Part shown: one piece after another, positions 1-64,000 of the stretch | How positions within the stretch are numbered: position 1 is the first letter of the stretch | Layout: each line of letters begins with the position of its first letter | NCBI GenBank assembly: GCA_024679065.1 | Contig: JAGIQG010000011.1 | Coordinates: forward strand, 42,532,001 to 42,596,000 | DNA: 64,000 nucleotides | Source: Sphyrna mokarran | Taxonomy: Eukaryota | Direction of reading: 5' to 3' | The notes under the pieces: model-generated | What the model was told of the DNA's origin: nothing | What the model saw: the letters and a program-made list of their open reading frames with translations, nothing else | Database searches by the model: none | Made by a program: the position numbers and the translations under genes

Positions 1-25
1 TTAGAGGGTCATTGCTTTTTCTTAA

Positions 26-90
26 TTGGTCGGCGCAACATCGAAGGCCAAAGGGCCTGTTCTGCGCTGCAATGTTCTATGTTCTATGAA
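26..90 (+). mobile_element. 3' tail of a CR1-type LINE or HE1-type SINE
   Basis: GGTCGGCGCAACATCGAAGGCCAAAGGGCCTGT followed by a (TTCTATG)n tail, typical of elasmobranch CR1/HE1 3' ends. Confidence 0.6.
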
Positions 91-185
91 AGACCCAATA
101 TCAGTTATTATTTTCTATTCCAAACCTATTCAAAAGGACATACATTACAGAAGATTATGGATTAAAGTCATTAATATTAAAACAT

Positions 186-314
186 TTTACCTGACAAAGG
201 AGCAGCGCTCTGAAAGCTTATGACTTCAAATAAACCTGTTGGATTATAACCTGGTGTCATGTGTCCACTCATTTTGTCCACCCCAATCCAACAACAGTAC
301 CTCCACATCATGGC
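186..314 (+). mobile_element. PLE pLTR remnant with decayed hammerhead
   Basis: CTGACAA-AGGAGC-AGC-GCTCT-GAAA-GC-TT, then AAATAAACCTGTTGG and ...CTCCACATCATGG. Homologous to the pLTR at 53600-53732. Confidence 0.75.
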
Positions 315-2689
315 CGTCATTAAACTTTTAAAACAAACCTCACATCAACAGCTCATGACAGGCAGCTTGTTTGCAAATGTCATGAACTTGCTGCACTTAT
401 ACTTTCTACATGTTCTACAAATAATAAATTTCCATACATGTGACAAATTCTAATTTTGCTTTGAAGCATTGAAAACATTTGAGGCACTGAAACATTTTCA
501 TGCAATAAATTTGCAACACATGTACATGTTGTACTTGTGCTGGGAGTTTTTGGAAAACATTTTTCATATTTTGTCCACTTTACTAATCCATAACCACATC
601 ACACCTCAATAATAACGTTCCTGCAATCTTGAAATTGAAAAAAAATCAAATCAAAATGAGGCACTTTGGATTGGCTTGAAATATTGAAAATGGTTTGGAT
701 AAAGACATTGCAACCTCCCAGCTTTATTGGCTGGGCTGTATTATGAGTACCCACACTGTACTAAAGTCTTATGATATTTTATTGCAGGAGAGTTAAAGAC
801 CAAGAAAAGGGTCAAATATCTGAGAGAGAAAAAATAGGTTTTCAAAGTTTTGTTCATTTATTGAACATGTTGTATGGAATGTTACTGCCATTATTTATGG
901 TTTACAGAAGCAAGTATCAATTGCTAAGGCACCTGTTACAATACTGACCACCTACTGTGGCAACATTATTCAGGAGACACTTTAATTGCTAACATTATCT
1001 ATGGTTTCCCTCAGCACTATCTATGTCATTGAAAACTATATTTTTAATACCCTGAGGTCTCACTTTTTCACTGTCTGATCATTGAATTTCCTTTACACTT
1101 TGTAGTTTACAATAATGATGACATTTTATAATATGTACAAGATTCAACAATATAGTTACATGTGCAGTTAAAATTGAACATATTTTCAAAAACACAATCC
1201 AGCACTGATGGTTAGTGTTACATTAGCTTGCGCAGAATAATTTGCTTCAATAACTAGCCCTATGGTTTTATGAAGATGGAATTTGAGCTGGATGTATTGC
1301 TTGTATAATACAAAATTGCAATATACCAATTGATCCTAAAATGGCTCTGAAAATTCCTGGGCTGGGATTTTCTGCTCCTGTTTGTGTTGAACAGGTTCAG
1401 CAACAGGAGGGAAAATATCATGAGAAATGCCAAGTCATGTTTTGCATTGGTATGAAAGCTTGCCGTGTTCGCCCTATCCGCAACCCCCCACCCTGTCAGT
1501 CATAAGTCACATTTTCAACATTGGAAAAACATTCACATCTCATTTTCGGGCCCAAATGCTGGAATCATACCACCTCGTCAGAAAATCCATCCATGGTATA
1601 ATGGTGCGGAGCATGACTGGCTTCAAAAGTCATGCACCTGGCTAACATGCCTCTGAGGAGAGCTTAGAGGTGAGCACAGCATTCGCAGAGCGGTACATAT
1701 TCACGGACAGAGGATTACCAGGATTTGACTTGGGAACACCAGGATTGACTCCAAGGCACAACAGGATAAAACTCAAAGAGTATTGTGGTGAGACTAGAAG
1801 GAAACCGGGAATCTGACTCAAGGGTACAGGATGCCAAGTTGCGGTAGATCAGGAGATTGACACTAGGAAGGGGTGAGGTAAGGGTAGGTGGGATGGTGGG
1901 CTTCTGGAGGCACGATATTGCCGAGGCCAAGGCTAATCAAAAAACATATCAGTCATCATTATCCTGTTGAGTTCCATGTAGCTGTAACTCAATTGACATG
2001 TGGAGAGTCAAACTAGTCATACAATTATGCCAACTCAAGCACCACTTACATGTGTGAGTATCACAGACTGCTCCTCAGCATTTAACTCCAGACACATTGA
2101 CTTCCAAAATTGATGACTGGCGTGATGTAGCTGTATCATTGCCTGACTGGGCAAGTAATTATAACCTCTTAGAAAGTTGGAAATGGTATGCTGCCCAAGG
2201 AGGTCTCTCATAATCTTTGGCTGTGTGTTGAAACGCATATGGACAAGCGTCCCCGTAGACCAGCAAAAGCCTTGAAGTGAAGCTTTGGACAATGTCTACT
2301 CCTGAGATGAGAGTTCAGGGTGCAGCAGAGTGGCTAAAGCTGTGACCACTCAGTCGTGATATGGGGCAAGAATGGCATGGGATCTTGCCAAAGCAAAATG
2401 CAAAATAAAGACTGCATCAATGTTGTGGCCAAGACATGTCAGTGGGCATTGAGAGGCAGCTTCAGACTATGAATGGATAAAGAGTGATCCTTAGGAAATA
2501 AATACTAACAGTCAAATCTCTCTCTTTGACACTGCAGTGAGGAGAACATATAGAACATAGAGCTTGGTGATCTTGTCATTCTTCTCGCTTATAGGTAGGG
2601 AAGAAAAAGAAGACATTCCTGGCTCATCAAAGGCAGGAACAGATCTTAAAGAGGAAGAGTAGCAGGACCTTCTTGCATACAGAGAATGA

Positions 2690-3160
2690 ACTCAGAGAAC
2701 CATCACTGTGTCTACCATATCTGCAGATATTTGTGAACCAATGTTGCTGAAAGTGTGCATGTCAAGGGAGTTTGCCGTGTTCTTTTGAATTTGATACCAG
2801 AGGCTTGGAGGGCATCCGCTGCCAGTGTCATTGGAAGTTACATTGATGCTTAGTTTGAATGCCAGTGGCTCTTTTCAGGGATCCACAAGTGACCTGTGCA
2901 GGATTTCACCAGCTTTCACACAAGTGCATCCAGGAGGTGAAGGATGCAAACTTCATAAGGGCACACAACTTTTTCATTTCAACCAGGATCAGGCAAGCCA
3001 GGATGCAAAAGCTGGCTCTGCACAGTTTATTTTCTACAGGTGCAGTGTGCCATCAAATGCATTCATCTGTACTAGGCCTGTCACCTTGTTGGCTGGTTTT
3101 ATTTCTGGACACGTGCAAGCACAGCATGGTGGACCATTACAGCACTGAGCATTCTCTCTG
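2690..3160 (+). pseudogene. Harbinger/PIF (HARBI1-like) transposase fragment
   Basis: Frameshifted peptides ASGSFQGSTSDLCRIS and HKCIQEVKDANFIRAHNF match the HARBI1-like N-terminal region. Similar to the copy at ~55.0-55.3 kb. Confidence 0.7.
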
Positions 3161-3402
3161 AAAATGGAAATAAAGGGCACAAGAGCCATCAGAATTCCAG
3201 CAGGTGCTCATTATGCACATTGTGTACAATATTTTGTTGTTGGTGACTGCTTGTTATTGATTCCTTTATTCTGGAGCAGTCAGGTTTTCCTCCTGTCTCT
3301 GTACCTCCACGGAGACTCATGGACCTTCTTGGGGAAAAAAAGTTAAGCCTTTATAAATGTGTCTCATGAAGTTCACCCTGACCACGTGACCATGCGAGGG
3401 CA

Positions 3403-3900
3403 TTGTTGTAGGAAAATTACCACTTCGGAGTCAGACTGGAGGAACAACAATACAGTTTTATTTAACAAAGCTTCATGGAAAAAAAGCACCAGCACTCCAC
3501 AGTACTGGACAGCTACCTTCTCTCAACGAAACAATAGAAGCAGTCCATTTTTATACCCTTTACACAATAGGTGGACCGGACACTATTAGCACATCGTTAT
3601 AGTCAAATGAGTACAACATTTCTTAACTCATTATTATGGACAAGTAAAGCCAAGATCATTTCAATATCACATTGTTCCATGAATGGGTACATTTCCTCTT
3701 TATCAATGACAATTTTATTCTATCCTTGTAGTAAGTGGTTCCTTTGTGTTTATGTATTCCTGTTCTTAATCTCCCTATCAGACCCCATTGTCCCAGGACT
3801 ATCTTTATCTCTTATAAGGTGCCTGGCTTCCTGAAGTGTCCGTTCCCTGTTTTAATTCAATTAACTGTCTGCCCTGTGGTTTAAATTTTAAGTAGTTGTC
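3403..3900. mobile_element. possible solo LTR fragment
   Basis: TGTTGT start, TTTATT (minus-strand polyA signal) and LTR-like composition. No family recognised. Confidence 0.3.
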
Positions 3901-4137
3901 TGTGTTTGAAAGTCAGTATCTGTGTTGGAAGTCAGTGCAGGTTTAATGCCTTTTAACCTCTTATGTGCCGGACAGCTATTTTTATGCCAGATATCCATCT
4001 TTATGGCTTTCTTCCACCTTCAGCATATTTGTGAAGCCACTACAAACCTTGCTGAAGTTTTCTGGAGCAGGTCCTCAACATGGTCAAGCAATGCTTCTAA
4101 TCCTTAACTGAATGACAGTCCTGCTTGTACATCTTGG

Positions 4138-4485
4138 TGTAGAGATGCCAGCGTTGGACTGGGGTAGTAAGAAGTCAGTAAGAATTTAGCAACACCAATT
4201 TTAAATACAATCGATTTATTTGATAGTAAATCTGCGAGCTTTCGACACTCTTGTGCCTCCGTCAGGCAAATGCAGTGTTCTGGTCTGTAATCGCACACAT
4301 ATCAACACTGACAGTCACAGACTGCTGATTAGAATGCAAATCCTTACATCTAACCTGCTATTCAAGTGTTAAAGTGGCTAACAATGTGTGTGAAGGAAAT
4401 CCTGAGCATTGGTTAGACAATTGTGTATTTTCTCCAGACAGCACAGTAAGTGAGGTTTTTTGCTAACCCAGGCAAGTTACGGTGG
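4138..4485 (-). repeat. 3' pseudo-LTR of the PLE
   Basis: Near-identical direct repeat of 7166-7497 and inverted repeat of 8411-8727. Confidence 0.9.
4230..4271 (-). ncRNA. minimal type I hammerhead ribozyme (one core change, CUGACGG)
   Basis: AUUUGC-CUGACGG-A-GGCAC-AAGA-GUGUC-GAAA-GC-UC-GCAGAU. Confidence 0.7.
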
Positions 4486-4910
4486 TTACAGATAGTGTGT
4501 CATGAAGCCAGGATCCCTATTAAGACCATCCTCATGTGTGCGGAACTTGGCTATCAGTCTCTGCTCAGTGACTGCGCTGTCGTGTGTCACGAAGGCCCCC
4601 TTGAAGAACATTTACCCGCAGGTCAGAGGCCGAATGCCCATGACTGCTGAAGTGTTCGCCCACAGGAAGGGAACTGTTTTGCCTGGTGATTGTTGAGCGA
4701 TGCTCATTCATCGCTGTCGTAGTGTCTGCATGGTCTCCCCAATGTACCATGCTTCGGGACATCCTTTCTTGCAACGTATTAGGTAGACAACGTTGGCCGA
4801 GGTGCAAGAGTATGTACCGTGTACCTGGTGAATGGTATCCTCACGTTTGATGATGTCGTCCATGTCTATGATCTGGCATGTCTTGCAGAGGTTGCTGTGG
4901 CAGGGTGTGT
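4486..4910 (-). pseudogene. Cys-rich linker and GIY-YIG endonuclease of the PLE, frameshifted
   Basis: PCHSNLCKTC linker, NVVYLIRCKKGCPEAWYIGET, ...GLNRDLGFMTHYL-stop (TAA at 4488-4486). Small indels near 4908, 4710 and 4572 relative to the other copies. Confidence 0.88.
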
Positions 4911-7163
4911 GGTATTGTGGTCACTGTTTTCCTGAAGGTTGGGTAGTTTGCTGCGAACAATGATCTGTTTGAGGTTGTGCGGTTGTCTGAAAACAAGAAG
5001 TGGGGGGGTGGGGATGGCCCTAGCGAGATGTTCATCGTCATCGATGACATGTTGAAGACTCCGGAGAAGATGTCGTAGCTTCTCCGCTCTGGGGAAGTAC
5101 TGGACAACAAAGGGTACTCTGTCCACCGTGTCCCGTGTTCGTCTTCTGAGGAGGTCAGTGCGGTTTATCGCTGTGGCACGTCGGAACTGTCGATTGATGA
5201 GTCGAGAGCCATATCCTGTTCTCACGAGGGCATTCTTCAGCGTCTGGAGGTGTCTGTCACGATCCTCCTTATCTGAGCAAATTCCGTGTATACGGAGGGC
5301 TTGTCCATAGGGAATGGCTTCTTTAACGTGTCTATGGTGGAAGCTGGAGAAGTGGAGCATTGTGAGGTTGTCTGTCGGTTTGCGGTACAGTGAGGTGCTG
5401 AGGTGACCGTCCTTGATGGAGATGCGTATATCCAAGAATGCAACTGATTCTGGAGAATAGTCCGTGGTGAGTCTCATGGTGGGATGGAACTTGTTGATAT
5501 CATCATACAGTTGTTTCAATGATTGTTCACCATGAGTCCAAAGGAAAAAGATGTCATCAATGTATCTAGTATAGAACTTTGATTGAAGATCTCGTGTGGT
5601 GAAGAAGTCTTGTTCGAACCTGTGCATGAAGATGTTGGCATACTGAGGTGCGAATTTGGTTCCCATGTCTGTTCCATGTGTCTGGATGAAAAGCTGATTG
5701 TTGAAGGTGAAGACATTGTGGTCCAAGATAAAGCGGATGAGTTGTAAAATTGCATCCGGAAACTGACAGTTGTTGGCATTGAGTACTGAGGCAGTTGCAG
5801 CAATACCATCGTCGTGGGGGATGTTGGTGTAGAGCGCCGAGACATCCATTGTGACAAGGAGTGTCCCTGGTTCAACTGCTCCGTGTGTGCTGAGTTTCTG
5901 TAGGAAGTCCGTAGTGTCAAGACAAAAGCTGGGGGTTCTTTCTACAATGGGTTTCAGGATGCCCTCGATATAGCTGAAGAGGTTCTCACACAGGGTCCCA
6001 CTGCCCGATACGATGGGACGGCCGGGTATGTTTGCTTTGTGTATCTTTGGGAGGCAGTAGAGATCTCCAATGTGGGGAGTACGTGGAATGAGAGCCCAGA
6101 GGGTGTTCTGAAGGTCCGGATCAAAGGTTTTGATCAGAGTGTTGAGTTGACAAGTGTGTTCTTTGGTCGGATCTGCTGGTAACTGTCTGTAGTGTCTCAC
6201 ATTGTTTAGTTGTCGGTACACTTCTTCACAGTAGTCCGTTTTGTTCAGTATGAAGGTGGCGCCTCCTTTGTCTGCTGGTTTGATGACAATGTTGCGGTTG
6301 GTCTTGAGAGCACGGATGGCCTTGCTTTGTGCTTGGGTGATGTTCGGGACTGTCCTGTAAGTGCGGTTGATGAATCTGGTGTTCGTGCACCTCCTGATGG
6401 CTTGGGCATACATGTCCAGTGGGGGGCAGCGGCCTTCCGGAGGAGTCCAATTGGATTCATTCCTCTTCAGTTGCTGCACTGCGGATCCCTCTGTCGGCTG
6501 TTCTGGTTCATTAGCTGTCTCATTGAGTCCACTATTGGCCTCTTGGGGTTTGTGGAAGATCTCTCGCAGCCTCATTCGCCTGATGAATTCCTCTGTGTCC
6601 GCTGCAAGACTGATGGGGTCCATTTTGGTGGTGGGACAGAAATTGAGCCCTCGGCTGAGAACTTTGATTTCCTCTGATTGAAGTGTGTAGTCCGACAAGT
6701 TAACAATGGATCTCCCTGCGGTAGTGTTGTTTTCTACTGTGGTGCCAAGAGAGGCTTGGTTGTTGCTGGTGGCGATGCTGAGTTTTTCAAGTTTCCTGTT
6801 CTTAATGTGCATGTAAATGGTGTAGTTTCTTTGTCTCATCTGCTTGGCAAAGTTTTGCAGCTGATCTGCGTCCTGAGCGCAAGTTGAGAATATGTATTCC
6901 ATTTTACTTTCCAGGGTGCAGCATTTGCTATAGAGCTGGTGTATGAGGTGATTGAGGAGTGTGAGAGAGGTGCGACGGCAAAGCCTCTCAGCATAGTCCG
7001 TGTTATAGGTTGACCTGAGTGGGTTCATGATCTGTAGTCCCTTTGGTATCCTGTCTGCTTTCTTGCATCTCTGTAGAAACTTGATGTCTGTGTCAATATG
7101 TGCAATCCTCTTGGAGATCCTCTCCACTTGGATGCAGCAGAATGCGGTGTCGATAGTAGTCAT
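4866..7163 (-). CDS. PLE polyprotein: N-terminal domain + reverse transcriptase (765 aa, ends shortly after a frameshift)
   Basis: Motifs IKPADKGG, LYCLPKIHK..PGRPIVS, LVTMDVSALYTNI, QTHGTDMGTKFAP, YTRYIDDIF, FLDI, LYRKPTD are typical PLE RT and thumb motifs. Confidence 0.93.
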   Translation of the reverse strand: MTTIDTAFCCIQVERISKRIAHIDTDIKFLQRCKKADRIPKGLQIMNPLRSTYNTDYAERLCRRTSLTLLNHLIHQLYSKCCTLESKMEYIFSTCAQDADQLQNFAKQMRQRNYTIYMHIKNRKLEKLSIATSNNQASLGTTVENNTTAGRSIVNLSDYTLQSEEIKVLSRGLNFCPTTKMDPISLAADTEEFIRRMRLREIFHKPQEANSGLNETANEPEQPTEGSAVQQLKRNESNWTPPEGRCPPLDMYAQAIRRCTNTRFINRTYRTVPNITQAQSKAIRALKTNRNIVIKPADKGGATFILNKTDYCEEVYRQLNNVRHYRQLPADPTKEHTCQLNTLIKTFDPDLQNTLWALIPRTPHIGDLYCLPKIHKANIPGRPIVSGSGTLCENLFSYIEGILKPIVERTPSFCLDTTDFLQKLSTHGAVEPGTLLVTMDVSALYTNIPHDDGIAATASVLNANNCQFPDAILQLIRFILDHNVFTFNNQLFIQTHGTDMGTKFAPQYANIFMHRFEQDFFTTRDLQSKFYTRYIDDIFFLWTHGEQSLKQLYDDINKFHPTMRLTTDYSPESVAFLDIRISIKDGHLSTSLYRKPTDNLTMLHFSSFHHRHVKEAIPYGQALRIHGICSDKEDRDRHLQTLKNALVRTGYGSRLINRQFRRATAINRTDLLRRRTRDTVDRVPFVVQYFPRAEKLRHLLRSLQHVIDDDEHLARAIPTPPLLVFRQPHNLKQIIVRSKLPNLQENSDHNTTHPATATSARHARS

Positions 7164-7497
7164 GATGTAGAGATGCCGGCGTTGGACTGGGGTAGTAAGA
7201 ACTCAGTAAGAATTTAGCAACACCAATTTTAAATCCAACCGATTTATTTGACAGTAAATCTGCGAGCTTTTGACACTCTTGTGCCTTTGTCAGGCAAATG
7301 CAGTGTTCTGGTCTGCAATCGCACACATATCAACACAGACAGTCACAGATTGCAGATTAGAATGCGAATCCTTACATCTAACCTGCTATTCAAGTGTTAA
7401 AGTGGCTAACAAATGTGTGTGAAGGGAATCCTGAGCATTGGTTACAGAATTGTGTACTTTCTCCAGACAGCACAGTAAGTGAGGTTTTTTGCTAACC
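7164..7497 (-). repeat. 5' pseudo-LTR of the PLE (5'-truncated), abutting the ORF ATG
   Basis: Direct repeat of 4138-4470. Reads ...CATCTCTACATC-ATG on the minus strand. Confidence 0.9.
7258..7299 (-). ncRNA. minimal type I hammerhead, decayed (CUGACAA, AAAA)
   Basis: AUUUGC-CUGACAA-A-GGCAC-AAGA-GUGUC-AAAA-GC-UC-GCAGAU. Two CpG-type transitions in the core. Confidence 0.65.
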
Positions 7498-8727
7498 TGA
7501 CAGACAACCGCAAACCGATAGACAACCTCACAATGCTCCACTTCTCCAGCTTCCACCATAGACACGTTAAAGAAGCCATTCCCTATGGACAAGCCCTCCG
7601 TATACACAGAATTTGCTCAGATAAGGAGGATCGTGACAGACACCTCCAGACGCTGAAGGATGCCCTCGTGAGAACAGGATATGGCGCTTGACTCATCGAT
7701 CGACAGTTCCGACGTGCCACAGCGATAAACCGCACTGACCTCCTCAAAAGACGAACACGGGACACGGTGGACAGAGTACCCTTTGTTGTCCAGTACTTCC
7801 CCAGAGCGGAGAAGCTATGACATCTTCTCTGGAGTCTTCAACATATCATTGATGACGATGAACATCTCGCTAGGGCCATCCCCACCCCTCCACTTCTTGC
7901 TTTCAGACAACCGCACAACCTCAAACAGATCATTGTTCGCAGCAAACTACCCAACCTTCAGGAGAACAGTGACCACAATACCACAGCAACCCTGCCACAG
8001 CAACCTCTGCAAGACATGCCAGATCATAGACATGGACGACATCATCAAATGTGAGGATACCATTCACCAGGTACACGGTACGTACTCTTGCAACTCGGCC
8101 AACGTTGTCTACCTAATACATTGCAAGAAAGGATGTCCCGAAGCATGGTACATTGGGGAGACCATGCAGACACTATGACAGCGGATGAATGACATCGCTC
8201 AACAATCACCAGGCAAAACAGTTCCCTTCCTGTGGGCGAACACTTCAGCAGTCATGGGCATTCGGCCTCCGACCTGCAGGTAAATGTTCTTCAAGGGGGC
8301 CTTCGTGACACACGACAGCGCAGAGTCGCTGAGCAGAGACTGATAGCCAAGTTCCGCACACATGAGGATGGTCTTAATAGGGATCTTGGCTTCATGACAC
8401 ACTATCTGTAACCCCCGTAACTTGCCTGGGTTAGCAAAACACCTCACTTACTGTGCTGTCTGGAGAAAATACACAATTCTCTAACCAATGCTCAGGATTC
8501 CCTTCACACACATTGTTAGCCACTTTAACACTTGAATAGCAGGTTAGATGTAAGGATTTGCATTCTAATCAGCAGTCTGTGACTGTCAGTGTTGATATGT
8601 GTGCGATTACAGACCAGAACACTGCATTTGCCTGACGAAGGCACAAGAGTGTCGAAAGCTCGCAGATTTACTATCAAATAAATCGGTTGGATTTAAAATT
8701 GGTGTTGCTAAATTCTTACTGAGTTCT
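7498..8727 (+). repeat. inverted 5'-truncated PLE arm (RT C-terminus, EN, pLTR)
   Basis: Reverse complement of ~4170-5385. ORF fragments RKPIDNLTMLHFSSFHH and VVYLIHCKKGCPEAWYIGET, with internal stops. Confidence 0.92.
8626..8667 (+). ncRNA. minimal type I hammerhead ribozyme, intact core
   Basis: Stem I AUUUGC/GCAGAU, core CUGACGA, stem II GGCAC/GUGUC, GAAA, vestigial stem III with palindromic AGCU, predicted cleavage after C8661. Confidence 0.85.
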
Positions 8728-9129
8728 TTGTACATCTTGGACCAGGGTAGTGCCAGAGCAGTGTCAGTTTGATGGCAGGGTATTGTCAGCGGTTGCCAGC
8801 TTGACACCAGCAAGTGCACTTGGATAAAGATTATTTCCTGGTTTGCTAGCTGTGCTTTGGGGCAACATCTTAAGGTGGTACCCAGATGTAGTATTTGACT
8901 TGATGACAGTGCAGGCAATTCAGAGCTACCAACCACTGACATACTATGGAACCTGTGACTCCAAGTTTTCTTTTCTAAGTCCCGGATTATGTGGTGGAAA
9001 AAGCTGCCACTGCCTTCAATGGCCTTAATGACGTTTTCCCAGCTGACATTGGCCTTTGTCAACATCAGAGAAAATCTCAACCCTATAATGTTCTTCTTTT
9101 CTATAATAACCCTTAAGATGGCAGCATAT

Positions 9130-9365
9130 CAAATGTAGTGCATTTGGATTTCCAGAAGATTACTAGTTCCTCTTTACTCAACCTACTTGTAACATTCTCA
9201 AGCAAAATAAATTTGTCAAATATGATTTCCCTTTCATAAAACTATGCTGACTCTGCCTGATTGCATTATAATTTCCTAAGCAGACTGCTACTGCATCTGT
9301 AATCATGATTCTAGCATTTTCCCAAGGAGAGATGTTAGGCTAACTAGCCTAGAGTTACTTGTTCC
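9130..9365 (-). mobile_element. CR1-like LINE fragment
   Basis: GTCAAATATGATTTCCCTTTCATAAAACTATGCTGACT and GATGTTAGGCTAACTAGCCT resemble the reverse complement of CR1 RT sequence. Confidence 0.55.
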
Positions 9366-10840
9366 TTCATCTCTTGAACGTTACTGATTTTCTAATACCC
9401 TGGGCAGATTGCTTTTAAGAGCCGGAGGCTAGTTAAAACAAGTGCTAGCCTCACATATTGTAAGGCCATTGATTTACATGCTGCCAACCAGCAATGTGGG
9501 CCACACAGGGTTTCATAAAGAACTCATGTAAATTAGCTGGTAGTACAAAGTTCACATGCCACTTGCCTTAGAGGAACAGTGCCAGTAGATCACAAATTTT
9601 GATCCTTCATGCTAGCAAATAAACCTTAATTTTTAGCCTCAGATTCTTTCTTTTCAGGGAATGTTTGGAATCTTCTCTGTCTTCTGAGTATAAAGGTCCT
9701 TAAGTGAAATGACATTGGTAGTTTCTATTCACTTCCTAATGGTCACGGGCCTTCAGGACAAAAGTAACACTGATTAGCATGGCATTGGCAATCTCACCAA
9801 GATGCCTCAGGTGGTTGCTGTGAAAAATATAATGGTTGCTTTGGTGGGTACTCCTCTGAGATTAGGAATGGGGATGTTGTTAAGCTAGAGAGAGTAAAGA
9901 GAGCTTCAATTCTCCCTAGCAATGCTTACTGTTGATGCCAGTTGCCTGAAATGGGAAGAGTTCAGGTACAGGGAAAAATATCTGAATTACATCAGTTCTC
10001 CACAACATGAATAAAATCCACTGTTTAGCGAGGATCATAAAACTAATTTCTAATTTCTCAGCTTTCAGTTCCTCATGAACTGTAGATAGCCATGGACCTT
10101 AATGTCCGAGTTATGTGTGCTTTTTTACTTTCCCTGCTTTGTTGAGTCAAATGGAAGTATTATAATAAATAATGATAAGAAGTGTTGTCAAACAGAAATC
10201 ACAAGTGACAGACTGCTAGCCCCTGCTGCACAGTTAGGTTTCAGAGAATCAATTTGGTATGTAACTAGCCACTGCAGCAGGACAACCTTATTTCATCTCC
10301 TGTCTTGTGGAAAAAAGATCAACTTTATCAATATTGCCCATGACAACCTCTGAAAGGTTCTAATAAGGAAATGTAGAAAGTGGAAGAATAGAAATTATTT
10401 TTATATACTCTGTAGTTACACAACATTTTTTTCATAATGGTTGCTTTAAAAGATGCTCCTCAAACTGGAAAAGATTTGCTATTTTCAGCCATTCTTAAAC
10501 TGAACCTATGCTTAGAAAGATTTGTACCATACTAACAGTATATGGCCCTATTATGAATAATAAACTCCTGACCAGGACTAGGCTTCCTGCAGAATGCTTG
10601 TATAATGATGCAGAAAATCCAGTTCATTTACAGCTCTGACAAGGGTGTGACTGCTACATAAAGAGATATATTTTCTGGAAGTGGAAACTTAAAACAGAAT
10701 TTACTATTCATTCAGACACCAGCAATGGCAAATTACTACTTTAGAAACTGATTTGTTGATGTTGCGAAATGGATTGTGCAAAAGAGGGTTTGTCTTAAAC
10801 TACACACTTGACGCAGGATCTTGGTTCTGTTCTATTACAG

Positions 10841-10930
10841 ACAATAGTAAATGGGGTAAATGCAATGTCAATCATTAGAGGAGCAATAGAAACAGATGAA
10901 GAAATTTATTATCTTCAGAAAATTGTCTCG
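10841..10930 (+). CDS. candidate internal coding exon of an unidentified gene (TIVNGVNAMSIIRGAIETDEEIYYLQKIVS)
   Basis: ttctgttctattacag| acceptor, |gtaagg donor, 90 nt open frame in phase 0-0, non-repetitive sequence. Confidence 0.5.
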
Positions 10931-11085
10931 GTAAGGCTATTGACATGGCATGAAATATTTTTTCTCAAACTATTTTAACTTGTCTAGTCATACAAAAAAT
11001 ACTCAGGCAACCCAGTATTTTTAAAAATTTCACATGCATGACCATGCTGCAGCAGGACACTACCTGAAGAAGGAAGAGCAGGGCC

Positions 11086-11270
11086 TTTTCCTAGCATCTT
11101 GACCAATATTTTCTCCTCACTCAATGTCATGATAAACTAGATTATCTGGTAATTTATCTCATTGCTGCTTATGGGATCTTGATGTGTGTAAATTGACTGA
11201 CGTCTTTCTTACGTTACAAAGGTGACTACACTCCATAAAGTTCTTTATCGGTTATAAAGTATTTTGTGAC
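11086..11270 (+). mobile_element. Deu-domain SINE (SacSINE1/AmnSINE-like) fragment
   Basis: GACCAATATTT...GATTATCTGGTAATTTATCTCATTGCTG...GGGATCTTG...AAATTGACTG...GTGACTACACT matches the Deu core. Confidence 0.7.
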
Positions 11271-12446
11271 ACCAAATTTTCTAGTTACAACTTCAAACTG
11301 AAATGATTAACATGTTTGTACTAGAGATGCAAATCCTCAAAGTAACATTCCAATAGATCTTAGCTGCATGATATTCATTTGTTTTCAATGTGCAATGATA
11401 GTTATTTGGGCATCATTGTACATCGTATTCAATCTCTGAAATACCTCAATACTGCCTTCCTGTTTGTAGGACACAGTGATAGACAAGTGAGAGCAAAACC
11501 ACAATAGGGTCTGGAAACTTTCTGATCTTCGGTTTATTTGAAGAGATCATTCTTTAAATTCCATGAGTGACCACAAATGTCCTTCTCCCAGACTCAGGGT
11601 TCATAACATTATTTTCCTGTCAAGTACTTGTTTATTAATTTTCTTTCTTTTCAATCCTTTTCATTCTCTTTCCTATCTCTTTAACTATCTATCTTTCCTC
11701 ATTTGTCTTTTCTCTCTCCCTACCTACTCCCTGCTTTGTAGATTTACAGAGTGTCATGCAAGTATCCATAATCCTCATTGCAGTCCAGAGATCAGTTCCT
11801 TGTTCATCAGTGAACATGGTGAGGCATCACATAACAATTGAAATAAGGCTAGACAATACATTAGTGAGACTATTGTTTCACAGATTAACACTGCATCTGT
11901 CCTATCCAGTCCTCCACTGCAATTATATGCTGTTGCTTGACCAACGCAAGTAGGAACAAGGCCACCTTGGGAAAAATAGGGCAAACAAATCTAGAGCTCC
12001 GTGGATGAAAAATGAGATACAAATTGAGATTGGGGTGAAAAAAGTGTGCTTATGACAGGTGTCAGGTAGAAAATACAGTTGAGAACCAAGAGGAATACAG
12101 AAAATTCCACCCAAGGTAGCAGTAGATTAAACAATGGGCATTCATTGTATTTGAGATAGTTAAAGTACAATGGCTGACAAGGGATCAGCTGCCAAGGCAA
12201 TGTGCTCTCTCTATATTTTTGACAGTAGTGGTAATGTGGGAAAGTGTCTGCTTGAAGCTTTTTGCACATGGTTCTCATTACTTTGGTCAAAAAACAATGC
12301 CTTCATATACATTCATCTATGAATGTGAAAAACACCCACTCTGGTGCTGTAGAGCAGGTGCCTATAAACTACGGCTGGCAGGCCACATTAGGCCCATAGC
12401 AGGCCACATCCAGATTGAAGTTTGGAGACCACTGCTCCGGAGGGCT

Positions 12447-12615
12447 CCACAGTGGCAGAGTGGCTAGCACTGCTGCCTCACAGCCCCAAGAATCCAGATT
12501 CGATTCCTGGCTTGGGTTACTGTCTGTACGGAGTTTGCATATTCTCTCCATGTCTGCATGGGTTTTCTCCAGGTGCTCAGAGGTGCCCACAGTCCAAAGA
12601 TGTGCAGGTTGGTGA
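12447..12615 (+). mobile_element. tRNA-derived SINE (HE1/V-SINE-like)
   Basis: GGCAGAGTGGCTAGCACTGCTGCCTCACAGC...TTCGATTCC (A and B boxes), V-domain GGAGTTTGCATATTCTC. Confidence 0.8.
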
Positions 12616-14321
12616 AGTATTAGCAGGCACACAAGGGGTGTCTGCCAGAAGAATGGAGAGAAGGCAGACTGTGATATCAATCAGTATTTAACATTTATTT
12701 GATGCCAGTACCATTATTTTGAAGCTCGATGTTCCTTTCTTAACCTCACACCACTGAACATGCATTCGGTAACAGGAAAAAATGTCACTTTCTCGTTAGT
12801 TACTGATTGATTTATATTGGCTTCTGCAATGATTGTTGAAGTGTTTGGTAGTTTACGGTCATTGTTTAAACTTACTAAAATCTACAGTGGCATTGTGCTG
12901 AGGTTTTCCTCTCAACTTCATGGATTCTGACAAAGCACTTGCTCCCAGACATGGGTGCAGTAAAATGCTTTCCCCTTGGACTATAGCTTGAGAGGTGAAT
13001 ATGACACAGAGCAAGAAAAGGTACAGAGAGAGGGACCTCCACTTTAAATTACCCTTAACTTAAAGCCTGCTTAAAATTCATCAAGAAATTCATCTGTAAT
13101 TAAGCAGTTCTAGAGTAGTTATATGCATATTACTTTTAAAGATACCTCTGTCAAAACTTGCTCATCTGTTAGGGATTAATCGACAAAAAGTTCTAACAGA
13201 TGGCTGCTTTCCCAACTGGAACTGTTATATCTGTTCTTATTTTGAGGCATAAGAACTGAAAAATAATGTGTCGGCACCAGGCTGTGGGACATAATAAACT
13301 TCTGCTCACTGAAATTAGTACAGGATTTCTTAGCAACTGAGACATAAGCAGGTAAAGCTTTAAAAAGTTACCTTTTTGCATTTTGAAAATATTTCTGGCT
13401 TATAAAACACTTAGCATCCTGCTGAAAGATCATTTTTTGCATTGCAATGATTCAAAAAAGTCAGTGCCATGAAATCTCATTTCATCTACCTTTTCTTTAT
13501 ACATGCTGTATGTACTTTAAAATAACAGAATTTGGAGGATGAATTTTTACATGCAACACCAAAACTGTTTGAACATGTCCTAAATAATAGTGGTCTCTCT
13601 TGAAATAAAGAAATAGCTTTAACAACAGTGAGTATGCATCTTTACATCTCAGTGCTTAAGGGACACTCCATTAATCACAGCTCGTTTCCATGTGACAGTA
13701 AGGATCTTTAGTATTAATTTGTGTCATGAGCATGTAATTCTAATGAGTCATGTTCCTTAAAATTGATTCATTTCTATGGACATGCTTACCTTAGCCCAAT
13801 GTATCTTGCACTCAAAATGCTCAAATACACAACATTTAATAAGTATATGTGCATTTATCTGCATTATTTGCTCATATTTCTGTACACAAGTTGAAAACTT
13901 TGTCATTTGTTAACATTAGATGATGATATTCATATGTAAGTTTTTCAGTTAATGAAATTAAAATAGATTGGGTTGTTTCTGAAACAAGTTCAGATTTTTT
14001 TTATTCTAAAGTACAGATTTGTATATTGAGCAAGCCATTGGTCATTACCTGAACATATTATGTAGTTATTGATCATATATTTTTGCTTTTGAAAATTCCA
14101 CTTATTTCATAATTTTGATATAATTATGTCAAAGTTGGTGAAAGCACCTATCTAGTAAACAGTAAATCCTTAGTTTGGATTTCACCAAGTCCCATATGTT
14201 TTTTAAACATTTCATGGAAAGGGAAGGTGAGATTTGGTGATAACTCAGTTGGCTGGAAGGCTAGTTTGTGATGCAAAATAGTGCCAATACCACTGGTTCA
14301 ATTCCCATATTGGCTTAGGTT

Positions 14322-14655
14322 ATGGTACGCTGGTTAACACTGCGGCCTCACAGTACCAGGAACCCACCTGGGTTAAATTCCAGCCTCGAGCAACTGTCTG
14401 TCTCAAGTTTGCCTGTTCTCCTTGTGTCAGCACGTGTTTCCTCCGGGTGCTCCAGCTTCCACCCACACTCCAAAGATGTGCAGGTTAGCTGGATTGGCCA
14501 TACTAAACTTTAGCGTCCCAAGATCTGTAGGTTAGGGGAATTAATGGGTAAATTTATAGGATTGCAGAGACAGTGCATGGGCAAGATGCTTTGCCTGAAC
14601 GTCTGTGCTGACTCGATGGGCCAAATGGCCTTCATCTACAATGTAGGGATTCTAG
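14322..14655 (+). mobile_element. tRNA-derived SINE (HE1-like)
   Basis: tRNA head, CCAAAGATGTGCAGGTTAG, CR1-like tail GATGGGCCAAATGGCCT. Confidence 0.8.
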
Positions 14656-15151
14656 ATGGAGAATGATAAAATCATAGAATTGTTGCAAGACAGAAGGAGG
14701 CTATTCAGCCCATCATGTCTGCATTGCCTCACTGAATGAGAAATTCACCTAGTTCACATTCCTTCCTCGTTCTGTTCTTCCTTTTCAGATCATAATCCAA
14801 TTCCTTCTTGAATGCTTCATTTAAACAGCCTCCACACACTCTGTTAGCAGATTCCAGATCTTAACCCACTTGCTACAGGAAAGAATTTCTCCTCATGTCT
14901 GTATTGTGTTTTCTGCAAATATAATGTAATCAATTTTTTTGATAATTCACCTTCAATCATAAAGGTATTTTAAACAAATTGAAAAGCATAAATTCATAAA
15001 CAGAGATCAAACTGCATTCCACAATGGAAAATAGAATTATATAAGCTGCATTATAGTCTTAATTAGTATTATTTAACTTCATATTAGCCAATAGTTCACT
15101 TAACCTGTCATGTGACTTTATGTCATGTGAGCATCAGGAAACATGGGCTGT

Positions 15152-15455
15152 ACGATGGCATAGTGGTTAGCACTGCTGTCTTGCTGTGCCAGGGACCCAG
15201 GTTCGATTCCCAGCTTGAATCACTGTTTGTGCGAAGTCTGCAGGTTTTTTTCCATCCCTGCTTGGGTCTCTTCCAGGTGCTCCGGTTTTCTTCCACAGTC
15301 TAAAAGATGTGCTGGTTAGGTGTATTGGCCATGCTAAATTCTCTCTCAGCGTACTTGAGCAGGTGCCAGAGTGTGGTGACTAGAGGATTTTCACAGTAAC
15401 TTCATTGCAGTGTTAACGTAAACCTACATGTGTCACTAATAAATAAACTTTAAAA
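15152..15455 (+). mobile_element. tRNA-derived SINE with alternative tail
   Basis: A and B boxes, then tail GGATTTTCACAGTAACTTCATTGCAGTGTTAA...AATAAA shared with 38660-38876 and 49100-49560. Confidence 0.75.
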
Positions 15456-16035
15456 CTATCTGTTCACATCTTGTGCTCGTGAACAATAATTAACCACAAT
15501 GTTTACATATTCATATATAGTTAGTATTGCTGCAGGCCACATAATGCTAAGGTTAGTGGTATTGGGGAGATGCAGGCTATGTGGTGTAAAATTGGTGGTG
15601 TCAGTGGTAATACAGGTCATGTGGTGAGTAAGGCAGAATATTTTTGTGATCTATATTTTCTGATAAGCTACAATATATTTTTCTTTACCATGTTGAGTGA
15701 ATTAAAAATTGCAAATGCAATTTTTCTCAGAAGTATAAAGTTCCCAATACAAATAGTTAAATTTATCGACATTAACTAGTTACAGAATGTCATGCCAAAT
15801 CTGTAAGTTGCATTAAGCATAATGCTTTCAATTTCATAAATGTGGCTACAAGAGAAACAAGTTTTAGTAAGCTCAAACTGATACTCAAACATTTGTTACA
15901 GTCTTAGGGGGAATTAATTTAAAATAGCCTTGATTTCTGCTCTCACCAACAGTCCATAAATAGAAAGGTGATTTTGGATTTTTAATTTCCCCCCTTTATA
16001 GATGATGGTGCATTTTTCTCATTCCTTGGGTTTAG

Positions 16036-16875
16036 AGTAATCCAATCCTCTATTAATAACCTCACAACACACTCAAGATAAGGTAAAACCAGTGGATTAG
16101 TTTATTTTACAAACACTCAAAACAAGGAAATGGGGTTTGCAAAGTAGGCCACAGTATATTCACATAATAAAAGAGAGATAAGGGAAAGGAAAAGGTATAA
16201 AGCAAAGTCAACAGACAAAATAAGAATTATTGTTTCACATAATCAAAGAAGTTCAGAGTCCAGAATTAAAAAGTCCAATTATGTATCATTCCGTGAAGTT
16301 AGCAGGCTTAAGCTGATGTTGGCTGATCCATTCACCAAGTAGTGCTGACTTGCATGATGGAATAACATACAGATGAATCAGTCTTGCAGTAGGCACTAGT
16401 ACAGATGTTCAAATATTCCATTAGAAACTGTGTAGGTGGGTGTCAGGCAATTTAAAGCTGGTCAGAAATCTAGTTCTATTGCTGTTTTGTTGATGGAAGA
16501 TAGCAGAGAGAGAGACAGGCTGCTAACCTGAAGTCCTACCTCTCTCCTGTGTTAAACAGTGACTGAATATAGAACCTAAAAGCTGTACACTTAAAGTGAT
16601 TCATTCAACTCTAGTCTTGGTCATGTAACTGGGTCAGGTCAGGTCATTCAGTCAAAGAGGTCCCCTTGTTAAAACACCATTGTACTTCATGCAGGTAACT
16701 ATGATACCATTAGCATGACATCTTTGTCCAGAACTAGCTGGTGTAGATGTCTCATCAACTAGTTTGATAAGTTGGCCTTTGTTCATTTTTAAACTGATGA
16801 GAAAATTCCATAACTACCATTATGTGGTCAGACTATAGCCATTTTGTTAGCCCAGCCATTTGTCCTATTCTTAAA
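16036..16875. mobile_element. possible LTR-like repeat
   Basis: LTR-like layout with TTTTATT and a GA-rich tract. Family not recognised. Confidence 0.3.
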
Positions 16876-17099
16876 AAAAAGAACTAAGCAATATGGAAGG
16901 GAAACAATTTTTGAAGTATCTTTTATGTCTTCTTGGCATGTCACCTGATGCAATAGGATAATATAAGAATTTATATGTTTGTTGTGTTCAATTAAACTTT
17001 ATTTTTAATTTTTTTTAAAAATTGTACCTGTACAAATTAAGTTAAGTTTTCTTTTTCCTTTCTCCTATTTTGTTATCTTAAAATTGTAAAGTCTTAAAG

Positions 17100-17722
17100 T
17101 TTCAGTTGGGATAACGTGCGGTCTACCTGCAAGCAAGATCCAGACTTTCCTGTAACTTGCCACTTCAGCGTATCACCTTGCTCTCCTGTCCTTATGTCTG
17201 TTCTTGGCCTTTTGTACTATTTTAGTGAACCTCAATGCAAACTGGAGGAACGGTACCTCATCTTCCGATTGGGCACTTTACAGCCTTCTGGACTGAACAT
17301 TGAGTTCAACAATTTCAGAGCATGAACCCTCCCCTCCACCTTCACCCCAAAATTCAATTTATTTTCTTTCACTTTGTTTTTTCTTTTCATCTTATTCATC
17401 CATTTCTATCATCCTTCTTTCTCACTTTCAATTTTCCATTACTCCATTCCTAGGCAGTCCCTTAACCATTTGTACCTCTGTTCTGCTATTCACACATTCT
17501 GAACACTTAATGGATACTTTTTAGCACCTTTCTCAGCTTTCTTCATCCTCATTTACATCCCTGTTGCCATTTACAGTCCCTCCACTCTCCTGGTATAAAT
17601 TTCTGCTGACTTTCTTTGCTTTTAGCTCTGACAAAGAGTCATCTAGACTGGAAATGCTGCTTCCATTCTCTCTCTACGGATGCTGTCAGACAATGTTAAG
17701 ATTTTCCAACATTTTCTACTTT
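17100..17722 (+). mobile_element. PLE of a second family: GIY-YIG C-terminus + 3' pLTR with decayed HHR
   Basis: KLEERYLIFRLGTLQPSGLNIEFNNF, then CTGACAA-AGAGTC-ATCTA-GACTG-GAAA at 17628-17654. Confidence 0.8.
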
Positions 17723-17958
17723 ATACAGATTTGAAGATCTGTTTTGATTTTTAAGAAATTTAATTGTAATAAATTATTTATTATATCTATAGCTTGTTGT
17801 CATTACAAAGTAATTACAAAAACTGCAAAAAGTCTTCGGGGTACTGAAATTTAATTTATCTGGGTCATTAACAAACCCACAATACAGACTTTCTGGGGCT
17901 GAAACTGGCTCATGGAATAGAATGAATATCAAACAATAATTTGGTAGTACAAAATTAG

Positions 17959-18255
17959 TATTGCTGAAAAAAGATACATGTTGTCAAAGTTTTGTCTTGC
18001 ACTCATCAGGACAGATTGATGAGAACAATTGTAAAGAGAACAGCAATTCATACTGCATGAGAAGAAAGTGCTTGGCAGTGAATTGTCTACTGGTACATTA
18101 TTGGTGGCAATGTCTCTACCAGACTACTTGACAATTAATCAGCACTCTGTTGTGCAGTATAAATTGTTGTTCCCTTTATAATTAATAATTTTATGAATCT
18201 GTCTTGATGAATACAAGACGAAAAGCTTTGAGAGCATGGCTGTTTTTCAGCAATA
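17959..18255. mobile_element. palindromic non-coding element with an HHR motif in each arm
   Basis: TATTGCTGAAAAA...TTTTTCAGCAATA termini and ~110-bp imperfect arms. HHR-like motifs at ~17982-18014 (-) and ~18199-18234 (+). Confidence 0.75.
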
Positions 18256-18299
18256 TTTAAATATCCCTGTAGTGACCCTAGTTTTGGAACAAGAGGCCT

Positions 18300-18828
18300 T
18301 CATAGTATCACAGAATCCGTACAGTAAAGAAGGAGACCAATCGGCCTCTTGAGTCTGTACGAATCACAATTCCACTAGGCCCTATTCCCGTAACCCCACA
18401 CATTTACCCTGCTAATCCCCCTGACAGTAGGGTCAATTTAGCACGTGCTTGGTGTTGGTTGAAGAAGGATTATTCATATGTTTAGCACTTCTCTTGAGAT
18501 AACTAACAAATTTTTGAAAAGCAAGATGGACATCTTATCTGATGGACAGTATAGAACCATAGAATCCTACATTGCAGAAGCAAGCTATTCAGCACATCAA
18601 ACCTGACCACAATCCCATTCAGGACCTATTCCTATAACCCATACATTTACCCTACTTAATTCCCCTAACACTAAGGGCAATTCAGCATGGCCAATCCACC
18701 TAACTGCCCATCTTTGGACTATGGGAGGAAACCAAAGCACCCAGAGGAAACCCACACAGACATGGGAAGAATGTGCAAACTCCACACAGATAGTCACCCA
18801 AGTCAGGAATCAAACCACTGTGCCACCC
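18300..18828 (-). mobile_element. two HE1-like SINE copies (18300-18445 and 18553-18828)
   Basis: Reverse complement of SINE body and tail (CATAGAATCC, GGCAATTCAGCATGGCCAATCCACC, GTGCAAACTCCACACAG). Confidence 0.78.
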
Positions 18829-20529
18829 GACAAAATGTTGACAATTCAGTATTTCTAGAGTACTAAACCAGTGTCAGTCTAGTTATGCTTTCAAGCCTTG
18901 GAATCAACACTTCAGAGTATTATATGAGGAATGTAAACTTTTCAATTCCCTTGTCGTTTCTTCCATTTCCATGGTTCTGAAAGAAGAATATTTCTGAAGT
19001 CAGTTGCAGACAAATACCTCGGTTTTTAGTAACCTCTCTGGAGTATTTATGGAAAAAATAATGGTGAGGAAGGAACAATTGTTTGTTCCTCGGCAGTACC
19101 AGGAATGTTCTCAAGTGCATGCAATCAGGAGGAAGTGCACTCCTAGGCAGTGGCAACAGATTTCAGAGATTGTCAGCTCAAAACATTTCATCTCCGAGGC
19201 CTGAAAACAGTATGTCCTTTGGTTACTAGACTGGAATAGAGAAAGTAAGTATTGTTCTTCATTTATTCCCCTTTCTCTAGAATATGTTATAACAGACCTT
19301 TAATCCTTCTCTAATATTTCCAACAATTTATTTCACTCCATTGTTTCCATTATCTTCCAGCACCTTTCATTCTCTTTACAAACAGAAATCCACCATTTCC
19401 TTGTTCTCTACATACCAGCCATTGGCATCACTCTCCTCTCATTTGATTGGTTTGTCTGCAAAAACAACTTCCCTCAGGACTCCTTCCTCACTGCACATAT
19501 GCTGTTCCTTCTCACTCTGCTTGAATTTTGCTTCATTTTACTCCCATCTCTTAAGTATCACTTTACTCTTACGCAATCAGCTTAACTCCCACAAGTTTGC
19601 ACATTTCTGATCAGAGGCCAGTACTTAATATTATCTGGAACGTGACAATTGAATAATGCAATTTTTGAGAATGCAATTTCTTAATTAGGTATTAATTTCA
19701 GAAAAACACAGGCAGTCTTCTTTTGTACTTTGCCTCTGCAGCTTAAGTTTACGACTTAAAAAATCAATATATCGTTTAAAAACTTTCTTAAACAAGAATA
19801 ATGCAACTATAAATTGTCTTACTCAGCTTTTTCTTTTGAAACTATTTACTTTATAGCAGTACATCTGATTATTGCAGTCATATTCTACTAATGCTCATAA
19901 TTGATAAGATTACAGCTCCCTCCAGTGAATCTGTGGAGTACTGAAAACAATTGCCATATAACTTCATTTATTCAATATAGACAGAGTCAATCTCAAGGTT
20001 GAAACAAACTATATAAATATAGGTAAAATACAAGATATGACTATTTTATATACTCATTAAAATGTTACTTGCTTACATCATATATACTCATTGTGTTACC
20101 TGCTCATATAAATTTTGTGTAATTTTGGTGTATTATTTTTGAGATTTATTTCCTTTTGTAATTGTAGAAAATCATGGTAAATTTAAAATACATTTTAGCT
20201 TTATTTATCTGTTTGCAGAAGTAACACTTATTAGTTTCAATTTCAGGACACAGATAATTACAAGAATTTGATTCTTTGTATAATTGTTTGAGTTTTCTCT
20301 TTAGGAGTTCTCCTGAAATAATGAGCCCTCCACAGGAAACTACCCAAGATCCTGGCATAGTTGCGGCAGTGGGCAGAAGTCTCATCCCAAACACCCTGCA
20401 GTGGGAAACGGAAATCTCAAGTTGTAATTTGTGAAGTAGAAAGCAAATGGCCTATCACAAATAGTGTAACAGATCAACAGCAGCAAGATTTGAAGTATGG
20501 TCTGACTGTGTATTCAAAAGATTCTATGC

Positions 20530-20715
20530 TAAAAGCAAAATACTGCAGATGCTAGAAATTTGAAATATTGAAAAATGCTCAAAACATGCAGCACATCTGA
20601 CAGCATTGGTAAGCAAGAGACAGGTTAACATTTCAAGTTGAAGACCTTTCATCAGAACTGGAATTCAGATGAAAATCAATGACCTAAAATGTTGAGCTAA
20701 TGTTTTCAGGACTTG
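20530..20715. mobile_element. back-to-back PLE pLTR tails with two HHR motifs
   Basis: Minus strand GTT-CTGATGA-AAGGT-CTTCA-ACTT-GAAA-TG-TT-AAC (20624-20658). Plus strand degenerate CAGATGAAAATCAATGACCTAAAATGTT. Confidence 0.6.
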
Positions 20716-21796
20716 AGAAGTCCTGCTGCAGGGACTGAAAGTAGAAGCTGGCTGTGGAAAATTAAGACTGCTGTCTAATTAAAGCAGCCATGCCGAGGGA
20801 ACTTGGGTGGTGTCATTGCCACAAGGATGGTCATTGCCTTTGACTAGAGAGCGGGGGTGTCTCTTTGTGGGCCATATTATAACTATAAAGGAGGCTCCAT
20901 TCCTGGAAACTCAGGGAGGCTGCTATGAGGTTTACCTCATAGGGGGCAGGCCCTGTCCATGTGTACAAAATGCTAATGGGGTCAGGAAATTATCCTTATT
21001 GGACCATTAATTGCTTCAAACAGCTGCCTAGTGGGTGACCATAAGTAGAGGCTGTTGCCATGATAGTGGGAAGATGTAAGCACCCCTCCAACACTGTCCC
21101 CTGCCATATTATCAGTCCTCCTGCATCCCAGCCCATTGCTACAGGACTGCAAATGTTCAGCTCATTGGTTCTATTTCTTTCTCAAGAGATCCAATACCAC
21201 AATCCAATGACAGAATGTCTATTCTGTATTTTTACAAGCAATTGTTTACATAGCAAAATCTAATTGTGATTGTTTGAATGGACAGTTTAAATATTAGGTG
21301 ATGCAAAATTAAATGTCAGGAGACAATTAAGCCAGAATGCACAGATGTATTTTAATCCTATTTTAAAATTCGCTGTGGCTTTGACATCAGTTGTGGCTTG
21401 GCTGGTATCTCTCTCATCTTTGTGTCAAAATGTTTAAGTCCAATTCCAGAAAATTGAGTAAAAAAATCTAGCCTAATGCTTCAGTGCAGTATCAAGGCAA
21501 TAATATACTATTGCAAATGCTATACTTCAGAAGCATGTTAAACCGAAAGCCTATCTGCTTTCTAAGGAGGGCGTAAAGAACTAAGTTCTTTACTTCAGAA
21601 GCCGCTGTGCCCTATATCCGGGTGGCAATTGAGCTTTGGCTGGCCAAATAGAAGCCAACTGCAGGGAGGCTGATAAATTCATGGCCAAGAGTAGGAAGTT
21701 ATAGTATGAAGAGTTAACATGGCATATCAGTGATGTAAAAGAAAGCATAATCCGCACCTAAGGGTCAGTGTAGTGTTGGACAGAGCTATGTGTGAA

Positions 21797-23137
21797 GTCA
21801 AGCATGGACATAATGAACTATACCCAACATCTTACAATATGATATATAGGAGGCACAGTTAGTAAGTTTGCAGATGACACAAAGATTGATGGCATAGTGG
21901 ACAGTGAGAAAGTTATCTCCAATTGTGAAGGAATCTTGATCAATTGGGCCAGTGGGCTGACGATGGCAGATGGAGTTTAATTTAGACAAATGCGAGGTGA
22001 TGCATTTTGGTAAACTGAATCAGGGCAGGACTTACTTAGTTAATGGTAGGGCATTGGGGAATTATAGAACAAAGAGATCTAGGGGTACGTATTCATAGCT
22101 CTTTGAAGGTGGAGTCACAGATGGACAGAGTGGTGAAGAAAGCATTTGGCATGCTCGGTCAGAACATTGAACACAGAGTTGGAATGTCTTGTTAAAATTA
22201 TACAAGACATTAGTACGGTCACACTTGGAATACTGTATGCGATTCTGGTCACCTTATTATAGAAAGGATATTCTTAAATTGGAAAGAGTGCAGAAAAGAT
22301 TTATTAGGATTTACCAGGATTTGATGGATTGAGTTATAAGGAGAAGTGGCGCAATAGCACAGTGGTTACCACTACTTCTTCACAACTCCAAGGATGTGAG
22401 TTTCATTCCCAGTTTGATTCCCAGCTTGTCTGTGTGCAGTCTGCACATTCTCTATACGTCTGTATGGGTTTCCTCCCACAGGCCAAAGATGTGTGGCCTG
22501 GGTGGCTATGCTAAAATTGTCCCTTAGTATCCTGAGATGCATAGATTAGAGGGATTAGCAGGTAAATGTATAGGCTATGCTAAAATTGTCCCTTAGTATC
22601 CTGAGATGCATAGATTAGAGGGATTAGCAGGTAAATGTATAGGGATGTGGGGGTAGGGCTTGACTGCAATTGTGGTCAGTGCAGACTTGATGGGCTCAAT
22701 AGCTTCCTTCTGTACTCTAGGGATTCTATGAATGGCTGGATAGACTGGGACTTTTTTCTATGGAGCATAGGAAGCTGAGGAATAATTTTATTGAGGTATA
22801 TAAAATAATGAAGAGCACAGAGCAGCTAGATAGTCAATATCTTTTCCCAAAGATAGAGGACTCTAAAACTAGAGGGCATAGGTTTAAGCTGTGAGGAGAG
22901 AGATACAAAAGTATCCAGAGGGGCAATTTTTTTCCCCACACAGAGGGTGGTGAGTATCTGAAACAAGCTGCCAGAGGTAGTAGTAGAGGTGGGTACAATT
23001 TTGTCTTTTAAAAAGCATTTAGATAGTTCATGGGTACAGTGGGTTTAGAGGGATATGGGCCAAATGCAGGCAATTGAAATGAGAGGCAAGTTGGGTCGTA
23101 GGGGCTGTTTCTATGCTGTAAACCTCTATGATTCTAT
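21797..23137 (+). mobile_element. CR1 LINE 3' fragment interrupted by a SINE
   Basis: SKFADDTK, QMEFNLDKCEVMHFG, LEYCMRFWSPYYRKDI motifs and a CTCTATGATTCTATG tail. Confidence 0.85.
22347..22731 (+). mobile_element. HE1-like SINE nested in CR1, with an internal 69-bp tandem duplication
   Basis: tRNA head. 22504-22572 equals 22573-22641. Confidence 0.82.
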
Positions 23138-23991
23138 GGTGACAGTGAATAGAACTCAAAACCTCACAAACATTGCAGAAGAAAATTAAAATCCTTGAAA
23201 AAAGGAGAAATTGAAGAAGCATTTTGACCTGAAGGAAAGTTCAATAAATGAAGCAGAAGAAAATCACCAGAGAAAAGTTCCAAAGAAAGTCTTAGAACTA
23301 AAGATAGAAATTAGATTCCTCACTGCAGCAAAAGGTTCCATTGAATCCTGTGGAATTCCAGACTATGCAGAGTCGGCAAATCTAGCAAGGGTGTGCTAAA
23401 TGTTTATAATTCTTGGCTAACATAAGTTATCCTGAAAAAATTCAGTACTGTTATTGTCAGAAATTGCCATTAAAGTTGCAGTCTGAGAAAACGGATGCAC
23501 AAGTCATCACCTAAACATCTGATAGCTGAGTTAGCTCTGAACAAATGATCAGAAGGATGGGGTCTGCCAGGGGACTCATTAGGAGGATTCTCGTTGCCCT
23601 TATGCCGGTTGTTGGGGGGAGATCACAATGCTACTGATGATTCAAGAGTGGAGTCCGATGGCTGTGGGGACAATGAGAAGAGGTCTCCCAGAGGGACACC
23701 CTGGGCACAACACCTCAGCACTCTGCAGCCACCTTTCCCTGCTGTACTTTGGCTCTGGTCTGAAATTAAGTTTCAGGAAAACTATTATTTAACTTTTCCT
23801 TTGTGTACCAAATGGTACTTAGCTTTAACCCCTATGACCAGGATTTGAGCAGACACATTATGAACTAAAAGATGGTGGTTAAAATGGATTTGAGAAAAAA
23901 AGGCACAGTCTTTCCTGTCGGATTTGCCTGTTTGAAATCAAGGAAGAATTTCTTGCCAAGTCATTTTGCTAGCCCTCTAGCCGAAATAAGT

Positions 23992-24650
23992 TCATAAGAT
24001 GTAGGATCAGAATTAGGTCACTCAGCTCATCAAGTTCACTCTGCCTTTCAACCATGGCTTATATGTTCCTCATCCCCATTTTCTTGCCTTTTCCTCATAA
24101 CCCTTCAACCTATTACCAACTAAAAATCTGTCTAACTCCTCCTTAAATTTACTCACTGTCCCAACATCCACTGCACTTTGGGGTAGCGAATTTTACAGTT
24201 TCACAACCCTTTTGGAGAAGCAGTTTCTCCCCACCTCTGTTTTAAATTTGTTATCCCTTATCCTAAGGCTATGGCCTCTTGTCTTAGAATGCCCCATTAG
24301 AAGTATCTGTCCACATCTACTTTATCCATACCTTTATTATATTTGAATACCTCAATCTGATCTCCCCTCAATCTTGTAAACTACAGAAAATATCAGCTTA
24401 ACTATTCAATCTCTCCTCATATGACAAACCCCTCATCTTTGGAATCAATCCAATGAACCTCTTTTGAACTGTCTCCAATACCATCACAATTTATGGGATC
24501 AAAACTGTGCATAATACTCCAGATGCAGCCTCACCAATGCCTTATGTAATTGCAACAATACTTCCTTATTGTTATATTCTATTCCTTCAGCTATGAATGC
24601 CAACATTCCATTTGCTTTCTTTATTATTTGCTGTACCTGTATGCTAGTTT
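23992..24650 (-). mobile_element. CR1 LINE 3' fragment
   Basis: Reverse-complement CR1 3' UTR (CATAAGATGTAGGATCAGAATTAGG...) and ORF2 C-terminus. Confidence 0.75.
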
Positions 24651-25199
24651 GCCGTTGCAATGTTGCAGTTTACTGCATCTCCTTTCTCAATCTCAACTCA
24701 ATGCTATTCTAACTGAGCCTCTCATGATACTGAACTTTACTTCAAATCTCAAATGGTCTATTACCAGGATCATTTGCTGCTATCTGGTAAGTATCACCTG
24801 TTCTTCCATTCCCACTGCCGTGGAAATACTTGTTTATGCCTTTTGCCACATCCAGAATATATTTTTCTGAAGCTTTTCACACTATTGCCCTGAACTGCAG
24901 CCTACACAAACTCCAAATGATCCAAAACTTTGTTGGCCTTCTGTTCTCCACATTTCCACTCACTTATTAACTCAACTTCAACTGACTCAGGGCTCAGTAG
25001 AAAATGTTCAAGCTTGTCTACAAATTCATTTGTCCTTACCTCTGAAGCTTCATTCGGCCCTTTATCTCCAGCCCTATTTTACCTGATATTCCTCCCTACA
25101 CAAACATAACCTGCAATTTGATAGCAACCCTCTCACCTACAATAGTGTCAAGTATCTGTACAAGTTTGGATGGGCTCACCTGCATTCGAAACAAAATAA

Positions 25200-26093
25200 A
25201 GAAACTTCTTTTCTTGCTGGTGGCGCACTCCAACCTGAGGAATATTTTATGAAGGCGAGGTAGAGGAGCAGTAAGCGACGTGTAATCAAATCAGTCGGGA
25301 TTCTGCTCAAAGCGATTTAAAAAAAAATCGGTTCTGTGCAAAATGCAGCGCAGGACATAAAACAATTCGGTTAATTGTTCAGGAATTTGAATGTAATTTA
25401 ATTAGGGTGTAATTTGTCACCTTTGAAAAGGGGGCGGGTGGAAGCTCTCCTACTGAGAGGGGTCTACCCATATTTCTAGAACATCAGAAAAAATTTTGCA
25501 CCTGAAATAAAGAGGATGCTTCCAGATTCCTTCTCATGTCCCAGGAATAACAGTTGGTATCCTCTCCGGAGGAAGCAATGCTGCTGTCGATGCTCAGGCT
25601 GAAGAAGGGATGCTGCTGAGCTGGGCCTCCTGGAGGGGTTGCCATGGTGACCGCATTGACGGCCCGCACCAGCCGGGGGAGGGGGTGGTCATGTGCTGAG
25701 GCAAAATGGCGTCTTGGAGGATGCAGACTGATGCGGACTAGGATTTGTCATTTTGCACTATTAATTCCCTCTGGACTACGTGGTACACAATTTACTTATA
25801 ATGTTTGCTGTTTGAAGCAATTCTTTTTTAGATGGGATTGGATAAAAACGCACAACTTTTCCCATTTGATTCATCTAGGCTGATCTTTATAATCAGGCTA
25901 AAATGTCTTTTTTTAGCTACTTAGTAAGTTAGGAGATGTCGTCTCAAATATGCAATTGTTTATTTTTTTCATGTTTTACAGGCGAAGGATCGGAAGTGTC
26001 CTTGAAGCGTTGAAGTGACTGGCATTGGCGGGTGTGAATCAGCGTGTGGGCAAATAAGCACACCGAAAGGAAAGGACCGGATTTCCAGAAATA
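25200..26093 (+). promoter_or_regulatory. CHN1: CHN1 promoter / 5' UTR region
   Basis: Local CpG/GC enrichment, GC box GGGGCGGG at ~25431-25438, YY1-like CAAAATGGCG at 25702-25711, acceptor-like ttttacag| at 25981 upstream of the ATG. Confidence 0.6.
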
Positions 26094-26112
26094 ATGGCTT
26101 TAACGGTGTTTG
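26094..26112 (+). CDS. CHN1: chimaerin-1 (alpha2-chimaerin) coding exon 1
   Basis: ATGGCTTTAACGGTGTTTG|gtaagt = MALTVF+G, matching the known alpha2-chimaerin N-terminus MALTLFD. In phase with exon 2. Confidence 0.85.
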
Positions 26113-26989
26113 GTAAGTTGCGCTGGCAAACTTGTAACAAAGCCATCTGATATTTCTGTTCATCCTTCTAGAAGCGGAATCCGTTGCGTTGCAGTGTGGA
26201 ATTGTTGCTTTTTAAAAATATGATTAAATGGGAATTGCTAGAGCTGTCTGTGGACTGGAGTCTGGTCATTGTGTTTGTTGCTGCATGCAAAGGCTTAATC
26301 CAAGGGCGTATGCTCCGAAACATGACATGTTGGCAAATTTTAATATAGAGAGTTAAGACATGTAAGTTTTTGTAATTGAAATTTGTTTTATTTATCAACA
26401 GTCATATTTCTTTCATAGTTTTTAGTAAATAGTACTTTGATATGTACATTAATCCTGAATTTGATTAATTTGAGGGATTGAAATCGCCATCTGTTTTAAT
26501 CTACAGAAAAAAATAACCTTAACTGTGCAAAGTATGTAAGTTTTATCAGTCATAATAAAATGGAAATTATTTTATGTCAATATTACTGATAGAGATCAAT
26601 GTTACTTAATTTCTAACGCAAGTTATTTTTGTTTCAAATGATCAAGTATTTTAGTTATGATAAAGTGAAGTGACAATAGGGGAAAGGGAAGGATTGTTAA
26701 TTACCTGATTAATATAAAAAAATAAAGTGATGAAGAACCCACCAACAGGTTGTTGAATCATCCTGTGACCAGTGCTGTTTCTGCTTGTAAGATTGACATG
26801 AAATTAAACACTGCTATGACCCTTTTATGTGCAGATTGCTAGCACTTACATTTAATGTCAGTTCAGTGGTGAACTCCAAAATATTCCAACAGGTAGCACA
26901 CAACAGTGTAAGGCATAGCTGAAGTTCTGTATTTTAATACGTGAAATTATAAAAATGCCAACAGTAGAAGGATACAATTTGACCCATTT

Positions 26990-28245
26990 TATTTGCACCA
27001 GTGATGGTTCTTCAGTTGGAGTTACATCCATAGCAAAGTTATTCCAGTATAGTCACAACACTGGCACCTGCCTGGCAATGTGGGAAAACTGCCCAGGTAT
27101 GCCCCATCTGCATAAGCACGAAAAATCCATCCTGACTGACTGCTGCCCTAGTCTACTCTTGATTATTATCAAAATAATGAAAAATGTTGTTAAAAGTACT
27201 ACCAAGGGCACTTATTCAGCAATAATCTTCTCATTGATGCTCAGTTTGAGTTCTGCCAGAGCCACTCAACTGTTAACTTAATTGCAAGCTTTATCCAAAC
27301 GTGGAGAAGTGAGATTGACAACCCTTGACATCAAAGCAGTACTTGAGCGACTATGGTATCAAGGACCCCGACTAAAATCCTCTCAGAACTTGGACATCAG
27401 TAGAGGAGTTCCTCAAGGGAGTGTCCTAGGCCCAACTATCTTCAGTCGTTTCATCAATGACCTTCCTTTCATCATAAGATTAGAAGTTGGGAATATTTGC
27501 TGATGATTGGTATTGAACATTGCACATTCATGACTCCTCAGATATTGAAACAGTTTGTGTCAGTTTGTAGCAAGACCTGGACAACATTCAGACTTAGGCT
27601 GATAAGTGGAAGGCAACATTCATGTCACACAAAGGCCAAGAAATGACTGGATTTTCCCTTGTTGGAGACAATCATCTCTCTTTAACGTTCAATAGCATTT
27701 CCATTGCTGAATTCTCCATTATCAACGTCCTTGCGCATTACTATTGATCAGAAACAACTGGACTAGCCATATAAATACTGTGGCTACAAGGCAGGTTCAG
27801 AGGCTGGGAATTCTGCAATGAGTAACTCCCCTCCTGTCAACCATCTACTAAGTACAAGTTAGAACTGTGATGAAATACATTCCACTTACTGCCAGTGAAG
27901 TTCAAATAACATTCAAGAAGCTTCAGTATCCACTCCCTCCATTACTGACATTCAGTGGTGGCAGTGCTTACCATCTACCAGATGCACTGCAGAAACAAAA
28001 CCAAGGCTCCTTCAATATCACCTTCCAAACCTGGGACCACTGTCACCTAGAAGAAAAAGAAGGATAGCAGTTCATGGGAATATTGTCACATGTAAGTTCT
28101 GCTTCAGGCCGTGCGCCATCCTGACTTGGAATTATATCGGTGTTCCTTCACTGTCATTGGGTCAAATTCCTGGAACTCCTTCCTTGACACCATGAACTGC
28201 AGCAGTTCACCACCACCTTGAGGGCAGTTAGGAATGGGCAATAAA
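26990..28245 (+). mobile_element. CR1/L2-superclade LINE fragment
   Basis: RGVPQGSVLGPTIFSRFINDLP, FADD, and tail GGGCAGTTAGGAATGGGCAATAAA. Confidence 0.8.
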
Positions 28246-28620
28246 AACTTTGGAATAAAGCAAAAATGCTGGAAAAATTCAGCAGATCTGGCAGCATTGG
28301 TGGCAAGAGAAACAGAATTAATATTTTTTAGCTGTTAAGAGGAGTAAGAATGTGAAGCATTTTATTCTGTTGAAGAATGAGGGTGGAACATGTGGAGCAA
28401 AATAAAAGTTTAGGGATATGTAGAAGCTCAGGGAAGATGTAAGAGGCACTAGACGAAGGGAGTGATAATAGTGGTAAAGACAAGGGCAGGTGGTAATAGA
28501 AGTGCTGAAAAGATTAAAAATAATATTTGCCCTTTTCATATACCATTGTCAGCTGTGGCTTAATTGGTGGCACTCCTGCCACCCAGTCAGAAAAATGTGG
28601 TTTCAAGTCCCGTACTTATG

Positions 28621-29830
28621 AAATCATAGAATGGTTCTAGCACAGAAAGGGGCCATTTTGCTCAATAGATCCTTGTTGGCCATGCAATTTTATTTCTCTT
28701 CAAGTAATCATCTAATTCTCTTTTTTGAAAGCCCTGATTGAATTTGCCACCACCACACATCCAGGTAGTGTATTCCAAATTCTAACCACTTGCTATATGG
28801 GGAAAAAATGTTTCCCTCATGTCGCCTTTGCTTTTTTTTTTCTGCCAATCATCTTAAAATCAGTGTTCTGTTTTTCTTTATCCTTTGCCAGTGGAAACAT
28901 CCTCCACTTCTGCCCTGTACTTGTTTTTGAACCACCATATATTAAGCTGATCTTTTTCTATACCCTAGCTCTGACTATAACACTATATTCTGCATCCTTT
29001 CCTTTTCTTCTGCCCAATGTACTCTATGGTTTTTTTTTGTGTAGCACGCGAGAAATATTACTTTTCTCTCTATACTAATATGTGGGAAAGTAATAAATCA
29101 AATTTCTTCCTAATCTTCTCTCCTTCAAAGAGAAGAACCCCAGCTTCTCCAATCTATCCATATAATTGAAGTTATTCATCCTTGGAATCATTCTTATGGA
29201 CCTTTTTCTGCACGCTTTCTAATGTTGTCACATTTTTCCTAAATGTAGTTGTCAAAATAGAAACAACACTTAGCTGAGGCTGAATCAATATTTTTTACAG
29301 ATTTATCATAGCCTGCTTTAATATTCTATAACCCTATGTATAATCTCAGGCTCTCTCATTTACTCATGACTTTCTTCTGCCCTGCCTTCTTCCATGATTT
29401 GTGCATATGTATTTTCCTTAGCCCTCTATTCCTGCACTCCCTTCAGAACTGTCACCTGAATTTTACATTAGCTTTCCTCATTTTTCCTATTGAAATGAAT
29501 TACTTTGCATTTCCTTAAATTTAATCTGCCACTTCTCTGCCCAATCCATCTGCCTGCCTTATGTCCTTAAGAAGGTTTACACAATTCTTCTCACAGTTCA
29601 CAATACTTACAAGTTTTGTCATCTACGAATTTTGAAATAGCACTCTGTATACTAAGCAAACAACTATTAATTCTACACTGGTGATTGTTTCTAAAATATT
29701 TCCTCCCACCAAGGTTAACTGACTGTCCTGCAGTTGCTGAATTTGTCCTTGCACTCTTTTTTTTAAAATTCCAGACAAGGCGATAATATTTGCAATCCTC
29801 CAGTTCTTTGACAGCACCCTATATCTAAGA
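28621..29830 (-). mobile_element. degenerate CR1-like LINE pieces (short Rex1-like tail nested near 28960-29100)
   Basis: ATCATAGAATGGTTCTAGCACAGAAAGGGGCCATT tail plus reverse-strand RT-like remnants. Confidence 0.55.
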
Positions 29831-29859
29831 AGCATTGCAAGATTAGGGCAACATGCGTA

Positions 29860-30092
29860 TTTGGCTGACGTTCCAGTGCAGTGATGATAATACTGTACTG
29901 TCAGAGATGCTGTTTTCAAATAAAAAGTTGAACCAAGGACCTATGATATGCATAGAATTCTGCAAATACTTCACAATAAACATTACTAAGATAAAGTAAG
30001 TTATCTGGTTGCATGAACATTGCTTTTGTGAAGTCTTGCTGTGTACAAATTGGCTGCTAGAGGTTTGGAAATGGTCTGCATAAATGCAAATC
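29860..30092 (+). mobile_element. Deu-domain SINE fragment
   Basis: TTATCTGGT...ATTGCTTTTGTG...TCTTGCTGTGTACAAATTGGCTGC...ATAAATGCAA. Confidence 0.6.
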
Positions 30093-30142
30093 TTCCCCCC
30101 CCCCCCCCTTCAAATATTATCCAGATCTACTTGGTATCCACT

Positions 30143-31745
30143 TGATTTGATTTATTATTATCACATGTATTAACATACAGTGAAAAGTATTATTTCTTGT
30201 GTGTTATACAGATAAAGTATACCATTCATAGAAGCAAGCAGAATGTAGTGTTGCAGTCATAGCTAGGATGTAGAGAAAGATCAACTTAACGTAAGGTAAG
30301 TCCATTCAGAAATCTGATTGCAGCAGGGAAGAAGCTGTTCTTGAATTGGTTGATACGCAACCTCAGACTTTTGCATCTTTTTCCTGAAGGAAGGAGGATG
30401 AAGAGAGAATGGCCGGAGTGCTTTGCCGAGGCAGTGGGATGTGTGGACAGATTCAGTGGATGGGAGACATTCACGATCTGTTGTAATTCCTTGTGGTCTT
30501 GGGCAGAGCAGGAGCCACACCAAGCTGTGATACAACCAGAAATAATACTCTCTATGGTTCATCTGTAAACATTGGTGAGAGTTGTAGCTGATGTGCCAAA
30601 TTTCCTTAGTCTTCTGAGAACGTAGAGGTGTTGGTGGGCTTTCTTAACAATAATGTCAGCATAGGGGGGACCCGGACAAGTTGTTAGTGACCTGGGCACC
30701 TAAAAACTTGAAGCTTTTGATTCTTTCTACTTCATCCTCATTGATGTAGGCAGGGACATGTTCTCCTTTACGCTTCCTGAAGTCAATGACAATCTTCTTT
30801 GTTTTGTTGATATTGAGGAGAGATTATTGTTGCTGCACCAGTTCACCAGATTGTCTGTTTCATTATTGTACTCTGTCTTGTTGTTTGAGATCTGACTACA
30901 ACGGTGGTGTCATCAGCAAACTTGAAAATCAAATTGTGAGAAATTTAGCTGCATAGTTATAGGTGTATAAGGAGTTTAGTAGAAGGCTGAGAACACAGCC
31001 TTGTGTGACACCAGTGTTGAAGATGATCGTGGAGGAGGTGTTGTTGCCTATCCTTATTGATTGTGGTGTGTGAGTTGGTAAGTTCAGGATCCAGTTGCAG
31101 AAGGAGGTGTCAAGATCCAAGCCACGGAGTTTGGAGATGAATTTCGGGGGAATAATAGTGTTGAAGGCTGAGTTGTAGTCAACAAATAGGTGTCTGACAT
31201 AGGTCTCCTTGTTATCTAGGTGTTCCAGAGTTGAGTGCAGGACCGGGGAAGTGGCATCAGCTGTGGACCTGTTGCAGCAGTAGGCAAACTGGATCCAGGT
31301 AGTTTGGGAGGCTGGAATTGATTTCTGTCGTGACTAACCTTTTGAAGCACTTCATAATGATGGATGTCAGAGTCATTGGCCAATAGTCATTAAGGCATGC
31401 TGTTTGTTTTTGCTTAAGTACTGGGATGATGGTCATCTTTTTGAAGCAGTTGGGAGCTCAGATTATTGTAAAGAGAGATTGAAGATGTCTGTGAATATCT
31501 CCGCCAGCTGATCTGTGCAGGAACTGAGTGCATGCCCAGGTACCCCATTTGGGCCAGTTACTTCCCATTGGTTGACCTTCAAGAAAGGTGCTCTGATATC
31601 TGCAATGGTGATCCCAGGTTCATTCAGGGCTTCAGAGTGGAGGGCATGCTCTCAATGACCTCTTGTTCAAAATGGATGTAGAATGCATTGAGTTCATCAG
31701 GGAGGGAATGCTTTGGAGCCAGTGATTTTTATATGCCTTCATCTT
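30143..31745 (-). mobile_element. Rex1/Babar LINE fragment
   Basis: FCNWILN...[47 protein letters not shown], and a (TTTGA)n tail. Confidence 0.85.
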
Positions 31746-31889
31746 CTACTTGTAGTAGATATTATTTTAATAACGCAGTGAGGACAGATCTAACGTTCCA
31801 TAGTTCTTCAAGTGATAATCATCCCTTGGTCCTTAACCCTTTGCAACAAATTCACTATCCTAAGTAAACAACATTTTTTTCTTCTCACT

Positions 31890-32580
31890 TGTTCTTGGGA
31901 TGTGCGTATTGCTGACAAGGCCAACACCTATGGCCATCCCTAATTGAAAAAATGATGAACTGTTGTCTTGAGCTACTGCAATCCTTGTGGAGGATTACCA
32001 TATCCAATTGTAAATAATAGTGAACATTAAATTACTAGTAAGAGGATAATTCTTCATGGACATTCCCATTCTCAATGATGGGGGAGTCATTGATGCAAAA
32101 AGCACTATCTTCAGTGTTGTTGGGGAGGGATTTTCAGAATTTGGCCCAGCAACAAGAAAATTTACAATTGATGGTGTTCCCATGCACCTGTTATCCTTGT
32201 TCTTCTAATTGTTAAAGATGCTGTTGAAAGAACCTTGGCAAGGTGTTCCCAATATGCATATTCTAAATGCAGTGGTGAGGGTGGGTCGGGTGCTAATTAA
32301 GTAGCTTGCTTCATCTGAGATCGTGTCAATCTTTTTGTGTGTTTTTGGAGCGGCATAAGCAGAGTATTCCATTACCTTCTTGATATGTCTTGTAGATGAT
32401 GGAAAAGCTTTGGAAAGTCGGTTGTTGCAGAATGTGAATTCTGTGACCTGCTTTTGCAGCCATAGTATTTATATGACTTGTCTGGTTAAGTTTTTGCTCA
32501 TTGTACCTCAGCTGATGGTGAGGATTCAGAAGTGGTAAGGATATTGAATGTTAAGTGGGTAAGTGGTTAGATTTATAATT
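31890..32580 (-). mobile_element. CR1/L2-superclade LINE 3' fragment
   Basis: Reverse complement of the family at 26990-28245. Confidence 0.6.
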
Positions 32581-32784
32581 AAAGTAAAAGCAAAATCTTG
32601 CAGATGATGGATATGTGAAATAAAAACAGAAAATGCTGGATAAAGAAAACTGATCTGGCAGAGCCTTTTGTTACCTGGCACTTGTATGGCATGAAGATTG
32701 CTTGCCACTGAGAAGCCCAAAGTTGAAGATCTTGATCCACATGGGCATAGATGGCTTAATTATTTGCTTAGTTGTAGGTGGGCA

Positions 32785-33205
32785 CAGTTCAGAAGATTTA
32801 CTAATCATTAGGCTGATTACTGGAATGAGAGATCTGCCTTATGAGGAGCAGGTTGGGCCGATACTCATTTGAAGTTTAGAAGAATGAGAGGTGATCTTAT
32901 GGAACCATATAAGATCCTGAGGGACGTGACAATATATGCTGAGAGGATGTTTCCCCTTGTGAGTGAATCTCGAACTAGGGGGATATCATTTAAAAATAAG
33001 GGATCTCTCGTTTAAGGTATTGGTGAAAAGGAATTTCTTTTTGGAAGGTTATTGATGTTCCACAGTGAGCAATGGAGGCTGAATCATTAAATATATTGAC
33101 ATGAGTTATGGGGGCAGGCAAGAAAGTGAAGTTAAATCCACAATTGGATCAGTCACGAACTTATTGAATGGTGGAGCAAATTTGGTGGGATAAATGGCCT
33201 ACTCC
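32785..33205 (+). mobile_element. CR1 LINE 3' fragment
   Basis: AGAAGAATGAGAGGTGATCTTAT...GAATGGTGGAGCA...AAATGGCCTACTCC. Confidence 0.75.
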
Positions 33206-33219
33206 AATCACACGACTAT

Positions 33220-35190
33220 GTAGCTAGAGCTGTCAATCAGATTGGTTACATTTTAAAACCCCAAAATTACCCCTCCCCACTTTTTCATATTGAATTTGAG
33301 ATACAATTACACTTTTTCCTAGTGAGTAAAAGACATTATTTGCATGCATGTCTTATTGTCCAGTGTTCTCATAACATTTAACAACTGTTTGTTCTACTAG
33401 CCAATCTTGGTATGTGCATTGCACGTATGGAGTGGGGTTTTCCTGCTGTAATCACCCCCAAGTTGAAAAAATCCAACCCAAGATCAGTGGGCCTTTGCAT
33501 GGTCTGTGTTCTGCCTGCCACAATTCCCATGGTGGATGGGACAGGAAAATTCCACTCAGTCTTTATATTTTGGAGGTCTCTCTATAGAACATGTGCACGT
33601 TGACACTGACTGTCTGTGTGGTTGTTCCTTGTCCAGAGGATATTGTTCCACATAGCCACTGTTGTCTTGTTGACTGTTCCATTGTGGTTGTTGGGAACAT
33701 AATGAATCTTTGGGATTGATAGTAATTCTGTATTCAGAGTTGATGAGATTGCTTTCTCGTTGACCTGCTGATTGAAGTGAAGGAGCAGCATGCTACTTGA
33801 ATGTATATGCCTGCAGTTGCGCATATATAACTATTTGAGTGATTTCAAATCCCCCTTTGAGTTGCCAATTGTGGAATTATGGTTCATTCTTTCCTCCTAA
33901 TACCTTTTCTATTTTCCTGAAATTTGCTGAAATTTCACAGCTTGCTTTATTGGCTTATTGTGCGTTTTTTAAAGGTATACACTGAGCTTGGATCTATCTC
34001 TCAAATCTTATTCACTTGATACTCTCCCTCTGTGATCATCATTGTAACAGTTACAAACCATTTGTTAACTATGGATTTGACTAAACTAACCTGTTGTATT
34101 GTATATAATTCTTCATCAGACTTGTCTGCAAATATCTCTTCAATGGCCATGGTTTGTTTTGCTTTAATCTGCTGAAACTCCTGCAAAATTATTTTGTTTC
34201 TTGCAGTTAAAACACCGGTTTCTGCATGCTAGGCAATTCTTTTCCTGCTGCGCTGTACAGTATTTGCATCCTACTTGTTGTCTGCAATTGCTCTGCTCCA
34301 TCACCTCAAACTGCCTTGTAGCGTAATGTATCTTTTGGTCTGCCCTGTCAAACACATTTTCCAGTTGATGTTTCACATTTGCATTTTAACACACGTTTAC
34401 TGCTTTCTTTAATGCCAATTACCCATCTTTCCGTAGATTTGCACTGGCTGTGGGGTCTTGTGATTAAGACTAGTCTATCTTTAATCAGATTCTCTTTTAA
34501 CTCTGCAAATTTGCATGATTCTAGCTGCATTACTGCTGTGATGTACCATTTCATAGTTTCATTTTCACTCTCAACTCACATGCTGAATATATAATGTTCA
34601 TGCATAATATTCATTTCAGCGTTTTCACCTGTATTCAGGGCTTTCAAAATCTCTTACTTTTTTTGCTTTGCTCATCTGTTAGATTTAGGGTGGTAGTGGT
34701 CACTCCCCAGTAATGTTTGGAGAGTGGCTATTCTTATTGGTCCAGTTGTGTTAACTAAGTTTGTTGCAATCCCATCATTTTGCCATTGTAAGTGGAAAAC
34801 TGCCAGTTGTGGCCGTGCATCATTTTTTTTCAATTGAATTGGAGATGAGATTAGAAACTTTACTGCAGCTATTTTTACTCAGTCAGCTTATCGATTATGC
34901 CTTGTGGCATTTGTCTTTTTCAGCAACTTTCTTTCTTTTTGCAGATGTTGAATTTTCTGCGTTCATGAGTTCAGTGTCTTCTTTGCCACTTTCTCAGGAT
35001 TCAAGAATCTATTTTTATTCACTTCTGTTTCTTGTCTAAGGACAGCTGTCCTCGTCATTGTGTTTTCACAGAGTATCTTTATTGAACTGATATTAGTACG
35101 TCTGTCTTCAAAGACAGCCATATGGCGTAGTCACATAGCTATGGAAAGCTAGAGGTGTCAATTAGAAAGGTTACATTTCAAAACTTAAAC
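33220..35190 (-). mobile_element. decayed Ty3/Gypsy LTR retrotransposon (gag region) with LTR-like direct repeat remnants
   Basis: ESCKFAELKENLIKDRLVL and a CKYC...CFNCKKQNNF zinc-knuckle. AGCTAGAG(C/G)TGTCAAT(C/T)AGA..GGTTACATTT repeated at ~33221 and ~35147. Confidence 0.7.
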
Positions 35191-35394
35191 TATAATAGAA
35201 AATTTTCTTACCCATGTTTGACCTGATGCCGTGAGACTTAATAGAGTTCGGAGGTGGCATTGAGGGACCCCAGGACCTCTCCCTCATGGTTGCATATCAT
35301 TGTGCTGTCTATCTATGGGATGCAAAGTAGCTATGGCTGATTATAGAGGAGTTTGATACATTGGCTTTATGGTACAATTTGGAATGTTGGCACA

Positions 35395-36525
35395 AGTACT
35401 TTGATAGTGAAGAGCTAAGTTCCAGAGGTGAGATGAGAGTGACTGCTCTTGACGTTGAAGCTGCATTTGACCGAGCAAGACATCAAAGAGCTCTAGTTCC
35501 TTTAGCAAAAATAGAGTTAATGGGAAATGGGAGTTCAGCCCTCTTTGTCTGTTGGAATCATACCCAGCACAAAGGATGGTGGTTATGTTGGGAGTTCAGT
35601 CATCTCAACTCCAGGACACCACTGCAGATGTTGCTCAGGATAGTGCCTTAGGCCTAACCATCTTCAGCTGCTTCATCAATGACCTTCCTTCCATTATAAG
35701 GTCTGAAATGCTGAGAATTGTGCAATTTGTGACTTCTTAGATACTGAAGCTGTCCATGTCAAAAAGCAGCATGTTCTGGATAATATCCAGGCTTGTGCTG
35801 ACAAGGAGTGAGTAGCATTTGAACCACAAGTGTCAGGCAATGACCATCTCCAACAAAAGAGAATCTAATCATCTGCTGTTTACATTTAATAATATTACCA
35901 TTGCTGAATGACCCACCATCAACATCTTGAGTTACTATTGACCAGAGACTGAACTGGACTAGCCATATAAATACTGTGGCTACAGGAGTAGATCAGAGGT
36001 GAAGAATCCTTAATTCCTGATTCCCTAAAGCCTGTGAGGCAAGTTCAGGGGTATGATGCAGTACTCTTGCTGGGATGAGTGCAAGTCCAACAACACTCAA
36101 GAAGCACAGTCCAAGATAAAGCAGTTCACTTTATTGGCACCTAAACATCCACTCCCTCCACTACCAATGCACAGTAGCAACTCTATGTACCATTTACAAA
36201 ATGCACTGTAGGAACTCTCAAAAGCTTCTTAGCACCATCCAAACCTATAACCACTGCCATCTAGAAGAACAAGGGCAACAGATACATGAGAACACCACCA
36301 TTTAGAACTTTTGCTCCAAGTCAGTCACATCCTTACTTGGAAATATACCACCTCCATTCCTTCCCTGTCACTGAGTCAAAATATTCTGGAACTCCCTAAA
36401 GGCAATTTGGGTGTATCTACACCACATGAACTACAGGGGTTCAAGAAGGCAATTCCTCACCTTCTCAAAACAATTAGCAATGGGCAGTAAATGCTACTCT
36501 AGCCAGCAAAGCCCACACCCCGAAG
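35395..36525 (+). mobile_element. CR1/L2-superclade LINE fragment
   Basis: RGEMRVTALDVEAAFDR, LGLTIFSCFINDLPSIIRS. Same family as 26990-28245. Confidence 0.8.
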
Positions 36526-38139
36526 TGGAAAGGTAAAAATCATTTTTCATAGCCAAATGGGAAGTCTGTACAATTGTCATGTTTAAATCCACTGTTTAGG
36601 TTGTGTAAGCTGTTTTATTCTTTGTATGATTTTTTGTTTTCATCAGCATGAGGAGCTTACAAGGCCATCTCACAGGAGGGCAGTTAGTAGTCATTCATTT
36701 AGCTGTGGATCTACAGTCACACATATGGGATCGAAGATTTCCTTCCCTAATGGATATTAATGAACCAGACTTTTACAAAAATGCCACAGCTTCATGGTTA
36801 TTATTGATATTAACTTTTTATTCTAGCCTGTCTTAGTTAACCAAACTTACGTTCAATAGCTGTGTGGATCGTGTTCCTCGATTATTAGCCCAGGTTTCTA
36901 GATCACTGGTCCAGCGACATATTAGTGTGCACCCCAGAAATGTAAACATTTCAGTCATAGTCTAGTAAATATCTTGTATAAACTCATTGGTTAGTGAAAA
37001 TGTCTGTAGGGAACTCAGCCCGACTTCCAGTGGCTGATCTGCAGCCATTTAATACTCTGAGGAAAGCCCACCTCAGAGTTGCTGGCCTTCTGATTTTTTT
37101 CAATAGCTCTCTGGTTCCAGCAGTGTCAACAGAGTGATGGGGATGGATGGGGTGTGAGCAGTGTCAGGAAGAATGAGCAGTGTCGAAGTTGAGGATTGGG
37201 GAGAGGGTCCGAGAATTAAAACAAATTAAAAATGAAGACAGATCAATTTGAAAACAGTAAGATTCAATTGCATAAAGGCAGACTTTTTCACTTCATGATG
37301 TCAAAGGGGATCTGGCTTTGTTGCAGTTGCATTTCATGACTAGGCCTCCTGCATGATCTTGTTGATGGATCCATGCTGTAGCCAGGACAGGTAGGTCCTG
37401 AGGCTCCAGTATTTAAAAAAAAAACCTGGTCACGGTTTTATGCAGGGCCACCATCTGCATTCTTGCTCCGCTGCTGACTGGAAGGTCTGGGCCAACATTT
37501 CTTTGTTTATTAACATATATTTTGTACTTGAGTGTAAGTCCTATGGTTCTGTTTAGAAGTTGACAAATGCATTGTTTGGTAAAGATATGAATATTAAACT
37601 ATACAAAACAGTGTCATCGTATGGGTTCTTTCACATGATGTGACTGTCTACTATGAACTACAAGAAATTCCATTATTATATGCATCTTTTTTTGACCAGT
37701 AATGTCTCTTGCAGGGACGAATGTGCTTTCTTAGTAACTGCCATGATATTTATTTTATTTCAGTTATCCAACCACTTTCTTTCCACCTGCACAGCATGTT
37801 AAAGATTGACTACCTGGAAAGGAAGGCTATGTTCTGCATACTTAGTTTGTGACTTTTTTAGGCAGCCACACCTGCCTGTAAAATCTAGTACAGTCAGACC
37901 CATTGATCAGTTTAAAACCCTCCACCATGATTTTAGATGTGCGGTTGCATATGATCGGTTTGCTGAGTTACACACCTTTAATCTGCAATAAGAGCAACAC
38001 CAATGGAGAAGGATGTTTAATGTTTATAAGCAATAGTGGACACTGAGGTAAAGATTGATGTGGAATTTGGAAGAGAAGTTTGCTGCAGCAGCTCATTGAA
38101 GAGAACTTCATTTGAAAGTGTACTTGCCTCTAGCTCATT

Positions 38140-39525
38140 ATCAATCACAACCCCTCAGCTACTGAAGCAGCCTATGCACACATATATAGCAAGACTTGGA
38201 CAACATTCAGACTTGGCTTGGTATGGGGCAAGGAACATTTACGCCACTTAAGAGCTAGGCAATGACTATCTCCTACAATAGAGAGATTTCACTCTTGACA
38301 TTAATGACAATGCCATTTGCTGAATTTTACATTATCAACGTTCTACAGGTTGTCATTAACAAATTTAATTGGTCCAGCTATATAAATACTGAGGCTCAAA
38401 GAACAGTCAGTCTTGGGCATTCTGTAGTAATAACTCACCATCTGATTCCTGCAAAGCTGGCCAACATTTTACAAGTCAGGAATATGATAGAGTGCTATTT
38501 ACTCAAGTGAATGAATGCAGGCCCAACAAAACTCCAGGAGCTCTATATCATCTAAGACAAAGCAACCTTCTTATTCGACATCAATATCCAATCCACCATT
38601 TTAAATATTCAGTCCCTCCACTGCAGATGCACAGTGGTAGCAGTGAAACAGAAACATGGAGGTGACATGGTGGCACAGTGGTTAGCACTGTTGCCTCAAA
38701 GCGCCAGGGACTCATGTTTGATTCCTAGCTTAGGTCACTGTCTGTGTGGATCTGCACATTCTTGCCTTGTCTGTGTGCATTTCCTCTCTCAGTCCAAAAG
38801 ACATGCTGATTAGGGGATTTTCACAGTAACTTCATTGCAGTGTTAATGTAAGCCTACTTATGACTAATAAATAAAAGTAAGATTTAGGTCATTTGACTCT
38901 GAGCCTGTTCTGCCGTACAAAATAATCATGGCTGATCCTCTATCTCAATAGCACACTCCCATCTTCTCCCCATACTCGATTGATATGGTATCTTATTTCC
39001 TTCTTAAGTATAATCAGTGACTTTGGCCAAAAATTCCACATGTTCACCACCTTCTGAGTGAAGAGATTTCACCTCTTCTCAGTCCTGAATAGCCTACCCT
39101 GTATTCTGAAATTGTGACCCCATGTTTTATACTGTTAGCCAGAAGAAACAACATCCCTGATCCAATCTGCTAAGCTCTATCAGAATTGTATATCTTTCAA
39201 CTAGATCCCCTCTTATTCTTCTAAATTCCAATGAATGCAGGTCCAATCTCTCATACAACAATCCCACCACTCCAGGAATCAACCCAGTGATTTTTGCTGC
39301 ACTTCCTCTATTGCAAGTATATCTTTTTTTTTAACATGAGACCAAAACTGCACACAATCCACCAGATGTTGTCTCACCAAGGCCCTGTACAGCTACAGTA
39401 CCTTCGCTCACGTACTCAACCCCCCGCTTGCAAAGAAGGCCAAATACTTTTTGCCTTCCTAACTTATTGTATCTGCATACTTGCCATCAGCGACTGGTAT
39501 ACTTGGACATCCAGAATCCTTTGTT
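38140..39525. mobile_element. nested repeats: LINE (+, 38140-38645), SINE (+, 38660-38876), CR1 (-, 38880-39525)
   Basis: Similarity to the other copies of each family in the window. Confidence 0.65.
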
Positions 39526-39664
39526 CTGTAAGTACCATCCATAAGATGCACTGCAACAATGTGCTCTTTTGACAGCAACTTCCAAACCCTTGATTATTTT
39601 ACACTGGACATGGAGACCAATTTAACAGAGTACTCAAAAAAAAATTAAAGACTATCTTTAATTC

Positions 39665-39960
39665 ATGTAGTGTCATTTACCCTTGCAGGCTGTCCCAGTC
39701 AATTAAATAATACTTTTTTTTTGATAAAGACATTTATTGTAATATTTTGAAAGTGGAAAGCAATTTGTGCACAGCAAGGCTTCATGAACAGCAGTGTGAT
39801 GATGATTAGGCAATCTGTTTTAGTTGATAGACGCATTTAGTTCATTAGGCTGAACATCAGGGAGAATGTCTGTACTCATCTTTTGAAATAGTACAACTCT
39901 GCCTGCAAGGAAAGACTGGGCTTCAGTGTAACATCTCATCTGAAAGACAGTATTGTGCAA
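39665..39960 (-). mobile_element. Deu-domain SINE fragment
   Basis: GCAATTTGTGCACAGCAAG...AACAGCAGTGTGATGATGA...TCATCTGAAAGACAG is the reverse complement of the Deu SINE. Confidence 0.6.
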
Positions 39961-41829
39961 TTGATGTTCAGCCCTTGTTTTCCATCAGACTCAAACTTGG
40001 TACAATGAGAAGGCTGATCATGATAGATTTATTATTGCAATATTAATTCCATGCTAGGAAAACTGGCTTTTAAAGTATGCAAATTTCAGAAATTGAGTCC
40101 TCTTCTTCCCAGGTTTCATTTTGCTGCTCTTGTGTGCATTTTTTTTTCTAACCTAATTTTTTGAAAGTATGCTGAGCACTCAGCTTTCTTTCAGAGCTTC
40201 CTCAATCCCACCAGCTGCTTTGAAACTGGGAATAACGGAAATAGAATAATGAGTCTTTGTTTTGTCCAGGTGTGAGGGACTGACTGCCTTAATTTTCTTG
40301 TTACTGATATATAGATTTTTAGAATCATTTCAAATTGTGCTTTCCTCTATTTGCTTGTATTTAAAAAGTAGTTATTCAAGTGATTAATGCATAATGTACA
40401 ATCAGATATTTGCTCTTTAGATTTATAAATGAGAAATCAGTAAATTGAATTGTACACAAAGAAAATACTGGTTTATAAAAGAGTGATAATATGTGAAGGA
40501 GAAAGGTAGGTTAATTTTCTGATGAGAGACTTCACATTTGGAAAAGACGATCTTCCAGCATTTTTTATCTTTATTTCCAATATCCGACATAAGTTCTGAT
40601 TCGAGCCTCTTTTAATTCAAAATAAAATATTACTAACTCTTTAAATTTTCCTGAAATATTATTCCTGTGTTTCTTCAGGGAAACTAATTTACTGATTTTG
40701 CAACTGTAATGTTGTTTATGTCCATGAGAATGGAGCCTGTTTCTATCCTTCTGACTGTATTTATGTTGCACGTGATTAATAATATCTATTGCAGCTTGGT
40801 CTGAGAAGTGCAGACACAGCTTCTCTATTGGTTTAGCAAATTTTTCCAATGAGTTATGAGCCATGTAAACCCTGCAAGGTGCCAGGCTCAATCTTCAGTG
40901 TAAAATGCATTAGCCAATCTCTCTGTTGCATTTATTTTACATCTTGAGTTCCTCAAATGTCCCAAAAGGTTGAGTATTTGTGAGAGTTCCATTTGAGACC
41001 AGAAGAGTGGCAAGGCTAAGGACCTTTGTGAAAAGATAAAGTTACTAAAGACATGAGTTGTTGCTAAACTGGTGAGAGACATGAATGACTATATTTGAAG
41101 AATTAAAGCAACAGCTTTCATTGCAAAATGAAACTAAAGAAATTCAATACAATTTCACTTTATTATCCATACAGAAATCCATATCTGATACATTTCTTGT
41201 ATATTGATAAAATTACATTAAAGAAGATAAAATAACCCATCAGAGATCTAACTTTAATTAAAATATATATTAAAAACTATCCAATGCATTAAAATAATCA
41301 GTGAGGCCACTCGGAGTGCATTTCCCTGTCCAAGCATCAACTCTTGTTAAAAGTTCTGAGAGATGAGCACAAATGAATTTAGGAACTGATTTCTTCTGCA
41401 TTTGAACGAATGCAGTATTTTTCCTGAATGCGTCTAACTGTAATACTGAAACATAGAGTGATTCTCATTGTTTATACCACTCTTTACTTTTGTCAAAATT
41501 CTTTGAGAGCCAGTTTCCTAAAGGAAGATCTGCATATCAAACCTGTTTGGTTCAATAATCTCTGTATCCATAAATGGTCTATTTTCTTCAGATAGTACTA
41601 AGTAAGACATCAAAGAAGGATAGCACTCTCGATTATAGCCATATAAAAGAGTTTCCCAATTGCAGGATCTACTGGAAATAATTTTAAATTTATGAAGTAG
41701 TATAATGTTGGTTACCACATCTGTACAATGTTCCAGTTGGTAACTGTTTCAGTATCCACATCGTGAATTTTCACAGGAACAATATCATTTAACAGACTTT
41801 TTCTGGAAGTCTATAATTAGCCTACAAGT

Positions 41830-44260
41830 GAAGCAGTCCTTAACTGCATGCAGCAAGAACTGGACAATATTCAGGCTTGGGCTTTAAGTGGCAAGTAACA
41901 TTGCACCACACAAGTGCCAGGCAATGTCTATTTTCAAGATGATCAATCTAAGCATCTTCCATTTATGTCGCTGAATCCTCCACTGTCAACGTTCTGAGGG
42001 TTACCATTGAGCAAAAAATGAACTGGAATAGTTATAAAAATACAATGGCTACAACTAGAAATTAAGGACTAGAAATTCCATGGTGAGTAACGTCCTGATT
42101 CCCCAAAGTCTACCGTCTACAAGGCCCAAGTCAGAAATATAATGTATGATTTTCCCCTTGTATGGATGAGTGCAGACTTAATGCTCAATGCATTCTATAC
42201 CTGTTTTGAGTAAGAGGTCAGTGAGAGCATGCCCTCCACCCTGGAAGCCTTGGATGAACTTACATCTGAGGTAACTCTTTAAGATGTCAGACATGCTTTC
42301 TTAAAGTCAACCGCAAAAAGTGACTGGCCAAGATGTGGAACCCAAATGAGCACTCAGATTCTGTGTGAGTCAGCTGGTGGTATTCGCAGACATCTTCAAC
42401 TTCTCTTTTCAACGATCTGAAGAAAACAACATTTATCCCGGTACCGAAGAAAGGCCAAACAGTGTGCCTTAATGACTCATCCGGTCGCTCTGACATCCAT
42501 CATTATGAAGTGTCTCAAAAAATTAGTCATGGCATGAATCAATTCCAGCCTCCTGGACTGCCTGGATCCACTACAGTTTGCTACAGCTGCAACCGGTCTA
42601 CAGCAAATGGCATTTACCTGGCCCTGCATTCAATCCTGGAATACCTAGAAAACAGAGGCACACTGTGTCCATACGGATACAATAGTCAGAGTCCTATTTA
42701 TGAACTTCAGCTCAGCCTTCAACACCAATTATTCTGAGGAAACTCATCTCCAAATTCCATGGTCTGAGCCTTGGCTCCTCCTCCTACAACTGGACACTGA
42801 ACTGCATAACTCACATAACTTACAATCAGTAAGGATAGGCAACAATACCTCCTCCATGATCATCATCAACACTGATGCCCCATAAGGCTATGTCCTCAGC
42901 CCCCTACTATACTTGTACATCTATTACTGTGTGGGCAAATTCCCCTTCAACTCGATTTTCAAGTTTGCTGACGACACCACCATAGCGGGTTGGATTCAAA
43001 CAATGACAAGACAGAGTGCAGGAATGAGTTAGAGAATCTGATGTACTGGTGCAGCAACTATAATCCTCAATGTCAACAGAACAATGGCAATTGTCATCGA
43101 CTTTGGAAAAGGTAAAGGGGAACATGCCCCTGTCTACATCAATGGGGATGAAGTGAAAAGGGTCAAGAGCTTCAAGTTTTTAGTATCCAGATCACCAACA
43201 ACCTGTCCTGGTCCCTCCATGCTGACACTAGTTAAGAAAGCCTATCAACACTTCTATTTTCTCAGAAGATTAAGGAAACTTGGCATGTCAGTTACGATTC
43301 ACACCCAATGTTTACAGATGCACCATAGAAAGCATTCTTTCTGACTTTATCAGAGCTTGGTATATCTTCTGCTCTACCCAAGACAACAAAAAACTATAGA
43401 AGGTCATAAATGTAGCTTGGTCTATCGTGCAAACAGCCTCTTATTCACTGATTCTATCTACGCTTGCTGCTGCCTCAACAGAGCAGCCAGCATAATTAAG
43501 GACCCTAAGCACTCCAGACATTCTCTATTCTACCTTCTTCCATCGGGAAAAAAGATACAAAAGTCTGAGGTTACCTGCCAATCAACTCAAGAACAACTTC
43601 TTCCCTGTTGCTGTAGGACTTTTGAATGGATTTGCTTTGCGTTAAGTTGACCTTTTTTTACACCCTAGCTGTGACTGTAACACTACATTTCTGCACTCTC
43701 TCGGTTCCTTCTCCATGAATAGCATGCTCTGTATAGCACACAAAAAACAATACTTTTCACTGTATGCTAATACATGTGACAATAAATCAAATCAACAACA
43801 TTGAAAATGCTTGACACTATCCATGACGAAGTAGCTTCGGGTGATACATCATCCACAAATATTCACTCCCTCCCAGTGGTATATACCATCTACAACATGC
43901 ACTTCAGTAACTCACCAAAAGTCCTTCAACAGTACCTTCCAAATCCATAACTTCTACTATCTTGAATAGAAGTTTTCAAGATCTATGAATCTTGAAATTC
44001 ATAGATTTTCAATCTATGAATAGCATCATCTGTAAGTTACCCTCCAAACCACACATCCACCTCAATTGGAACTATATCATCTTTCCTCCACTATCACTGG
44101 ATTAAAATTCTATATCTCTCTTCTTAACAGCACTGAATGTTCCTACAACACACAGACTTAATGGTTCAAGAAGGCAGCTCACTACAACCTTCTTGGGGCC
44201 AATGAGGGATGGACAGTAAATGCTGACTTAGCCAGCAACATCCATATCTCGTGAATGAAT
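41830..44260 (+). mobile_element. CR1/L2-superclade LINE split by a Rex1 insertion
   Basis: The LINE sequence stops at ~42180 and resumes at ~43796. Confidence 0.7.
42190..43795 (+). mobile_element. Rex1/Babar LINE fragment
   Basis: [42 protein letters not shown], and an (AATCA)n tail. Same family as 30143-31745. Confidence 0.85.
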
Positions 44261-45009
44261 AGACTAAAAAAAGGAAATTCTTCTATCTTAGTTCAGTTTC
44301 AGAGAATTGTTGTACTATTGTATGAATCTTTTGTACAGTTATTTCTTATGGAGTGCACAAGTACAAATTAAAATGATCCAAACATTGAACTATGAAAATG
44401 GAAGTTGTATGCTGTATAGGATTGTGACCTGTAAGGAGTTGAGAACGATATACTCAGAGAATGTGGTCAGAATCATAGAATAGTTGCAGCATAGAAGGAG
44501 GCTATTTAACTTGTCCATGCCGATTCACTCACTGCGAGAATAAATTACCCAATGTACCTGCTTGTGTTTTTGCGATTTCCCTGTAAATTTTTTGTTTTCA
44601 TGTAATGATTCATTTCCTTTTTCAATATCATGATTGATTCTGCCTCCGTTGTGCTCAAATGGTACATTTCAGATCCTAACCACATTCTGTGATTTTTTTT
44701 TTAAAAGATTTTCCATTTGTTACTTTTACCAATTACTTGAAATCTATACTCTCTGGTTCCCGATACCAATCAGAACAATTTGTTTATGTTTACTCATTCG
44801 TGTTGTTACAATCCCAATTGGTGTTACTATTGGACAGGAACATCCTAGAATGGAGCCCAGGTTCAGAAGGCTGTAACATTTTGTGTTTCTTTTAGAAAAC
44901 ATGATGAAATAGTCTGAGGACTGCTAATTAGCTTTTAATAAGAAACAAAACATTTACTAAACATGAGAAGTTTGAATATAATATAATACAATACCCCTCT
45001 GTTTGCCTC

Positions 45010-45740
45010 CCAATCATGTGTCTTTCTAGCAGACATCCACTACTCTATGAAAGATTTTCCCCAAATGTCACCCTTAAACTTCTCCCCCTCACCTGAACCT
45101 GTGACCTCTTATAGTTGACTTTTTCATCCTGGGGAAAAAAGCCTCTGATTATCCACTTTATTAAAGCCTCTCAATATTTTGTAGATGTTTATCAGGTCTT
45201 AACCTCCATCTTTCCAGTGAAAACAATCCAAGCTTATCCAACCTCTCCTCATACCTAAAATTCTCCAAACTAAGCATCATCCAGATAAATCTTCTTTGCA
45301 CCCTTTTCAGTGCATCCACATCTTTCTGGTAGTGTGGCAACCAGAACTGCACACCATATTCCAAATGTAGTCTAATCAAAGTTCTGCACAACTGTAAAGT
45401 AACTTTTACATTCATTGCCCTGGCTGATGAAGGCAAATATGCTGCATACTGCCTTGACCATCTTATCCACCTATGTTACCACTTTTCAGTGATCTGTGGA
45501 CCTATAATCTAATCCTTCTGTATGTCAATGCTCCTAAGGGTTCTGCCATTTAATTTGCACCTGAATTTGATCTTCCAGAATGCATCACCTCGCATTTATC
45601 CTGATTAAACTCCATCTACCATTTCTCTGCCCAGATCTGCAATCTATCTATTGCCTGCTGTATCCATAGACAATCATGGTCACTATCAGCAATATTGCCT
45701 ACATATTCCCCTGGTGTATTTATTCATATATATCAATATA
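45010..45740 (-). mobile_element. CR1 LINE fragment
   Basis: LIRLHLEYGVQFWLPHYQKDVDALKRVQRRF...YEERLDKLGLFSLERWRLR. Confidence 0.85.
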
Positions 45741-45889
45741 TAACAACCAGAAGGTGGTGAATGTTGGAAACACTGTCACAAACTTTTAAATTGTTCCAAA
45801 TTATGAGTTTAGAGTCTCCCACCCTCCCATCTCATTCTTGAGCTGATTCTGACAAGTATGAGTAGAAAAGCAGTTGGGGACATGTCATT

Positions 45890-45990
45890 AAAAGAAAAAA
45901 AATGCCAGAAAATTTCAGCACATCTAGTAGCATCTGTAAGGAGAGAAAAGAGCTGATGTTTTGAGTCCAGATGATCTTTTGTCAAAGTGC
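45890..45990 (-). mobile_element. PLE pLTR tail with decayed HHR
   Basis: Reverse complement of the 17624-17720 tail. Confidence 0.65.
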
Positions 45991-48900
45991 AGCAATGTCA
46001 TGCTTTGTCACTCCTTTTGCACTTTCTTCCCATTTTTGAGTGTTTGGTCCTAGAGGTAAGGAATGAACTCCCCACGTGAGGATGAAGTATGAAAAGACAT
46101 TTCAAATGAGTGAATTGCACGCTCCATTGGATATTGGAGTGTACAGTAGGCTCAGGCAACAACATTTAAAGGGGACGTGGACAAGGCTTGGTAGTGGAGG
46201 GAATTATCATTCTATGCTTTAACTGTGGGGACTTAATTGGAAACAATTAAACTAAAAAAGCATTTTGACATTTCATTGGCAGATTAGGGTCTTCCTGTAC
46301 TCCAAAAGCTGTGTCAGGCCTCCAAACCTTGTCAGTGCAAAACTTCACCTCCACATTAGTAGGATTTCTTGGCAGAGGCCAGAGAACTGGCCTCTTTTAC
46401 TTACATAAATCCAAGACTTGGAGGTTGTTCTGGATTGAGAATACATCTGTGTGGCAGGTTCATTTGACCGTGACTATAATAGGTTTTATTAATTTTCAAA
46501 TTTGTGAAGCTTGTGTTTGTTGCATAAATAATTGCATCACTTATACATACTGTGATTAAAATGATGTGCAATTGTTCTATCATCTGCCTCTCCAAAGTAA
46601 AGAACTTATCAAGAACATTTCATTACATTTGCAGCTGTAATCTGAAGTTGTTTCAGTCTAACTAATTACTTAACAATGTTAACAAGTTGTAATGAAGCAA
46701 ATGTAATTAACTTGTACTGTAGTACATGATTTCCTGCGCTCTGAAGATGAAAATTTTTTAGGAACACAGTTTATGAACCCACTTTGAGAGTTTCTAGTTA
46801 TTTTCTATTGGCAGATGTCACAGTGCTTATTTTCTATTGGCATATATGCACAGTGAAGTATGGTAGTATATCAAATAACACAGCGCACATTAAACTACAC
46901 AGGTGCTTTGTTCATGACAAATATGATATTTTTAAAGGACCTTCAACTTCTAGGACAGCTAAGTCTACTTGCTGCACTAATATATGGAATTTGGCCAGAC
47001 ATAAACTGTAATAAGGAATAAAAAAATTATTTTAATGTTGAGTTGTCAGTGAGGTTAGAAAAACTAAGATCTGCAGGAAAATATTGCATATAAATTGAGA
47101 AGAACTTAGGACCCATTAAATTTCTAAGTTAGTAAGTTCCTTTCAAATACTGTCATCTTGTCAAAACTAGAACAAAATTCATCCATTTCTACTCAGCAGG
47201 TGAAATTGTGAAGCCCTGAACTGTACAAACAGTAAGTAAAATAGTGAAACTATAACATGTATTTAACTAAGGAAAATAATTAATGAATGTATAACAGTAT
47301 TTCAGGAGGCCATTCAGCAGTTATGTCTCTGCCTACTCATTAAAAGAACTGCTGTTTAATCTCATTCCCTTGCTTTTGCCCCATAATCCTAAAGGTTTCT
47401 CTATTTTAGATGGTGAACCAATACTCACTTGAAAGTTATCAAATCTACTTCCACCATTCTGTCAAGCAATACGTTTGTGAGGAGTAAGACCAAAAATGTA
47501 GATGATAAATTTGTCTAAACTCATGTAAAGGGGAAACATGTTGTCCTTTGATTTGTAATATCCTCAAAATTATGGTGAGTTGTCCTCTTTTTATCTCTAT
47601 CTCTAATTATCATTTTTATATACAATGGCTTATCCAAGATGATGTAGAAACATACATTTTGTATAGAATTTTCACCTACATCCCTCCCCAATCTGGCACT
47701 ATTTGGCATTGTGAAGTTTGTTTCTGATGATGAATTCTCTGTGCCACTATTAATATTTGTGATGTAGTGGCTGCTATGATCTGATTTGGATAGAACAATA
47801 AGGGGATATATCTTAATCATAAACTTTAGCAAAAGACTAACCTTCAGTCTGGGTTTCAAAATAGTAAAAACATTTCAAGTTCAAGGTGTTCTCTGTACAA
47901 TTGTACTTTTATTTCGGATGAGTATGTGATGCAAGGTTCATACGTGAATTCAGATATTTCCAAAATATTTCACTAACTTTCACTTATCAATTGACTAAGA
48001 TTTACAAAAGAAAACTTGATATAGGGCCAAAATCCATCACATTCTCTTATGAACATCAAACTAGTTCAAAGAGACATAATAACTATAGTGATGCCAATCG
48101 AAGTGTGTTAAATGCATGATTTAATTCAGTGGCAGAAAAGATTCTTGGGGGCTGACTGACTTACTCTGATAGGTTGTTTGTCTTGCTGTTCACAGAATGC
48201 CGTGCTTGAAACAGTGGTGGAAGTAGATTTGATAACCTTCCGCTTTGAGTTGACTAGTACGGATAATACGTTGTCTAACTTTTCTTGAAGAATCCACTGA
48301 GCTAAAGTCAGACAATTCTCTCTCAAGTGACAACATAGCAATAAATGAATTCTTCCCCTTTTAATGATAAATGATCTTTCCAGAAAATAGAGGTGGTTTT
48401 AAATTTGTCACAGTGATTTCCAGGCTATGACTTCCCATCATAATTTTGAAAAAAATTGAGTTGGTTTTCCCTTGTGTAATCAGCTTGGGTAGTTTACATG
48501 TTGAGCACATCAAAAAGATGCAGCTGCTCATGTTTTTCCATTCCATAAATGTTTGCATGCCCTGGTCAGATTCCAAACTTGGGTCATGTGTAGAAAACCC
48601 TCAAGGCAGTGCCGCCACAGCTGCAGGCTTGGGCAGCCTGTGGCTGAAATTCTGCCTATTGATATTTGAGCCTTGTGATTGTCCAGGTCAGATATGTCAA
48701 TATAAAAAGTTAACTACCTGTGGAGTTTTTCAACTTGCTCCGAAGAATTGGACTTGATTGGATTGAAAATGGTTTTCTCATTTTAATAACCTTAACATCT
48801 CTGCCACCCACAAAATGCTATATAAATATATATACTTAAATGGAAATCAACCAAATAAGTTGATATTGGCTCCAAATGTTTGGTCAACGAATAAGATTCA

Positions 48901-49099
48901 AGCTTGTTATTTGGGGTGCAGAGACAGTGATTTAGCTAGAGAATGCTGGTGCTTGGGGACTTAGGTGACTGAAAACACAGCTATCAGTGGTCAGAAGAAA
49001 AGAGAAGTTAGGTATATAAAAGAACAATGTCAACGAAATGGATTGTTTTGAGGGTGAGATTGGTATTTTGACAACATACAGACTGGAGCGATTCAAGAG

Positions 49100-49905
49100 T
49101 TTAAATTATGTATTAGTGTCACAAGTAATGTTTTCATTAACACTACAATGAAGTTCCTGTAAAATCCCCCTAGTTGCCACAGACTGACGCCTGTTGGGGT
49201 CAATGCACTAACCAGCACGTCTTTCAGAACACAGGACAAAACTGGAGCACCAGGAGAAATCTATGTAGACACGGGGAGAAAGTACAGACTCCACACAGTG
49301 ACTCAAGCTGGGAATTGAATCCGGGTCCCTGGCGTTGTGAAGCAGCAGTACTAACTGCTATCATGTTGTTCCTTTATTAACACTGCAATGAAGTTATTGT
49401 GAAAATCCCCTAGTCACCGTACTCTGCCTGTTTGGGTACACCTGAGGAAAAATTTAGCATGGCCAATGCACCTAACCAGCAGCACGTCTGGAGGAAACCC
49501 ATGCAGACATGGGAAGAACTCCACACAGTCACTCAGGCCAGATGCTGTGAGGCAGCAGGACTAACCACGGTAGCACAGTGGTTAGCACTGCTGCTTCACA
49601 GCTGCAGGGCTCTTGGTTCAATTCCTGGCTCTGGTTACTGTCTATGTGGAGTTTGCACATTCTCCTCATGTCTGCATGGGTTTCCTCCGGGTACTACAAT
49701 TTCCTCCTGCAGTCCAAAGATGTGCAGGTTAGGTTGATTGGCCATGCTATGAAATTGCCCCTTAGTGTCCAAGGATGTGTAGGTTAGAGGGATTAGTGGG
49801 TATAACATATAGGGATATGGGGGTAGGGCCTGGCTGGGATTGTGTTTGGTTCAGACTCGATGCGCTGAAGGGCCTCTTTCTACACTGTAGGGTTCTATGA
49901 TTCTG
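49100..49905. mobile_element. cluster of three tRNA SINEs (two -, one +)
   Basis: A and B boxes and V-domain motifs. Confidence 0.75.
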
Positions 49906-49929
49906 TGAACCACTACCACCATGCCACAA

Positions 49930-50690
49930 TGTGGAGATGCTGGTGTTGGTTTGGGGTAAACACAATAAACATCAGGTTAAAGTCCAACAAATTTTATTTG
50001 ATAGTAAACCCATAAGCTTTTGGAGTTTGCCCTTTGTCAGGTGAGTGAAGAGTTCTGGTCTCAAATGGAGCATTTAAAGGCACACACAGTTTACAGAATA
50101 CTGATTAGAATGTGAACCTTTACAGCTAATCAATTCTTAAAGATGCGGACAATGTGAGTGGAGATAGTATTAAGCATAGGTTAAAGAAATGTGTATTGTC
50201 CCCAGACAGGACAGTAAGTGAGATGTTGCAAGCCCAGGCAAGTCATGGGGGTTACAAGTAGTGTGACATAAACCCAAAATCCTGGTTGAGGCTGTCCTCA
50301 TGTGTGCGCAACTTGGCTATTAGTTTCTGCTCAGTGATTCTGTGCTATTGTATGTCATGAAGGCTGCCTTGGAGAACATTTACCCAAAGATTAGAGCCAA
50401 ATGCTGGTAACCACTGAAATGCTCACCAATAGGAAAGGAACAGTCTTGCCTGGTGAGTCTAGCCAAGGGAGACTATACATATCTCTTTAACCTATGTCCA
50501 CATCTTTTAAGAATTGGTTAAGACAATTGATTAAAAGAACTGTAAAGACTCACATTCTAATCAGTATTCTGTAAACTGTGTGTGCCTTTATATGGTCTGT
50601 TTGAGACCAGAACTCTCCACTCACCTGACAAAGGGGCAAACCCTGAAAGCTTGAAGGTTTATTATCAAAAACTTCTTTGATTTTAACCAT
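49930..50690. mobile_element. inverted pair of PLE 3' ends (EN C-terminus + pLTRs), HHR remnants in both arms
   Basis: 49930-50457 (-) and ~50460-50690 (+) are reverse complements. CTGACAAAGGG(G)C...(G/A)AAAGCTT in each arm. Confidence 0.8.
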
Positions 50691-51704
50691 CATGCCATTC
50701 CAGATCACCACCACCTCAAGCACAAATAAAGATTGGCAATAAATGCTGGCTTAGCATGCAATACCTGCATCTCATAGATTAAATTTCAAAAATTGTTTCT
50801 GATCACTGTCACTATGTATCACCAACTCTGGACTCGTGTCACGTCCTTCTAATGTGCTAATAGCTCAATTGACAGAGTGTGGGCTCATCAGATGTCACGC
50901 AGCCATTTCTTCCGCTTCCTGATTGAGGGGTGAGTGACTGGCATTGGGAGCTGTGTGAGAGACAAAAGGAGTTAATGAGATCCAGCTTGTTGCATTGTGG
51001 AAGCACACTCTGATGCAAGCCGTTGCCCTTTAACCATAACTGCACTGCTCTTATTGTGCCAACTCCACCTCACACTCCCTCTCATGCCAATGTCCCATTG
51101 TGCTCATTGAACTAACTGCATTGCCTCTAACAGTACAAAATTCCTCCACAACTACCATTAGTACCTTTTTACAGATGATTCACCATTTCATGCCAAGTAG
51201 GCACCCTGGCTATCTGCATTTGTACTGACATGAGAAATGGAAAAAAAATGCGTATAAGACATCAGTTTTGAATGGTCTCTCACACATTTGTGTGCTCACA
51301 TTCATGTTCTCTATTTCATCGATGACTAATTTGAGGGGAGGGGATGACAAAATATATCTAGAAAAATGCAGGGTAGCCTTGTGTTTGTTCCTGTGATGGA
51401 TGGCATGCAATGCTGCCAACCACTATCCTATTGTCTTACATCCTGAGCCACTCTCTTATAGAATGAGGTTGTGCAGCTGTGAGGGTCCAGGTCAAAGAGT
51501 ATCCTGAGAGATGGTCAGAACACAGGTAAGCAGAAGGTAAAGACCATGAGGTGAGAAAGAGTAGAATGGTCCCTGCAAGAAGGATGTTTACCTTGTCCAG
51601 GGTGTCCAGAATAAAGGATGGCAGTTTCACATTAAGAGTAAGACCACCTAGGACTCAGCCTTATTGGAGCCTGTGCAATTGGAAGGTGTGGATTGATTCC
51701 TACT

Positions 51705-53732
51705 CATAGTAAGAAGTCTCACAACACCAGGTTGAAGTCCAACAGATTTATTTGGTAGCAAAAGCCACTAGCTTTCAGAGCGCTGCCCCTTCGTCAGTAA
51801 GTGTTCACAAACAGGGCACATAAAGACACAAACTCAATTTACAAAATAATGGTTGGAATGCGAGTCCTTGCAGGTAATCAAGTCTTAAAGTTTTAGACAA
51901 TGTGAGTAGAGAGAGCATTAAGTACAGGTTAAAGCAATAGAATCATAAAAATCAGTGAAACTCTACAGAGCAGAAAGAGGCCATCTGGCCCATCAAGTCT
52001 GCACCGAACACAATCCCACCCAGGCCCTATCCCCGTATTCCAACACATTTACCCACTAATTCCTCTAATTTCCGCATCTCAGGACACAAAGGGACAATTT
52101 TAGCATGGCCAGTCAACCTAATCCACACATCTCTGGACTGTGGGAGGAAACTGGAGCACCCAGAGGAGAATGTGCAGACTTCAGACAGTGACCCAAATCG
52201 GGAATTGAACCCAGGTCTGTGGAGTGGTGAAGCAGCAGTGCTAATCACTGTGTGTTTGCCTCCAGACCGGACAGTTAGTGAGATTTTACAAGCCCAGGCA
52301 AGTCATGGGGGTTACACATAGTGTGACAGGAACCCAAGATTCCGGTTGAAGCCGTCCTCGTGTGCGGAACCTGGCTATCAGTGTCTGCTCTGTGACTGCA
52401 TTATCGTGTGTCGTAAAGGCCACCTCGGATAATGCTTACCCGAAGATCAGAGGCCGAATGCCCGTGACTGCTGAAATGTTCCCCGACAGGAAGAGAACAG
52501 TCTTGCCTGGTCATTATTGACTGGTGTTCATTCATCCATTGTCACAGTGCCTGCATGGTCTCCCCAATATACCAAGCCTTGAGACATCCTTTCCTGCAGC
52601 GTATCAGGTAGACAACGTTGGCCGAATTGCAAGAATATGTACCGTGTACCTGGTGATAGTGTTCTCACGTGAGATCATGGCATTCATGTCGATGATCCAG
52701 CACGTCTCTCGGTAGTTTGTTGCATACAGTTACTTCCCTGGAATGGAGAAGCTATAACATCTCCGGAGTCTTCAGTGTGTCATTGATGAAGATGAACATC
52801 TTGCCAAGGCCATCTCCATATCCCCACTTCTTGCCTTCAAACAACTGCATAACCTCAAACAGACCACTGTCTGCAGCAAGCTACCCAGCCTTCAGGAGAA
52901 TAGTGTCCACGGCATCACAACCCTGCCACAGCAATCTCTGTAAAATGTGTGGGATCATCGACAAGGATGCCATCATCGTTGAGAACACCATCCACCAGGA
53001 TGCCATCATCGTTGAGAACACCGTCCACCATCACGTGAGAACACCGTCCACCAGGTACACGGTACATACTTTTACACCTCGGCCAATGTTGTCTACCTGA
53101 TATGCTGCGGGAAAGGATGTCCTGAGGCATAGTACACTGGGGAGACCATGCAGATGCTCCGACAACGGATGAATGAACACTTTCGACAATCACCAGGCAA
53201 GAATGTTCTCTTCCTGTTGGGGAACACTTCAGCGGTCATGGGCATTTGGCCTCTGATCTTCGGATAAGCTTCATGACACACAGCCTTCACAACACCCAGC
53301 AGTGCAGAGTCACTGAGCAGAGAGTGATAGACAAGTTCCGCACACATGAAGACAGTCTCAACCAGGATCTTCGGTTCATGTCACACCTACCTGTAACCTT
53401 CACGACTTGCCTGGGCTTGCAAAATCTCACTAACTGTTCTGTCTGGAGACAACACGCATATCTTTAAGTTGTGCTAAACACTCTCGCCACTCACATTGTC
53501 TGTACCTTTGAGATTTGATTACCTGTAAAGACTTGCATTCCAACCGTTATTTTGTAAATTAAGTTTGTTTTTGTATGCCCTGTTTGTGAACAGAGCTCCT
53601 ACTTATCCGATGAAGGCGCAGCAGTCCGAAAGCTGTGGTGTTTGCTACCAAATAAACCTGTTGGGCTTTAACCTTGTGTTGTGAGACTTCATACTGTGTT
53701 TACTCCAGTCCAACACTGACATCTCCACATCC
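51705..53732. mobile_element. inverted pair of PLE 3' fragments (GIY-YIG + pLTR) with a nested SINE
   Basis: Minus arm 51705-~52710, plus arm ~52715-53732. QPCHSNLCKMC and EQRVIDKFRTHEDSLNQDLRFMSH. HHR motifs at ~51765-51800 (-) and ~53603-53638 (+). Confidence 0.85.
51938..52251 (-). mobile_element. HE1-like SINE inserted in the PLE pLTR
   Basis: Reverse-complement SINE. The PLE sequence resumes at ~52252. Confidence 0.8.
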
Positions 53733-54439
53733 TGATTGCTACTGAACAATCTATAGTGCAGGTGAGGAACTCTCCATGAGTGAACTTCTGGTAATCTTTA
53801 AACCTTTTCAGCATAATAAAGATGTCAAGGACTATGGGTTTGCTATGGGGTATCAGGAATACAATCTTCCTTGATCATTTTGCATGCAAGGGAAGTCTCA
53901 AAGCCAGATGCCATTCTCACTGCCCTTCTCTGGTTCTGCTTGAAAGAGTTCTCTGTAAGGTCTTTCCTCTGTTGGGAGCAGGTGTGAGGGTGACAGGAGT
54001 GAAACCCCGCCAAGGTAAATTTTGATATTGCTTCCAAATTTTTGTGCATAAGGACATTGTGAGGGTGTGGGGAAAAAATGTTATTTTTATTAAGAAGAGC
54101 CCAAGATTGTGGGTGAACAGAGTGCTTTGCATGTTCTAATGTGAACATTTAGTTCTGGGATTCTATATAACAGCATAGTTTGGCACATGGAAAGGATCAG
54201 ACCACCAACAAAACAGACATTAAGTCAATTGCAATTTAATTCAGCTGCCATAAATCAAATTGCATATTAGAGCAAAACATAATGTCTGTTACCACTAAGG
54301 AGCTTGGCTCTGCTAACCAACAGAGGATGGAAAATCAAATAATAAAGGAAATGTCTTGGCAGCATATTCTGCCTGGAATCTGTTAGCTGTCTGATTATGA
54401 TGGATCTCTCTGCTTGGTTGCAACCCTGGAATGAGCTGT

Positions 54440-55500
54440 AAATGCATATCAGCGGTGTCCCTCATCACTCACCATCATCGTCAGAGGAGACATCTCGATC
54501 CTCCATGTCTCCCTCAGCTGGGACATATTCTGTTTGTAACACCGCCTTGCAGAGAGCAGAAGGGAACAATGATCTATGATACTGTTTTGGAGAGACTATT
54601 CTCAGCAGTCTAGATATCTGAACCTCATATTTAGGAAGTTTATCGACTACTAAATCATGGACCTGTGGAAACCTATGTGACATTGAACCTGTCAACAGTG
54701 GCACTCTGCTAATGATGAACTGGCAAGATTAGTCAGATCCTCTGGGGGATCTTTTGTCCTGAAGGAGTCAGCCCTACAATTGCGAAGGTCTTTCAAAATG
54801 TTATGGCATTAGGGAATGTTCAGAATGTAGGCATCCTGAGAGCTTCCTAGGAACTAAACACAAACACACAGGATTAATGTTCTATGATCACATATCAGCT
54901 GCACATTCAAATAATGGAAATCTTTCCTATTGATGAATGTGACTGATTATTGCCCAGGGAGCTCTGCAGATCAAGTGTGCAGTCAATGGGCCGTTGCATT
55001 GGCATGAACCCTGCAAAACACAATGTTCTTGCAGCTTGGCTTTTGGGGTCTAGGGTGAGATTGAACAAATTGGTGTGCTCTGCTGAACAGAGCATTTGTC
55101 ACCTTCAGGGTGCACCTGTATTTTGCTAGAAGTGGCTCTGAGATCGCTAGTGGAGCCCTGAAAGGAGCCATGAACAAAGTAATTGAAGGCATCAGTGACC
55201 TTTAATACCACCGGCATAGGATTATCTCCAAGTCTTTCAGAGGTGGTTCTTTTGGAGAAGCTACCAGATGTGAGCAACCACATTCCAGGGCATTACCTAT
55301 TGCTCATTTATAGAAGGGTACAGCACCTGTGGTATACTTGATGAATGGTACAATGCCGCACATGTTTCCACAGATACATGATTGCCATCACACTGGCCCC
55401 TGGCTGCCAGTATCCTAAATTTCTTGAGGTGCTGCTGTCTCTTGCTGCTCAGACTTTTGCACCAATCCCATCTCATCTGGATAAGAATCACAGGATTCTG
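54440..55500 (-). pseudogene. Harbinger/PIF (HARBI1-like) transposase remnant
   Basis: PVVLKVTDAFNYFVHGSFQGSTSDL, then DAYIL, a degenerate LLxDKxxP and MRFRYLD segments on the minus strand. Confidence 0.75.
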
Positions 55501-57267
55501 TGGTTCATATCCAGATGCTAATGGCAGGATTGCCTGAAGCATGCTCCGTCCAAGCCTCAGTAGATTTGTGAAACAGTTGCAGAAGTTGGGCTAGTCGGCA
55601 TATCCTTTTCTGATTTGTCTCTGTCTTGGAACCATCATGCCAGTGTACTTGGCTTCTGTCTAAATGTGGCAAAAATCACCCTCCCACTTTCAGCTGGTGG
55701 ACATCCTGGAGGGACAGAGATGTTCCTCCGTTTATACATGATTGTACAAAGACGTTGTTCTTTGACTGGGGTGATGATATCATGCACGAGAGTCCTTCTT
55801 CAGATTTCATTCAGCTTGCTTCCATTACCATCAGGACTTTATAGAGAGTCTATTGCCTTTGCAGCATTGAAAGACTTGCCAATGAGCTGTTGTGAGTGAT
55901 GACCATTCACTTTGGAGGCATCCATCTCCTTCCCTCCCTTGTGTCTGCCTTTGACACCAGCAAATGGCAAATTGCACAGAATTGATGGCTGCTGCAGATT
56001 ATGCTGGGACCTCTTGAGATCCAAGATCAGGAAGCAAACTGTTGCTGTGTGGACATCACCAGGGAGATGAGAATCAAACTAAGCATTGTACTCATCAAAT
56101 TGCCTCATAATCATCAGCATGTCCTGTTAGTCAGCCAGTTGTGTTCCATCTTGAACTCCATTCACCCACTCCTTACAAAGATGTGCAAGTGCAGGGCAAT
56201 TATGTTGCCAAGAAAAGCCTTGAAAAAAATGGTGTATGTGACTATCCAGGCAGCTCCACCATCTACTCTCCCCTGTCAGCTATCAACTGTCCCCATTCAC
56301 CTTTGACACATCTAATTAACGATTCCTCTTCCCTCTGTTACCCTTCAACCTTCCCACATAACCTTGCAGAAAATACCGTCGCCTTCCCTCCCTTCTGAGA
56401 CCACCCATGCTCACCTTGACTCCTCCCATTATCAGAGCCACCTGTTTTGTCAATTTGTGACCCCAATCCATGAGGGGTTCAGCTGGCCAATTATCAGCGT
56501 GAATATGCCACCTTATCACTTTCTACTCCTGCCTTTCACTGTGGCTGTTCTGTCTGCAGCCTGTACCCTCAGTTCAACCCAATGGGATCATTGTAGATGA
56601 CTATCCATTGCCAGGAAGCCTCCTTCCCAGTTGACCCAAATCCAACATTCAAGCCCCTTCATTCAATCCCACATCTCTGCACCCTTGCATTCCCTCGCAG
56701 CTTCTCTCTTTGCCCCAGTCATTTTGCTTTCCTTCCCCAGACAGCTTAGCCTTATCAGCTGGGCTCTGCTTTCTTTGATTGGGAACTTTAGGGAGTTTTT
56801 GTTTGAGCTGAGCTTCAGAGCAAATATAAACTGGTACTTTTGAACATTATAGTACTTTTATAGATTATGTGGCTCTCTAGGTCAGAAGCTCTGAGTTCAA
56901 GTCCCACTCCAGGAGTTCTTGGCCACAGAAGGACTTCTCATGACATGGCTGAGAAGGTTGATAATCCTTCCATGACATGCAGTAGGCACGAGGGAGATTC
57001 GTGGTCAGCCATTACTGGCAACGTACTTTGCAGAACTACTATTAAAAGCACGAAGAGAATTACAGCCTACGCTTGAAAAAGGAGAAATTATGTAACAAAT
57101 TGGGATTAGGAGGTCTGGAATGTTACAACGAAGTTCCATCTCACATTGCAAATTATGTAATGCTTAGCTTATGGCTTCTCTGAGCCAACCCAGCTGACCA
57201 AATTTCTGCATCTTCTGAAGGGCAGTTATATGTCACAAATGAAGACAAAACACGTAGAGTCTGTCTT

Positions 57268-57570
57268 AGAATCCATAGAACCATAGAATCCCCAAAATGC
57301 AGAGAGATCCATTCGGCCTATTGAGTCTTCACCGACTCTCCGAAAGAGTGTCTTACCTGGGCCCACCTACACTCTATCCCCACAACTCCACACATTTATT
57401 ATGGGTAATCCACCTAAGATGCATATCTTTGAACTGAAGGGAAGCCGGGGCACCTGGAGGAAACCCATGCGGACGTGGAGAGAAAGTACAAATTCCACAC
57501 AGTCACCAAGGAATTGAACCTGGGTCTCTGGCACTGTGAGGCTGCAATGCTAACTACTGTGTCATCATGC
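57268..57570 (-). mobile_element. tRNA-derived SINE
   Basis: (CATAGAA)n tail, GGAGGAAACCCATGC, GGAATTGAACCTGGGTC. Confidence 0.78.
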
Positions 57571-57713
57571 GGATACTGTCTCCCTCATTAATTCTGTATA
57601 TGTTTAGGAATTGTCAATACCAAATGGTGGAAAATTGCCAATAATAAATGCTGTTTGCTTAAGAAAATGTAGTTTCTTTATTGGTAATGTTCTTCAACTT
57701 TTTTTGTACACAG

Positions 57714-57752
57714 AAAATGATGAATATAAGCCTCCTGTTTGGAAATCTTACC
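57714..57752 (+). CDS. CHN1: chimaerin-1 coding exon 2
   Basis: tttttgtacacag|...|gtaagt. Encodes (E)NDEYKPPVWKSY(L), matching alpha2-chimaerin DTDEYRPPVWKSYL. Confidence 0.92.
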
Positions 57753-60297
57753 GTAAGTACCAATTTATTTTAATTAAAATTCCAATTGGAAGACTTAATG
57801 TGGACATGCATTATTTGCAAAAGCAAGTTCCCCTGAACAGCCTCTTCGGTTTTCTGACATGTTTTCCCATTTCTCAAATTTTCAAGTTGTAAGGTAGCTC
57901 ATAAGTCAGTTGTCTTTTGGTATCTATGCAGCTATACCTAGGCAGAATATAGTTCTGGTTCCCATCCTATGCTTTTGTACTAAAGTGAAGAGAAAAAAGT
58001 AAACTTAAGTTTCTGACTGGAGTACTGTATTATAAAAAAACATTTATCAATTTCCTGGTGAACAAAGTGTCTTACAGTACTTTCAATAATTGTGTATAGA
58101 TTATCTGAAGACTTCTGAAATCTTAAAGTCTTGATAGCTCAATAGCTGTAGTGGTACAACATTCGATTTCCAACCAGAAGTTCACAAGTTCAAGTCACAG
58201 AGCTGCCTCTCACTGGAACTCACTTGCCTCAGTTGGGTGAGTTCTATGATTTATCAGCTGGGTCTTAATCAAAGTGCCACAAATGAATCAAGTGTACAAA
58301 TATTTGGAGGAAAAATGTAACAATGTTACTATCCCAGCTTGAATTATGTAGCCTTTTCATGTTTTCCTGATCATGGAAGAACACTGACCATGATATTGAG
58401 CTTTAAATCCATCCTTCATAATTTTACATGAAGAGGGGTGCATGATAATAAACTGAGCTCATGTGGTAGGTAAAGTGTGTGTTGAGGGAGAAGAAATAAA
58501 TGCTGCATACAGTTAAATATTAATTTCAAGGTGGTTGACTAGCACTGGACTTTTATGTAATACAGACTTGATCTGACCTGCGTTTTCGAGTGAATTGAAG
58601 TAAAGCATCATAAATTGTTACAGCACAGAAGGAGACCATTCTGCCCATCTGGCTGTTCAAATGAGCAATTCACCTAGTGCCACACTCCATCTTTACCCCG
58701 TAGCTCTGCACATTAGACAATCTAGTTCCCTCTTGAGTGCCTCGATTGAACCTGCTTCCACCACCACACTTATGCAGTGCATTTCAGACCCTAACCACTT
58801 GCTGAAAAAGCTTTTGCGCATGTTTCATTTGCCAGTAACATTAAATCTGTATCCTCTTATTCTCAACTCTTCAACCACTCAGAACACTTACTCCCAGATT
58901 TATTCTGTTCTGACTGCTCACAACACATATCCTCTCAGCCTCAATATGAAGACAAAATACTGCAGATCCCGATCCTCTGATTTTAGCTGTGCTGCTGCGG
59001 GGAAAAGCCAAGGTATTTGAGATTAATGCAGCGAACCAATGAGAACGGGAAATGCATTTGCAGGAGGAGTCATTCTATCAATACTCCAAAAAAAAGTCTG
59101 AAATGTAAGCAGTCAACCCCTTTGTATATCTTCAAAACAGGAGATAAAGAAAAGAAAAAATTCCAATAAATGCATTAATAACAAACTTCAGATCCTGAAA
59201 TACAAGAATCATAAATAAGGTTAGCTCAACATATTCATGTTGAGCACATCAAAGCATTTTTGCACCTAACTTATAATACAAATTGACTTGGGATTAAAGT
59301 TGCAAAGTGTATCTCCTAATTCCAGCAGTGTCCACATGATTTTTATTAATGTATAAATTGAAAAATTGGTATTTTCCTTCCATTGTGTAGAAGTATAGCT
59401 TTTTATTCTATTGTTATTATTCCAAAACTGTGTAATGCTAACAAGTAACAGGTTTCAAAATCTCACATATCATGCCTAAATTTGGTTGTAGGAAATGGAC
59501 CATTTTGCCTATGGTGCCACTTGCATATCATAGTCTCCTTCTGTAAAGGTATTGCTGCAGGTAACAGTCTGTAGCTGTTATATAGCTTTCTAAAGTGAAG
59601 AACAAAATGTTTATTTTCCAAATGCAAATATGATTGTGATCTACTATTGGCTGAATCGTGAGCTAACAGAATATTATAAGTTGAGAAGTGTCCTCGAAGC
59701 TATTTCGAAAATATTGGTGAGAAATGTTCAAAAGCTGAGAAGCATAACTGGTGCTCAATGAGTAGAATTGTTTTGTAAACAATTTTGTGTCAAATGTGTT
59801 AATCTAAGATGATAAGGATATACACCATTTCAGTTAGAGGACCTTTCTGAATTTTCCATTTTGTTTAAATGGGCTCAATTAGCACTTCAGCTACATTAAA
59901 ATAATAACATACAGTTGAGAAAGTCAAGACATATATAAGATTGTGAGCATAATGCCTAGAAAATAACTAAAACAAATCCACTTCCTCACCATTTCAAAGG
60001 ACTATAGGCTGGGATTTAAGTGCACTTCACTTAATTGGTTAAGATCAATCTTAAAACACAAACATTACTCCTGAAACGAGTGCTAGATTTTTGCAAGTGG
60101 AAGCAAGGTAAATGAGCCCTGTTGACGTCCACTGCAACCTACTTAAATATTATTTTGTTTTTGAAATTTGTTGATCTCTAAGGTTATCTTGTTTAGTTAA
60201 TATTTTATTTTACCCTCTTCTAAACTATTAACCATTAATAATTCTGTAAATCAGTTGTGTTTTAATTATAATTTAACTTTGGTTCTTCACTTCCCAG

Positions 60298-60353
60298 TGT
60301 ATCAGTTACAACAGGAAGCTCCTAATCCAAGGAGGATTACGTGCACATGTGAG
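60298..60353 (+). CDS. CHN1: chimaerin-1 coding exon 3
   Basis: cacttcccag|...|gttggt. Encodes (L)YQLQQEAPNPRRITCTCE. Confidence 0.92.
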
Positions 60354-61829
60354 GTTGGTTTCATATTGACCCTGTATCTTTGTAAATTTTTTGCTGGATT
60401 TACAGTCAACTGGTTTCTATCTTGTTCGTTTGTTTAAAATTATTTCAAATTATTCTTTAAGTACTTCAAAGCCAACAAAAATCTTAATACACAATAGCTT
60501 ATAAAGATTGTTTTCAAGTTTGAAACAAGTTCTGATTGAATGAAATATTCTTACATTTTCGCCCAGCTCTCAAATCAGACTCTTGTGATTGTAGGTCCAT
60601 TGCTCAAATAAACACAGAATTTAAAGAAAATTATCAATAAGGTGGTAGTCTCAGAGGGTCCACATAGTTAATGGGATGGGAAAATTGACATTCTAGACAG
60701 AGAAATGTGAGGTAGTATATTTTAGGAACATGAATAGTAAAAGGAAGTATAGCCTTAATGGTAATATGTTCAACAATGAATAAATGAATGTCTAGGTGTT
60801 CAGCCACATAAAATTTTAAAGGTGACATTACAGGTAATAAAGGGCATATGTGGTTCAGGGTTTTATATGTGAGAGCATTTTTTAATTTGATCGTTGAACA
60901 TAAAATGATGTTTAATTTGTGCAATATATTGATTAGGCCACCATTGGAGTATTGTTTATTGTTCTTGGTGACCCTTTTAGGAAGATATCAGAGTTGTTAA
61001 AAGATGTTGAACATTTTGGCTTTACTCCAGATATTTTCTCAATTTGTGCATCACAGATCCAATGTCAGGTGTTTACTTTTCATTGTCTCACATGTTTAGT
61101 TAAATGATAGGAGGATTGAGGAGTTACAATTGTTAATTTTTTTTTTGTTAAATGAACTGAACATTGAACTTAAGTCACTCCATTCGCAATTCTAGTTGCC
61201 TGAAGAAGGGACTGATAAAACCAGTAAGAAAAATCTAAAATTAGTTGGCTTGCTTTAGTTGTCAACTGAACAGGGTGACACTTAGAATTAATCTTATTGC
61301 AGTTTAGTTTTATTAAGTATTACTCATTATGACAAAAGAAATAAATATGCCCTACTGTCCTCTTGGCAAGCTTAAGTTTTTTGCTCAGAATTTCCTGTAT
61401 CTATAACTGGCATATCTTTGCTGTTTTTATGTTCCCCGAGCAGATCTTTGTGAACTGACTGTAGATTGTGTACTTTGGTCAATTTCCCACTGAACTGTAT
61501 AGAAAGCTTTAGATTTGATTTTTGATACTTTCCTAGCTCTCGGTGCAATTTAGAGCTACAAATTTAATCTTCTACTCTCTCTTTCTCCCCTTTCCTTCTC
61601 CTTTCTAGTAAGAGCCATTTGCAATATTTGCTTTCTACATATGGATAATAATGACAAAGTGATGTTTTATTCACCATTTCTTGTTGTTCTGAGAAGATGT
61701 AGCTAAAACTTTTCCTTAATACATCTTCTGTTAATACTGCTCCCCAAAAGATGTTGGATTTTTGTCCCAGCAACAATGAATACTATGTACCAAAGTTAGG
61801 ATGGTTCTGGGGTAGGGGAGGAAGAAATG

Positions 61830-62180
61830 TTTGGGCATTGGAGATTGAAGGGGATCTTGGAGGTGATCTCATGATCTTGCTGCTCTTGTCCTTGGTAGTG
61901 GTGGTTATAGGGCTGGGAGTTGTTGTTGACATAAGCCTGATGAGGTGTTACAGTGAAGCTTTTAGATGACACATTCTATAGCTACTGACAGTGGAGGGGT
62001 TGATATTATGCCCAGTGGAATGGCACTAATCAAGCAGATCACTCTGTTTTGAATGGTGTCAGACATCTGAGTAATGTAGCTGTATCTAATGAGGAAGGTG
62101 ATAAGTATTTTATTATACTCCTGAATTGAGTTTTGTACATTGGGAGGAGTCTGAGGATCCAAGAGTTGAGTCATTGATTG
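61830..62180 (-). mobile_element. degenerate CR1/L2-superclade LINE fragment
   Basis: Reverse-strand similarity to the 27.8-28.1 kb family. Confidence 0.45.
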
Positions 62181-63350
62181 CAGAAGAGTACATTAAGTTT
62201 CTATTATAGTTCTAGTATGCTGAATAATATTAAAATGAAGATAATTTGTTTTAATTCATCAGAAGAATTTATTTCAAGTTCTTATGTTGCAAACACACAA
62301 TCCTTTTGGGCTTTCAGTAAGATCTACTGAATATCTTAAAATAAATGTTTTTTTCCCATATAACAGTCCTCTCATTACACTAGTAAAAATTGATAAATAG
62401 TTCTTCATAAGGAAAGCATAATTCAAGCACCAAAATCAAATGTTTAACTCGTGTTAAAATATTTTTTCGTAAGTCTTATGATTCCAGTATGTAATAATTA
62501 ATAGTGTGCAGTTACAGGGCATTTTTGAAGATGTAACAGAGAACAAAGTCTTTCTTAACTCCCATAGTTATTTAATATTTGTATTGTGCTGAACCCTAAA
62601 ACTGAAGATTCTGAATTTGCTCATTATTGATGGTGGAAGTTTTGTTTCACTGTCTTTTGGTTAAACAGGAAAGTTAGCTAGAATTTCTCTTCCTGGTTAA
62701 TATTAACATTGGGTGAGAAATGGATTGAATTTGAGCCCCTATGAATTAAAGTATCTTGTACCTTGCCTTGTACATGAAGAATGGTCTGCTGATGAGTGGG
62801 AAATTCTTGGCAGTGTGACTCATTGCAATTATGGTAATTACAGGGTCTTTTTGGTTCAGGGACAAGATGAAACAAAAACTAAGTCATTTTAAGATGAGCA
62901 GAAATGTGCGACAATCATATAATCTGCTTGCAGAGTGCACACAGCTAAATTTAAAAAAACACGAAAATGGGACAAAGTCATTTGGCAAATAACATGACAT
63001 CCCAAGCATTACGCAGTTAAGATTGAGATATATTGTAGAAGTCATATAAATACCTCAAAAAAACTATTCTATATCATACTTAAGTCTTGAGGTTTCCAGA
63101 AGTTTGAAATAATCAACCTTTTAAACTCAAATGCTGGCTTTCAAATATACTTCTGAAATCACACCATTAGCTGCGGATTGTTGCTCAGTACTTTGACTAG
63201 TGCAGTAATGAATAATGCGGCACTCAGATTTGTTTATATCATGAACATATAGTTCCTAATTCATATTGGAATAATGTAACATCCTCCTTTTAATTTACTT
63301 TTGACGTATCAATTCTAATCATTAACTTTGTTTTGGCCTGGATCTTCTAA

Positions 63351-64000
63351 GTAGTAAGAACTCAGTAAGAATTTAGCAACACCAATTTATAATCCAACCG
63401 ATTTATTTGATAGTAAAAAAGCGAGCTTTTGACTCCTGTGTCTTCTTCAGGCAAATGTAGTGTTCTGGTCTGCAATAGCACACATCAGCACAGACAGTCA
63501 GAGATTGCTGATTAGAATGCGAATCCTTACATCTAACCTGCTATTCAAGTGTTAAAGTGGCTAACAATGTGTGTGAAGGGAATCCTGAGCATTGGTTAGA
63601 GAATTGTGTATTTTCTCCAGACAGCACAGTAAGTGAGGTTTTTTGCTAACCCAGGCAAGTTACGGGGGTTACAGATAGTGTGTCATGAAGCCAAGATCCC
63701 TGTTAAGACCGTCCTCATGTGTGCGGAGCTTGGCTATCAGTCTCTGTTCAGCGACTCTGCGCTGTCGTGTATCACGAAAGCCCCCTTGAAGAACATTTAC
63801 CCGCAGGTCGGAGGCCGAATGCCCATGACTGCTGAAGTGTTCGCCCACAGGAAGGGAACTGTTTTGCCTGGTGATTGTTGAGCGATGCTCATTCATCCGC
63901 TGTCGTAGTGTCTGCATGGTCTCCCCAATATACCATGCTTCGGGACATCCTTTCTTGCAACGTATTAGGTAGACAACGTTGGCCGAGTTGCAAGAGTATG
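63351..64000 (-). mobile_element. PLE of the same family as 4138-8727 (pLTR + GIY-YIG), running off the window end
   Basis: High identity to 4165-4812. Open EN frame MQTLRQRMNEHRS...FMTHYL. Decayed HHR at 63421-63456. Confidence 0.92.

Follow-up and report, generated by a model that had tools for sequence, protein, structure and literature searches.

Positions 8626–8667 of the window, the 64,000-nucleotide stretch of the Sphyrna mokarran genome analyzed here, hold an undecayed minimal type I hammerhead, which is an ordinary copy of an already known kind. In the reading that we consider probable on the whole, this hammerhead lies in a Penelope-like element (PLE), likely of the Neptune clade, the copy itself is likely an inert passenger, and the source elements of its family cut as tandem dimers, probably slowly. 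The motif class, the dimer model and the location in fish PLEs were already described in 2014 (PMC4209133).

The motif and its host element

The preliminary description had given the sequence and coordinates of the motif, and both proved exact, with all core positions present (Table 1). Stem I consists of six pairs and stem II of five, each including one G-U pair, and the proposed vestigial stem III with its palindromic AGCU is in place, as the dimer model requires. The same description had drawn on the published background of minimal type I hammerheads (min-HHRs) in PLE pseudo-LTRs (pLTRs), thought to dimerize through the palindrome, and this agrees with the published class, reported from pLTRs of metazoan PLEs including the fish elements Xena, Poseidon and Neptune (Cervera and De la Pena 2014, PMC4209133). 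The site at 8626–8667 shares with that class the type I core order, the extra base between positions 9 and 10.1, a typical trait of PLE hammerheads, the G10.1-C11.1 pair, a minimal helix III with a palindromic 15.2–16.2 region, a 2-nt insert and the location in a pLTR (PMC4209133).

A generic hammerhead descriptor run over both strands of the window returned 8626–8667 as its sole match; among 200 dinucleotide shuffles an equally strict match never occurred, and any loose match occurred in six. A search of the Rfam hammerhead families, which the preliminary description had proposed as a check, gave no match in the whole window, nor in 8560–8740 with E values up to 10; the published minimal PLE motif was itself recovered with a separate descriptor (PMC4209133). 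Our covariance model gave the 8626 copy 60 bits, a score that is not independent, the same copy being among the model's input sequences. A chance resemblance, in whose favor one could cite the Rfam result and a second, stemless CTGANGA..GAAA site at 40519, was rejected on the shuffles, on the genome count of the core pattern against its control and on the covariation of the stems across copies (both below); the site also lies in a PLE pLTR, as the published motif does, and we regard the probability of coincidence as negligible.

One PLE insertion spans 4138–8728 and is flanked by a 13-bp target-site duplication (TSD). It carries the features of endonuclease-bearing (EN+) PLEs, namely a single ORF joining a reverse transcriptase (RT) to a C-terminal GIY-YIG endonuclease (here a frameshifted remnant), pLTRs, an inverted truncated copy, a one-sided tail and the TSD; the arrangement of pLTRs and inverted arm is standard for such elements (PMC8557442). 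The placement of the motif in a PLE pLTR, as first described, is thereby upheld by the repeat structure, the RVT_1 match, the linker and the GIY-YIG remnant. From stop to stop, the RT frame runs from 7202 to 4866 (minus strand) and breaks at the RT-endonuclease linker; the linker and GIY-YIG remnant lie out of the RT frame, and their frame is broken again downstream. A PDB sequence search with the PLE ORF gave no match. The inverted arm ends 67 nt past the predicted cut and the main body 98 nt past its own. About nine nucleotides between the two (7498–7506) aligned to neither.

A C-x2-5-C-x-x-C (CX2-5CxxC) linker between RT and endonuclease marks Neptune and Nematis elements (PMC8557442), and the C-x4-C-x2-C linker found here is of this form. 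Judged by this one motif, the element likely belongs to the Neptune clade. An affiliation with Poseidon, considered at first, was given up on account of this Cys motif. With the EN+ PLE insertions and the Neptune clade described by Craig et al. (2021, PMC8557442), the element further shares the partial tandem layout, an inverted copy beside the upstream pLTR, the one-sided tail and two Cys residues lying between GIY and the YIG-like motif; no structural difference from the elements covered there was noted, and the endonuclease frame is broken in the 4138–8728 copy.

Table 1. Features of the hammerhead at 8626–8667, its host element and related copies (window positions).
Feature	Positions	Strand	Details
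Minimal type I hammerhead, core complete	8626–8667	+	Predicted cut after C8661
Stem I, 5′ strand ATTTGC	8626–8631	+	Partner GCAGAT 8662–8667
Core C3–A9, CUGACGA, and extra A8639	8632–8639	+	DNA CTGACGA 8632–8638
Stem II, GGCAC-AAGA-GTGTC	8640–8653	+	5 bp, AAGA loop; closing pair G10.1-C11.1 (G8640-C8653)
G12-A13-A14, palindrome AGCU, C17 (GAAA-GC-TC)	8654–8661	+	AGCU (8657–8660) replaces stem III
TSD, left copy	4125–4137	.	13 bp
TSD, right copy	8728–8740	.	13 bp; first base common with arm end
PLE main body	4138–7497	-	5′ pLTR, ORF, 3′ pLTR and tail
5′ pLTR	7166–7497	-	Direct repeat of 4138–4468 at 94%
RT ORF from first ATG (7163)	4866–7163	-	RVT_1, E 1e-10
Linker C-x4-C-x2-C and start of GIY-YIG endonuclease	4711–4920	-	GIY-YIG, E 0.053, below curated cut-off
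Tail of main body	4138–4168	-	About 31 nt; missing from inverted arm
Inverted 5′-truncated arm	7507–8728	+	3′ part of ORF and pLTR; 96.9% identity to 4169–5386 over 1223 bp
Hammerhead in 3′ pLTR	4230–4271	-	A9G
Hammerhead in 5′ pLTR	7258–7299	-	G8A and G12A, both CpG to CpA
Hammerhead of separate insertion, sister subfamily	63417–63456	-	G12A; 3-bp stem II, 2-bp stem I

The core substitutions that had been noted in the copies at 4230, 7258 and 63421 were confirmed and are specified in Table 1. A9G in the 4230 copy we take to be core damage; a literature search for its effect returned nothing relevant. For hammerheads, G8 and G12 have been proposed to act as general acid and base (PMC6155905). 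In the 63421 copy, neither the short stem II nor the weak stem I is damage; its subfamily shares the 3-bp stem II and 2-bp stem I, so these odd stems were inherited and only G12A is the copy's own.

Copy number, subfamilies and covariation

In the 2.77-Gb genome, the 8626–8667 motif has 100 exact copies (control, 0), and the 5′ half of the family matches 1,606 times. The core pattern CTGANGAAG-N8-14-YGAAAGCTH occurs 54,682 times against three in the control, about once per 50 kb. This is approximately six times the highest counts noted from PMC4209133 (about 9,000 in Xenopus and 4,000 in coelacanth), in a comparison across differing descriptors. The downstream pLTR box accompanied 67 of 76 sampled cores.

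For a sample with the core left unconstrained, we took the first 100 5′-half matches listed, all on one contig, and recovered 101 copies. The catalytic bases were nearly invariant (C3 in 96, U4 in 100, G5 in all 101, A6 in 100, G8 in 99 and A9 in 100), the extra base was A in 100, and AGCU was kept at the palindrome by every copy, while N7 was split four ways (C37/G39/A20/U5). Position 17 was C, A or U, with G rare in the free samples (in the 76-core sample the search pattern itself imposed H). The whole core was intact in 84 of the 101 copies. Intactness is thus the family norm and, at the 8626 locus, no sign of selection. The preliminary description had held that this arm retains the ancestral motif: it does carry undecayed subfamily sequence, as the 100 exact copies attest, but is in no way special in this.

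Three subfamilies of similar age were distinguished, with flanks 95.6–96.0% identical within each (computed on the 68 full-span rows among 105): one with a 5-bp stem II and a G-C closing pair, to which the 8626 copy belongs, one with a 5-bp stem II and a G-U closing pair, and one with a 3-bp stem II and a 2-bp stem I, represented by the 63421 copy. The word "ancestral" consequently holds within the motif's own subfamily only, at least three subfamilies of similar age with different stems co-existing. In an unrooted tree, the 8626 and 4230 copies group as sisters (97/86), consistent with a single template end having been copied two times and with a later origin of A9G in the 4230 copy. The subfamily with the 2-bp stem I, which makes up 31 of the 101 sampled copies and retains the full core, resembles Drosophila virilis Penelope, whose helix I has 2 bp; its GAAAG-CUCG-CUUUU segment might fold back into a hairpin and thereby mask the core. 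In entire subfamilies the partner of G10.1 is U rather than C (39 of 101 copies; 23 of 49 alignment rows), and part of this pairing may be fixed CpG decay.

Covariation was assessed on 76 cores from the first 60 matched stretches listed, which yielded 48 distinct stem II hairpins; the tallies count rows, which are related and hence not independent events. At stem II pairs 2–4, 122 of 144 cells were paired, compared with 83.1 when arms were swapped (0 of 5000 shuffles as high), and at stem I pairs 1–4, 133 of 176, compared with 123.8 shuffled (53 of 5000 as high) and 53–69 in slid controls. When the window copy was added (49 rows), 80.9% of cells paired, against 69.2% shuffled (0 of 500) and 27–45% slid. 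Both sides had changed at stem II pairs 2 and 3 in 18 and 19 rows, respectively, with one unpaired row each; the swaps seen were G-C/A-U in both stems and, in stem II, also C-G/A-U. The covariation whose absence across family copies had been named as grounds for abandoning the proposal is therefore present, strong for stem II and weaker for stem I. Covarying stems in many families are likewise recorded for the min-HHRs of PMC4209133, most of which occur singly or on opposite strands. Because the stems covary across families and only N7 is free, the hammerhead fold is, as judged by sequence comparison, under selection in the source elements.

Folding, copy ends and the proposed mechanism

AGCU is unable to close a hairpin within one molecule and pairs with a second AGCU. 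PLE hammerheads reportedly cleave as dimers (Lunse et al.). The predicted energy of the double hammerhead is -20.1 kcal/mol, compared with -20.4 kcal/mol for two monomers, and the best dimer fold is a different structure at -28.5 kcal/mol; the energy models used disregard the tertiary core of the hammerhead and co-transcriptional folding. The bare 42-mer is predicted to form both stems. In three contexts of 100 to 300 nt, the pair probability of stems I and II falls to 0.02 or less for the 8626 copy, and a rival hairpin is predicted in which UGCCU pairs with AGGCA, burying C3, U4 and G10.1. Across the 76 cores, both stems exceeded 0.5 in three in context; in minimal context, stem II did so in 39 and stem I in 23.

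The 8626 copy stands alone on the plus strand, and the same-strand pair at 4230 and 7258 is damaged in both members. Intact cores were present on both strands at 18 of 80 loci and two on one strand at one of 80 (stretches of 1.2–5.7 kb, in which 3-kb tandem partners of single matches are missed). A read-through RNA would pair both arms of the insertion in a very stable duplex of 1.2 kb. The 8626 copy is therefore best described as a likely inert passenger, and of the claim that the motif is active, the intact core stands; against the rest speak its lone position on the strand, the predicted rival hairpin and the record of PLE hammerheads, the Schistosoma motif being inactive as a monomer and of low activity as a dimer (PMC4209133), and the PAc hammerhead cleaving only with the element's protein (PMC11167929). 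That the copy itself is active in cells, whether by dimerizing in trans with transcripts from other copies or by cutting read-through host RNA, appears very unlikely to us. Its core bases are all intact, thousands of genomic copies could supply AGCU partners, the double hammerhead nearly equals two monomers in predicted stability, and related sequence occurs in contigs of RNA-labelled or RNA-guessed runs (contigs that show no ends, strand or level). In context, however, the rival hairpin dominates and the best dimer fold is a different one, the antisense arm gives a very stable duplex, the inverted arm lacks an upstream pLTR of its own, and the intact core is what most family members have.

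All 140 aligned copies end 45–114 nt past the cut, with peaks near 60–70 and 100–109 nt; because every one of them extends past it, their templates carried an uncut 3′ hammerhead. The 3′-end peaks and the tail resemble the two initiation sites and the tail of PAc (Poseidon of Anolis carolinensis; Frangieh et al. 2024, PMC11167929), in which the hammerhead likewise lies upstream of two 3′ end points, the two end classes are 30–40 nt apart and insertion proceeds from uncut RNA. Before the common downstream box, A13-A14 was absent from 945 copies and retained in 25,878.

At the 5′ side, fine mapping of 71 of the 945 copies showed no spike at the cut. Mapping against a family library placed 5 of 64 junctions there compared with 9% expected (the library is incomplete, and 7 of 71 rows were set aside as indels), and a family-agnostic mapping gave a best spike share of 0, with an interval of 0–0.16, from 62 junctions (9 of 71 set aside). 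In an 11-nt window round the cut, starts amounted to about 0.56% of copies per nucleotide, similar to the upstream starts of 16 of 76 cores. In those 16, upstream homology begins within about 50–52 nt of C3, and several head-to-head pairs are joined at stem I. Among copies of the GCAGA type, genome-wide, 23 begin at the cut site or at the base preceding it and 13 start two to three bases upstream (p 0.028 or 0.107, depending on the correction); these cut-site starts are about 2.5% of copies, with 3,789 native copies matched for the denominator. Visual inspection classed 8 of the 23 as fold-back or microhomology joins. The weak excess of 23 over 13 would fit some cut RNA being copied, and the data cap any cut footprint at a few percent.

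A bolder version of events, which we consider doubtful, would make these hammerheads protein-gated ribozymes: the naked RNA would misfold, the element's protein would switch the dimer on, the roughly 2% of copies that begin at the cut would be cleavage fossils, and this would be perhaps the most hammerhead-rich genome counted. We hold it to be unlikely that source elements instead preserve the motif for some non-cutting purpose, for example as a signal, bound or folded by the element's protein, beside the start of reverse transcription and the start codon (101 nt downstream). Several observations agree with such a role: 3′ ends never fall at the cut, the 5′ ends show no clear footprint in the junctions mapped, and subfamilies with a 2-bp stem I have spread equally well. 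For PAc, hammerhead mutants leave insertion in vitro, for which the hammerhead is dispensable, unaffected, and RNA-seq ends at the cut are absent from the data covered (PMC11167929), while Naiads thrive without a hammerhead (PMC8557442). The conserved positions are, however, exactly the catalytic ones, with N7 free and position 17 accepting C, A or U, and cleavage of the PAc and Schistosoma motifs has been obtained under certain conditions (PMC11167929, PMC4209133).

We retain cutting by tandem dimers as the probable role in source elements; counting against our overall reading are, among other points, the weaker covariation of stem I, which has just 2–3 bp in common subfamilies, the prediction that the bare 42-mer forms both stems and the weak excess of junctions at the cut. 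In the mechanism we propose, AGCU-to-AGCU pairing would join a pair of hammerheads within a tandem transcript into a double hammerhead. Cleavage after C17 would follow, probably at a slow rate and probably dependent on refolding of the RNA by the element's own protein, and most insertions would be copied from RNA uncut at the hammerhead site. In the 4138–8728 insertion, both arms would have been copied from one template end in a single event, and the arm at 8626 would have escaped later point mutations. This copy would remain without cleavage, having no same-strand partner and being held in a duplex with the antisense arm in read-through RNA.

Relation to known elements and other repeats in the window

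The element differs from PAc in that the PAc ORF starts inside the hammerhead (PMC11167929), whereas here the first ATG lies 101 nt downstream of the cut and the linker carries the Neptune-type Cys motif. Non-LTR retrozymes (bioRxiv 10.64898/2026.07.22.740005) also have PLE-derived type I hammerheads, among others in one Chondrichthyes genome, but are ORF-less tandem repeats of hammerhead units, whereas the element at 4138–8728 carries an ORF and has an inverted arm. Our literature search found nothing on shark Penelope hammerheads or shark Neptune elements; accounts from sharks, or higher counts, may already have been published. By itself, the 8626 copy is of little importance; the family is a test bed for the purpose of PLE hammerheads, a question raised as open in PMC8557442 and PMC11167929, offering tens of thousands of copies, natural covariation, spreading short-stem variants and enough junctions for a genome-wide footprint test.

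The window holds five more hammerhead-like copies, from older PLE families (183–227, 50006–50048, 50617–50660, 51761–51804 and 53599–53642); the one at 51761–51804 has an intact core and a UA cut triplet and is missing one stem I base. Older PLE fragments with 70–80% identity to the 4138–8728 element are clustered in both orientations at 49929–53741. A further inverted repeat pair, 30242–30819 and 43064–43689, is about 80% alike and 12–13 kb apart. A short interspersed repeat occurs in five copies (12448, 15151, 22350, 38666 and 49566), in which ARAGORN found no tRNA and which we take to be a shark tRNA-derived SINE; one copy contains an exact 69-nt tandem duplication (22504–22641).

Follow-up and report, generated by a model that had tools for sequence, protein, structure and literature searches.

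What is the palindrome at positions 17959-18255 of the window, the 64,000-nucleotide stretch of Sphyrna mokarran DNA that we analysed? MITEs and fold-back DNA transposons are short, non-coding and palindromic in appearance, and this locus looks much like them. A sequence-only reading had proposed two options: a minimal inverted insertion of a Penelope-like element (PLE), or a non-autonomous fold-back element that presents a hammerhead ribozyme whichever strand is transcribed. We examined the arms, the family to which they belong, the hammerhead motifs, and the junctions and outer ends of related loci.

An inverted pair with unequal arms

The long imperfect inverted arms that had been described are real. 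Local alignment of the left half to the reverse-complemented right half scored 90, whereas 1000 shuffles reached 28 at most, and the arms are 77% identical over 104 columns. One strand folds as a long RNA hairpin (z = -11.4), and 0/100 shuffles were equally stable. An exact-seed repeat finder did not pick up the arms because they contain indels.

The description of a palindromic unit of about 300 bp stood only in part, since the palindrome is real but lopsided. On the numbering of the family majority sequence, the left, shorter arm (17959-18072, minus strand) covers positions -119 to 0, and the right, longer arm (18070-18257, plus strand) covers positions -196 to about +2. The arms meet head-to-head at -119 and -196, sharing a 3-nt overlap, GCT, at 18070-18072. 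There is no spacer: the unpaired centre at 18073-18140 (plus strand) is additional right-arm sequence from the upstream part of the family repeat (-196 to -120), found in the right arm only. The left arm in turn extends ~20-28 nt further outward, clearly to 17940 and perhaps to 17931. The palindrome had also been called non-coding. This holds insofar as no stop-free frame of at least 80 aa overlaps it, but both arms end in the initial codons of an element ORF.

Could the host have retained the palindrome as a structured RNA or regulatory hairpin? The strong predicted hairpin would suit such a role. However, the arms are 23% apart and ~16-24% from the family majority (82-84% identity for the left arm and 76-80% for the right), like other family copies, whose median identity to the majority is 78%. 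With no sign of constraint, we consider retention by the host extremely improbable.

A decayed Penelope-like family behind the arms

Searching the 2.77 Gb genome with the palindrome gave 2223 first-look candidates, 40 of which were scored. The majority of the fetched loci hold a single arm, and these single arms reach upstream to varied lengths, producing a staircase of 5' truncations. Followed upstream, the single arms pass through motifs that we take to be CCAAT-like and TATA-like boxes and lead into a decayed ORF. Within the palindrome, the TATA-like box is at 18158-18164 in the right arm (plus strand) and, in decayed form, at 18046-18052 in the left arm (minus strand).

Direct Pfam scans of decayed copies returned no reverse transcriptase (RT) or GIY-YIG domain (0/12 relevant; 0/24), so the domain assignment rests on relatives. 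A profile built from 24 natural upstream-ORF fragments matched 2662 proteins at E<=0.001. RVT_1 was present in 8/10 checked relatives, six of which reached or exceeded the cut-off set by Pfam; 6/10 relatives matched GIY-YIG (PF01541) at the C-terminus, with E values of 6e-4 to 5e-3, all below the curated cut-off. Family copies show the motif VVYEF-C-C---YVG and two later His residues, which presumably represent GIY-YIG/CCHH. A word-based protein search with one decayed fragment gave 21 candidates, none significant, and a cluster look-up for the 10 relatives returned no names. One full-length relative of 836 aa with RVT_1 above cut-off, P0005, matches 39/100 loci across residues 93 to 834. Its RT core is matched in L081, L090, L093, L068 and others, and L068 continues to the ribozyme end.

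An ATG opens the sequence 3' of the ribozyme in 50/87 arms; in the palindrome it lies at 17977-17979 in the left arm (minus strand) and at 18236-18238 in the right arm (plus strand). The peptide encoded after the ribozyme resembles the N-terminus of P0005, with 0/5000 shuffles equally good; in another version of this comparison, which included a stop letter, the observed score of 42 was below the shuffle maximum of 46 (2000 shuffles). Because single arms lead into the ORF and the arm ends read as the ORF start, each arm is, judged from its sequence, a pseudo-LTR (pLTR) made up of promoter, hammerhead and first ORF codons. The pseudo-LTR of Pen2a_Av has the same build (PMC3846280).

Several features by which PLEs are recognized were found in this family. 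The linked ORF encodes a PLE-type reverse transcriptase, as the P0005 matches indicate; the pseudo-LTR holds a TATA box, a hammerhead and the first ORF codons; copies show variable 5' truncation, with an inverted truncated copy at the 5' end; and a short tail (30-40 bp in PLEs, about 28 nt here) occurs at one end only. The option of a minimal inverted PLE insertion is supported; the arms are the family pseudo-LTR, and longer copies run upstream into an ORF of RT plus putative GIY-YIG type. In A1 and in P0005 we saw no Cys-rich stretch linking the RT to the endonuclease, and the lack of a Zn-finger-like linker at this place is a criterion for the Penelope/Poseidon clade (PMC8557442).

The PLE family is abundant, fossil and fully decayed. 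The best protein matches are riddled with stops. A search for an autonomous partner found no intact member among 150/944 and 150/5083 candidates scored: open frames with a match were at most 244 and 296 aa among the matches listed, lengths that are lower bounds. At L056:905-1261, P0005 residues 184-307, from the N-terminal part of the ORF, lie immediately upstream of the endonuclease region, suggesting that this copy has an internal deletion. In the literature searched, we found no account of this family, of a unit-mobile hammerhead palindrome, or of tail position relative to arm length; Repbase, Dfam or a supplement of PMC4209133 may hold a description of the family or of its ribozyme.

The window also holds PLE sequence of a second kind. 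A 778-aa RT frame at 4866-7202 was considered as the partner and rejected, having no nucleotide match to the element and only 25% identity to P0005. This stop-free frame (minus strand; RVT_1 E 1e-10) lies in a younger insertion of another family at 4132-8728. The inverted arms of that insertion, 4169-5386 and 7507-8728, are 97% identical; a Cys-rich linker precedes a GIY-YIG-like motif in the inverted arm at 7729-8178, a presumably Neptune-like arrangement, and a hammerhead core with a longer stem II is found at 8632. More diverged copies of the second family, some inverted, occupy 49929-53730 and 63351-64000, and a hammerhead-like core lies at 51797 on the minus strand.

Hammerhead remnants and the ancestral ribozyme

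A hammerhead had been reported in each arm, but neither is intact, and Rfam, searched with the window at E<=1, recovered none, returning only two chance lncRNA matches. The left remnant (17981-18014, minus strand) retains CUGAUGA and stem II; a 2-nt deletion removed G12 and the stem III palindrome, disrupting GAAA. The right remnant (18199-18234, plus strand) retains GAAA and the stem III palindrome and has two core substitutions, C3->U and G10.1->A, together with a single mismatch in stem I. When we required an intact core in one strand (CUGANGA, G10.1-C11.1, GAAA and UH), each arm failed at least one feature. Both hammerheads are predicted to be dead from these core mutations.

The combined motif read earlier from the two arms, with its very short stem II, agrees with the family. 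Counted column by column over 87 arms, the majority is CUGUC-CUGAUGA-GUGCAAGAC-GAAA-AGCU-U(C)-GACAG. A consensus lacking CUGAUGA or GAAA, which the sequence-only reading had named as a refuting result, was not observed, as both are present. At two ribozyme positions, the 87 arms show CpG decay (TG 41, CA 22 and CG 2 at one; TG 49, CA 26 and CG 5 at the other), and therefore the ancestor would have had C11.1-G12 and C17. All four core features are kept together in 0/87 sampled arms. In the family ancestor, the hammerhead was probably of the minimal type I kind, and its stem II was 2 bp long.

This putative ancestor resembles the minimal type I hammerheads of metazoan PLEs in its CUGAUGA/GAAA core, G10.1-C11.1 pair, short palindromic helix III and location in the pLTR (PMC4209133). 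It differs from their consensus, which has a helix II of about 6 bp and an extra base, in having a 2-bp helix II, a 5-nt loop and no extra base before 10.1. Stems II as short as 2 bp are reported to be frequent in natural hammerheads (PMC3088659). Minimal PLE hammerheads with a palindromic helix III cleave weakly, as dimers, and motif pairs 100-700 bp apart on opposite strands have already been mentioned (PMC4209133). The hammerheads studied here would be passengers of the pseudo-LTR, and in the living element minimal type I ribozymes of this kind may have cleaved weakly, as dimers.

The idea that the palindrome offers a ribozyme on whichever strand is transcribed fared poorly. Besides the mutations in both cores, folding of read-through RNA from either strand gave a predicted stem I pairing probability of 0.0, with all but one base of the cores paired to the opposite arm at 0.96-1.0. 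The hairpin in read-through RNA is thus predicted to bury both hammerhead cores. Non-LTR retrozymes are also non-coding, derived from pLTRs and equipped with a type I hammerhead, but they consist of head-to-tail tandem units with intact ribozymes (10.64898/2026.07.22.740005). The palindrome, in contrast, lacks a repeated unit and consists of a single head-to-head pair whose ribozymes are broken, and no direct-repeat family covers the element.

Junctions, tails and the origin of the inversion

A non-autonomous fold-back element, whether MITE-like or retrozyme-like, would have a fixed centre and would move as a unit. The very stable hairpin is in keeping with this, as are other palindromes of 266-304 bp in the genome (L003, L006, L007, L030 and L034). 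However, these are alike in size because the query was 297 nt, and their junctions differ (-129/-153, -163/-173, -223/-58, -136/-124). An 86-base query spanning the junction gave 36 candidates, all of which were scored. The 35 matches other than the palindrome itself all stop at the junction, 33 ending at or before query base 43 and two at bases 46 and 49.

We then considered the family as a whole. With 5 duplicate loci removed, 95 family loci were mapped onto the family majority sequence, and 39/95 contain a head-to-head inversion. Among direct junctions (gap <=40 nt), 24/24 differ, with no breakpoint pair common within 10 nt; with divergence at ~22%, breakpoints can be placed to roughly 10 nt, and later deletion may have altered arm lengths. 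Inverted units range up to 1858 bp among the pairs examined. Inversions were also common in loci picked by ORF-side queries (17/48), indicating that the family itself is prone to inversion and that the pattern was not created by querying with a palindrome.

The sequence-only reading had named differing inversion points as the result that would count against unit mobility, and this is what we observed. Many copies of uniform length with one common centre were not found, and the two sides do not stop at one and the same base, as terminal inverted repeats would, given the tail on one arm only. Unlike MITEs and fold-back DNA transposons, the family has no fixed length or centre, its outer ends are unequal, its 5' truncations form a staircase, and other copies run directly into an RT-endonuclease ORF. 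The warning that such a locus could be misannotated as a MITE is fair, although its unequal ends already set it apart from terminal inverted repeats. The unit-mobile fold-back reading is largely refuted, and we find it scarcely credible for this locus; since the palindrome search scored 40/2223 candidates, a rare fixed-junction subfamily could be missed.

The outer ends carry further information. Across the family they fall at two positions about 28 nt apart, the longer version carrying a tail. In the palindrome the tail lies on the left, shorter arm only (17931-17958, minus strand, with a clear match at 17940-17958), where it extends the first codons of the ORF and scores 31, compared with a null 99th percentile of 17; the right arm has none (score 9). 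Exactly one tail was found in 11/13 pairs with both ribozyme ends, and none was two-tailed (p = 0.009). In a broader count that began with 37 simple pairs, 16 were dropped for missing outer ends; of the 21 complete pairs left, 17 are one-tailed, 3 are tailless and 1 is two-tailed (L089). A tail on one end only has been published for PLE insertions (PMC8557442).

Poseidon of Anolis carolinensis (PAc) offers a close comparison (PMC11167929). It too has an RT followed by a C-terminal GIY-YIG domain, a hammerhead that adjoins the ORF start, and two copy ends, both inside the ORF, that bound the tail. In PAc the tail lies between two reverse-transcription start sites, and both target strands are cut and extended. 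The two elements differ in that the PAc ATG is at stem II and its start sites are >100 nt into the ORF, whereas the shark family has its ATG after stem I, and its copies have their ends about 20 and about 48 nt inside the ORF.

At the expected ends, the palindrome is bordered by an 8-mer with one mismatch, a weak candidate for a target-site duplication (TSD). Its left copy (17923-17930, plus strand) lies at the point expected for the end of the tail, 28 nt beyond the common end of the left arm, and its right copy (18258-18265, plus strand) is identical to it at 7/8 positions. Matches of at least 7/8 arose in 6.6% of random trials; a 7/8 flanking match was seen in 3/12 pairs, compared with that null of 6.6%, and an unrestricted TSD search gave no excess over null. 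The flanking 8-mer is at most suggestive of a target-site duplication.

Together, these features place the palindrome among known insertions. Like the PLE insertion unit described for Pen2a_Av (PMC3846280) and in PMC8557442 (Fig. 2), it has head-to-head inverted, unequally truncated pLTRs with a TATA box and first ORF codons, a ~30-bp tail on one arm that adds codons, and possibly an 8-bp TSD. It differs in that no ORF body lies between the arms, both of which stop within 200 nt of the end, that the shark family is fully decayed, and that the junction has no palindrome beyond the 3-nt overlap. The palindrome is a further, ordinary copy of the published layout of inverted pLTR, one tail and short TSD.

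Both arms map to the family pseudo-LTR, the junction is unique, one arm is tailed, and both hammerheads are mutated. We are highly confident that two 5'-truncated 3' ends of a decayed PLE family make up the palindrome, as a unique head-to-head pair that is likely from one old insertion and is now likely inert. Alternatively, two independent insertions of the family could have abutted, or one copy could have undergone a later local inversion or duplication. The family is abundant, with its 2223 candidates, and, according to PMC6765202, PLEs insert next to older copies. However, the strand switches in the 95 loci are 40 head-to-head and 2 tail-to-tail (40/42 head-to-head), there is one tail per pair, the arms meet without a gap, and the candidate TSD flanks the pair as a whole, leaving either event very unlikely. 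The only two tail-to-tail switches are held by L072:1489-2622 and L080:172-2840, each with more than one strand switch.

The integration step of PLEs has been called undefined (PMC8557442) and not yet validated (PMC11167929). For the pair studied here, we propose that the GIY-YIG endonuclease of the element would have cut both target strands, and that each free 3' end would have primed reverse transcription on the element RNA. The outer start site would give the tailed arm and the inner site the tailless arm. Both cDNAs would have stopped early, after about 145 and 190 nt, and been joined at the 3-nt overlap, with repair leaving a short duplication.

The same PLE origin could instead involve self-priming, in which either the first cDNA or, as proposed in PMC3846280, an antisense RNA template folds back. 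The 3-nt overlap at the junction would fit, junction palindromes have been read as self-priming on an antisense template (PMC3846280), and self-priming on antisense RNA could place the tail on the shorter arm. Fold-back of the cDNA, however, would copy the shorter arm from the longer, and a short copy cannot carry sequence that the long arm lacks. Of the 17 one-tail pairs, 11 carry the tail on the shorter arm, like the palindrome, and 6 carry it on the longer. Tails on both kinds of arm are most simply explained by independent priming, although these are old copies that may have lost sequence. The 11/17 count therefore favours two separate priming events over DNA fold-back, and we regard inversion by self-priming as unlikely.

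A stricter version of the two-primer scheme is tentative, and we rate it a little short of even. Here PLE integration would always be two-ended: a dimeric RT-endonuclease would prime each cut strand separately, with the outer site invariably serving one strand and the inner site the second, before joining the truncated cDNAs. The one-tail rule (17/21) and the short-arm tails (11/17) would be its genomic record, cDNA fold-back would be ruled out as a source of palindromes, and the ancestral ribozyme, with its 2-bp stem II, would be among the smallest PLE hammerheads.

The locus itself carries little weight; dead stumps like it number at least in the many hundreds. For annotation, it indicates that a short palindrome whose hammerhead remnants face outward is PLE debris and not a DNA-transposon MITE or a viroid-like unit. 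The family's inverted pairs, in turn, provide a countable test of how PLEs integrate.

Other repeats surround the palindrome in the window. Just downstream, at 18307-18443 and 18553-18817, are two short interspersed repeats with several copies in the window, presumably SINEs. Two 1.6-kb repeats at 30142-31692 and 42184-43795, 73% identical and in opposite orientation, are probably LINE fragments, and a perfect 71-bp tandem duplication lies within a repeat at 22504-22643.
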